Below, piece after piece: positions 1 to 64,000 of a DNA stretch of 64,000 nucleotides. The stretch comes from Podarcis filfolensis (Eukaryota): assembly GCA_964270895.1 (NCBI GenBank), contig OZ185435.1. One strand, given 5' to 3'. Position numbers and translations under genes: made by a program. Numbering within the stretch: position 1 is the stretch's first letter; each line of letters begins with the position of its first letter. The notes under the pieces were generated by a model. It did no database searches and was not told the DNA's origin. It saw only the letters and a program-made list of their open reading frames with translations.

Positions 1-972
1 ATTCAGAAATCTCACTGAGTTCAATAATAAAATAGTTTCCCCCCCTCCACCACACACACCTACAGTCTGGAGTAAATATAGACCACTCAGCTGTTGCATG
101 TATAAACCAAAAGAAAGCGGGAGGTAAGCTGCAGTAAGGGAACTAGGCGTTGGATCTTGTCCAGAGTCTCTCTTGTTAACGGAAAGAGGGAGTAAATTCT
201 CCTGTCTTGCAACATGAACCAAATTCACCAGAGGGAGCTAAAGTAATACATTCAGATTCTAATATTATGTGCAAATGTTCATGCTACACCAGAAACATTA
301 CAGCATTCCTGATTTTTCCATTGATAGTTTTATTCTATTAACATTTATTCTTTGCTATTTAGATACATTTATAAAGTTATTATTATTTGGATAATCTATT
401 ATATGCGTGCTGTAAAATGTGATATGGAATCTGTACCTTGGAACACTGGAACGTGCTGCTGTGATGCCACAGTTGCAAGGGGCCTAGCTCATAATTTGCT
501 ACCAGGCTATGTCGGCTTGGGTAGTTTCTCTTCCTATGGGAAATTAGTGAAACAAATGCTTTCAAACAAATTGCTACTTAGGATTGCCGGTTTCAGATTA
601 TAACAAGGTTGCTGTGCAATCACATGCTTGTTAATACACTATGTTCAGCAGGGTTGAACAACATAGGGTTGTGCACAGGACAACAACCTCAGGCAGCTTC
701 TAGGAGGTTAGTTGTATTAGTCTGTTGCAGCAAAAACAGCAATGAATTTTGTAGCACCTTACAGACCGAGCAATTTTATCAAGGCATAAGCTTTCACAGA
801 CTAGCGTCCATTTCATAGCTGAATCAGCAGAGGATGAGACTTGTGGTCCCTTCTCATCCTACAAATCTATTATTCTATCTATACTAGCAGAAACTTATCT
901 TTGCATGTGTATTTTATATACTTTGATGTCAATCATGCCTTTCTTTGTTACCACAAACGGCTGGCTATAGAA

Positions 973-1110
973 CAGGCACAGGCAAACTTGGCCCTCTGGA
1001 TGTTTTTGGGACTACAACTCCCATCATCCCTGACCACTGGTCCTGTTAGCTAGGGATGATGGGAGTTGTAGTCCCAAAAACATCTGGAGGGTCGAGTTTG
1101 CCCATGCCTG
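973..1110. mobile_element. hAT (Charlie-like) palindromic MITE, intact, with 8-bp TSD
   Basis: Ends CAGGCACAGGCAAACT...AGTTTGCCCATGCCTG; perfect 33-bp internal inverted arms (999-1031 / 1052-1084); identical 8-bp flanks CTATAGAA at 965-972 and 1111-1118. Confidence 0.9.
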
Positions 1111-2248
1111 CTATAGAAGCTGCTTCCCTCCTACAGAACTGCAAATTAGAAACTGTATTTCACCCAGGTAAGCGGGGTCAGGATTGCAGTCTTACTTGTA
1201 ATTTTAAAAACAGGCACGAACACAAGTCTGTCCCCCCTCACTGCCACGAACATGCTGTATGCGGCATTCCAGGCACTCGCATTCTGTAACCTTTATTACA
1301 TAGCTAGACTTGCAGCTATGAAGGTGATATTGTGCTTTATGTACTAGGTCTTGAAAGTGACAGTTTCCTTGAGATAAGCGCAGATCATATCATAACTGGA
1401 TTCACAATGATTTAGCCCAGCTTTCAAAAATTATTTGCATTGGTTTGAAGGTTCATGAAAAGCTATGAAAGGAAGCTTACAGGTGGTTTTTCTTTGGCTT
1501 TTTTGGAATTGGTTCTTTTGAGATAATTTTCATTGCTGTTGCAGATACAGCACATTGTATTATCTGTAAGTCCAGCCACGTAATAGATGTTCTAAAAAGC
1601 AAATGGCTCGGGATGTGACATGCAGTATGTTGCAAACCACCACAGACCTTTGTACCCATTTCAGAAATCACAAGTCAGCAGCCACAATGGAGTCTATTGC
1701 AAGATAATAATTTAAATGTCCACAGCTATTCAGACTTAGAAATATTCCAAGCACCATCCAAACTCAGGACACTATTTCTTTCCTATATTTTTGTCCTGTT
1801 TTCTAGACTATTATCTCCAAAAGCGGATCACATAAATGAAAAAAACCAAAGAGATAAAAAGCATAGGCCCTGACATCAGGCTTACAAACTCAAAAGGTAA
1901 GACATACGAGGGAAGGTGAGTGGACAGTTTATGTAGAGCAGAAAGATCAGCCTTCCAAGGCCAAAACACAGTGGTAAGCTGTAAGAATTTGCATCCAGTG
2001 GATTGTGAAATCATTTTATTAAACAACAGAGGTTCCTCAATGGAATTGTACATGCCCATTATAATTATTTCTGAGGCTTACAGATCTTAGCAATTTTTTT
2101 TTTGGCACTATACCTTGTAAACCTCCCCCACCCCTTTACCTGCCCCCAGATCTTTATCTACCCCCTGCACATTCCTATCAGCCCTCAAAGGGGTCAATAT
2201 CATTTTGGGCTAAAGGACGCAGCCCACTCACTTTTTCTGGAGACTCTT

Positions 2249-2253
2249 GCGCG

Positions 2254-2311
<58 letters not shown>
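2249..2311. repeat. Compound microsatellite (GC)5(TC)13(AC)13
   Basis: Read directly from the sequence. Confidence 0.97.
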
Positions 2312-2314
<3 letters not shown>

Positions 2315-2407
2315 GGTCTTGCTATTGTGAGGATTAAAAAAAGGGTGGAAGAAGAACCATGTAAAGTATAGAATTGTAGCGTTTATAGGGACCACAATGG
2401 TCAAGTT

Positions 2408-2543
2408 CAGGCATCCCCAACCTGCGGCCCTCCAGATGTTTTGGCCTACAACTCCCATGATCCCTACCTAACAGGACCAGTGGTCAGGGATGATGGGAAT
2501 TGTAGTCCAAAACATCTGGAGGGCCAAAGGGTGGGGATGCCAG
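2408..2543. mobile_element. hAT palindromic MITE (same superfamily as 973-1110) inserted in CR1
   Basis: TIRs CAGGCATCCCC / GGGGATGCCAG; flanks GTCAAGTT vs GTCTAGTC (6/8 match); same CTACAACTCCCAT..GGGATGATGGGAATTGTAG core. Confidence 0.85.
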
Positions 2544-3035
2544 GTCTAGTCCAATCCTCTTCTATGCAGGAATCTCAACTAAAACCTCCAAGACAAATGG
2601 CCATCGAAACCTCTGCTTAAAAACCTCCAATGAAGGAGAGTTCACCACCTTCCAAGAGAGCCCACTCCACTGTTGAACAGCTCTCACCATAAGAAAGTTC
2701 CTCCTGCTGTATAGTCAGCATCTCCTTTATTGCAACTTGAATCCATTGGTTTGGGTTCTACCCTCTAGAGCAGGAGAAAACAAGCTTGCTCCATCCTCCA
2801 TGGGACAGCCCTTAGCTATTTGAAGATGGCAGTCATGTCTGCTCTCAGCCTCCTCTTTTCCAGGCTAAACATACCTAGCTCCTTTAACCGTTCCAGATCC
2901 TTTATGATCAGGGTCACCCTCATCCACACATGTTCCAGCTTGTTAACTTTTTTCTGAAATTGTGGCACCCAGAACTGGACACAATACTCCAGGTGTGGCC
3001 TGACCAAGGCAGAATAGAGCAGCACTATGACTACC

Positions 3036-3387
3036 CTTAGGGGATACTGGTGGTGCTGTGGGTTAAACCATAGAGCCTAGGACTTGCCGATCAGAAGGTC
3101 GGCGGTTCGAATCCCCGCGACGGGGTGAGCTCCTGTTGCTCGGTCCCTGCTCCTGCCAACCTAGCAGTTCGAAAGCACGTCAAAGTGCAAGTAGATAAAT
3201 AGGTACCGCTCCGGCGAGGTAAACAGCATTTCCATGCGCTGCTCTGGTTCGCCAGAAGCGGCTTAGTCATGCTGGCCACATGACCCGGAAGCTGTACACC
3301 GGCTCCCTCGGCCAATAAAGCAAGATGAGCGCCGCAACCCCAGAGTCGGCCACGACTGGACCTAATGGTCAGGGGTCCCTTTACCTT
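3036..3387 (+). mobile_element. Full-length Sauria SINE (lacertid/POM-type)
   Basis: tRNA-like head with B box GGTTCGAATCC, body CTAGCAGTTCGAAAGCACGTCAAAGTGCAAGTAGATAAATAGGTACC, (CCTTTA) tail; 10-bp TSD TATGACTACC at 3026-3035 and 3388-3397. Confidence 0.93.
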
Positions 3388-3642
3388 TATGACTACCATT
3401 GATCTAGACACTATATTTCTGTGGATGCAGCCTCTAATATAATTAGCGCCCCCCCCCATAGCTCCTTTGCTGGAAGCAACAATACAAACCACACAGTGAA
3501 GAAACAAAAGCCTATCATACGCATTCCTTAAGCAATGAAGAGCATGTGCAGAGTGCTTTCCCCTAGATTATCATGATCTATTTACTTACACTCCGCCTTT
3601 TTCCCGTAAGCCTTTTCCCTTTTCGCCTAAGCCCTTTATGGC

Positions 3643-4177
3643 TTAGGGCCCTCGTATTTACGGGACCGCCTCTCCTGGTATGCCCCACAGAGGACCTTAA
3701 GGTCCATGAATAATCATAGTTTAGAGGTCCCGGGCCCTAAGGAAGACTATCCTCCACCAGGGCCAGGGCCTTTTCAGTGATGGCTCTGACCTGGTGGAAC
3801 GCTCTGTCCCATGAGACTAGGGCCCTTCAGGATTTAACCTCCTTCCAGGATTTCCCTTCTCTTCCCTCCCCTTTTATGAAGATTACCCGCTCTGAGACCC
3901 CACAGCTAATTTTCCCCTGGCCTCCTCGCTGGCCCAAGTAGGACTAATTCATCCAGCTAGCCCTGGTGATTATCTAATGTTTATTAGATGGATTTCCCCT
4001 AAATAGATTTATGAACTTTGAATTTTATTGTTATTCATGTTTTTATACTGTATTTTATGCTGCTTTTACAATTAAGTGTTTTAAATTTGTTGTTAGCCGC
4101 CCTGAGCCTGGTTTTTGAACCGGGAAGGGTGGGGTATAAATAAAGTTATATTATTATTATTATTGTTATTATTATTA
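3643..4177 (+). mobile_element. L2 LINE 3' fragment with (ATT)n tail
   Basis: Shares ACGGGACCGCCTCTCCTGGTATGCCCCACAGAG with the L2 at 25340; ends GCCGCCCTGAGCC..GGGTGGGGTATAAATAAA plus ATT repeats. Confidence 0.85.
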
Positions 4178-4183
4178 CGGGAC

Positions 4184-4417
4184 TAAAGGTAAAGGTAAAG
4201 GGTCCAGTCGTGGCCGACTCTGGGGTTGTGGCGCTCATCTCGCTTTATTGGCCAAGGGAGCCTGCGTACAGCTTCCGGGTCATGTGGCCAGCATGACTAA
4301 GCCACTTCTGGCGAACCACAGCAGCACACGGAAACACCGTTTACCTTCCTGCCAGAGTGGTACCTATTTATCTACTTGCACTTTGACGTGCTTTCGAACT
4401 GCTAGGTTGGTAGGAGC
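4184..4417 (-). mobile_element. 5'-truncated Sauria SINE
   Basis: Reverse complement of the 3' two-thirds of the SINE at 3036; TAAAGG tail repeats at 4184-4200. Confidence 0.92.
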
Positions 4418-4589
4418 ATTATGCGGCGAGAGAGAGAGAGAGAAAACAAGAACCCCCTCAAAAGATGGGGGGAAATCATTTTTTTAAAAATAGACAGTGA
4501 TATCATTAAAACTATATCCATATATAAAATCTACGAAAGCCATATGAACAATTTTTAAAAAACACAACAGCAGGGCACCTGCCCTTTAA

Positions 4590-5450
4590 TTAACAGCAGC
4601 CGCCCCGCCCCTTTCCTATCTCCTTGCACGCCTCCAGCCAGCCTTTGCCCTCCTCGCTTCTTCCTCATCTCTCATTCTCCGCCCCCTTCCGCTCCGGAGG
4701 CTCCTCCCTCTTCTCCCGCCCTTCCTACCACCTGAAAGCTTTGCCTCGCCCCTCCCCATCGCACCCCCAAAGGGGCGCAGCAGGCGCACGCGCAGCGCCG
4801 CGGTAAACAAGGGGTGGGGAGGGAAAGGCCGAGGCCCCGCCCACATCGCGGCGTGAACGTTCCACGGGCTTCCCTTCCCTTTTGCTTTCGGGCAGGGGAA
4901 GCGAGCTTTCCCCCTTTCTCGGCGGCGGCGGCGGCGCCTGCGCGCTGGCCTCAACATCCGGGCACTGGGGCAGGATGAATGCTCCTTTCCAAGATGGCGG
5001 CGGAGGGAGGAGGGAAGGAGATGAACGAGATTAAGACCCAGTTTACCACCCGCGAGGGGCTGTACAAGCTGCTGAGCCACTCGGAGTACAGCCGGCCCAA
5101 CAGGGTGCCCTTCAACTCGCAGGGCTCCAACCCCGTCCGCGTCTCCTTCGTCAACGTCAACGACCAGAGCGGCAACGGCGACCGGCTCTGCTTCAATGTG
5201 GGCCGGGAGCTCTACTTCTACATTTACAAGGGGGTCCGCAAGGTAAAGGGACGGGAAGGGGAGGGCGCCGCCGCTCGGAAGGGACTGCCGGCGCCGCGCT
5301 GAGGGAGGCGGCGCGGCCTGAGGAGGGGCGTTCGGGGCTAGCCGGGTGGCATGAAGGGGCGCCCGGCCCTCTCTGGCTGGGCTCACCCTCGCCGAGAGGC
5401 TGCCTGACTGGCGTAACCGCCTCCGCCCCGCGGGAGCTGTCAACAAACAC
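4590..5450 (+). promoter_or_regulatory. CpG island / WDR20 promoter and exon 1
   Basis: Abrupt GC- and CpG-rich block; GC boxes at 4603-4611 and 4835-4842; NRF1-like GGCGCACGCGCA at 4783-4794; (CGG)n near 4920-4935; YY1 motif CAAGATGGCGGC at 4990-5001. Confidence 0.88.
4994..5242 (+). CDS. WDR20: WD repeat-containing protein 20, coding exon 1 (83 codons, MAAEGGGKEMNEIK...YKGVRK)
   Basis: Near-identical to the vertebrate WDR20 N-terminus as recalled; Kozak AAGATGG; donor AAG|GTAAAG; phase 0. Confidence 0.97.
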
Positions 5451-6317
5451 GTTTCCCTCGCTTCCTTTAAAAAAAGAAGGGGGGGAGAAATCCGTTAAAG
5501 GGTCCCCCACCCCTTGTAGCTTTTTTGGGTAGGTGGGTTGGTGGGAGGGAGGTAACTTTGCGTGGTTTGGAGAGCAATGGAGGTGTCCTTGCCGGGATCA
5601 GGCGTATAGGGCAGGTTACACAGGTCTCTCTTAGGTGCTGTGGGTCTTCACTTTGAATAAGATAAAAGCAAATGGAAGCGGGGAGGCGGCAGCAAGACCT
5701 TTTTTCCTTCTTCTTTTTGCCTTGGAAGTCTTTAATGTAACCTGCCCTCTTGACAGGAAGCACAAAAAGGTGTCTCTGGAAGTATGTGTGGGTGGACTGC
5801 TGGGTACCTTTAAAAAGTTGTCTGCCATGCTCTTCAAGGAAGAGCAATAAAATAAGAAGGATGGACTTCTTGTTCTGTTCATTTACTTTTTTTCTTTTAA
5901 GAAGCGCTGTTAGCTAAAGCAGCATTGATCATTTTGGTATTCCAGGAACGCTTGTGCTGTAAGGTGAATGTATTTACCCTTAAACAAACCTGGTCTATAG
6001 GAGCCCTTCCAGCTCTCGGTTTACAGGACAAATGAATTCTGGATGTGTTCATTTTCATTCACTGCCTCGTGAGATTTTGGGAGGAGAAAATTATTTTGTC
6101 ATCGTTGTGTCAACACCCTTTTGAGGTGCATGTAGTTTGCAAGGCTTGGTTTTAGCTAGGAAAACTGGGAATTTTGATGTAGAAAGTGAGGAGTTACCCC
6201 AGTGTCCTGGTTGGTAGTGAGTTTTGGTTGGAAAATGTTTTCAAAGTAGTGAAGATTCTTGTGTGTTTAATGTAAGTGTAGGTGCTGATATGAGATAGTG
6301 TAATAGAAACAGCTCTT

Positions 6318-6405
6318 AAGAAGAGCGTGCTGGATCAGGCCACTGGCCTAACTAGTCCAGCACCTTGTTCTCACAGTGGCCAGCCAGATGCCTGTGGGAA
6401 GCCTG
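6318..6405 (-). mobile_element. Short CR1-type 3'-end fragment
   Basis: AAGAGCGTGCTGGATCAGGCC..TAGTCCAGCACCTTGTTCTCACAGTGGCC resembles the common squamate CR1 terminal motif (recognition from memory). Confidence 0.6.
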
Positions 6406-8582
6406 AAAGAGAAGGGATAAAGTTTTTTTAGCCATTCACTTGATATTAAATAATATGTAATCACAGTTAAGTTTATTTGGATAGTTTGGAAAGTTTGCAT
6501 TTTCATCTGTGAGTTGGGTGCCTGACTAAATCATAGAATACCATGTTAATGAACATAGGCATGTAGATGCTGATAATGATAATAATATCTGGTACCTGCT
6601 GTATTATATTGAAATGCCAGTTTCCTACTCAGTAGTAACACGATGGGTTGAATTGCCAGTGAAAAATCAAACACTCTAGTTGAGGATCAGTTTGCAGTAA
6701 CTAGCCCTACAGACCTATTTTTAAGTATCCCCTTAGATCAACTAAAGCCCAAATCTTGTACACATGCACCTGTGCCATATATTGAGGCAAGCCTTTCATT
6801 TCAAAAGGAGAAAACAGAGACCTTCTGACTATATACAAATTAAGTGGTGTGCTAATTAATATTGGCAAATGAAGCTTTGTGGTTTCATTTCATAGCCTGA
6901 CGAAGTTATTACCACATCTTAATTGCTTGAACTTTATCGTTTCTATGACTTTTCTGTCTGAGATTCAGTGCCCTAATACATAATTAAAACATTAGTTCAT
7001 CTTTCCTCAACAGTCTGGTCTATAATGTATTAAGATTCATATTTGGTGTAATATTTGTTTGTTCGCTTCAGCCAAAAAAGAGTTCAAGGGTGGCTTTTAG
7101 ATCACTTTATTGAAGAGGAAAAAAGAAGAAAGCCCCTACTCTCATGCTTATACTTTAAACAGACACAACACAGAAGTAAAATGGATAGGGATGGAGGAGG
7201 CAATAAGCAAACTTGGCTACAGATTCTTTGTTTTTCTCTACTGGCAAGTTGGGGTGAAAAAGCTTAAGGTAAGAAGCGGCAAAATCTTGGTGCATTGGTG
7301 GCGCAGCCCTACCTCTCCTCTTTCCTCCATTACTGCAACTGGATATAATGGCTGCTGCCAGGTGACAGTTGCTGAAGGAAGGAGTCTGGCTCCTCAGTAG
7401 AGCTGTAAATGACCACTCATGCCTTCCCTTGTTTACAACCAAATGCTACTCATGGGAACTAATTTTCAAGATGACCCAGTGAGTCATTAAATTTCTGTGG
7501 CACCAGTTATCACAATTGTAAAATATGGGGGAAGGGGTGTGCAGTTTGGAAGTAGGACAGAGATCTTGAAGTGAAATGGCTTTCTGAAGCCATTTAGATT
7601 CTCCCTTTTGATTAAAAGAATAATGTCATACTGAATGAATGACAGTAAGCTCTGTTGAGAAACATCTAGTATATTTCAGATCCAGCTGTAAATATTTTGA
7701 AAGGCAGTACAAAAGTCAATAAATACTTTATTTTAGCAAGTTGGCTAGAGCCATGAATAGCCTTAAAAAGTGCTTGAATCAAAAACAGTATCTTAGCTGG
7801 CAGTGCTCAGATTTCTATGTTAAGAAATTGATGTTAAAGGTTTTTGTTGTAGTTTTTGCTATGCATGGTAATCTTTGATACAGGCATTTTGTATGAGAGG
7901 CCTTTTTGGTTTTAGTAATAATTAAACGTTTTAGACATCTTATCAAAGGAACATATAGGGTTCTGTTTTTTCCTTGAAGAAAGCTATGGAAGAAGAAAGT
8001 AGAAAATGTGAAACATTATGTTCTGAAAATGAAACTTTTTAGTTAGAATGCAGCAATCATGTGCTAAACTAGTGATGTCAGGTGGACATCTTCAAAAACA
8101 GTGAACTTTTTCCAGTGGTTCACTTTTCCGTGGAAATTTAATTGCTTCATAAGTTCATTAGTAACAATGAATGGATTCCAGTTACAAATACAATATTAGG
8201 CAAGCTCGGCAGTTTAAAAGTTGTAGTTAATGTTTTTCAGAAGATTATCCCTATCAAGTGTGAAAGAGAATACATGCATTTGTAAGTGGCAGGTGCAAGG
8301 GAATCAAAACACCATGTTGACCATTTTCAATACCCTTTTGCCTTAAATTTAGAAAATGTAAGGTGAATACATGCTACTGTCATTAAATTGTACAAGTATT
8401 CCAAAAGAAATGTCTACATAATATATCATTTAAGCCACTTCAAGTGTGCTTTGTAGGACAAAATTTTTTTTGGAGTGCTTTTATCTTTGTTTACTAAGTG
8501 GAAGAAAAATAAACATACTAAACTAGATCACTTTCTATGGCATCAGAAAATTTCCCAGTGCAAACAGAAAGATTTCCAGAAA

Positions 8583-8797
8583 ACCGGTGTAATGGTTAGA
8601 GTATTTGACTAGAACCTGGGAGGCCAGGATTCTGATCCCCACCCATGGAGCATTCTAGGTGGCTTTGGGCCAGTCACTATCTTGCAACCTAATAGACCTC
8701 ACAGGGTTGTTTTGCGCATGAAATGAAGAGGAGAACCATTTATGCCACCTTGGGCTGTTTGCAAGAAACGTGCAATATAAATGTAGCAACAAAAAAT
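8583..8797 (+). mobile_element. Old tRNA-derived CORE/MIR-like SINE
   Basis: A-box-like GGTGTAATGGTTAGAG, degenerate B box, core GTGGCTTTGGGCCAGTCAC..CCTCACAGGGTTGTT, TATAAATG tail; similar to 13729-13930. Confidence 0.65.
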
Positions 8798-8804
8798 CAG
8801 TATA

Positions 8805-8887
8805 CAGTGGTACCTCGGTTTATGAACTTAATCTGTCGCGGAACTCCGTTCTTAAACTGAAACCGTTCTTAAACCGAGGTACCACTG
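8805..8887. mobile_element. 83-bp Tc1/mariner (Tigger/pogo-like) MITE
   Basis: 23-bp TIR CAGTGGTACCTCGGTTTA(T/A)GAAC with one mismatch; TA on both sides (8803-8804, 8888-8889). Confidence 0.9.
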
Positions 8888-9826
8888 TACTTGCATACAT
8901 TATTTTCAATTATTCATAGGGCTATAGGATCAATCTATAGAATCAGATAAATAGTATTTATCTTCCCGTTTGCTATTTGAAGGTCAGTATATATTCATGG
9001 GCTATCCAGATTACTGTGTTCTTGCTTAGCTGCCTACTTCTGAAATCTCATTGTGTTGATTTATTCCCCCTAAACCTGGTTGTAATAACATTCCAAGTGA
9101 AGACTAAAGTCTCATGTCTTTGCACATCACTATCTCTTTGGTTGTAATTTATTAGCATTTATTACTAGTATTTATATACTGTAACTAGTGTAACGGGCAT
9201 TTTACAGAACAGCACAGGTCTCAACATACCTTTAAAACACTTACGATACAATTGCAAATCCTTACGTTAAGCCTGCTCAGGGGCTTTCATGCCCCTAGTG
9301 GAATTCTGGCCTTCAACCCTTTGAAAAAGCAGGCCATGTTTATCAACTGTTACTTCATATTCTAAAGCAAATTGTGAGAACCATGTTCATTTTTTTGTAC
9401 AGAGGTAAAAGGCAGAAATTCCTCTGGGTGTTTTGCAAGTTCTTGAACATGCCTAAAATTAGGTTTTTCAGTTTAAGCTCCTTGAGGCAGAAACTTGTCT
9501 CTTTGTTCTGTAAAACACCATTAACAACAACAACAAAAAAGTTCTTGTGTTCATGTTGATGACGCTTGTACTGAAATAAGAGATACAAGTTAGTGTGGTT
9601 AGCAAGTTGCTGATCGAAACACTGAGTACAAATTCTCCTTGAATCATCCTATTTGTGGTTTTTGGATCCCAGCTTTTGAATCTTTTTTGCTGATGACCAT
9701 AGGCCGAAATGATGGAGCTGAATCTTGGGAGTTCATACTTCATGCTTCCTATTCTTATTTTCCCTACCTGTCTCAGAGGATTGTTAGGCCACAGTGTTGT
9801 TCTGAACTACTGCCAGAAATTAGCTA

Positions 9827-10010
9827 AAACAAAAAAAAAATTTCCTTCCAGTAGCACCTTAAAGACCAACTAAGTTAGTTCTTGGTATGAGCTTTCGTGT
9901 GCATGAGCTCATACCAAGAACTAACTTAGTTGGTCTTTAAGGTGCTACTGGAAGGAAAAAAATTTTTTTGTTTTGACTATGGCAGACCAACACGGCTACC
10001 TATCTGTAAC
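9827..10010 (+). mobile_element. Penelope-like element (PLE) pseudo-LTR fragment with inverted 5' copy
   Basis: Sense part 9906-10010 is almost identical to 11620-11723; inverted part 9827-9905; TSD (C)AGAAATTAGCTA at 9814/9815-9826 and 10010/10011-10022; the GGTCTTTAAGGTGCTAC..GACCAACACGGCTAC end is typical of amniote PLE terminal repeats. Confidence 0.82.
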
Positions 10011-11569
10011 AGAAATTAGCTAGTCACGTTTTGCTACTGGCACAGATCCAACTGCGACCGCACGGAGATCTCTGGATGCCATGTTGCTGACTGGGGAAAG
10101 CAAAATGTCACCTAGAGAAGGATCTGAAATATTTTCCTTGAAGCTTGAATTTGTTTTATTCTGGATTGTTTTACTTGATGTTTTAATGTATTGTAAGCAG
10201 CTTTGAGATTGGTTCTATAAAGTGGTATAGAAATGAAATGAACAAGAACAACAACTTCATGGGGGGGGGATGGTGCCTACACATTCCATTGTGTTGACCA
10301 TAACCTACATTATTCCATTTGGCGATTTCATTATATATCTGAGTTTCTAATACTGTTCTGAATTCTTCAGAGAAAGAGTAGGAAACAAAAATATCAAAAT
10401 AAGTGCTAATTGAAATGATAACCAATTTTATGGCTCTATACTACCCAAAAAATCATCAGGCTCCCCCCAAATATTAAACGTAAGCATTAAATAACTAGTT
10501 AATATATCCAACACCCATGTACCAATCACCTGTGAGTAAATTCGTATTTTCTGTTTTGCTGAAATTATGCAAATTATCTTCATCGTTTGACTTTGTCATA
10601 GCTTGTTTGTAATTGTTAGTGGCAAACACTCATTGCACATTGATAATGTCCTGTGGGAAGTACTGGTATTCTAGGGTGCATATTGTCCTATTCCCAGTTG
10701 CCTGAGAGTACAATTATGTTTAGTGGTTCTTACTTTTGAGCAGAACTGTACAGGACTGCACTGTAAATATCACTTTAGGTAGATTACCTATGCATTGACC
10801 CACTCTGTATTTGCATAGTGCTTTAAAAAGTATTATAAGGTAGATTTTCCTTCCATTTAAATGTGTATGTGAATCCATATTGGATTGTAATCCATATAGA
10901 TAATTGAACTATGTTATTGTTACTTCACAACACGGAATATATGTATGATCTTGCATTTGTCTTTAAATTGATCTGCCTGGGAGGTGAGGAATGGTTTGTT
11001 TGTGTGCATGTGTTGGCCTTAACTTTAGATGTCTTGTAAAGGGCATGTGACTTTGCTAAAATGTAGATTAAAAAAAAAAAAAGAGGTAGCCAAACAGAAT
11101 GAGATATAGGATATTCAAGTATTATAAACCTGTGGGAAGCTGTCTACTTACTGAGGCCCCTGTCCTTAATGTTCTAGTCTGTCAAGACAAACTGCTGAGA
11201 AATACTGCTCTTGAAGTTGCATCTGTTAAACAAGGAATTGATCTCTTTTTTTCTTGCAAAGTATTTGAAAGTCTTAAGCTATTCTGTCATACCAACTGCA
11301 ATGATACATAGAAATAACAATTCATGTATTATGATATAAGCTTTTGTGTGCCAGAGTCCACGTCATCAAATATATTTATATATTTTACTACATTTTTATC
11401 CTGTTCTTCCTTCCAAAGAATCTCAGAGTGGCAATATCTGAAGCATAATATTTAATTGTCAGCCCAGGCATACACATGGTTCAGGAGAAATGGAGAAGGC
11501 AGTGGCCAGAGGGAAACAAAATGCAAAAAGGAAACTTTTGACTTTGAAAGCATGTGCCACAATAAATTG

Positions 11570-11722
11570 CACACTTCTTCAGATACCTGTGTATCTGAAG
11601 AAGTGTGCATGCACATGAAAGCTCATACCAAGAACTAACTTAGTTGGTCTTTAAGGTGCTACTGGAAGAAAAAAAATTTTTTGTTTTGACTATGGCAGAC
11701 CAACACGGCTACCTATCTGTAA
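11570..11722 (+). mobile_element. Young Penelope-like pseudo-LTR with short inverted 5' arm
   Basis: 12-bp TSD CACAATAAATTG at 11558-11569 and 11723-11734; inverted arm 11570-11590; sense repeat 11591-11722. Confidence 0.85.
11591..11628 (+). ncRNA. Minimal type I hammerhead ribozyme motif (PLE-associated)
   Basis: GTAT-CTGAAGA-A-GTGTGC-AT-GCACAT-GAAA-GC-TC^ATAC: helix I GUAU/AUAC, core CUGAAGA and GAAA, palindromic helix II, palindromic AGCU in place of helix III, CUC cleavage triplet ending at 11624. Confidence 0.75.
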
Positions 11723-13444
11723 CACAATAAATTGGTTAGTCTTGAAGGTATCACAAGACTGTTTTTGCTGCAACAGGCTAACATGGCTGCTACTCTGGAA
11801 GTATTTGTGGAAAGGCCATGCTTCTATAATGCTTGCCTCTTTTCTGCATTTGAAGGTAGATGTGTGTCCAATGACATAGGTGGAGGTGAATTTTTTTTTT
11901 AGCCAGCTTTGTGAGTACTGAAGACTAAGGGATCCAAAATACATGTCAGAAATATGGTGGCTGGTTTCTGTTTTTCCATCCCTGAGACTGTATGTTTTAT
12001 TTTGCTTTGTCACAGATAAAACAGTACCTGGACTCATTAATTTATTCTAAATTGCTCTTCTGTCAACCCTGTAAATTTCATGTACCCAGCTGCAACTGCC
12101 ATTGGCTCCTTTGAATATTCTTGAAGGGTGGATTACTGCAGGGGTAGATTGACCTGGTCTTGTGTCTACTTATTTTCACGTGCATCGTTATGATCCATGG
12201 TTGAATTTAAAATTGACAAAACAAGAGTGCATACTTGGGATCTCTGACCAATTAAGACATAAATAATCTGTTTTAAGTAATACTTGGTATGCACCATCAC
12301 TTTTTGCCAGAATCCCAACAACCAGTAGGTCCTAGGCAGATTCCCAGAAACTGGCCAGTTGTTCATCCATGGAGCATAGTCTGTCTTTTGCCCAACCTTG
12401 AATTACTGGATGACTTCTAGAAAAGTTTGCTTTTTAAAAATTATCAGACTGACATATCAGATTGCTGTATGGTTTACCAAATATTAATTTTTAATGTAAT
12501 GTCGCTAGTGTGGGAAGGTTAACAACGTTCATGGGTTAATCATATGAAGTTCTTGACCTGCACTGAGGCATGGCAAATGATTGTCTAATTGTCTTAGTGT
12601 AATACATCTTGGCTTTCTGCATACAGGTTAACTAATTTAACATGAATTAAAGAGTTGCCTGATAAGATGCTTGCTCTTGGGTTAACAGGCAGATAGCCTG
12701 TTATTTGTACCTAGATGTGCTGAGGTACATAAAAGTTTAGACTACGGTTAAAGTGACAAACAGAAATACTTCAGTATCTTTGGCTTCCAGAGTATTGTAC
12801 CTGATGATTTCTTTTCTTTTGTTGGAGTTGAGATGATTTGTTATCTCTGGATGCCTTCACTGTCCATGCAAATTAAGGGTGGGGTACCTCTGCCCCTTGG
12901 GCCCAACGGTGCCTCCCCATTGGCCCATCAGGCCATTTGGGCCAAACATGCCCACTTGCATGATGCCTGTGGGGCAGGAAAAACCTAGCTCAGCTGAAAG
13001 GGCATTTGCAGGCACTGTTGATTAGCTTGTTAACAGTGTCTGAAAAGTGCTGTGCAGATAGCACTTTGAAAGGGGCTTCTGAAAATCCTGTAGGCAATTG
13101 TGATGCCAGGTGATTGACGTGTGGATGGCTCTGCCTACTTGTCAGACTTGACCTGTAAGGGATGGGGGAGATAATGATAAAGCTCTCTGGCCAGGGCCAG
13201 TTCCTCACCCCTGATGTAAACAATAGTTCTCTAGGAAAGCAGATTTATGGTATTGTGTCCATTACTGGAATTGGATGAAATGTGTAACAATGGTCTTGCA
13301 AAACAATGTGGCATCGACACTCTAGATGTGTAAGCAGCTTGCTGCATAATCATACACATGTTTACTCAGAAGGAACATAGAAGTACCACTGTCCTAAGCA
13401 GGGCTAATTCACAAATATAGATAGGACTCGCTCATAAGCGATCG

Positions 13445-13725
13445 AGAGTTAGAAGTGAGCACTGAGATGGTCAAACTTGCTAATGATACTAAATTGTTTA
13501 GGGTTGCTAAAACAAAAATGTGAAGAGCTCCAAAAGGACCTCTCCAAACTGACTGAATGGTCAGTAAAATGGCAAGTGCAGTTCAATGTAAATAAGTGCA
13601 AAATGATTCATATGGGGGCAAAAAAAAATCTTAATTTCATGGGGTCTGAACTGGAGGTGACAGACCAGGAATGAGACTTTAGGGTCATGGTAAATAACTT
13701 GATGATGATGATGTGAACCCAATGT
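13445..13725 (+). mobile_element. CR1 reverse-transcriptase fragment (degenerate)
   Basis: Translates to KLANDTKL (FADDTKL-like) and ELQKDLSKLTEWSVKWQVQFNVNKCKMIHMG. Confidence 0.85.
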
Positions 13726-13728
13726 ACA

Positions 13729-13930
13729 GTGGCTATGGAAAATGCATAGTGTCAGACTAGGATCTGGGAGATCAGGGTTCAGATCCTAACTCACAGTCAT
13801 TAAGCTCACTAGGTGACCTTGGGTCAGTCACAGCCTCTTAGCCTACCTCACAGGATTGTTGTAGGAATTAATTTAGGAGGGGGGTGAACCATGTACTCCT
13901 TGGAGAAAAAGGTTGGATATAAATGCAATT
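13729..13930 (+). mobile_element. Old tRNA-derived CORE/MIR-like SINE
   Basis: GACTAGGATCTGGGAGATCAGGGTTCAGATCC..GGTGACCTTGGGTCAGTCAC..CCTACCTCACAGGATTGTTG; similar to 8583-8797. Confidence 0.65.
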
Positions 13931-14844
13931 TACTAGCTCTTAAGAAAGCAGGAGGTGCCAGCCAGATGACGGTCATCAGTCTGACATCCAGAGATCTCCG
14001 TGTCATCGAAATTGGATCTGTGCCAGTTGCAAAACTTGCTTGGTGCCTGGGGAATTTCAAACACTGGTTGGGGTACCCTCCAGAACAGCATGAGAGTCTC
14101 TCCTTCCTCCCGCAGGAACCTCCTCCTGGATCTCAGTTCCTTCTGTCAACAGGAGCAAGTCTGGATCCAACTGTCTTGGTAGTTTTAGCCAAAACTACAA
14201 TTTTTCATAGGATTATAAGGATTTATCAGACGAGGCTTTTAAAAGGATGCTTGAGAACTTTTGTGAAACTTTTTATAGTGCTTTTCTAAAATGATTATAC
14301 TCAACAGTGTTACTGCTGTTTTCCTGCATTTCAGTCATGACCAAACAGTTTGTGGCTAGTGGAAAGATGGCAGTAAAGTTTAGTAGTTTTTATTGTATGT
14401 AAATTGCATTCTTGGTGTTTCAGAAACAGATAACTATAGTAATACTCGATTACTCAGTTGGTTTCTGGGTAGTAATGTTAGCAAGTGATTTCTCTTGCTA
14501 ACTGCCTCCGGACTGTGTGGGGAACTCTGAGCTCAGTTGCAATTCTGATTTCTGGAACATGTTCTTCTAACTTCAAGATTACATAAACTGAAGTTTTGAA
14601 GATGGGATGTTTACAGTACTTTCTCCCTGCATTTCTGAGGTCACCATTTCTAGTAACATGGTTATTAAGCTAACAAACAATGGAAAACAGCCTAGAAAAA
14701 ACAAACAACCCTACAAATCCATTTTTCGTACAGCATCCACAGGATGGCTAAATCTGTGGCTGTATTCAGGATACAGTTGATTTGTTTATTAAGTATGTTA
14801 ACTATTATGCTATTCTAATACTAGAGGGTGAGCTTATTTAATAT

Positions 14845-14948
14845 GGGGGTGTGGGACCTATGGCCCTCCAGATATTGTTGGACTCCCATCAGCTTGCTGG
14901 GGCTTACGGGATCGAGAGTCCATCAAGGCTGCAAGTTCCCCATCCCTG
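14845..14948. mobile_element. Degenerate hAT palindromic MITE
   Basis: GGCCCTCCAGAT..GACTCCCATCAGC..GTTCCCCATCCCTG, related to 973-1110; no TSD recovered. Confidence 0.6.
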
Positions 14949-17900
14949 TTTTAATATAAAGACATGATTATTTCCTCCACCCACCCCAAACTGGTAGAAT
15001 TTAACACCTACAGCCCTGGATTCTGGCATCCTTTTTGTAGAGATGCCAGAGATTTCATATGGCATCTTCTTCATCAAAGCTTGGGCTTAACTAGTAAGCT
15101 ATGATTTTAACTCTTTATCTCTGGGCTTGGTTGTGGTCCCCAGAATATTCAGACTAATTTGTGACTAAGGATATGTGCAACTTTTTGAGCTCTATAAAGA
15201 TGTTCACAGCTTTAAAAAGATGTATTTGCTTTTCAAAATCAGCTGTCTGATGAAGGCTTTTGTTTGGGGGCTAAAGTAGATATAACAGCAGCAGTCGCAA
15301 GTGTTCTCTGTGTTTGCCCTACTAGCATACGGAATGGGGTGTGTCTAATTTAAACATCAGTCTCAGGGTCATTGGTACGAGCCACACATTAGGCAAAAGG
15401 ATAGAACAAAATACATGTGTGCCCTACATTGTGACTGATGTACAAGCAGTGAAGTGTTGGGGTATGTTGTAAAAATGATTTTCTTCTAAAACCATTTTGA
15501 AAGTGGCAAAATAAAAATGGACCCTCCTGATCCTAAGCATCTCAGCTCAATGGAAGAGGGGTTTTGAGAACCTGAAGCTGTGAAGCCTGATAATTACATG
15601 GGCAGATTAAAGAACTCTGGAGGCAAACAACCAATAATTGTTATAGCTTTATTGGTCAATAATCAGACTTCACTGTACTGGAACTATCCAGACATCCAGC
15701 TGGCTGGAAGAACTGAGATGTAAAAGAAAACTATCTTGCATATCTTTAATAGGCTGGTGCTGTGGTCTGTGAATGAAATACCTATGCAAACTAAAGAATA
15801 GTGGGAAAATTCCTTCTTTCTGGAAGAGGGTAGTCTTCATTTTTTTCTCTTTTACCTGAGACAGTTGAGTTGCAATTAGGAGAATGTTGTTCTTGACCTC
15901 AGCTGTTAATAATGTACATTGCCTATTCAGAAACTGCAAAAATGGTATTTATAAAATTGCAAAGTGAGTCAGGCCATGAAGCTGCCTACAGCTGAGGCTT
16001 GCATAAACAAACAAGGATGCAACACAAATTAAATACACCACTTGTGTAAACATTCTAGGCTACAGGGGCACCAGGAAGTGGAGAATTAGCAAACTAGAAA
16101 TCATAACTCTAACTTGGTGTCCCTCTAATGTAGGTGGTGTTGGACATGCACTTGAAATCCTTTTATTATTTTGTATCGCATATTTAATACTGTATTTTAT
16201 TCTTTTAATTTTTGTGAGCCTCTTGAGAGAGTAAGTGTTTTTGGGCAGCTCTACAATTATTGTAAATTGAAGTCTTTGGTTTTTTTTAATGAATTGTTTT
16301 AACTGATGAAATAGTTACAGTAAAAAATTACCACCACTACCAGAACCCTGGAAACTGTAGCTTTGTAGTTGTGCCATATATGCACCCCCCCTTGACTCCA
16401 TATTAATTCAGAAAAATCACTACCCCTTGGCACCATAATCATTAAATTTATGCTGGTCCTTCTGCAAGAAGACAAACTCCCTCTTGATTTCCTGTACAGT
16501 TGTCCACCAGCTCTTAACCTAAATCTTATTAGTGCACTCAAAAGAAACACATTGGACTTTCATGACTTCCATATCTTATATATCACTAGTAATTGACTGT
16601 ATTCATTTCCAGCTGTTATGGTTTGGTTAAGGCATAGTGACCAAAGTGTATTTTGGTGTCTGACTACCTACAAGATATAGCATCTTCCTTTCCCTGCTTC
16701 TCTCAAACTTTAGTTTTGTCATTGCATCTCAGTTGGATGAACTGTAGTTGCTTCCACCCAGGAATCGCTTCCAAACTATGACTCCAAAAGGTTTGGATGC
16801 AGTTCCTGGTTTGCAGTAACCGTAGCTTGTCAAGGCTGGATTTCACAGCAAGCTACAAAAGGGAGGAGGAATGCCCCCTGCCAAAGTTTCTGAACCATGG
16901 CTTGACAATGATATCTGAATTGGACTGGTGAAATGTCAAGCTTTGCTAAAACATCACTTGCTTTGCCACTGAGGGACAGATTCAGCTAACTGGTCCAAGT
17001 AACACAAACCCACACAAGGACTTATTGTAGTGCAATGGGGCATATCCCCTCCCCTCCCACCGTGTGTTCCACCAAATTGGCTGCTGTGGGGTGGGGTGGG
17101 GTGGGCAGGATAACTCCCACATCAGCATGCGGGGGAAGGAGATGGGAGATCATTCCATTGGGTAAGCAGAACTGCTTGCACTGATGGGTCAATCTCCTTA
17201 GTGCTGTGTTATACATAGAGAGATATGTAGTAGATTATAGCCTGCTTTTTGTCACAAGTCCTCAAAGCAACTAACAGCTGCACGCTCATGAAACAAAACA
17301 AAAGCAGGGGCTGGATCGGGTGGCAGTTGGTGTCAATTGGCTCTGAGATGGGATGTGGGAAAGACAGGCTGACAGGATTGGGCCCTGATGTTACCCTTGA
17401 TTGCTTCCCTCACTCTTTCCATAGAAGATATCACCTCTGTCCTTCATTTCTGCCATGCCACCTATCTTCTCTTGCCAGAATTGGTAAGTGCTGCAAAGCC
17501 CTACTCTATCTAAATGCCATTCTTGAGCTTGAAACCAAACTATTCTCATAAATCTGTTTGGCTTAGAACACTGTTGCAGGATTGCTGAGAATAGCACATG
17601 TGACCATATATTCTTTTCACTGTGTGTATATATGTTGAATATGTGTTGCAGGCTTTGTGTAGCTATGTGTGGGAAATGAATGAGAGGATCATATGCATCC
17701 TTTTAAAAGTATAGGAGGTTGTTTTGTGTGGAAGGGTGTGTGTACTTGCACCTTGTCTCTTAGGGGCGGGCCCCAGAGATTGGCACAGCAGTTCTATTAA
17801 CAACAGCTGATGGTGCCAGCAGCTGCTTTAAACCCTGCATGCTAAGAAAGTTTTTCTCAGGAGACAAAGTCCCTGACAGAGGCAAGACCTGCCCTGGTGT

Positions 17901-19597
17901 GGGTGTGCAGGTGGAGGGAGGGAGGATGCAGTGAAGAAATATCTTTATGCTCCTGAGACATGCCAAGCTTTCTACACAGCCAGTTCCAGATTGGGTCAGT
18001 TCCAGTGCTCATGCCTTTTCTGCAATTGTTAAGGCAAAAGATGCACTGAATACTTCTTCACTGTGGCTGATAACTCCTCATCTAAAAATGGGCTGCAGTT
18101 CCTTTTTATTTGTTAGGATGCAGAAGAATTAGTTTTTTATTCTCTAAGTCTGTGATGCCTTAGCAGGGATAGGATGAGAAAACTTTCTGAAAAGTGGTGT
18201 CATTGACGTTGTTTTCATTGCATTAAGCAGCAATAGAGTCCAGTTTTGATGTCATGCCAAAACATACTTTTGATTACCATACTGTATATCTGGTTATAGA
18301 ACCTTGTTCCTTTTCTGAATCAGTTATCTCCAAGAAGCGACTGTCTAAACATCCTGCACAAACTGAGAACCCTTATTCTAAGAAACCACAAATTCCCTCA
18401 GCTTCATACCTTTTCTCGTTTAAATCTTTAAGGAATCAATAATCTCTTCCCTTAACCTCCTCTCCAGAGATGTGTCAAAGAATGGATGATAAACATATTG
18501 CTAATGATTTTGAGGTTGCAGTTGGTGGCAAGCATATGATCTCTTCCTCCAGTAGAAATCTTTGAGGCCACCCAGTACCTCTCCACAATGACACAAATTG
18601 GCATCTCACGGGTTAACTTCAATCACAGCTATTGCATACTCTCCTCAAGGATCCTGAGAAACCACAAGTGGCCATTCCACATTGTCTCTGGCAACAAGAA
18701 AAACAGTGAATGTGGATTCATATGCAGGAGCCATTCTTGCAGTGTCCAGAAGTTCCAAGACTCAAATAGAGATACTGGAAAGCAAAATGAAAAATGGCAA
18801 GTGAATAAAAAGTTCATTGCCTGGAATGAGTTGTGAGGTGTGGTTGATGTTAAGATGGTGCATTTGCTGCCTTGATTCACTACTAAGTCCATGTGCAAAC
18901 AGGAGTGGCTGTGCTGGTCCATGTCAGATGGCACAGATCATTTTGAAGGAGGACAAAGATGAAAATGGCTGAGAACAGCCAAGCCATTCAGACATCTCAG
19001 CTCCCTTTCCCATATACTTGCATCATCCTGAGGCCAGGAAATGAGTTTTATTAAGAGCTAAACTTGCAAATGTTGCTTCTACCAAAGCTTCACTCATCAG
19101 CTTCAGGGGTTATTTATACCTTATAATAGTCTCATGGCTTGCTTCCATGTTTTCAAGGGTGGGTTTGGGGACTGTGTCATCCTGAGAATGGGGGCAGAAA
19201 CTCTCCCAAGCCAGCATTGGTTTCAGCAGGGAACTCTGACATACATAGTGCAGAAAGCTTGACTGTGCTTTGCAGCATCAAAAAACAAGAAGAAAAAGTT
19301 GGGTAGCAACCGTGAGTTAAAATTACTAATGCAGGGGGAGTGGAGAACCAACACTCCATTGTGAAGTGCTTAAGCCAGATGTGGGGTGTGGATGGCAGCT
19401 TCTATTTTAGACATATATTTATTATATTTATATACGTTAATCCAAACATGTTCTCTGCATGAAATACAGTTTATAATTTGCAGTGCTGTAGGAGGTAAGC
19501 TGCTTCTATAGTAAGCAGTTTGTGGTAACAGAGAAAGAAGGGCATTATTGACATCAAAGTATATAAAATACGCCTATAAAGGTAATTTTCTGCTAGT

Positions 19598-19714
19598 ATA
19601 GAATCATAGAATTGTAGGGTTGGAAGGGACTCCAAGGGTCATCTAGTCCCACCCCCTGCAATGCAGGAATCTCAACATAGCATCCATGGCAGATGGCCAT
19701 CCAACCTCTGCTTA
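19598..19714 (-). mobile_element. CR1 3'-end fragment
   Basis: ATAGAATCATAGAATTGTAGGGTTGGAAGGGAC..GGTCATCTAGTCC..CTGCAATGCAGGAATCTC matches the CR1 end at about 2366-2620. Confidence 0.82.
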
Positions 19715-22700
19715 GTAGAAATTGGTAGTCATAATAAGAGCTGAGCTTAGCCTTTGGCTAATACTTTTTCTTTGAAAGAAAAAGGCAAGGTGGGAAGAAT
19801 AAAATCTTATTGGGTGTGGGAGAAAGTTTTCTTTATTTTTTACAGGGTAGGGGGCCATACCCTAACAAGCAGTTAGGGTTGTACATCATGCATTGAGCAT
19901 ACCAGTATGTTTGCCTAGGGGCTTCTTTTCTCTTGGATCCTTTTTTTCAGATGAGTATGGCAGAACCTTGAGCCCATGCCCTAGGGCAGCCTGGGTCCAA
20001 TATATGCTTCCTCCCAAGCAAGCTGTCTGGGGTTTGTATAATATTGAACATCCTTCCCTGGAGTGCTGCCTCTGAAGTGCCATAGGGACACTGATGAGTA
20101 ATGATTACCAGCTGCAACACAGTCACTGGACTGATTGAGTCAAAGTGTTCATGAGCAAGTGATGGTTCTCCCATCTCAATGCCCTTCTGGTGCCCTTGCC
20201 GTGTTGTGTGGAGGAAGGGTATTGTCTGAAACAATAGTTAGCCCTTCCTTGGGAAGTGGGACTCTTACGTGCATAGAGTCTAGGAAAAACTGGGTATGGA
20301 TAAATAAATGGACGAGAACAAAGATCTGTGCTCAAAGTAGCTGTGCCCAGGCATTGATCCTATAAGGCAGGTGGGCCTCTGCACCTTTGACCAGCAGTTG
20401 CAGTGGCTGGAACAGAGCACATGCTGCTCATGGACTCGAGCATTTCATCTACATAATTGAGAGTATTGAAGCATGAGGAGCAAAATGTGGGGGACGTGTG
20501 TAGCAGTTATACTTTGAGGCATGGCACCTTTCCTCCTTGTGAACCCTTCTGAAGCAGCAGAGTATAATCTCTGTTTTGAATCCTGAGGCAGAGTTAGAGT
20601 TCTGAGAAGGCCAATGGTGGCAATGAGCTCTTCCTGCATTTGTGCTGAGGCTAGGCTGTTCATGTAGGGTGCCCTCTCTTTGTGCAGTCTGCCCTTTCAC
20701 CATAGATCTTCTCACCAAAGTTCCCATTGTGGAAACTATGTGAGACCCAAGTGATGTGTGCTCTGTCATGTAAGTAAAGGGCTTCCTTAGTGCTGGACAG
20801 TTTGTATACTAGTGATACTGCACTGCAATTGGGTGCAGTTAGAGTCTATAGTCTGCCACAGCAGTGTAGGTGGTGGCAGGGAGAGGAATAGTTTATTTTG
20901 GCAACTCATTTTCAGTTATTTTGCCAGCAAAGAAATTGGGCTAAGCTTGATCCTCACCACCTGCTGCCCATCTTGGCCACTCTATCAATAGTTCTGCCAA
21001 CAGTGAGGATATGTTGCTGTCTCTGGGACTATCAGCTAAAAAGATCGCCAATGATGGTGTGGTATGTGCCCAAGATACATCAGCATTGGGAACGTAAGCC
21101 AGTTAAGATGGTATCCTTGAAGCCTGGGATTGTAGTGTGAGCTGCCTTGAGTTGGTAAAATCTTAATTGGACCGATGTCCTGGTAATCTCTTGGAAGAGG
21201 CTTTGCTATTACTGCTTCCAAAAAATCCTTAATTAAAGGACAAAATAGTTGGTTCTAGATTTTCTCCTTAGCAATAAAACATTTAAGCAGCCCACAAATA
21301 TCTCATGTCTCGCAGAATACCAATGTTCTGCCCCAATATCTCATTCTGAGGAGAGAAGAGAATGATTAATCCAAATGACTTCAAGCTGTGAATAGAGACC
21401 AGTACAGGAAAAGGTGGGCAGCTGTTATGGAGGGAGGATCTGTCCAAATGAGCAGTAATTAAAATGGAGTGCTGAATATTTGAAGACTTAATAGATGCAG
21501 GAAACAAGTTGCTACAACTAGAAAGAGAGGGAGTAGGAAAATAAGGCCTTTGCTACATCCTTTTTATACGATTTATAAAAGTGACTGAGAACAGGGATTG
21601 GGAGGCATGGCACAGGAGACACTGTAATTATATTTTCAAGTATAAATAGAAGTCTGTCTGGGATTCCAGTTCCTGGAGGCATCTGTGTGTGTGGCACTAA
21701 ATAAGTTTCTCACTCTGGTGATGGAGTTGAGAAGCTACACAAATCAAAGTAGATTGTTAACTAGTTTTACATTTTTAACCAGAACAGGAAAGTACTAAAT
21801 TTGGAGGCAGTGTGTCATGAACACATGCGAAACCTAATTTTTCTATTTCTAGAACCGCTGTAGCGCTATGTGTTACTGTTGTAACACTTTTTTCTGATTG
21901 TGTTGGGACTAGAGTCTTAAGATTTGGGTGGGGGGAAGTAACACGGTTTTTCAGAACTTGTCGAGGAGCCTCCCAATGACTTTTGACTTAAGTTCAATAG
22001 AAGTTTAAATTGTTATTGCCTATTCTTTCTAACTCAAGAACTGTAGCATAAAATGATTTTCTAGGAACTGTTAATTACTTTCTTGCCTGAATAGGTAGAA
22101 ATCCTCCGCCTAACTGGCATGTATACATCTAAATTGTTCCCATTGCCAGTGGTGTTTTCTTCTTATTATCTTTGCACCACCCTCTTAACCCTCAAATTTG
22201 CTCAACAAAATTGATTATTGATTAATAAGCTTAGATTATTCTTGTCTTCAGAGTTTTTCTTTAATCTATCAGTTATATTATACCACATCTTTCTTGATCA
22301 TCACTGTTTCTGTAAAATTAGCATGATTTAGAGTTCAAAGAGTACATTTGATTAAAGCAGAGAAAGTGATCTAATTTAGGGGTGTCATAGGGATGGATGT
22401 AGCCAAGATTATAAAGAAGATGAACAATATTTATGAATTAATGTTTCTTCCACCAGCCTGTTACTGCATTTCCCCAAGATGGGCTGTTGGAGATTAAGGC
22501 CTCACACCAATGTCAGGGAGGGGTTAATCTGGCATGCTTTCCTGGATAGTGCAGTGTTTGGAAGGGTGAAGGAGGTGCCCTAACCAGATAGGCAAGAAGG
22601 CTTTGCATAGCAGGTGAGAATAAGGAAGTTGAGAGGTACTGCAATTTTAGACACTGATCCAAAGGAGGAAAAGATGTGAGTAGCTGCTTCTTTCTTCAGC

Positions 22701-23044
22701 TGTTTGGAGTTCTGGCTCATCATCTCCTACCTCAAATAATCACCCCACTGCCCTTTTACCTATTGGGCCATGTTGTGGAGTTCCAGAAAAATGGTTCCAT
22801 GCTCTAAATTAGGATCTTATTCAGCATGTTTATTTTGACTAATAGTAAACAACTTAAGAAGTACCGTGTACTCTAATAACCATACATGCTATATAGCACC
22901 AGCATTTTTCCAGCAGCTGAAGGGATTTGAATGAGAAGGTCTGATAAGGAGGAAAATTAAAGCACACTAAGAATTGAATGCACTGAAACAGGTGTCTACA
23001 ATTTTTGGCTTTCCTTGCTGGCCATGCGAAAAACTGGATAGATA

Positions 23045-23435
23045 CCATATTTTCCTGTGTATAACACGCACCCCTATAGACAACCCCTATTTGGGGGGAC
23101 TCAAAATTAAAGAAATGGGGGGAGATTGCTCAGAGTTGTTGAGCTTTTTAAGGGGAGATTGCCCAGAGTTGCACAACTCACCGAAGCCATCGATCGTCTG
23201 CCCGCTAGCCACCAGCAACAGCCAAACACACGGCCACTTCCCACAGCAGCAGCCAGTCGCCAGCACGCATTGCTGCAGCCCAAAAACCACAGCCAAATCA
23301 CCGCTTAAAATCTCCTGCTCACAGCTGCGACCAATCGCACTTCCCCCCTCTGCACTATCCGTGTATAAGATGACCCCAAAAATTTAACAGTTCTTTGTAA
23401 TATAACAACCTCATCTTACACACAGAAAAAGACGG
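23045..23435. mobile_element. Non-autonomous Tc1/mariner (Tc2-like) element, 391 bp
   Basis: Imperfect TIRs CCATATTTTCCTGTGTATAAC vs the reverse complement CCGTCTTTTTCTGTGTGTAAG; TA on both sides (23043-23044, 23436-23437). Confidence 0.72.
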
Positions 23436-25339
23436 TAACCCCTTCTCTACATTTCCTGAACTCAAGCACAAAAAACATTGGGAACAATGAAAGGCAGTCT
23501 GTTCCTGAATGACCAAGGTTGTCTGGCAACATAGCTGTCAGATGTCCCTTAACTTTCTGCCTAGTGGCCCAGGTGGTAGCGATCTCTGTAGAAAGATATC
23601 TGCCACTTTCTACAGCTTCAAAGTTGGGATAAAGGCAGGCTGCTCACTACAGTGAAGTTACATCCTTGCCACGGTGAGCATAATTGGACATCTTCCCTGT
23701 TGTTATGCTAAATTTATAAAACTCAAAAGGGTTTTGTATTGGGCAAGACATTACTGTTGTAAGTAATGTGGAGTTGCAGGGGTGGGGAGAGACGTGGAAA
23801 GAGAGGGAAGGAAGGAAGGAATGGATGGGGGTTGGTGAAATTTCATTATATTGCATTGTAATGGTATATGAACAAAGTTTTGTGTCAGAGTCCCATAAAT
23901 AGGTACCTTATTTTTGTTGGCGGTATGAGAGTCTGGAGTGCCCAGGGCATGGTTGGTTGCAGATGGCTGGTTGCCTGACTTCTGTAGAATTAAGAAACAG
24001 CCTCTAGTGCATACAGCTGCATGTGTGATTAGGAGCCCTGGCCAGCCATCAGCACAGATCCAACACCCCATAGCCTGTTCTCACTTTTTGCTCAGAGAGC
24101 AGAGGTTGTTTGGGCAGGGCTTCTGCATGTTTGGTGAGAAGGGACGAAATAAGTAGCCACAATCCCACTCCCCTCCATGACTAGATGGAACATGAGAAAG
24201 GACCTATAGTTAAGGGGGTGGGGACAACTTACAACTTTGAACATGCCCAGTGAAATTGCATTTATTCATTATGATGCTACTAAGTCATTTTTAAGAAAAC
24301 ATTCTTTCACATGGAAAATGTTCTGCCCCACATCACTTCTAGTATACTAGGATGGGTGAGGAGGTAGTAGGAAGTGAAAGAGAGCAGATTTCCAGGAGGG
24401 AACACACTAAAATGCCAGCTTGTCTTCTAGCAGTGATGGCTGCCAGTTGCTCCAAAACCCCAGCATTCATTTTCACTACCACCCCACCAGTTAACTACCT
24501 GCATGCATATGACGGAGTAGCTGCATATGGCACCATTTTGAGAATATGTGAATTCTTTTCTGCTGGCTGTCAGTTGCGAAGCCAAACTTCCAAATGTTAC
24601 TAAACCAGGTTAACAAGTTGTATGATTATGAAACAAATGAGGCTAATTGCTTTCACGTTGTTATGCTGCTAGGGTGCATCTTTTAATTGTTTCAGTTGGA
24701 CCTTGGGGAAGGGAGAAGTCTACAGCAGAAATAATTTTGAGAGAGCTACTGAAATTGAATTGCTCAATAATTACTGAGGCCTTTTAAAATTGCGTCTGAC
24801 AACATTTTTTGTCTGCAAAACCTTCCCCTACTCCTCCGATAGGAAAACACCTGCTAGGGAGGGAAATTTGAGACCAGTGTATATAAGCAAGGAGAACAGT
24901 AATCTTGTTCACGTGCTTTAGACTTGTTTTTTCTGTCTCAGTAAATATGAGAAATCTTTCATACCAGGAGTGTGAAAGCATTTTGCAGCAATATTTTGTG
25001 CAGCAGGCAAATAGTTGTACATATGACACTGCACAATAACATTGAATAGCCCCCACAACCCTGTTGGCTTTCTACCTGCATGCTTTTTGTTCATGGTCTT
25101 CTACAGTTGTGAAGTTGGGATTTGTAAGATAAAGTGGGAAGGTTATCTGCCCTTGCCTACTGGCCCTGTTGCTAAACCTGTGCAGGTGGCAGGTGCTTAC
25201 CTTGCTTGTTTGCTTAACTGTTTACCTTAATGCTTTGTCACTGAGGCTGAGACTCTTGTCTGCTGGGATTCTGCTAATTCTTGTAGAACTGCCACCATCT
25301 CCCTCCTTCTGCCTACTTGTTTCTGTCTGCCATCTTTCT

Positions 25340-26126
25340 TTGGGTGTAATCTTCGATGCCTCCCTCTCCATGGAGGCGCAGATTGCAGCTATAACAAAGG
25401 CGGCATTTTTTCATCTCCGCCAAGCTAAGCAGTTGGCTCCTTACCTCTCTCGCCCTGACCTAGCCACTGTGATCCACGCGACGGTCACCTCCAGACTGGA
25501 ATATTGTAACTCGCTCTACGTGGGGCTGCCCTTGAGACTGACCCAGAAACTCCAGCGGGTGCAGAATGCTGCAGCGAGACTCCTTACGGGGTCTTCGCTG
25601 CGAGATCACATTCACTCGGTGCTATACCAGCTGCACTGGCTCCCGGTGGAGTACAGGATTAGGTTTAAGGTGCTGGTTTTAACCTTTAAAGCCCTATACA
25701 GCCTAGGATCCTCGTACCTACGGGACCGCCTCTCCTGGTATGCCCCACAGAGAAACTTACGGTCTTCAAATAAAAACATCTTGAAGGTCCCAGGCCACAG
25801 AGAAGTTAGGCTGACCTCAACTAGAGCCAGGGCTTTTTCGGCTGTGGCTCCGACCTGGTGGAACACTCTATCACAAGAGACTAGAGCCCTGCGGGACTTG
25901 ACATCTTTCCGCAGGGCCTGCAAGACAGAGCTGTTCCGCCAGGCCTTTGGCCAGGGCGCAGCCTGACTCCCTCCCTTGGCAATCTTCGCGGAGCTCTGGC
26001 CCAATGGTGGCCAGTGGCTTGAATTTAATTAATTTTATAATGAATGATTTTAGAGTGTTGTTTGTGCTGTACTTTTGTACTATTTTATTGTTGTTAGCCG
26101 CCCTGAGCCCGGCTTCGGCTGGGGAG
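25340..26126 (+). mobile_element. Young 5'-truncated L2 LINE with open ORF2 C-terminus
   Basis: LGVIFDASLSMEAQI..SRLEYCNSLYVGLP..LQRVQNAAARLLTG..LHWLPVEYRIRFKVL..AFSAVAPTWWNTL, open to TGA at 25966; the 3' UTR runs into the gap. Confidence 0.93.
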
Positions 26127-26262
26127 NNNNNNNNNNNNNNNNNNNNNNNNNNNNNNNNNNNNNNNNNNNNNNNNNNNNNNNNNNNNNNNNNNNNNNNNNN
26201 NNNNNNNNNNNNNNNNNNNNNNNNNNNNNNNNNNNNNNNNNNNNNNNNNNNNNNNNNNNNNN
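26127..26262. other. Assembly gap (136 N)
   Basis: Run of N. Confidence 1.
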
Positions 26263-29200
26263 CTATCTTCCTTTCAAACACCAGCCAGTGCTCCAACTGG
26301 CCTATCTGGAAGTGGAGGAATGCAGTTGTAGGCGGTGGCGGCAGCAGCTTACACCCTGCAAACTACTGAGTGCTGAGAAGTGGTGACAAAGAGTTGTGTG
26401 CTTGGCACCAGTAGTACCAGGAAAGGAGAGGGAGGTGCAAATTCATTGTGTGGCGGTGGAATGAGGGGCAGTCTTTTTGCAGGTGCAGGGAAGGGACCAT
26501 TGACACACAGTCCCAATATTACAACCAAACTATGGGTTGTCCGTAATCTGGCTGTAAAGGGCTTACATGGTCACTTATTTACTCTCCCCTTCCATCCTGC
26601 ACTTCCTGGTTTCTGTCAACCACACTTTATCCTGACACCAGAATTGTTCAGACAGTGGTTACCACAAACCATGGCTTCTGGTTCTATTTTTGAAGCATAC
26701 TATGAACCTTAATCTTCCCAATTCAGACATCATGTCAAGCTATTGTCATTGAAAATCAAGAAGCTTAGATGAGAGTTGGCATTGCCATTAGCTTGCTTTT
26801 CCCTCTTGTGTTCCCAGTGGTGAAAACCTGTTTTCATTGGTGCCATGCTATTAAAACCAGAGTTGGTTAGAGCTCTTTAAAGAGAATGTGTGTGTTTCTA
26901 AATACTCAGTGATTTTCTCAAGATGGCATACTGTGTTGGCTTGAAGGTTTCTTGATCTTTAGATGTCTATAACCATGCTGTGCTGTTTAGTTATCACTGA
27001 CAAGAGTTTCTGTTTGAAGCTCACTTGCTTAAGCTAATCCGCTTTAAGTTTACAACTGTTCATTTTTCTTCCCTTCAGTGGACTGGTGTGTTTTTTTCAT
27101 GCCACCAAGCCGTACTTTTGCAAAGCATTCTGTGGTTCAACATAGATGCACTTTTTCTGACAACTTGCTGCTTTCTCTTCTCCTATTCAAAAGTTGTTCT
27201 TGTCTTTCTTCTTTGGCATAAGTTCATCCACATCTTAAATACACTGGAATAGAATATGCATTTCCCATACACAGCTTATTGCAGTCATGCAGCACAGAAG
27301 ACCTATAAATCAGAGCTGTTAACCAATCTATGCTTACATACTGTTTGTGTGTGAGGGAGCAGATGAGCAATGAATTTCACCACTTACTGGCTACAAGGCA
27401 GTTGTGTTGCTGGTACTAAATGTTTCATTATGGGGTGGGAAATTGAAACATGACTGTAGAGATGAACTTGTGATATTTAAGTTGAACTTCCTCTTCAAAA
27501 GGTGTGCCCTGACTGTAGACTGCTCAACTCAGAGAGGCTCACCCGGTGTCTTCCTTGATGCCCTTCTTGCACTTAGCAAATACCTCTTTATTCCCTCAGG
27601 CCTTATGTATGTATCTATGTATTTCTGCACTGTCAAATTACCAAATAGCAGGGTGCTGTACAATAATAAGCACCATTAAAAAAATACAAATTGTTTAGTT
27701 TCTCACTGGCATATCCCTCTGTGATTTTAGACTTGATTTGTCTTTTCATTGCATTTCACACTTTGTTTTCTGATAGTTTGCTCCCCTGAGAACTTACTCA
27801 GATGTGGAATAGAAATGCAGTCAATCAGTTGCTAAAGTAGGTGGGATGTAAAGAGCTCTGTTCTGGGCCTCTGCACATACAGCCCCTTTGCTTTGCAAAA
27901 GACCACCTTGAAGCGCTTGCAGAAACAGTCTCTGGCATACCACAAGGAACATCAAAAGTGGAGAACAGAAGCTTTCTTGTACATGCACCAGAGCACTTGA
28001 ACCCTTGCTTAGAATTTTTTGTATCCTATCCTATATGTTTTAAAACAAATCTGACTCTGATTTACATAGGCTGCTTGCCAACTCCTGTTGCAAGGTAGGC
28101 TTGCATAATTATTGTAACAAGTATATCTGATCTACCTTTACACAGACATAGCACTGTGACACAGATGTCACCATGGTGGTGCCCACAGAGGCATATGCTT
28201 CTGTGCACAGAGTCTCCCCGCCCTCACTGAAATTAAACACAAAAGAAGCATTCTGATAGTTTCCCTGGTTTGCAGTTGTGTCCATGACCCAAAAAGGTCG
28301 GGAGCCTTTATGGACAGGAAGGAGTTCACTTATTCCAAAAACTTCTTCTTAACTCTAATCCAGAACTTCTGCCTCGTGCTGCCTTAGAGTTAAAATACTT
28401 CTGCACCTCTTACGACCCTGACAATCAATTTACAATGTATGTATAAACCAGCTGGTTCTCATTTTTAGAATTCAAGGAGTGCTGTAAAATGACATTTTAT
28501 TCATAGCTTACTTGGAATAAAACATGTCAGTTCCAAGACAAAAGCAAATTAAGACTTCTATGCATTTCTTAACATTTCATAAAGCAGGTGTCTGTGGGAT
28601 TTTTGTTTTTATTGCATGCTGCAATACTAAATAATTGAATAATTTTGTAATTCTCACCTGTTCTTACTAGGCAGTTTCCACATGATCAAAAACATCTCTA
28701 CAATTTAACAAAAGTACAAAATCAGAATTTGACACAACCATTTAGGATAGAGAGAATGCACAGTGATTAACCATCACCACCACATTAGAACATCTCCTTG
28801 GCAACCCAAGATAAAATTATGCAAACTGCATTTAGTTTGTTGATAACTTATTTACATCTAAATGAAAGATGAACACCTAAGATTTTGACTTTTGTGGTGT
28901 GCATATTATAGGACTGTGAACAGTTTATTTTACACTGAAATGCCAGTATCCGTAATACATTTATTTTTCAACCAAGGTGCTAAGATCTTTGAGGTTTCGG
29001 TATTACTGTTTGTATTATGCTACTTGATACTTACATATAGTACTTGATAATTGACATGTTGGTGTGTTTGCACTTGAAAAAAACCTGTTGCTTAAGGGCC
29101 AAAGTAGACATTACACACAGATGTGAGTAACATCTCTTTAGGAACCTAAAAAATCAAATCAAAAATTTTGAGAGATGGTGAGTAATCTTTTCCCTAGGGC

Positions 29201-31559
29201 TGTTTTTTATTATCCAAATATGCCACCCTCCAAACCTATTTATCTCTCCCCCGCCCCCCCCCCTGGAGACTTATATTTGAAACTTGCTGGCTGTAGTACT
29301 ACTCTGAATTGAGAAACAACTACTGGGGAGAGGGAAGTAGATACACCACCTGTTTCTCCTCCTGAACACCCTGTCCTGAAGCCGCTGCTGATTAGCCAGC
29401 AGGGTAACCTTAAAGAAACCCATGCATTTGGCCATAAAATGCAGCCAAATTGGAATCATTCTAATTTCAAAGAGGAAAAATAATATTGGACAGTTAGAGT
29501 GGCTAACCATTGAGTCTGACTTGATACTACATTAAGGACCGGATTTAGACATTGCCCTAGTTTGCATGGAACACTAAACTCTGGATGGGGTGAGTTTCCT
29601 CATAGGAACCTTCTCGCATGCTGGCAGTGGGTGGGAATAGAGGCAGAAATGGGTGGGCGAGAGGCAAAACAGTCAATGGAGCAGCAGCTGTCGTTCTTAC
29701 CTTTGAATTATGGGCCACATTCCAGCCTTGCAAAACCCAGAGGTTTTCCCACATGTAGATCTCTCTTTCCGTCCAGGCAAGCAAAAGGGATGATCATATT
29801 TCAAAGAGATATTCTGGGCAGGCAAAAGCACTTGAGGAAGTGAAGCAGTGCCAGTGAGGTGAGCTTGTATTGAGGTGAGCTTGCATTAGACCCCCGGGCC
29901 TGAGGCTCCACACCCCAGCACTAAACCATTGCTTAGTGTAGGGTTGGCTAATATCTTTTTCAGCCTAAGGGCCATAGTGAAAGCTGCTCACTTATGGCAT
30001 GGGCATGACAAACATGGATAGTTTGTGTCTGCATACACAACATTTTTCAACCCCACAATAGGCTAGGAGTGTGGGTTGAGATAAACAAAGGGAAGTAAAA
30101 TCAGGATAGTCTTAGTGCCTTTTCTCCCTCTGGCACAGTACCTTTGTAAGGAAGTCTTCGTGCTCTTTCCTATTTCTCAGGTCTCCAAAACCACCTTCCA
30201 AGACAAGGCTTTCCTACCCCTGATTTTGGTCGAAGGTTGGTAGGCCATAAAGGTGGTTCTGTGGATCAGAACCAGGCCAAGGTTCCGTGCTACATGCATG
30301 AGGTGGAACAAAGCCAAGTGAAGCATTGGGTTCCATTTCCTCCTTACCCATTTTACAGGGAGAGCTTTGCAAGGCCCCATCCCCACGTTCCTCTAATCTC
30401 TGCTTGTTGCATATAAGCAAAATATTGCAGTTTAGCACATATACTGGTTAGTTCAAAATAAGCTAGCTTTAGATGGCGAGTTAAGAAGCTGACTTGTTAA
30501 ACTAAGCTGAACTTTCCGTAAACTCCAGTTTCTATTTCGTACACAAGGACAAGCTAAGATGAGGGGAAAGTGAAAGAAAATGCTGGCAAAATCCTTCTCC
30601 TGGATGTACAAGATAGGGGAATGCATGAGCCTGAGGCTTTGTTTAGGCTCATTGCAGCTTGTGCGCATAGCACTGAAGAACGGTTTAGCATCATACGCAA
30701 GGACTTCCAGTGAGTTACTATGTCCTTTATAGGAAGCACCTACTGTTTTGAATGACCTAGAGAATGTCAGGTTTTTTGTGCTGATTTGTCAAGTAAGTAC
30801 AATCATAGGGTTAATCATCAGAGAAGAGAGAAATCTGCTGTAATACCTTTTTTTGTTTAACAAAATGTTGCACCAAACCAAAGAATGGAAATCTTTATGC
30901 ATTCATGTAGCACAATTGCATGGTGTGCAGTGCTGAATTGCCATCTGAAGAGCTTAGTCAAAAGATGGAAGTTGACACAATAGATAATAAACAGTGGTGG
31001 TATGTGTACTGAATGAATGCCTTTTGGATGATGCTAGCAATCTCCATCTCCACTTATCTGAAGTCATGCAGATCTTTGGCAACAAGTCTCAGTGGCTTGA
31101 AATTGTGTTTAAGGAGCATCAGAATTTAGATTTAATCTCTGCTTTAAACACATAAGGGTGCAGAAGAATATAAAGCAGGCAATAAGGGAGAAAATCCTTG
31201 TTTTGAGGGTGTCATCTGAAGCCTGAAAGAGGAATTGAATCATTGCTTTGTGAATGTGTATGGAGCCTAAAAATTAGCCCAGCCGAAGACGGGTAAATGG
31301 GGTATGCAGAGAGCAGGTTGGGATAACCCTTGAAAGATTCTGAATTGATGTGTCTAATGAATGTATTTGGACTTTTCTATCCACCGCATAGCCTTTGTTG
31401 CATATAACCACAAGCAATAGCCCTTTGTGTTGATGAAAAGTGGCATATAAATGCTGGTATGAATAAAATGAATACTCCCAGTATATCTTAATGATAGAAC
31501 TTCTTGTTCTGTAAATATTGGCCATTTATTGTTCAAAATCACTCTGAAACATCAAGATA

Positions 31560-31820
31560 CCCTGAGGCATTTTTGATAGGCCCCTTGGCAATTTTGCTTT
31601 GAGGTTGTGCAAGGATCCATCTTAACCTCCGTGTTGTTAAATACCTATATGAAACAGCTGGGGAACATCATTTGGGAAACAATGTCAACAATATGCAGAT
31701 TATTCCCAGCTGTCTTTCTATTCCACCTGAAATCAGGTGATGCTGTGAAGATGCCAGACCAGAGTCTGGTGACACTAATGAGCTGTATGTGGGCCAGTAA
31801 ATTGAACTGAGCCTTTGCCC
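31560..31820 (+). mobile_element. Old L2 reverse-transcriptase fragment
   Basis: VQGSILTSVLLNTYMKQLGNII resembles PQGSILSPMLFNIYMKPLGEII. Confidence 0.7.
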
Positions 31821-31834
31821 ATATAGTTCTCAAC

Positions 31835-32120
31835 AGATTACAGTCAGTTGCTTACAAGTCTTTCCCGAGTCACACACAGTGTACCTTTGGAGCTCAGAGG
31901 TCAACAGTCAACATGATTTTTTCACTGCATCAACTGCAGGAGAAGTGCCGAGAGCAGAGACGCCCCTTGTACATCACCTTCATAGGCCTGACAAAGGCCT
32001 TTGATCTCTTCAGCTGAAAAGGACTCTTCACACTGCTCAGCAAGATAGGTGGCTCACCTAAGATTGTTTTCTTCCACAAGAAAGTGCACAGCACTGTCCA
32101 ATATGGCGGCTCATCCCCCT
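31835..32120 (+). mobile_element. Old RTE-clade reverse-transcriptase fragment
   Basis: From 31931 it reads QLQEKCREQRRPLYITFIGLTKAFDL, the RTE QEKCRE..FIDLTKAFD motif. Confidence 0.8.
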
Positions 32121-34801
32121 GGGATGATGGTCAAAGAGTGTTCTGCCCTAGCCGTACAGACCCAGGGCAATTCAAAAAACTGAAGGAGAGCAGGACTTTG
32201 TGTTTGGGGCAGTAATTTACCATTAAAAACAGCAACACCCTCAGTTGGTTCCTCTGGGTGCATAAATAAGAAAACTGACTTGCAGTGTGATTTTTCAAGG
32301 ATTTGTGTTTGCTAAATTGTGTCAGTTATTAATATAAATATTGGCATAATCATTTATTAACTCTGACTGCTTCCCACCACAACTTCTAAATGTTGCTTAA
32401 TACATTGCCCCTCTGTTCATTTAAGAATGTGAAAGCAATTTTTACACCTTGGCTTAAGATACAGTTTTTGCTTAAGCTGGGGTGATAGGCTTAGAGATTT
32501 GGGGGCAATGATGTGGAAAGTTTTTTTTTTTGTTGTGTGGTCTTCTGAAGTTTAGATAGTTACATTTGTCCCAAATAAAACTTAGCTGAATATTTGAAAA
32601 TCCACAGTTGATACCAATAGTGACGGGTAATTTTGTGCTTGCTTTCAGTGTCACAAAATAGAACAAACTGTCACTTCTACTGTAATTATACATAGTAAGC
32701 AAAGAATACTCAATGTAATGAAATGAAATGCAGTGGGTACCCATGAGTAGTAACTAGGGCTGCCACATTTCACAGATCCTGAATCCTCCACCTTTTGAAG
32801 CAGAAATATAGCTGGCGATTCTCACAACTTTGTCGGCCTTCTCCGGCTGCTGGGAATTGTAATCCAAAACACCTGGAGGATGCAAGGTGACAGAAGGATG
32901 CTTTACGTCCATGTTAGGAAAAAATGGACTGCTTAACAGCAGTCTGACATATAGATGATAAATAGGTGAAACTTTTTCCTGTTACCTTATATATTTGTCG
33001 GAAAAAGCCTAATCTGAATTGTGTGTCAGGTTGTTACAGGAACAGAAGCAGACCAAGGAAAAAGGTGGCAGCCTAAGGAGTACCTGAATTTAAGTCACCA
33101 TGTATCTTTCACCTTGGTATAAAAGGTTTATCTAGGACTCTTAAAACAGTATTTTCATTTGCTGCACATTAGCATTGGCTACATCTTACTCTGGTTTTGT
33201 TTTGGGTAGTGCAGGTGGGGAAGAGAAAATTGAACCATAGCGGATGCTGTTGCCACTTAGCTGTGAATAGATTGATGTTGGTATTTGGTAATCCTACCAG
33301 CAATATTAGAAGAGCAGAGATTTGGATTGTGGTAAACTGTAATATTTGGTAAATTGTCATATAATTCACGAAATTTTATTCAATAAAATGTTGTGATAGT
33401 CTCCAGTCTAAATGGTAAATTTGTAGAGAATGTTAAGCACGATAGCTAAATTGAACCACCATGTTCAAAGGAAGTATGCCAAAATACCAGGAATTGGGGA
33501 TAAACATCAGTAGAAGTTTGTTTGCTTCATACCATACTTGCAGATTTCCTGGAAGATTATGTTGGAAATGGGGTGTGGATTAGATAGAACCCTATGCAAA
33601 ATCATATTTTGTCATCCAGGCACCTTGGGGTTAGCATAAGAGATCGACTTCACTATCTCTTGCCAAGAAAAAATGGGCACATAAAATGCAATGTGTGTAT
33701 GTGTTTCTGGGCTTGCTTGGCTCTAATTTGATGCTAGATCTGTTTCTGATGACTGTCCTTTACCAGTGTGTCATGCAGAAACGTCTTCACACTGAGTATC
33801 TGTCTTGCAGAGAATAGTTTAGCAATGGTATTAATGTGTTCCTCCAGCATGGTAAGAATAATGAATGAAAAATATTACGGCTCCCAAGATGTTTAAGAGC
33901 AAAGACCACCAGTCCTTTTCTCCTCCCGTCTAATAAAAAAAGTCATTGTTCAGAGGCCCATTTAGACAGGTGAGACATGTATCCTTCAGAGCATTAAAAA
34001 CCAAGAGTTAGTTAAAGGATAGTTAATGTATTTGCTTCCTCTGTTTTACTTATGGGGTGCTCTTTATATTTGTAACAAACCCTTTAAAAATTGCTTGCCC
34101 CCAGGTCCAGTGGTTAGCCCTCTGGCTTGCACAGTCTCTTAAATTTAGTGGACTCTTATTAAATATGTTCGTGTTGTAATATGAAATGGCAAAGAGGTCA
34201 TATTTAATTCAGTGCTTTTGGAAACGGTATCTGAAGCATTTAGACATAATGAAATGTTCAGTGCTTTTATTCCAACTCTTTTAAGTACTGAGGCTGGATC
34301 TGAGGAAGCATGGTAGTATAACTTGAAGAGTCACTTAGTGTGAGTGGAAACACAGAGCACCTTTCAGATACAACCTCCTAACAAACTTAGGAACTGCTTC
34401 AGATTGCGAAGAAGGGTTCATATTGTGCAGTGGTGGCGAACTTACGGCATGTGTGCCAGAGAGGGCACTCAGAGCCTTCTCTGTGGGCGCGTGTGCCGTT
34501 GCTTCCGTGCCGGGGGTGGGGGAAGAGGAGGAGAGGAGGGCTCACGCGCGCCGTCCAAATTCTGTGGCACCAGGGCCTGGCGAGCGAACAAGGGGCTGAG
34601 CAAGCATTGACTTTTGATGCGCCAGGGCCTCCCGCCAGTCTGTTTTTCCTACTTGGGAGTAAGCTGCCTTGAGTTCAGCAGGGCTCAACACCTAGGCCAT
34701 TAAGCATATAAAGACGGCAACCTAAGAAAGGGCTGCTGGGTTTACAACAGAGAAATTCATTCCATTGAGGCTGCGATCAAACGGCAGCCAAAGAAACAGC
34801 A

Positions 34802-34811
34802 AATAATAATG

Positions 34812-34852
<41 letters not shown>
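34802..34852. repeat. (AAT)n microsatellite, probably the tail of a minus-strand L2/SINE end
   Basis: AAT run followed by TATTTATATCCCGCCC. Confidence 0.9.
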
Positions 34853-34853
<1 letters not shown>

Positions 34854-35073
34854 GTATTATTTATATCCCGCCCATTTGGTTGGGTTTATTTATTTATTTT
34901 TATTTGTATGTGTGCACGCAGACTATCACTATTATCTCACATTAAAAATTGGGAGAGGGTGGGTCTTAGTACAGCCCTCCAGTGTGCTAGTGGCCAAAAT
35001 TGTGGAACCTTCTGGAAAAAACGTATTTGCGAGGTTTGATGGCTCATAACACCACTTTGTTTTGGAGTAATAC

Positions 35074-35248
35074 CAGTGCTTTTTTCCTGTGGGGACGCAT
35101 ACCCCTAAACATTTTGTGAATTTAATGGGAGAAGAAATTCACTGTATTTATTTCCCCCGATTTGAACTGTATTGATTTCCCCCCGGTGGTGATTTTCTTG
35201 AGTCAATATGAGAATGCCATTAAACATTTTTTTAGAAAAAAAGCACTG
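35074..35248. mobile_element. 175-bp hAT MITE nested in the 34428-35478 element
   Basis: TIRs CAGTGCTTTTTT / AAAAAAGCACTG; 8-bp flanks AGTAATAC (35066-35073) and AGTTATAC (35249-35256), 7/8 match. Confidence 0.82.
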
Positions 35249-37304
35249 AGTTATACCATAAAATTATATATCAGTGGGAAGATAATTTAATGAAGAATGT
35301 AATGCAATAACTTTTATGAAGGATTATTTATTACAACAGCAGCCATAAAGAAGAAACGTGAAACACACAGAAAAAATGAGATATAAAGGTTAAATTGCCG
35401 TGTTGGCACTTTGTGATAAATAAGTGGGTTTGGGGTTGCAGTTTGGGCACTCAGTCTCTAAAAGGTTCGCCACCACTGATATAGTATAATTGGTATTGTT
35501 ACCTTGAAAGCCATGTTTCCTGTCCACAGGAAAACAGAAAATTAGAGTTTACAATAAATCTGGGTGAAGTTTCCAGTAGTTAGAATGAAACCTCTGTGGA
35601 CAAATTGGAGGGAAAGGCAAGTGCACATAAAACAAATATTGTTCCCAAGCCATTTGGAATTCAGTTTTCTCCTATAAAGGAGGTAGAAAATAAACTCATT
35701 TGCTTACCTTATGCTGGCTCACGGGAAAGCCTAAGGCTGCAGTCCCAACAATACTAAGTACCATTGAATTCAATAGGACTTCTGAGTAGACATAGGTAGG
35801 CTTGTTCTGTTAATCACAGTTCTTCTAATATATTTGCCAACTGCTTGCTCCCAATATCACAGCCTTTAAAGTCTACTTGTGATTAAGTTCCTAATACATT
35901 ATATTTAAGATCTTAGTTTAAATCACCAAAGGCAGCAGAGATTGCTATTGCTGCACCAGGTGTTGGGTCTTTGACCTCAAGACCACTCTCTCCCCACCAC
36001 AGAGAGGTAGGTCAGCAGCCTCCCAGCTGTTCTTCCCACTGCCCTAGGATTGTTCTCAGGATGTCCAAGTTAACACTATGTAGATTAAGTATTTAATTTA
36101 CTTGTCAGCTGTATAATTTGTACTAAAAAGTATTAAGGACGCTATTGCCACAACTGTCTCTTAATAGCAGGGGTCATATGGAAAAATACACCTTCCACAA
36201 TTCAGTTAGTTCCATTGTTGACCTTACTAGAATAATACATATTAACATTGCTCTTGTAATCTTTAAGCATCTTCATGATGGACAGTAAAGATGAAACTAG
36301 ATGTTAGGCTTGACAAAGATTGCAGAAACCTTGTGTTGAATTATTGCATCTCTCTCTAATGCTCAGGCACATTTACTTATGACATATCACCATGCACTAG
36401 TTATTTAAAATATTTGTATCCCACTCTTCAGCCAAAAATGATTCCAGAATGACTTACAAGATCAATAAAAAACAATGCAGCCCCCGCTGTGGGGCTTATA
36501 ATCTAAGGTATGATACAAAAGGAAAAAGGAATGTGAGTGGAGGATGCAAATGTTTTAAAAGTAGAGTGTTGTAGTGTAGTGTAATGGGCAAGAGAGATTC
36601 AATTTATGAGAAGTTGGAGAGCTTAACATGGAGCTGCTGTTTTATTGTGCCAATGCCGCACTGAACATTAAGTCTTTTTCTACCATATGTTTTAGGTAGT
36701 CCTACTGCATTGACTTGTGTCTGATACAGTGCTAAGTAACTGTCCCACCAGTTCAAGGGTTAATGCTTGTGCAACAGTACTTTTCTCCCATCTCCTCTCC
36801 CTAGGTGTTCCCTGCATCCTCCCCAAATGTACGTGTGAGGGTTGTGGGAATCCCCAGAACAGATTTAGGGGCACATGGTTCAGGTCCTGTGGGGGCCTGG
36901 TACAAATTGGCCTAAATGGAAGATGCAGAATTATCCTTTCAACAGGCTGATAAAATAGATTAGACTGGTGGAGTGACCTATCTGGGGTACCTGATGAACC
37001 TCATAGCCTTCAAAACCAGAAGCTCTATGCCATTGCATTACTCTTCTGTGATAATGGATAATGACTCTGATGACCAGAGATGAAGCAGCAATGCATTTCA
37101 TGTAGAGCATGAAGCTTATTGGCACACCACTTAATACAGTGGAGTTACAGATTCTTGGAACATTTTGCTTCAAACAAGGATGGCCACCTGCCAGCAGTTT
37201 CATGTCATCCGAATCTTGTACTAAGGTGTTAATATACAGTAAAACCTTTGGTCCACTATGTTTACTTGTAAGGGAACTTCTTGTTAAGGAATTGAGATAT
37301 CCAT

Positions 37305-37602
37305 TGTTGTTGTTGTTTAGTCGTTTACTCGTGTCCAGCTCTTCGTGACCCCATGGACCAGAGCACGCCAGGCACCCCTGTCTTCCACTGCCTCCCGCAG
37401 CTTGGTCAGACTCATGTTTGTCGCTTCAAGAACACTGTCCAACCATCTCATCCTCTGTCGTCCCCTTCTCCTTGTGCCCTCCATCTTTCCCAACATCAGG
37501 GTCTTTTCCAGGGACTCTTCTCTTCTCATGAGGTGGCCAAAGTATTGGAGCCTCAGTGAGCACCCTGGAAGGACAGATCGTGAAGCTGAGGCTCCAATAC
37601 TC
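37305..37602 (-). mobile_element. 5'-truncated BovB (RTE) LINE with 5' inversion
   Basis: Minus ORF SLEKTLMLGKMEGTRRRGRQRMRWLDSV is the BovB ORF C-terminus; (CAA)n tail; 10-bp TSD AGATATCCAT at 37295-37304 and 37603-37612; 16-bp inverted repeat 37541-37556 / 37586-37601. Confidence 0.9.
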
Positions 37603-38013
37603 AGATATCCATACTCAGTTGCAACTTCTTTGAATTTTTGAATGTGCTGCCAATGTGCATGTTACTGTGTAATGCTTTCCATGAATGCATGTGCTGTCCG
37701 ACTGGGAAGCCCAGGTGCTGCCAACTTTTGATAGACTGTGTCCATTTCTGAAGAGGTCAGTACATGAGTGACTAGATATATTTTGGCCTCCTGATGACTC
37801 TCGACTATACAACTCTTGACTATACAAAAAAAAATGCAGTTCCTTTAGTACATGATTTCCAAATGGTCTACTTAAAGTTAGTTTCTAAACTCTCTCTGGG
37901 TTTTAATCCTGCATTGTTGCCACAGTTGCTACAAACATCAGACTTGTTCTATTGTAGAGCACACTAGAGTACCGTTATATTCATTGCTAATCTTATTTTC
38001 AATCTTTTTGCAG

Positions 38014-38196
38014 GCTGCTGACTTGAGTAAACCAATAGATAAAAGGATATACAAAGGAACACAACCAACGTGTCATGACTTCAATCATTTAACAGCCACG
38101 GCAGAAAGTGTTTCTCTACTAGTGGGCTTCTCTGCAGGCCAGGTGCAACTTATAGATCCTATTAAAAAAGAAACTAGCAAATTATTTAATGAGGAA
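38014..38196 (+). CDS. WDR20: WDR20 coding exon 2 (61 codons, AADLSKPIDKR...KLFNEE)
   Basis: Acceptor TTTTTGCAG|GCT, donor GAA|GTAAGT, 183 nt, phase 0/0; matches recalled WDR20 sequence. Confidence 0.97.
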
Positions 38197-39044
38197 GTAA
38201 GTGGATACCGTAATCTTGGTGCATGCAAACGTTTATTTTCTTTTATGAGTTCTCCATATGCATGTTTGTTTTTCCATTTGAAAATAGTCACCTTGGGGGG
38301 ATACTAGGGGAAGCCTTTGAAAATGGGAAAGCACATTTATATCACATTCTGTGAGAGGGACTGTATCACAGTAATGCACCATGGAAGAGGTGGTGGTTTT
38401 TCTCACACCCTCAGTTTATCACCATTTGCTTATTGTCAGAAGACTGGAGAACTGTATGGGCTATAGCAGTGCACTTAAACTGTGGGCAGCGTTACATCTG
38501 TATCATCTCCTAATCTAAGGGTGGCTAACACTCAGGTTGACTCCCAAAGGCCCAACAATTTTCCCTGGGGCAGCAAAAAATTAAAATAAAGTAGACACAG
38601 TGCTGAAATGGGTAGACTCTACCATTCTGTGATTGCATGAACTGTTATATGGAATGCTCTAGACCTATTTCAGTTAATATTAATGCTTAAAGGCTTGCAT
38701 ATTTGCAGAACATAAATTTATTAGTTCTTGGTTTACCTTCGAGCTTGGACAGCTGCATCCGAAGAGCTCCTTCAGGCGAGTTGCACTCAGTGGTTTCTTA
38801 GCTTGAACAGTTTATTGCTTTGCAGCTTTCCTCAATTTCAAGTATTTTACCATGCAATGAAACTGGCACACATACATACCAGCCTTTGCATGCCCAAGAC
38901 AGTTTTGGAACCATGAAACTTTTGGGGACCATGAAAGTGATTTTTGGATTGCTTAGTAACTATTCTAGAGGGGTAGGTAATTCATAATATAAGACAACTA
39001 TGCCCAAACACCTCCCCCTGTTCTCCTTTTGCATACAAGGCAAG

Positions 39045-39186
39045 ATCACAGAATTGTAGAGTTAGAAGGGACCACAAAGGTCATCTAGTCCAACCCTCTG
39101 CAATGCAGGAGTCTTTTGGCCAACATGGGGCTCGAACCCATGACCCTCAGATTAAGAGTCTCATGCTCTACTGACTTAGCTATCCC
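39045..39186 (-). mobile_element. Short SINE: tRNA-Lys(CTT)-derived head plus CR1-derived tail
   Basis: Minus strand GGGATAGCTAAGTCAGTAGAGCATGAGACTCTTAATCTGAGGGTCATGGGTTCGAGCCCCATGTTGGCC, followed by GGTTGGACTAGATGACC..CAATTCTGTGAT (CR1 end). Confidence 0.85.
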
Positions 39187-41511
39187 AGATCATCAGCTCT
39201 CCAAAGATGGATCAGCACAATTTGGACAAAATGTGCTGCAACTTGCTTTAGGTATAGTTTATCGTTCATTGCAGTGGTTTGTAAAGAAAATATAACACTG
39301 TGAGAGCAGTTGTAAGTCACAAACCGTGTTCCACAATTTTATACTGGCTTTAATGCCTTGTTACTGATGATGATAGATAATAATAATAATAAAAAAAATC
39401 TGGTGCAACTTGAAAGAAGCATTTTTTTGTTTTAACTTGTTGAGGATTAGTATACCATATGATGGTGAGATGTTTGGCTGCCAGATTTTTAAAGTAGAGA
39501 GATCTGTAATTTAATTTGAATACAAATTCTACTTTAAAGTGAGTCTCTAAAATCTGATGCTTAAAGGTCTTGCCTTCTATCCACTCATAAATGTGCTCAG
39601 CAGTTTGCTATAGCAACTCAGGTAGTTGCAAACACATTCAAAACACATTTGCGCATTTCTAGCACCTGTGTCAGTAAAATCGTTAACTGGAAGTCTAACA
39701 TTGATTATGACTCAGTCGAATTATTCTAGAAGGTGGATCCTTGAGTAACCCTGAATATAAACTGGATTGGGTTTGGGGTTTTTTGGTTCTGTTCTCATGA
39801 ATGTCAGCCATACCTATAAAACCTTCTTTTGTTTCATTGGCTGAAAATGTTTCACTTTTCGGGGGTTCAGGAGGCATATTCCTGAAAGTGGTCACCTTAG
39901 TACAGAATATGGTGGACTTTGGGCCGGGCATGTTTTTTTCTTTGAAGTTTGCTGAGACGAGAGTAGTAAAAAACTCTGCATCTCACTATAAATTTGCTAG
40001 CTTGGATCCTATGATAAGTTGACTTAAGGATGCTTACAGGAGACTTTCTCATCTTCTCCTGCTACCGCCCACATGAGAAAAGACTCTCCAGAACAATGTG
40101 AGATGGGGAAATGTGTGTTGGGGGGTGACATCTTCTGCGGGGAGGGGTAATTGCCGAAAATTGGACTTGGATCCCAGTATAAGCTTTAATGTAAGGGATT
40201 TCACAAAAGGAAAGTGTCCTGTTCTCTTCTTTATTATTAATATTACCATCTTTCTCTCCCCTGCCCTCACACCAGGGAAATGCAAACCTTCTTTGCTTGT
40301 ACTGACTCCAGATTATCAGGGATCCATTAGCCCCTATACCTCAACCCACCCTATTCAGCAGGTTCCCCTGAAGCCCTGAGGGGAAATCAGCTTTTGCCAG
40401 CCTCCTTCCATTGACTCTTCTCTAGACCATCCCAGCATTTTCTAGCTACAGCTGCTCATTTAACATATTGTGCATTGTACACAATTTGTCACGTTGGTGT
40501 ATATCCTATATTGAACAAGACAGGGCAAGAACTCTAGGATAGGGTTTTCACATTTCATAATTTGATGATTTTCCCTCAGTGAGCAGCCTTTACATCACTG
40601 TACTAGTGAAAAAGTATGGTATCATAAATTTTAGTTAAATAAATAAGTTGTGTCCCAGTTGAAGACATACTACAGTATTCCAGAGAGGGAAGGACATTTA
40701 GTTTTATAGCTGGTTACAAAAAACCCCCCTGGTATTACTGTTATTTGCTTCTTCCCTTTTTTGTTGTGATGCTTGAATGGCCTAGGTTGGCAGAATAATG
40801 ATAAAACCCACAGAAGTGCCATTACTATCACTTAAAGATAATGAACCCACAGGGCAAATTGCATTGGTTGTTCATAGAAGCCCAGCACAGGTAATTGGAA
40901 GGTGGAATCCGCAACTGAAAATCTCTTCCATCTATTGTAACTAATTACCTTGAATGTCTAGACATCTACACAAAAGCAATGCAGTATTTGTTAAGTGGCT
41001 CAAAGATTTTAACTTGCCCAGATACTAGATCTCTCTCCCAGATCCTAGGTCCAGACTGTCAAAGTATTTTTTAAGTTGAGCATACTTTGCAATTGCCATT
41101 ATTTTTGTTGAAATAACTTCTACTTGCTTCCTATTTTCACTTCAGTAAGTTAGAGCTCTAATACTTAAAGTGGTCCCATTATTCCACTAAATTACTTCTT
41201 CTATTCTGGATCCTTAAAGCCAGGTTCCTTTTTCCAAGGACAAATTAAGTGGTTGTCTTTTCAGGCCCCCGCCCACCCCCAAATCTATGTCAGATTCAGA
41301 TCATGCTGACCATGGTAATGTTACTCCAGATCTACATGGGGTAAGAAAAGCACACAGTACCTTATAACTGAAGTAGTCATAAGCTTGTTTTCTGCAAGTA
41401 GAATAACTTATGTGTATTAAATGCCGACTGGCAGAAAATGAATTACCTTATTAAATGAAAAATCAAAACTGAGATGACTCTGATGTGTACCTTCTTTCCT
41501 TTGTTTTCCAG

Positions 41512-42810
41512 AGACTAATAGACAAGTCCAGAGTAACTTGTGTAAAATGGGTTCCTGGTTCAGAAAGCCTCTTCCTAGTAGCTCATTCCAGTGGCAATAT
41601 GTACTTGTATAATGTGGAACACAATTGTGGTACCACAGCCCCACACTATCAGCTACTCAAACAAGGAGAAAGTTTTGCAGTCCATACATGCAAGAGCAAA
41701 TCTACACGAAACCCTTTGCTTAAATGGACAGTAGGTGAGGGGGCCCTGAACGAATTTGCTTTTTCCCCAGATGGGAAATTCTTGGCATGTGTAAGCCAGG
41801 ATGGCTTTCTTCGTGTATTTAACTTTGATTCTGTGGAGTTGCACGGTACAATGAAAAGCTACTTTGGAGGGCTGCTGTGCGCCTGTTGGAGCCCTGATGG
41901 CAAATACATCGTGACAGGCGGAGAAGACGACTTAGTGACTGTCTGGTCTTTTGTGGACTGCCGAGTGATAGCTAGAGGCCACGGACACAAATCCTGGGTC
42001 AGCGTCGTGGCCTTTGATCCGTATACCACTAGCGTAGAAGAAAGCGACCCAATGGAATTCAGCGGCAGCGACGAGGACTTCCAAGACCTTCTTCATTTTG
42101 GAAGGGATCGAGCAAACAGCACGCAGTCTAGGCTATCTAAAAGGAACTCTACGGACAGTCGTCCAGTAAGTGTCACATATAGGTTTGGTTCAGTGGGCCA
42201 GGACACGCAGCTATGCTTATGGGACCTAACAGAAGATATCCTCTTCCCACACCAACCCCTCTCGAGAGCAAGGACACACACAAATGTCATGAATGCAACC
42301 AGCCCACCTGCAGGAAGCGGTGGAGCTAATCCAGGCAGTAATGGAAACAGCATCACAACACCTGGGAACTCTGTGCCCCCTCCTCTTCCACGGTCCAATA
42401 GCCTTCCACATTCTGCCGTCTCCAATTCTGGCAGTAAAAGCAGTGTCATGGACGGCGCCATTGCCTCTGGCGTTAGTAAGTTTGCAACCTTATCACTACA
42501 TGATCGGAAGGAGAGGCACCACGAAAAAGACCACAAGCGAAACCATAGTATGGGACATATATCTAGTAAGAGCAGTGACAAACTGAACCTAGTTACTAAA
42601 ACCAAAACGGACCCAGCAAAAACTTTGGGAACGCCCCTGTGTCCCAGAATGGAGGAAGTTCCTTTGTTAGAGCCTCTTATCTGTAAAAAGATAGCACACG
42701 AAAGACTGACTGTGTTAATTTTTCTTGAAGACTGTATAGTCACTGCTTGTCAGGAGGGATTTATTTGCACATGGGCAAGGCCTGGTAAAGTGGTAAGTTT
42801 TAACCCTTAA
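41512..42810 (+). CDS. WDR20: WDR20 coding exon 3 (RLIDKSRVT...PGKV); read-through gives VSFNP* (576-aa isoform), internal donor after 42792
   Basis: Acceptor TTGTTTTCCAG|AGA; WD40 repeats (FSPDGKFLA, WSPDGKYIV, GQDTQLCLWD); GTG|GTAAGT at 42792/42793; TAA at 42808-42810. Confidence 0.97.
   Translation, partial: RLIDKSRVTCVKWVPGSESLFLVAHSSGNMYLYNVEHNCGTTAPHYQLLKQGESFAVHTCKSKSTRNPLLKWTVGEGALNEFAFSPDGKFLACVSQDGFLRVFNFDSVELHGTMKSYFGGLLCACWSPDGKYIVTGGEDDLVTVWSFVDCRVIARGHGHKSWVSVVAFDPYTTSVEESDPMEFSGSDEDFQDLLHFGRDRANSTQSRLSKRNSTDSRPVSVTYRFGSVGQDTQLCLWDLTEDILFPHQPLSRARTHTNVMNATSPPAGSGGANPGSNGNSITTPGNSVPPPLPRSNSLPHSAVSNSGSKSSVMDGAIASGVSKFATLSLHDRKERHHEKDHKRNHSMGHISSKSSDKLNLVTKTKTDPAKTLGTPLCPRMEEVPLLEPLICKKIAHERLTVLIFLEDCIVTACQEGFICTWARPGKVVSFNP
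42448..42504 (+). other. WDR20: Nuclear-export-signal segment MDGAIASGVSKFATLSLHD of WDR20
   Basis: The peptide is read directly; identity with the CRM1-dependent NES reported for human WDR20 is from memory. Confidence 0.65.
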
Positions 42811-43359
42811 TGCTGCATCAAAGAAGTAGAACTTGAATAGGTAGTTTTTCTCAAAACATAACTGAATGTTGAATATAAAATTTCTTTATGCTTAATGTAA
42901 AAAAGAAAAAGAAAAAAAGATTATTTCCTCAGAGCCATACTTTTGGATACTGCATGCCATATTTCTGAACGATTTGAAGTGTCTGGCCCAGGTAAAGTTC
43001 TTTTGAAATACAGTTGCCTTCCAGCTGGAGAAGTGTTGTGTATCCAAAGTGTCCGTGATAGTTTTCCTATATTTTCAAAAGCTATTTTTGTATAACATGA
43101 TTCAGACAAATCTAAAAAAAAAATCAACTAGTGAGGGTAGAATTGTAAGGGCATTCAGGATATCGGATTGGTTGCAGCTTGGGTGAGCTGTAGCTTTGCA
43201 TAACATGCATTCTGGGTAAATTGAAGTTGGAACACTTATTCTGACAGGAATCCATAAAGCAGGGTCTGTTCTCACTTTTTTTTCCTTTCCAAAAGTTAGT
43301 CTCTTCCTCCTTCGGTGATCATCTCAACAGCAGTTTTTAGTGTCGCCATTTAAAATTTG

Positions 43360-43377
43360 AATAAACTTGGTATTAAA
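43360..43377 (+). terminator. Proximal polyadenylation signals for the exon-3 read-through isoform
   Basis: AATAAA at 43360-43365 and ATTAAA at 43372-43377, about 550 nt after the stop, with U-rich downstream sequence. Confidence 0.55.
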
Positions 43378-45302
43378 TATACGTTGTAATATTCTGATCT
43401 TTAATATCAATCTTCTCCAAATATGTAAGGTCACTTTTTAAAAGAAGCTTCCTAGTGAATTGTATCCCTTACTCATTTCTACCCCCTAATCACTTTACAG
43501 AACGTTTGTGTTAAAGGTATTTTTAATTCATGCATTTTTCATTAAATCCACAGGCTTAAAATGTGGCACTAGTGATGTCTTCTTTCATGTTAAGAAACTG
43601 AAATTATCTATTTAATATTTAGTACTTTCTACTGATAAAAATTATTTTGCCTTCAAATACTCATGGGCAATTTGCAGGCTATGGCCAAGCTCCAAGACTT
43701 TTGAGGTGGCTTTTGGGCATGCAATTTGGTTGACTTTGGCTTGCTCTTCTCAGAGGGGGCTCCCCAAAAGCAACCATTAAGGGTTGGGGGGATCCTTTAA
43801 TTCAGAACCCAACACTGTGTGAGGGGTTAGAGCTGCAAGCAAAGACTTGGGAAGCCCAGTGTGTGCATTGGAATGCACACATGGGTTCTCCTGATCTCTG
43901 CCTATGATGGATAAACCAGCAAAAGACCCTAAATGGCAGCTGGTTATCTTCTGTAGATCTTCCTGAAGGTTCCTAAACTTGGTTCCTAAATCTTCCAAAA
44001 CTTGGAAAGTGTTGTTGAGAGTTTCTGAAGTGCGTCTGTTTTACAAAATTAACACTCTTCCAGTAGACATTAATGCCCATTTTGACTGTAAGGATTCACA
44101 GCTTCTCTAAAATATGTAATAATTGGATATTTTAAGTGAAATCTTATCAAACATGTTCTGGTATGTAATGTCACCTGTATGCCTTATCTTGGATAGACAA
44201 TCTGGAAAAATACGGCATTGCTTTTCGTGCAGGGGGAATAGCAAATGGTAAGGATAAAGGACAAAACTATGTTCCCAAGTGCTAAAATCATGGAAATGTG
44301 TGTATTTCTGTGCCAGGGCCAAACAGTTTTGAAGGTAATTTTGCAGATGTGCATTGCTGAGCTATCGTTGGTAGCTATCCAAGCCCCTCTGCTTACTATA
44401 TTCTAAAGTAACTTAACATTCACCCTTTGGCTACTTGCATTTCTATTAAGTAAAAATTCTGCAAAGAAGTTGTGTTTAATCGGTACAGGTCGTAACTTGC
44501 ACGCAAATGACAATTTGATTTGGAGCACATTTCAAATATTTCAGAGATAAGTATGCAGTACCAAAAGCTAGGATTTCTATATTTGGCCAATGCGGAAATC
44601 TTTAATTAAAGGTAAGTTTCATGCTGATGTTGTTCACTAGGTCTTTGAAAACTAATATCACACACTGATGTAAATGCCATATTGTTTAGGATGTGTTTAT
44701 TTAGAATGGGTTTCAAATTATTATTATGCTTTATTTTTGCAGTCAGTGAGCTCACTCAGCTGGCCTAAATTAGCAAGTTAGGTGATATGTTTACATGGCT
44801 CTGGCCAAGAAAGTCTTTGTTCCAGAAAGGTGTTAATAAGCACCATTTTCGTTCTATAGGAGAGCACTTACTAAACTTTATACTTATTTAATGAGTCTTC
44901 AGAAACACTCATGGTAACATATTTCTTTCCCTTGGGTTATACACTGCATATGTTAGTCTTGCCTATAGTTTAGTTCCGTAGCTTTTAAAGAGTTTAAAGC
45001 TGCTACCTTCCCGCGTTGACATTTCTCTCCCAGACTCCTCGAAAAGTATTTCCATTGCCCTTTTCCTCTGCTGAATTTGTTTCCCACCCACCCTTTGGCA
45101 GAGGATCTCAGTTGGAAAGAAGGGCCACAAACTTCCAGTTTGAGGAGCAAATGGGCCAGAAGACTCAACCAGTTGCGCAGTCTGAAACCTCACTGCTACT
45201 GAGCCAACCCTGTCTTTTTCCTTCCTCACCTGTCTGTCTGCCAGGCTGATGCAGTCAGGAAAGCAAATGTTATTTTCTTGAGAAGAACAGGGTTCGAATA
45301 GG

Positions 45303-45429
45303 CAGGGACGGGCAACCTGCGGTATTCGTATTGGGCTCCCTTCAGCCCCAGCCATCATGGCTGATGGTTGAGGACGATGGGAGTTGTAGTCTGACCACAC
45401 CTGGAAGGCCGCAGGCTAACCCATCCCTG
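45303..45429. mobile_element. Degenerate hAT palindromic MITE
   Basis: CAGGGACGGGCAACCTGCGG...GATGGGAGTTGTAGT...CCCATCCCTG; no TSD recovered. Confidence 0.65.
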
Positions 45430-46010
45430 GTACGGACAGTCCCTCCCTAGAATAAACAGCTTTTGTCTGGCTGATACTTGGCTAGACTTGAGTCTCAGAG
45501 ACCCATAGGGCAGAGGAAGCCAATGTAGTGCCCTGCAGATGTCACTGGACAATATCTCCCCCCACCACCGCCATAGGGCACAGACAGACTCGCTGCCGGG
45601 TTGGAGCAAGAAGATCTACGCTACAAACATTATGACCTCCGTGTAGCATTCGCACCATGTCTTGAGCTTCCTTAACTTCCTTTCTCTTTTGAAATGCTAC
45701 TTAAACACGAGTTCAGATCTAAAGTACCATGTTCAGCAGAAAACATGGGACAAGCCCATGTTGCATACCGCAGCAACATTTTAGAAGTGCACTAATTTGT
45801 GGGAGAAACTACCTACTCTACAGGAAACAAAACTTCTCAGTAATGACTTTGTAAAAATATATATGTATATATGCTGTACTACTGGGAAAGACAAAACTGC
45901 TTATCTATCTCTCGGCCATTTCCTTCCTGATTACATCGTATGGCAGAGATGGCAGGAAAGCTTTTGCATTTCTTTTGCAGTGCTACTGTCACACATGGAG
46001 GTGTTGCTTT

Positions 46011-46150
46011 CAGTAGCAGGCTAATCTGCAGCCCTCCAGGTGCTACTGGACTGCAGCTCCCATCAACCCCCATGCAGCAGAGCCAAAGGCTGGGGATGAT
46101 GGGAGCTGCAGTCTAGCAAAACCTATTGGGCCAAAGCATTGTTATCCCTG
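46011..46150. mobile_element. Degenerate hAT palindromic MITE
   Basis: GACTGCAGCTCCCATCA / TGATGGGAGCTGCAGTC inverted arms; ends TTATCCCTG. Confidence 0.65.
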
Positions 46151-47449
46151 ATCTACAACCCCTTGTAATTTCAGGGGAACTTGCCACTACTTAACCGGAA
46201 AACTCATGGTAAGAAAGAGTAGACAACTGCAAATGAATACAGTAGTTGAGTGAAATGGCAGCATATACCCTGGCTGAGAAAATGTGTTACCACTTTGTAC
46301 AACAAAATGCACATGAAATTTAGAATATTTATTTGAACTATATTGTACAGGGAAAAATCTAGAGTTAAATTATAGAACGTCCTTTAGTTTTCCAATAAAC
46401 AGGAACTATATAGTACAGCATCATGTTTAAATGAGTTCTATCATTGCTGTTTTAACAGACATTTTGTTTTACTATTTGGGCATGGGAAGACGTCACGTTT
46501 ACTACTAAATCTTCATTGGCAAAGGGCATTTCATTTGTTAGAACTGAAGTATAAAGTGCTGTTGGGAAGTACTATCTTATTTTGTTTGATTTAATTTTAA
46601 ATTCAGGGATGGTTAGGAATTGCTAAATCAGTTCTTGATTTTGAGGTTGCCATGATATAAAATGAAATATATTGAACCATAAACACTGCAAATGGGAGTT
46701 GGGATTCCTTGAAATATTGCCATGCAAAGTTCTCGGGATTGGTGTTGGCTTAGTACACCAGGTTAAGAAGCTGCCCAGTTGAGAGTGGGCCAGTTACTTC
46801 TGTGAAGCCAGGAAAGAGTAATTGCCTTATTATGTGGGTGTCCAGATTAGGAGGGAAAGATTCTTACTAAAGACTTTTCAGAAATGCTTGATCTTTTGGA
46901 ACTCAGTTATGTACTTGAAAAGACTGTATATGTCTCCTCCTACCACGTTAAAGCTACTAAATTTGCATTTAGAATAACTGCTGGCCTGCTTGTGTTCTCA
47001 AAGAAAGAAAACCAGCTAATTTACTGTCACATAACTTGTGTAAAGTTTAAAAGCGAGACTTTTTTCCTGCATTTATGAAATCTGTATACATGAATTTGTT
47101 AAGATTGACACGTTAGGTGATACTGTACAAAATTGTAATGATATAGTGAAAAAAAATCAACAGTAAAATTCATATGTATTTTCTTTATAAACGTCCATCT
47201 AATTTCTTGACAACTTGAATAAATTTCATAAGAGCCTTTCTAACATAACAAATTGTTAAACTAAATTGACTGTTGCAATAATAATGAAGCTTTAATAAGT
47301 ATTGTTATATTTATAATTTTAAAAAATCATGTTTGTTTCATACTGCTTATTTTTTAGCGTTTTATGTCACTGTTTCAGCTGAAGAACCCTACTAAATACT
47401 TGACATTACAGAATAATTTACTGGGGTTGTCCTCTGTATACTGACATTA

Positions 47450-47455
47450 AATAAA
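47450..47455 (+). terminator. Candidate distal polyadenylation signal
   Basis: AATAAA at the end of an AU-rich block, followed by GTGTG; another AATAAA at 47218-47223. Confidence 0.4.
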
Positions 47456-50379
47456 AAGTGTGACTGAACTGTAAAATGTAGATAACTGTCAATAGTGCTT
47501 CTCATGCCTGAAGTTCTAATATTGATCTGCCGCAGTTAAGACTTCTATGCAGGAAGAAGCATATTCCTGAACAAAAAATGGCCACCGTGAAACTGCTGCC
47601 TCTGTAACTGCCATTTTTATAAATGACCAATGTACAACCTCTTATTTCATACAGTTTTCAGATGTCAGCTTTGACTTACTTACTTATATTGATCTGTCAT
47701 AATTCATGTCCATTTGAACTGTCATAGATACCATACTGGATTGTTATATGACTTAAATGAGAAAATATGCAGTGGGCGTGGTTAAAATTGGTGTTTCTAG
47801 TTTAAATAACAAGGAATTGTGGGAGAAGGTAAGATGATGATGTAAATCCATTAAACAACCAATGGAATGGAGAATTGATGCCTTTTGGATTCTACAGGAG
47901 CTCTTTTGTTTATCAACAATGCACGTTAACGTTTAAGCGCTTTAGGGGCTGCTCACCAGAATGAAGTGCATAAAAGGACAACCCAAGGCTAACTTTAAAC
48001 ACAGATTCGTGCAACTCTGAAGTGTTTGGGTAATGTAGGCTGCTGATACTGCAGGATGTTGCTGGCAAACTTTAATTCAAATTTGGTTAGACCACTTGGT
48101 TCTTTCTGTGTTCTCTCCAAAAGCAAGAGTTCTTAACTGTATCAGAAGCAGGCATGGTATTGTCACTAGAAGGTATCTTCCCCAGGCTGGCACGTTGAAT
48201 ATGGATTTAAAAATCCATCTCCCAACTTGGTTTCCAAAGCCATACTTCCTACTACTGTTCGGTTACGTTACTTTCTAGTTACCCAATTCCTTTGATTCCT
48301 GTCCATTTGCCTCTGTGCACCAAAGTGGCTTTAAATCTGGCAGTGACCCCCCTCCCCCAAGCTTTACGAAAACACAGAATGAAAAGGGGAGGGGGTAGAG
48401 CTGTCCTTGCTGAAGAGTTATATGACCGCTACCTTCGGGTACAGAGTCTGTGTCACAGCAAGATCATAATCATTTGAAGCCCAGCGTCTAATCTGACTTT
48501 CAGCATATAGCTTTCCCCAGGAAAAGCATTTGAAGATTCTCTGCACTGGCTCCAGTTTAATTTTTGAATGGATCACCCCTAATTTTGGCCCTTGGGGAAC
48601 TTAGCTTCCAAACTTGACGAGAGAGACAAGCTCCTCAGTGGGTACGGCAGTTTCTGCTAAATTAGCAACCGTAACCATATCTTGGTGTGTGATCCTACTT
48701 GCAGAGAGTATATACCTTGAACATATGAAGGGTATTGCTCCTTGAAGTTTGCTATATTCAGGGTACCAGTATGGTACCCCCCAGATTTCATTTGATTCCT
48801 ACCTCCATCAGCCCAAGCCAGCCTGGCTGATGGTTGGCGATGATGGAATAAGTAGCACAGCAACATCTGGAGGCACCATGTTAGGTACCCCTGGCAATAG
48901 ACCTTGTAGAAGTGACATGCAATGCACTAGAGCACGGTGCCCCAATTACTGCCAAATGCTTTTTCGTGTCTCATTGATAGAAGCAGAGTATGTTGCAAAA
49001 GGGAAAGTGGATATATTTGAGAAGAAGTCTGGAAGAATTTACATTACATCAATAAGATTATGCAGTCTTAATTTCTGTAAAGAGATTGAGTGGTGTCCAG
49101 TGAAGTTTTCCAACAGAAGTAATACATCAGATGAATGGGAGGCAGGCAAATTTTGGCGATTCTGCCTCCCCCTGCACCCCCTAAATGCGTTTCATAGGGC
49201 TCCCCATTGTTAACCAGTCTTGAATGGAATAGCTTGTTTTTATTGCGCCGAAAGAGAGCAGCCTTTTTTGTTTGTCAGGTAGCTTTGGCTCTCACTGTCT
49301 CAATATTTGTTGCAGTGTGTTATGCAAGGTACCGGTTTCCTCCCTGAGTATTTGCATAGAAGCAATGTTGTTTCAACTTCGTCTGCTTGCCCAAGAAAAA
49401 TACTTGAATCGTTCTAAGAACCTTTTCCTGTCTTGATGTGCCAAGCATTCGAAAAGAAAAGGTTTATATTGATCATAGTTGGATTTCTTTTTGATAGTTT
49501 CCTTGTACAACCTTTCTGATACGGTCAATTTTCTTTAAAAGCAAACTAGGGAATGATCCTGTCTCCCTTCTGTGGATGGTAGATGAACCCTTTCAATCAC
49601 TCCGATGTATGTGCAAACAAAAAGGAAAAAATATAGAGAGCAGCTGGATTCCCTCCTTAGACTTAAGGATGGTACCTTAAGAGATTCAAGATGTATTATG
49701 CCCTACTTATTATATTTGATAGAGAAATAGCTACCTTTTCATTCTATCGAGTAAATGATTACTTGAAAGGGATGCCTACATAATAACCATGGAAAGTTGG
49801 GCCAGTGAAAATTTATTGATCTGCATATAGTAAGTGTGAGACCTACAGAAAACCTGGCTTCAGTTATTCTACAATGTCTCTGCTAAGCTTCTTTTCTTTC
49901 CTACGTGTGACTGAGATATGCATGTAATAGATTTTGTTGAAGCTGATCAATGTCATTTTATAAGAAAACCATTTATTACAGTGTTGATAGTTTCTGTTTC
50001 CCAAGCCCCACAAAGCCAAGATATATTTGATCCCTGAATATATCTGTATACTTGGGGCATAGCAGCTCAGATGTCAGCTGCACCCCAAGGCACTAAATAT
50101 ATTTTGATTCTTCCCTGGTTGGGAAATTTAGGGGAGAAATACATATTACATAGGAATGATCTACACTATAATAAATGAAAGTCTGTTCTTATTTGGGTTT
50201 AAAGCAAACCCTTCTCCAGAGCCCTGCACTATCTAGAAACAGATGAAACAATACCAAAAATACCCACAAGGGAATAATAGAACACACAGGCTTCAAGTAG
50301 TGATCTTTTTCAAACTCTTTACTGCTTCAGAGCTGAAATGGGCTACTTCTAGCTTTAACAGAATTAGATAATTGGGGAT

Positions 50380-50470
50380 CTTACAGCTGTTGCTGGGATC
50401 CAGCTTCTTTCAGCCCCAGCCAGCATGGTCAGGGATGTGGGAGTTGTAGCCCATAATATTTGCTGGATGG
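50380..50470. mobile_element. Degenerate hAT MITE remnant
   Basis: CAGCCCCAGCCAGCATGGTCAGGGATGTGGGAGTTGTAG core shared with the other copies. Confidence 0.55.
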
Positions 50471-53400
50471 TGGTGGTGGTTGTTATTATTACTATTACTA
50501 TTATTATTATTTAAAGTTATTAAAGGAAGCAAAATGGAGCTACAATAATATTTTAACACCCTAGGGTTCCACAGCTTAAACTGCTGTACTCGGGGAGAAG
50601 TGAATGGAGGCTGCACACAGTATTTAAGCTAGTTGGCTAAGCAGCTTGAAAAGTATCGAGTATGAGAAGTTCTTCATACTTAAATGCTCCTTGAACAGGC
50701 CTGTGGTGATGGGGACTGACTGATCAATACAAAAGTCTTCTGGGTGTCAAATTAGTCATGTAGTTCTCTGGACCCAGGCCCAAGTGTTTTAGATAATTTT
50801 GAAGGACATTTTTATATTGTCAAACAGCTTTGTGCTGACGGGAGTCACCATTTGTTAGCTTGAACAGATTAGAACTTGGAAAGAGTAAGAGAAGATAATT
50901 AGAATATCATTAAAATTTGCCAACCCTTGCTGAACTAGCACTGCTCAAAGTGTTCAATTTGCCTTTGAACATAGATGTTTCATTCTTAGTTACTTTTGGC
51001 TAATGGATCTATTACTGGCAGCTGGCTATAGGAGGAAAAATGAATCATTAAAGTTGGGCTTAGCAATGGCTGTTATTGTGTGTACTCCGCAAGCAAAAGT
51101 CCATAGCTCAGTTGCAAACGGCCCGCTCTAGATATGTTGTTGCCTGATAGAGCATCAAATGCCTCCTTTCAAGGTACATAGTACCCAAGGCCAGCCAAGT
51201 TATTTTGGCACCTGAGGAAGAAAATCCTTCAAGCACTTCTTCCTGGCAGTAAAAAGAATAAGCCGCAATTTCCTGCTCTTTAATGATACTCAAAATCAGG
51301 TACTTGAGGTGCATGCTTCACTTCCTCTAATGATCGGGCCAGCCCTGGAGAGAGTCCATGGTGTTTGTATACAGAAGATTCTAGATTCACTGGCAAGTAC
51401 CTGCTGTTAAAGGATTTAAACTGGATTTTAACAAGCAGAACTGGGAAAGAGCTGCTGTTAATCAGAACACTTGGACCAATGGACAACAGTCAGTCATATT
51501 TTGTAATTTCCCCCCATACTTAATCCATCTTATGCAGAGTTTAGAATATGATGGTCTCTCTTTTCGTTGCTTTATTTTAAAAGGACACACTTCCGGCATT
51601 TATAGTTTCATAGATAGTTTTGAATGGGTACATGCCATAGAAGTTCTAAGAAGCCACAATGCTGGATGAATAAGATCTTCGTGCCTGGCAGAAGCAGAAC
51701 ATATTATGCAAATCCAGCAAATAGATGTAATTTCTTCATAATCATACAGGTCACAGAATTCAGCTTCTCTTGGTCCAGAGCTCTTGAGTCAGGCTAGCTG
51801 CTCGCAGCCAGCCAATTAGAACTTGCTCGTTCAGAGGCTGTATACTAGTGCTTAAAGAAATTGTTGGGAAAGTTACACACCTCTGACAATTTTTCAAGTT
51901 ATGCATGGGGGGGGGGGAGATCTGTTTCCCCATCCAAACACACTTTTGCATTAGGGATATATGTTTGAGTACACTTCCATATCCAAAAATACATGTATTT
52001 GCTCTGCACTACGTTTTTTCAGTGGGATGCATGTGCAGTCACACCATAGGAAATCATGGGTCCAGCTGCCTTGGAAATGGGGACATGTTCCCCTTCTCTC
52101 CTCCCCTGCCCCCCAGCAGTGACAGATGAGAAGAAATGGTGGCTGTGAAGAGCTATGGAAATGTGCAGAAATGAAAACTGGAGGCATGAACCATGGGGAC
52201 TTTGGCAGTGAAAAGTGATCCTCACCAATTCAGCTGAGAGCACCACTACCTACATCTGTCTACTAAGTCAAATTTTGTTGTCAAACTCTGATTATGAACA
52301 CCTGGGTTAACAGTAAATCATTGATGTTGGATGATATTCATCATTTGGACCTGTGGCCTAACCAAGTAAAGCAATTTGTTTATTAATATTGACATGTATG
52401 AGAAACGTAAAGAATATAGTGACCATACAGATATCAGCCACAGAACAGACCGTGTTTTTTAGCTACGTTGATTAAGGGTTGTCCATTAGCCTTTATTTTG
52501 CCTATTGAATCCGACTTTGGGGCCGTCACTCCTATGACAAGGCAAGTTTATGCAGATGGTTTAGATCTGACTTCACATTTTTTTTTGCTACTTTCTCCTG
52601 TCTCTTGTTTCTAGCTAATGCTATACTCTTTATTCAGAGTGGTGTTTTCTCAAAGGCTCCTTTCCCATTTTGAAATCAGCAGTTTTACACCTTTCTCGCT
52701 GGGACATAACTTTGGTGTGGGGTATGCTAGACTATGTTGTGCATAATATGAAATATAATATGAAAAGTGTGTGCCTACCGAAACAGTGGTTAGGCTACTG
52801 GGCTTAAAATGAAGACACTGTGAATTATACCCTAGTGCACCCGGAAGAGCTATGTCTGTCTTTCTGTGCTGCTACCTGAAATGTCATCTTGAATAAACTT
52901 GGTTTAGACATTTTTAAGAGATGAAAATATCAGGCCAGGTTCTGGTCTGGGTAGCTTGTGTTCTCCAAAGCAGGGCACTTTTGTCCAACCTGATTTCAAG
53001 AGCAGGGAGTATACTTCTCTTTCATAGCGCTTTCTCAGTATTTGGGTCAGACCCCAAAAGAGCTCCTGTAGATTCTGAAGACTTAATTCTACATTACAAT
53101 TAATAATAATAATAATGATTTGTACCCCGCCCATCTGGTTGATCCAACCTGAATTTCACAATATTCAGGTAAGAAAAATACCTGCAAACCAAGTATTCAA
53201 AATGAGGGATTTCCTCCATGCATACTTAAAGTGGAACAACGGTATTTAAGAAACAAAACTAAAAAAACAAGCACCCAAGTTAGGTGTAGATGCCAGTGTA
53301 TCTGTTAGGGGAGGGGTGTAACACAGAAATGTTCAGAACCGTATCTCTAAAGCCAGCTTTGCTAGCCTTGCTGATCAGTTTCTGATTGGAGAAACGGTTG

Positions 53401-54366
53401 CTTAGTGAGCTGCAAATTAAATATGAAATGAGCATTTCCCATTGTTTAAAACTCAGTTTTAAAAAATGCTAATTGGAAACGTGAGAGTTCACTGCAAGCG
53501 CAACCACTAGCTGCAGTTGCTTGTTAGTGATCCGTTTGTGGGTTTCATTAGAGGTGAAATGATTTCCTATTAAAGGGTTGCTTCCCTGCGATGTCTATGT
53601 CTGACATAGCAACATTGGTTCTGTTGGCTGGGCAGATCCACAGGCTGGGCAGGGTCCATTATGTCATATGAAAAAGCAGGGTAATTTTTCCCCCCAATCA
53701 GCAGTTCTGCATCCAAGAAACAATAGGCTGCAGCATCTTTCCTTGGCATAGATACAGTGGTTGAGAGGGGCTGTAGCTTGCACTTTGAAACATCTGGCTG
53801 AAGAGCCCCTCACGAATACCTGTGTCTTATGGTTGCAAGGTGCATACAGCAGGGAGAGATACATGTTGATCGTAACCTCCTGGTAAAAGACTTGTGGCAC
53901 AAATGTGCCCTGTAGCTCACTGACTTTATGTTTTTAATAGGATAGCTTAAGTTTTGTAAGACATGAGCTAAAATCTAATCGTACTACGGTCATAATCAAG
54001 ATTCCTGGGGCCTATTAAAAATGAATACATACTGTGGTATAAGCTTCTGTGGACTAAAACCCACTTCGTCAAGTTTTATTATTTTAAAGCAGCAACCATA
54101 TTCCTTGCTTGCTGGAATATATTACAGCTGCTACACCCCTGGAATTCTAATTATGATCTACATCTTATAAGTTACTTTGAACTAAACTGCTACATAAAGA
54201 GCGAAATCGTTCATGTTAAGACGTTCGAACAATGTGATCTATCACTTTGAAGTCATAATATGCAAATGCCACTGTGCACTGAAAGTCTACAGATATATAT
54301 AGAACTGTTTAGAAAACTAAATGCTGGGTTCTCTTGCTGGATTAATGCAAATTGCTTTGTTTGCAG

Positions 54367-54420
54367 GGTTTATTGCCATCCCAAAACCAGGCCAATTCTC
54401 CAAGTGGAACTGTAGTATAG
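54367..54420 (+). CDS. WDR20: WDR20 alternative last coding exon (GLLPSQNQANSPSGTVV*, 588-aa isoform)
   Basis: Acceptor TTTGTTTGCAG|GGT in phase 0 with the exon 3 donor; matches the recalled mammalian alternative C-terminus GLLSSQNQANSPSGTVV. Confidence 0.92.
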   Translation, partial: GLLPSQNQANSPSGTVV

Positions 54421-55011
54421 CCATCACATTTCTGCTAGCAAATCTTTGAACACAGAACAAGAAGTAATGGCAATGGAACCAGGAGCTGCTGTTCAGCCAG
54501 GGAGCACCACAAATTCTTAAAGGCAGAGTGTAAACTTGGAGTTATGTGAATCACATAGTGTTTTACAAAAATAATAATGTAATGAATTCTTTTTACAGCT
54601 AATATTTAGGCTGATGGCCGAAAGAAGGATTTTGCTAAAAAATACTTCTTTTGGTGTTGCAGTTAAAAATAGTATAACTTTTCCAGTTTCTCTGTAAAAC
54701 AAAATGTTTGTTAAATCTGAGTAAGTTTAATGGTTATATAAATTAGAACTTCATTGTTGGGTTTTTTTGCACTGATTTTTTTATCCAGCAATGGTTAGTC
54801 TAGAATGCTCTCATGGGAAATGAAAGTCATTACTTTCTGGCTTCATAAATGTAATTCAGGAAGATGGATGCTGCAATCATAGAGGTTCCCCCCTCCCCCC
54901 AAAAAAGATTGTTTGCACTTAAATAGCTTAATGCTAATAGAAAATTACTTTTAAATGGGTGTTTGGACACCCTCTAAAGCTATGTTATGGGGAAAGAGAT
55001 CCTTTGTATCT

Positions 55012-55017
55012 ATTAAA
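55012..55017 (+). terminator. Candidate polyadenylation signal for the exon-4 isoform
   Basis: ATTAAA about 590 nt after the stop, followed by a U-rich tract. Confidence 0.45.
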
Positions 55018-55689
55018 CATTTTATTTTAATAATGTTTTGAGCTACAATCAATCTGTATTATATGTGTAAATAATGTAATTCAGTGATCGGGGGAGAAAT
55101 GAGTCATTACACTAGTAATTTTCATTTAGGAAAGTGATATTTCTAATTCAGAAAATACATATTAAACTATCTTGAATATGCAGTTTTGTTTATGTTCTGT
55201 TTAAATTAAATCAACTGTGATGTAATCTTTTTTGAATGTAGTATTGGCGTGGACATGCAGGGCATATTCATTTTGGAAACACTCAGGTTGGATTCACTAC
55301 CCATTTAACCAAGCTTGCCCTTTGTTATAAGACATAATAATTCCCCACTATATTCTAAACACTACATCAATTCTTAAAATTAGTCTAATTTTCTAATCAA
55401 GGTTAGCCACTTAACAGTAGGACTATCCATTTTTATATATTAGAAATGCAATGTAGCATATTTTAAGGCTAGCATAATTTTAAATGTTGATTTAAAATTC
55501 AGTGTAAGAGCAATACAGTGAAATAGGTTGATACAATAGAATAATGTGTCAGACTATACAGTTTATTTTCCAGAAAAAGACATGTCTTCTGTTGGAGGAG
55601 AGATTTGACAGCCTACAAAGTCTAACTGCTGCTTAGTTAGTATTAAACTGATTTTGAACAGTATAAAGACACTAGATTTCAATTCAGTT

Positions 55690-55922
55690 CTTCACTGGTA
55701 GTGGTTCCCACCCTGTGGAACGCCCTCCCATCAGATGTCAAAGGAATAAACAAATATGACGTTTAGAAGACACCTGAAGGCAGCCCAGTTTAGGGAGGTT
55801 TTTTAATGTTTGATGTTTTAATGTATTTTTAATCTCCTGTTGGAATCCGCCCAGGGTGGCTGCGGAAACCCAGTCCGATGGGCGGGGTATAAGTAATAGA
55901 TTATTGCTATTGTTATTAATAT
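55690..55922 (+). mobile_element. L2-type 3' end fragment
   Basis: CCCTGTGGAACGCCCTCCC..CACCTGAAGGCAGCCC..CCGCCCAGGGTGGCTG..GGGCGGGGTATAAGTAAT plus AT-rich tail. Confidence 0.75.
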
Positions 55923-58900
55923 TCATTGAAGAAAATGCTGTCTGCTTGATACCAGGATCTATGAGGGCTGGGTATTATTTTCCTGATAGTGAAAGCCTCA
56001 CCTTTTTAACTTTTTGAGTTAAACTTTTTGAGTTAAAGTAGTCTTCTTATTCCCCCCCCCCCAACATATCTAGTAACATGACAAGTTTTAATGCCTCCTC
56101 ACAAAAACAAAAACAAAATCTGGTCCCCAAACATAACATATTTAGGCATATTCACCTGTGTTTAAAAGCTCTGGTCTTCAAAGATAGCTTTTTATATATT
56201 TGGATGGGTGTGAGCAGGCAGGCAGCTAGCTACTCATATTGCCTGTTACATTCAAAACTCTGCAGCTAGATCTAAATCTGTCAGACCATGCTTCTCAAAG
56301 TGGTGCGAATCACTTTTTTGAACAGCATGTTTCAAAATCGGATCATGGAGCCCTGGGCTCCCTCAGGAGGAATTACAGGCTATATAAACGAATAGGGGAA
56401 ACCCTTCCGCTTTTCCAAAGGACTGCTCTGGCATGTAATCAAGACAAGTATTAATTAGTTTGAAAGAGGGTAACAGCAGCACTAAGACACTCAAAAATGT
56501 TTCAAAGCCTCCCTGCCTTTCTTGTTCATTTGTGGTGGTCTGAAAAGGGAAGAAGAAGAAGAAAACAGATTCCCTACCTGGTGACTTGCATAGGCTCTTA
56601 TTTGTACAGGGAAGTATTTGCAGTCTTAACCTTTTAAATATATGCAAGTATTTGCAAAGCCCGGTAGAAAGGAGAGTTGCACTGGCAGCCTCACCTGGTA
56701 CTTCCTCCACATTGGTTAGTATATGTGTATACAATTTCACTTAAATATAAGAGCAAGAAACACTTGAGTAGTAACTTCATGACCTGTTCACCAGAGCGCT
56801 GCTCCTCCGATGTGACTAATGCTGCACTCATAATCATGTCTACTCAGAAGTCTCTCATTGAATTAAATAGGGCTTACTCCCAGGTAAGTAGAATTTGGAT
56901 TAAAACCTGAATCACGAAGAGGCAGAACTATAATGAACAAGTTACTTCTATGGCGGGATTCAAGTTCAAATGCAAGTTGGGAGCATAGCTTTACTTCAGA
57001 ATGCATGAAACCCATGTGGCTTGACAGTTGCGAGTTTCTTCCCTTAGAGGGCTGTGCAAGAAGTCTCTGCCCCTCCCAGCTGGTGGTAGTTGTCATATGA
57101 CAGCTCTGGAGGCTTCAATAGAACAGCTGTGACAAAACAGACTCCCAAGGGAGAAAAGCTGAATTGAGACCAGCAAAAAGTGGGCAAACTTGCGTATTTT
57201 TGCTTGCTTTGGATGAATGACATTTCGCTTCTGCTAGTTGTGGGTCAGGTCAAGCAGCTTTGAGGGGTTCTGAAGCCCCATCCCTTGACTCGGAACTTGC
57301 ATGCAGCTCCCTCTCTGGCTTGTGAGATTAGACCACATCAGCTGTATGAGTTACAAACTTCAAATCAAAAAGAGCCAGCGTTGATTTCAAAGGTGAAAAC
57401 TGACATTTCCCACTTGCATGTAAACACTAAAACAACAGAACAATCCAGTCCTTGGCTACCTTTTGTGCCTTTCAAGGGTTCTGGTGTGACCTCCCCCCCC
57501 CCCCCCCGGCTACTTATGTTATATTACCTTGATGATGCAGGAAGAAAGCATGCCAGAACTGACGTGTAGAGAATGTGTCTGCACTGCACTCTTAACTTAC
57601 TTGCCAATGGGTACCTAGAAGCAGCACGTCTTCTGAGCTGCCTCTGCTCTTCCCAAAAGCACCTGCCAGGTAAGTCCACCTCAGAAGTGGGGTGGAATGG
57701 GATAAATCCCAGAACCAGTTTACGATGCCATGCAAAAATCAGTGTGGGTGGGAGGTACTGAGATTAATAGCCTTTCATGAATTTGGCATGTAAACTAATC
57801 AGCACAGTATTTAGGATCCTTTGCTGCACTTCCCCCAGCAGTGGATGTCTGTAATTTTTTTAAAAAATAGGAACCTGCTCCATGAATTAGCACTTAACTT
57901 TCTGGATCTGAATGAAGTCAATACACTTGAGAAATGCTTGTGCTTGAAGATGCTTAAAGATACTTTTCACTTGTGCTGGTAGCAAGATTGGAAGCTTTTG
58001 CCATTCAATAGGTACTTGGATGAAACTGCAATATTGTTCAAGAGTTCTTGCCCTCGTACATGGAAGAAATGCAACCTTTTAGCAGTATAGAAGCTACATG
58101 GCTATGTTCTGGTTCATGCTTCCCTTGAATACATCTGTGGCTTTTCTGGAGGGAAAATCCATTTACCGTACAACTTTCATTATTTAAGGTAAGGTCAGGT
58201 CTCACTTATTTTTGTACTATCTACCTATCCGCTAGCATTACTGATTAAAAAAAACCCCATTGTATCATTGACTTCCTTTCTAGGATAGGTGTTCACCTCT
58301 ATTTTGGGGGATCTGATGCTTTGGATGATGGTCATAAATTTATTTATACAATTAGTTGTACCAGTAATACACAAACTACTTTCCTTGTTAGAGAGAGGTT
58401 GTTATAGAAGTGGATTTCATTTCAAAAGGGTAGTATATAATAAACCTTGAGAGTACCATTTCAAAACCTGGTATTTTAATAAAACGGCATTTTTATTTTT
58501 CATTTAAACGGTCATTCTGAAAGCAACTTAAGAATCTTCTTGTTCCTGGCAGAGACAAGGCCCCTCTCCCACAAAATATACTTTCAGATATTATTGGCTC
58601 TTCTAGCACAAATGCACAATGTGTTCTTTGAAGTGAAATTGTATTGAGCATGTGACAAATCGCATTTTAACTGATAAAACTTGCCCATGCTGTTTAAGCT
58701 TCCGTGCTACAGGAATATGTTGGGAGAGCAACAGCAAGACTAACTTGATCTTACGAACGACGCATGCAGAGAAAATCTGCCCATTTACATAATTTGGAAA
58801 ATAAACCTTTACACAAGATTGCACTCAAATCAGATGTAACATACTCCAGAAGACACTAAGTAGACTCGGGTTTTGAAACTACCAAACACCTTCCCCGCTG

Positions 58901-59277
58901 CTTCAATCTATATCTCCACAGTCACATTTACAAAAATACACAAATTCAGTTTCAACACACCTTAAATAAGAACTACTGTATCGTGTTTAATATAAAAGTA
59001 GTAACAATTCCATTCCTACCAGAGCAGCACAATTGGAACAAATGTACGACCCACTTAAGAGGAAATAAAATTGTACATCGGGAGCTTAAAAAAAAAAATG
59101 AGTCTGAGTTATGAAAACGGTGCTCACGTAGAAAGGCTCCTTTTCCTTTTTTTTTTAAAGTTAAGCACAAAAATAATAATATTGTAGCATCTTGCTGCAG
59201 CATTTGAGAAGATAAGGCACTATTGCTGTTAGTGTACCTTTCAAAAGTATTGGCGAGCACAAGGGATTCTTAGTCCA

Positions 59278-59355
59278 TCAGTAACCACCTCTTCTTCCCA
59301 GAGCAGGCAAGTGGTAGTGTTTCACAGGAGATTTAAATTCCTTCTGTCTTTCAGA
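59278..59355 (-). CDS. MOK: MOK protein kinase, last coding exon (SERQKEFKSPVKHYHLPALGRRGGY*)
   Basis: Acceptor CCAACAG|TCT; 78 nt; resembles the recalled human end TDPQKDLKPAPQQCRLPTIVRKGGR*. Confidence 0.85.
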   Translation of the reverse strand, partial: SERQKEFKSPVKHYHLPALGRRGGY

Positions 59356-59438
59356 CTGTTGGTGAGACAACACAAGTTAAAATGGGCTGTTAATTACTTG
59401 TCTAAAATTGTACAATCTGAGAAGCAAGGCAGAATTAC

Positions 59439-59642
59439 CTTGCAGTGTGTCCCAAAATATGTTATGGGCTGCAACACTTGGACTTGCCCGTTGGTTGCTG
59501 GGAGAGGAAAAACTGACTGAAATGGAGGATTAGGGTAAGAAGTCAAGTTGGTTACTTCAGGAACAGCCAGTTTGGGCAACTCCACTGTATAGGGAAATCC
59601 ACGACGTCCCAGTGGATTCTCCTGGGCTCTCCTAAGAAAGTT
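59439..59642 (-). CDS. MOK: MOK exon (human exon 11 equivalent; NFLRRAQENPLGRRGFPYTVELPKL...GTHCK)
   Basis: Acceptor TTTTAAAAG|AAC, donor AAG|GTAATT, 204 nt, phase 0/0; ELPKL and TNG motifs match MOK. Confidence 0.85.
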
Positions 59643-61183
59643 CTTTTAAAATAAAAATAAAAGTTCAATTTTTTAAAAAAATCAGTATGTTTTGTGTAGG
59701 CTAAATGTTAAGTGTTTTGATGACCTGTGTTGGTCTGGTTGACATTGTTGCTGTGGTGGTCTAACCATGTATACAGACTTACAACCAAAATGGTTCTTCC
59801 CAAGTAGTGCTGCTTGTTTTCTGTGATCGCACCTTCAGAAAGAAACACATAGATGGATGTACTTTAAAGGTATTCGGATTAGTGTAGGAGCAAACGTAGA
59901 TAATGGTAACTACACCAATACTGGTATCCAAACACTACTGAAGAAAAGCTGGAGCATATTGGAAGGTGGATATTTACCAGGAAAATAGATTTTTTGCTGC
60001 TCTAATTTTGAGAGAACCAAGAATTTCAACTGTGCCACAAGCTGAGGCCTGATCAAACTTGCTCTGTTAGTAGCATGAGATTAATTTCTAATTTCTAAAA
60101 CTACTCCCTAGAACAGCTATTGGAATACCTTCTAAATAAGACAAAACATTGGTTAGATCTGACATAGAATTTGATAAGGTGTTGGCAACTTAAACCTGGT
60201 GCCTTCAGAATTCTATGGTGGGAAGGAAGCTTAGTGTAGTGGTTTCAAAAGGTAAGATCTGTTGTTCATCGGGCACATTTCATCCTGCCCCCTCCCCTTG
60301 CACAAGTGATCCAATAGATCCTGGAAAAGCTTTGTTAGAATAAGTGACCCTCTTTACCCTGCTTGGATTTCAGTTTGGTCAGCACAGAATCTTGCTTGGG
60401 TGCTGGCAAATGGGATACTGATAGCTCAAGTGACAACTTGCATCTGGTTCAGCCAGATTCTTCCGATTTCATAGTTCTATAATTAATGTACAATTTGCAG
60501 GGATGATTTAATAAGCCTGGATGCATCAGCAGTCATGCTCACAGGAACATCTCGAGAAAAGATGTGTAAATAACCTGTTCCAGCATAATTACATGTGCAT
60601 CTTCATAAGGTCACTAAAAGTTTTCTGAGCGCCAAATGCTATACTGTATGCTCCTCCAAGCTGTAAATCATAATATTCAGCACCCTGACATTAGCCTGGT
60701 AGTGACTGGCAACAAGAAATTCCATGCAGGCAGCTGAACAGGCTTGTAGAGAAGGGACAGAACATTTCCCCCATCCACTCCCAAACTAGAAACCAAACAG
60801 GCTGCCGGGAAGCCTCTCTGCAATTCCATATAAATGAAGCAGGTTCCTGCAAGAGGGACAGAGCCCTCTTTCCCCAGCCACCAACAAGCTAGTAAATATT
60901 TTTGCAGGCTAGTAGCTTTTGGGGGCTTATTTGCAAGGCTAGTATGCAGTATGTATGCAAAGCCTTCTCTAAAGCTACCTGTCTTGCTTAGATGGACATT
61001 GTTTGTTTAGACCAGAAATCCATACAGCCTTGGATCCTTTTGAGACAAAAATCCTAAAATACGTTTTGCCTATTGGACACTATTCATCATATCATCACAT
61101 TTGACACAGGGTTGTTCTGCTGGCAATTTTAAAATGACATTACTTAATTAGGTTTATTACTTATTCATTGATTTAAAGATTAC

Positions 61184-61295
61184 CTGCCTTTGATCCTCCT
61201 TTGAAATACGACGCAAGCTGAGAGTCTCCCTTTCTAATGGGTTTTCTGCTAATCTCATTCTTCTGCGTATGGTCAAAGCTTGTTTCTCTGCCAAC
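61184..61295 (-). CDS. MOK: MOK exon (human exon 10 equivalent; R|LAEKQAL...ISKEDQRQ)
   Basis: Acceptor GAACAG|G, donor CAG|GTAATC, 112 nt, phase 2/0 compatible with both neighbours. Confidence 0.85.
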
Positions 61296-61771
61296 CTGTT
61301 CAGCACAGAGCCAGACAAAATCTCACCTATGAAACTCAAAATTCATTTGTGTCAACTAGAGAGTCGAGCCAACATAGCACCTTCCGTTTTTCAGCCGTAC
61401 TAAACAGTAATTTAAAATGCAGCTGTTAAGTACCCAAACCTAGTGAAGTAGGTCAAGATTTAAGCTTGGATGCTATAGGTGTAATTTAAGTCCTCTGGGT
61501 GATATCCAGTGTTGAATCGTGTTTGCACCAGTGGGACTTTCCCTTCCTCGCAGCCCCCCACCTGCCCCTGTGGTCTGCTTTAGTTAGCCAAGGGCCTCTC
61601 TGGAGCAGTTTGTGAGGATTAAGGCGGTTGTGAGAGGAAGGGAAGTCCTGTTCATGCACTGTTGCAATGGTGGACCTCACTCACTGATTTTAAGTCTGGG
61701 ATTAAGAAGCTGGAGACACCAGCAACTCCACATTTATTGCTCAATTCAAGAGACACTGAAAGTTTACTTAC

Positions 61772-61945
61772 CTTAATTCTCTGAAGTAAGGGTGCTGTAG
61801 GGCTTCATGGGCACAGATCCTCTCGTCAGGATCATATTGTATCATTGCATACATAAGAGTTAGGCTCTTGTTTGACAAGCTAGGCATAAATGGAGAGATT
61901 CCTGTCCCTTTTCTGATGGGAAAATCAAAGCTCATCACTCGTGAC
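61772..61945 (-). CDS. MOK: MOK exon (human exon 9 equivalent; SRVMSFDFP...YDPDERICAHEALQHPYFREL)
   Basis: Acceptor ATGCAG|G, donor AG|GTAAGT, 174 nt; kinase subdomain XI motif YDPDER..ALQHPYF. Confidence 0.95.
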
Positions 61946-63117
61946 CTGCATTAATCCAGTGAAAGGAAACACATTCCTGTCAGGAGGCTATTAATGTCAG
62001 CCTTACTGGGGAGATGGGGCAGGGATGCCAAAGAGATAAAGCTGACGTAGAAAATCTTGAAGGCTAAATACACATTTTGCTCTTTGTCTGACCTTCGATT
62101 TGTCTACCCAGAAGCAGCAGGTTCACAGTTTGTTTGTGCTTTTGGCTCCAGCTCTGTCACTGGAAGCCTCAGCAGCTTAGAAGTGCCTTTTACCAATGGC
62201 AATTGCTTTGACTGATGCAGCCATTCCTGGACTAGGAAAACCTGGCCACAGCAGTTCACAAACTGAAGACTGGATCGCTGCAGTGCACCCTAGGTGGGGC
62301 TTCCCTCGCACTTGATCTAGAAGCTGAAGTTTGTGCAGAGTTGCTGCAGCACAATTACTGACAATAGTGAGACTTTGTCAGTGTATAACACCTATGGTCA
62401 GAGATCTGGCTACCGGGCCGTCTTCAGCGGTGCTTTGCAACCCATAGCCTACTTAACATATACATAGCATTGTTGAGTGTTCAAAGGACTTCTCATACAT
62501 TAATGATTCACGTTATTCCCATGTTATAGAGGATGAAGTTGAGAAGACAGTAGCTTGCCTCAGGGCACTTGGCGAGGTCATGGCAGAGGTGACTTCCTGA
62601 CTCAGCATCTTGGCCATTAAGTAAATAACAGGTATCAGGATCTTCCCGTGCTTGAGGAGGTACTCATTGATCACAGTTTAAAATACCACAATGCTGGAGT
62701 AGAAGCATGTGTGACTTGTGGCATAGGGGTGGGGAGTGGGATCTCTGGGGAGGCAAAGGGATAAATGCATGTCCCTCTGCTGGATCTGCTCTGTGCTTGG
62801 AGCCTGAAGCTGGTATATCTGTACCACTTAACACTCTGAAGCAGAGATCTAATTTGCTTTTGAATGGAAAAGTAGACAGCGAGCAATCTAATCAATTCAC
62901 AAGATGACATGATTTGGAGTGTGACCTCAGCTCACAACCGATGAAGTAGCCTCAGGTTACACTGAATTGTTAGTCTACAGTGTTTTAGCTACGAACTAGC
63001 AAACAGCTTCCTTGACATGATGTGTGAGCATTCTCCTCTAAATTAAGACATTTATTTGTTCAGGTTCGATCACAGAGAAGATGCACTATTAAATCCCAGA
63101 ATTCAAAATGTACTTAC

Positions 63118-63219
63118 TGCTTGAACTTATTAAGAATCTTCTTGGGAGGAGTACCTACAATATCATGGATTTTTGATATTTGGTCCAGTTCATTAGATCC
63201 AGGAAAGAGTGGGTGGAAA
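63118..63219 (-). CDS. MOK: MOK exon (human exon 8 equivalent; FHPLFPGSNELDQISKIHDIVGTPPKKILNKFKQ)
   Basis: Acceptor TTGTTTCTAG|T, donor CA|GTAAGT, 102 nt; CMGC kinase PLFPG..ELDQI motif. Upstream exons lie beyond the window. Confidence 0.95.
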
Positions 63220-63713
63220 CTAGAAACAAGAAAAGGGGAATTGGTTGGCCAGTCTGGGAAATTAAACTGCCAGGGTTGAGGGTTTTCTCCTTGTGAGAAA
63301 AACTGTCCAGTCTTAAATTGTGGCACAGGTGTTGGTAGTATTTGCCCCCTGCGCCAACTATTGAGGAGATTACAGGTGGAATTCAGCACTGTGCTATTGC
63401 AAACATTCCATCTGTGCAAGCAATGCAGCTTGCAAGACAGAACAATCTTCTCTCCCTCCCCATGTGCTGTTCTGGGGTTTCTTCCATCCCTCTCAAATCC
63501 ACCCCCACCCCAGTGAAGACTCAAGTATATGTTTACTAGCAAGGCCAAAGACTATATCTAAAACCCTCTCCACGCAAAAGCATGTGCTTTCCCACTGAGC
63601 TTTACCTGTTGTTGTCCAGCTTTTCACAGTATCTGAAATTGTTTCCGTGACACAACTGTGAACACTTCATGCCATCTACACAATCCTACCCTTATGTGAA
63701 TTTCACTCTAAGA

Positions 63714-63924
63714 CAAGGGCGGTGTGTCCCGTTCTGCCGCCCGAGGCAAAATGGGAAGGTGCTGCCCCACTGCCAATGCCTCCGTTACCTGGGTCGCGAA
63801 GTGGTGGCAGGAAGCCGCCACCGCTGCTTGTCTACTAATGACGGGGCAGACAGGGGTACCACCTCGTGGTGTTCCACTGCCCAAGGCGGCTGCCTCAGCC
63901 CACCTCATGGCTGGGCCGGCCCTG
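63714..63924. mobile_element. Probable PIF/Harbinger-derived GC-rich MITE
   Basis: Ends AAGGGCGG...GGGCCGGCCCTG with internal CTGCCGCCCGAGGC / CTGCCCAAGGCGGC; TSD not resolved. Confidence 0.45.
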
Positions 63925-64000
63925 CTCTCAAGTCAAACCACCAATTCCTTTAAGATAATGTACCTTGCAATTTCATAGAACACACAGCCAGCACTCCACA

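Follow-up and report, generated by a model that had tools for sequence, protein, structure and literature searches.

A minimal hammerhead motif in intron 1 of lizard WDR20 is probably the cargo of a short, non-autonomous retroelement

Intron 1 of WDR20 in the lizard Podarcis filfolensis contains a stretch of 38 nucleotides that reads as a minimal hammerhead ribozyme, which raises the question of whether the gene harbors a self-cleaving element that acts on its own transcript or whether the motif was brought in by something mobile, and whether it is able to cleave at all. We analyzed a stretch of 64,000 nucleotides (the window), and reads and contigs of four public runs, from the source species and from a related species (the RNA runs being those of the relative), were aligned to positions 11480-11800. 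The initial annotation had placed the motif on the sense strand of WDR20 intron 1, and the exon coordinates (Table 1) put it there, on the same strand as the gene. The intron is ~33 kb long and contains two insertions of one family, referred to here as insertion A and insertion B, the second of which carries the motif. The same intron is interrupted by an assembly gap (136 N, 26127-26262). In intron 2, the minus strand at 39125-39182 gave an Rfam tRNA match (35 bits, model positions 8-63) for which ARAGORN makes no call; it is probably the head of a tRNA-derived SINE.

Table 1. Coordinates of the insertions, the hammerhead motif and the WDR20 exons in the window.
Feature	Position	Strand	Evidence or remarks
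Insertion B	11570-11722 (153 nt)		12-nt TSD CACAATAAATTG on either side
Left TSD copy of insertion B (12 nt, CACAATAAATTG)	11558-11569	.	direct repeat; junction in the relative's contig
Right TSD copy of insertion B (12 nt)	11723-11734	.	direct repeat; junction in the relative's contig
Inverted 5' arm of insertion B	11570-11586	-	reverse complement of 11591-11607 (100%), 4-nt spacer
Direct ~133-nt family unit in insertion B	11591-11722/3	+	97-98% identical to insertion A; hammerhead at 5' end
Insertion A (same family)	9827-10009	+	13-nt TSD CAGAAATTAGCTA at 9814-9826 and 10010-10022
Insertion A arms	inverted 9826-9893 facing direct 9906-9973		68 nt, 91% complementary, 12-nt spacer
Minimal type I hammerhead motif	11591-11628	+	sequence, descriptor match, MFE fold of the isolated 38-mer
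Helix I (4 bp)	11591-11594 / 11625-11628	+	sequence
C3-A9 core (CUGAAGA)	11595-11601	+	sequence
Extra A after A9	11602	+	sequence
Helix II	11603-11608 / 11611-11616	+	sequence; closed by G-U here
G12-A14	11617-11619	+	sequence
A15.1-G-C-U16.1 (AGCU), replacing helix III	11620-11623	+	sequence
C17	11624	+	predicted scissile bond 11624/11625
WDR20 coding exon 1	~4985-5240	+	
WDR20 coding exon 2	~38020-38195	+	
WDR20 large last exon	41505-42810	+	matches human WDR20 residues 142-569, E = 1e-292

On the plus strand, the letters of 11591-11628 run GTAT, CTGAAGA, A, GTGTGC, AT, GCACAT, GAAA, GC, TC and ATAC. All of the core positions (C3U4G5A6N7G8A9, G12A13A14, A15.1/U16.1 and H17) are present and stand in type I order. 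The elements listed in the initial annotation, namely the core CUGAAGA, GAAA and CUC, a 4-bp helix I and AGCU in place of helix III, could all be read in these letters, and the palindromic helix II with a G-U closing pair, replaced by C in the 9827 copy, was likewise seen in the sequence. Helix II amounts to 6 bp on paper and to 5 bp with a CAUG loop in the predicted fold; together with its loop it forms a perfect 14-nt palindrome. Positions 15.2-16.2 are palindromic within AGCU, and a dimeric helix III is possible on paper.

The closing pair of helix II differs between insertion B and most of its relatives. T11616 is the minority state in the family, in which C makes up 82-88% of the DNA depth and ~95% of the RNA reads, and insertion A has C at this position as well (minus strand, 9894-9905). 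The C gives the family majority the canonical G10.1-C11.1 pair, whereas insertion B has G-U. Because the neighboring G11617 is replaced by A in 5-12% of the family, the G-U pair of insertion B can be ascribed to decay of the CpG at 11616/11617. By combining the two copies, the initial annotation had arrived at a GGTAT 5' strand and thereby at a helix I of 5 bp, which did not hold up: GGTAT is the reverse complement of ATACC in the inverted arm of insertion A, and the base before GTAT in family reads is T, opposite C11629, so that helix I has 4 bp and not 5.

A descriptor that calls for CUGANGA, 0-1 extra base, a helix II with 4 bp or more and a G-C or G-U closing pair, then GAA, an ANNU that is self-complementary, H17 and a helix I with 4 bp or more matched once on the two strands of the window, at 11591-11628, and 0 times in 40 Mb of random sequence (first-order Markov, with the composition of the window). 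Thus, the hammerhead motif is real and far beyond chance. With helix I relaxed to 3 bp, the descriptor also found the validated hammerhead of the Anolis element Poseidon_Ac (PAc) at its tandem-unit junction (File S1, PMC11167929). The initial annotation had proposed a check with the Rfam hammerhead models; all of those in Rfam 15 were run, and they gave no match at gathering over the window and none at E ≤ 10 over 11480-11740. Such silence is to be expected for a motif that has no helix III, and the models consequently provide no independent support for it.

The closest published class is that of the minimal hammerheads (min-HHRs) of Penelope-like elements (PLEs), for which Cervera and de la Pena 2014 (PMC4209133) described four recurrent features beyond the search descriptor, i.e., covarying families, a base lying after position 9 and before 10.1, a G10.1-C11.1 pair and a palindromic 15.2-16.2. 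All but covariation were found at 11591-11628, the G10.1-C11.1 pair being that of the family majority. In PLE min-HHRs, helix II is long and helix I short; such motifs are known from turtle and snakes, and single min-HHRs are inactive while dimers are weakly active (PMC4209133). The lizard motif shares with this class the core, the unpaired nucleotide after A9, the 4-nt palindrome, a 6-bp helix II, an open 4-bp helix I and an occurrence in thousands of copies. It differs in the 14-nt palindrome formed by helix II plus loop and in its carrier, which is an ORF-less unit of ~133 nt and not a pLTR belonging to a 3-kb element, and no covariation of the kind seen in PLE min-HHR families is visible because the lizard family is so uniform.

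That the motif sits in a recent insertion is documented by a DNA contig of the relative that joins 11557 to 11723 and leaves out the 165 nt between them, with 12 letters that fit on either side, as is expected of an empty site. It follows that insertion B is real, and that it either postdates the split between the species or is polymorphic. Its inverted arm covers the 5' strand of helix I, the core and part of helix II, and the arm and two adjoining TSD bases form a perfect 19-bp hairpin with 11591-11609. The direct unit has no ORF, carries an A/T run at 11667-11688 and ends in ...GGCTACCTATCTGTAA(C) in both insertions, neither of which has a poly(A) or microsatellite tail at its 3' end. Across the family, the A/T run varies greatly in length from copy to copy, with 2-4-nt deletions, many substitutions and a dip in depth.

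Insertion A breaks off within helix II and retains the 3' half of the hammerhead on the minus strand, with no core on either strand. The length of the inverted arm thus differs by copy, at 17-19 nt in insertion B and 68 nt in insertion A. A blastn search of both copies against the window returned no further members of the family, and both insertions are solitary. The inverted arm of insertion A and the direct unit of insertion B are also complementary to each other (9821-9905 versus 11608-11692; 85 nt, 91%) at a distance of 1.7 kb within the one intron, and pairing between them in the pre-mRNA could give a long duplex that loops out 1.7 kb.

The size of the family was gauged from the aligned runs. 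Summed word depth in 11590-11722 reached 1-3 million, compared with 33 in the flanks for the source species and 11 for the relative, and 6155 and 4366 distinct contigs aligned to the unit. The family comprises thousands to ~10^5 copies in the source species and in the relative, an order of magnitude only since word depth is not a copy number, and two insertions per 64 kb agree with this range. Family depth rises at 11590 and drops at 11723, and many contigs are unrelated to one another before 11591 (agreement of 0.38-0.40), from which it follows that the amplified unit is ~133 nt long with the hammerhead at its very start. Some copies extend further upstream, with ...CTTCTGTTTCA before 11589/90.

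The arrangement of the copies was evident from joints within single DNA contigs. Go-back joints were found in both species from 11723 to 11591 (with 2-12 extra letters) and also from 11715, 11700, 11675 and 11624 to 11591, and joints to the opposite strand were numerous in the family's DNA contigs. Partial head-to-tail tandems and inverted arms are thus common in the family. Across its members there was no variant at or above 5% in 11591-11615, which left nothing in the helices to co-vary; within the motif, only the CpG pair 11616/11617, C17 (to U) and 11627 were variable. Variable positions numbered ~3 of 39 in the motif and ~11 of 94 elsewhere in the unit, proportions that are not distinguishable, and the helices are conserved no better than the remainder of the unit.

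Searches for a partner element or an earlier description gave no match. A tblastn search of the window with five short PAc RT/GIY-YIG motifs produced noise only, with no relic of a PLE ORF, and no autonomous RT/GIY-YIG partner sharing the 3' end of the unit was found within the 64-kb window. Full-text literature searches with four 20-25-mers of the unit retrieved no paper, nor did a search combining hammerhead, retrozyme and lizard. Metagenome and viral contigs were also scanned for exact occurrences of the hammerhead, the middle and the 3' end of the unit; the one match, a 21-mer in a marine contig, was dismissed as due to chance.

The structure of the insertions is that described for PLEs. 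According to Craig et al. (PMC8557442), PLE insertions are highly 5'-truncated, are often partial tandems, frequently carry at their 5' end an inverted copy that is itself 5'-truncated, and in some cases have a 30-40-bp tail. Insertions A and B and the family contigs, with TSDs, inverted 5'-truncated arms and partial tandems, reproduce this pattern. The proposal in the initial annotation of a young, non-autonomous PLE- or retrozyme-like family was essentially right, given the empty site, the missing ORF, the TSDs, the inverted arms and the partial tandems.

A second point of reference is PAc of Anolis carolinensis. Frangieh et al. 2024 (PMC11167929) reported that its hammerhead cleaves only with protein present, that C3G and G8C each abolish cleavage while the double mutant partly restores it, that insertion in vitro does not require cleavage and that RNA-seq ends are absent at the cut site. 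PAc and the lizard unit described here have in common CUGANGA, one extra nucleotide, a 6-bp helix II, GAA, a 4-nt palindrome (ACGU in PAc, AGCU here), C17 and a helix I of 3-4 bp; the PAc hammerhead lies at a tandem-unit junction, and both are without RNA-seq ends at the cut site. There is, however, no sequence similarity beyond the core, and the PAc motif and the start codon of an RT/GIY-YIG ORF overlap, while the Podarcis unit is ORF-less. PAc cleavage has been demonstrated experimentally, whereas for the present motif it is a prediction.

Short elements with hammerheads offer a further comparison. Metazoan non-LTR retrozymes (Cervera and de la Pena 2020, PMC7229834; Li, Clavereau and Pollet 2026, preprint, 10.64898/2026.07.22.740005) were found in 4 of the 5 reptiles sampled, with a mean consensus of 176 bp, and were proposed to be non-autonomous PLE derivatives (PMC7229834; 10.64898/2026.07.22.740005). 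Like them, the lizard unit is short, low in GC and ORF-less, has a type I hammerhead, occurs as monomers and, in DNA contigs, as partial tandems, and is flanked by TSDs longer than 4 bp. Unlike them, it showed no circular RNA or tandem junction in the RNA runs, and both copies in the window are solitary with inverted arms; the preprint (10.64898/2026.07.22.740005) moreover reported that such elements are depleted in introns, whereas here a single intron contains two copies. The schistosome elements Sm-alpha and Sj-alpha are likewise short, highly repeated retroposons with a type I hammerhead, but they possess a promoter for Pol III and a canonical, loop-bearing helix III, in contrast to the lizard unit with its internal T-runs and no tRNA-like head.

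To address whether insertion B is a working ribozyme, we folded the window sequence and one variant of it, with C at 11616 as carried by insertion A. For the isolated 38-mer and for the 133-nt unit, the MFE fold consisted of hammerhead helices I and II, with an MFE for the 38-mer of -5.3 kcal/mol (-6.8 kcal/mol with C at 11616). In the real context, the hairpin formed by the inverted arm was predicted at -32.4 kcal/mol versus -7.4 kcal/mol for the hammerhead-constrained fold, a gap of 25 kcal/mol, and this hairpin would tie up the 5' strand of helix I, all of the CUGAAGA core and one half of helix II. Dimerization fared no better in the nearest-neighbor model: the AGCU duplex contributes no more than -2.5 kcal/mol, and a double hammerhead joined through AGCU came to -11.1 kcal/mol, as against -13.6 kcal/mol for two monomers and -30.6 kcal/mol for a dimer held by the palindromic helix II. 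In this model the double hammerhead does not come out as the optimum, in keeping with the activity published for the min-HHR class, which is weak and depends on other factors.

In two bulk RNA-seq runs of the relative, inspection of read starts and ends at 11624/11625 revealed no pile-up at any position, and the same two runs contained no tandem or circular (go-back) junctions, the libraries being of a kind not designed for small circles. Family RNA covered both strands about equally, and 98% of the reads continued into unrelated sequence, which indicates passenger transcription. DNA depth of the family was flat across 11612-11644 with no preferred genomic start at the cut site, suggesting that uncleaved RNA is the usual template, as was published for PAc. 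With no tandem partner, a masked core and a G-U pair, insertion B is, as far as these predictions go, probably inert as a ribozyme. The dispersal of self-cleaving motifs into introns suggested by the initial annotation is borne out to the extent that there is an intronic copy on the sense strand; the implied ribozyme at work in this intron found no support.

Two side observations concern the family's transcripts in the relative. RNA-only, strand-specific changes occurred family-wide at 11627, 11636, 11640-11642 and 11653, as A>G in 7-19% of reads with the first mate on the minus strand and as T>C in 5-9% with the first mate on the plus strand; the same changes amounted to 0.25% or less of DNA depth, the RNA and the DNA coming from different individuals. 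The pattern looks like A-to-I editing of dsRNA arising from the family's inverted arms. Separately, ~200-280 RNA reads at 11589 had one common upstream flank (agreement of 0.87-0.92) and ~45-60 reads at 11724 had one common downstream flank (0.85-0.95), and one or a few copies of the family seem to sit in a highly expressed transcript.

Two readings would give insertion B a function of its own, and we consider both very improbable. If it were an active cis ribozyme that cuts WDR20 pre-mRNA, like the conserved intronic hammerheads of amniotes, the intact core, the position on the sense strand of intron 1 and the hammerhead fold of the isolated 38-mer would be accounted for, but the motif has neither helix III nor a tandem partner, single min-HHRs are inactive (PMC4209133), the 19-bp hairpin beats the hammerhead fold by 25 kcal/mol, and the insertion is absent in the relative and so is not conserved. 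Alternatively, the hairpin itself might be the functional unit, as a miRNA precursor or dsRNA element, with the likeness to a hammerhead secondary. The stem of 19 bp is perfect, transcripts of the family show the ADAR-like editing signature, and mir-1 and other miRNA models gave sub-threshold matches on 11560-11617 (31.3 bits, E = 7.6e-5). All of these scores nevertheless fall far short of gathering (45.6 bits in the case of the 31.3-bit match), and the matches were equal on the two strands, which is what a perfect palindrome of any kind produces; a miRNA identity for 11560-11617 was rejected, the scores being below gathering and caused by the palindrome. The arm itself has the character of an insertion scar, since it measures 17-19 nt in B and 68 nt in A, and the locus is absent in the relative.

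A different objection is that the motif could be a coincidence within an ordinary SINE, LINE-moved or Pol III-transcribed, and hence a passenger with no ribozyme ancestry. Consistent with this are the absence of covariation, a constraint on the motif that does not exceed that on the remaining unit sequence, the silence of the Rfam hammerhead models, the failure to find a PLE ORF partner in the window and the 12-13-nt TSDs at AT-rich sites, which are compatible with LINE-mediated insertion as well. Coincidence is hard to reconcile with 0 descriptor matches in 40 Mb of random sequence and with four non-core features that fit the hallmarks of PLE min-HHRs (PMC4209133). A SINE is in turn difficult to square with a unit that has no poly(A) or microsatellite tail, shows no tRNA, 5S or 7SL similarity in Rfam at E ≤ 10 over 11480-11740 and contains T6-T8 runs on both strands that would stop Pol III, while the inverted 5' arms and partial tandems are scars of the PLE type (PMC8557442). 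We regard this origin as quite unlikely.

The reading that we favor, with a probability of roughly 0.8, is that 11591-11628 represents the 5'-terminal hammerhead module of a ~133-nt non-autonomous retroelement that is mobilized in the manner of PLEs, and that insertion B is a non-cleaving copy of it. In form, the unit is close to a pseudo-LTR-only or 'non-LTR retrozyme' element. Following the literature, two motifs in a multimeric transcript of the element would pair through the palindromic AGCU to form helix III, while helix I would form between units of that transcript; cleavage after C17 would be slow and probably protein-assisted, might release unit RNAs and would be dispensable for insertion. 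Insertion B would not be expected to cleave WDR20 pre-mRNA, as it is a lone monomer, is held in a 19-bp hairpin and has G-U at 10.1-11.1, and it has no evident consequence for WDR20.

A bolder version, which appears unlikely, would make the unit a true amniote retrozyme: dimeric hammerheads would cleave its multimers, ligation would give 133-nt circles, and a PLE RT would copy these in rolling-circle fashion from an internal start. If true, this would explain why units start (11591) where the previous unit ends (11723) and why there are copies of more than one unit, and it would mean that, at ~10^5 copies, pairs in introns on the sense strand could occasionally dimerize and cut host pre-mRNAs.

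Taken as a non-autonomous element with PLE-type mobilization, the family adds a lizard case of an ORF-less, hammerhead-bearing element that has reached a very high copy number and was still inserting after the split of the sister species, and it agrees with a recent suggestion that the retrozymes of animals originated from PLE pseudo-LTRs. In annotation, hammerhead-like motifs in the introns of this genome are to be read as the cargo of insertions, usually masked by their own inverted arm, and not as regulatory ribozymes of the host. The family could also be suited to tests of dimer- or protein-assisted hammerhead cleavage and of trans-mobilization by PLEs.
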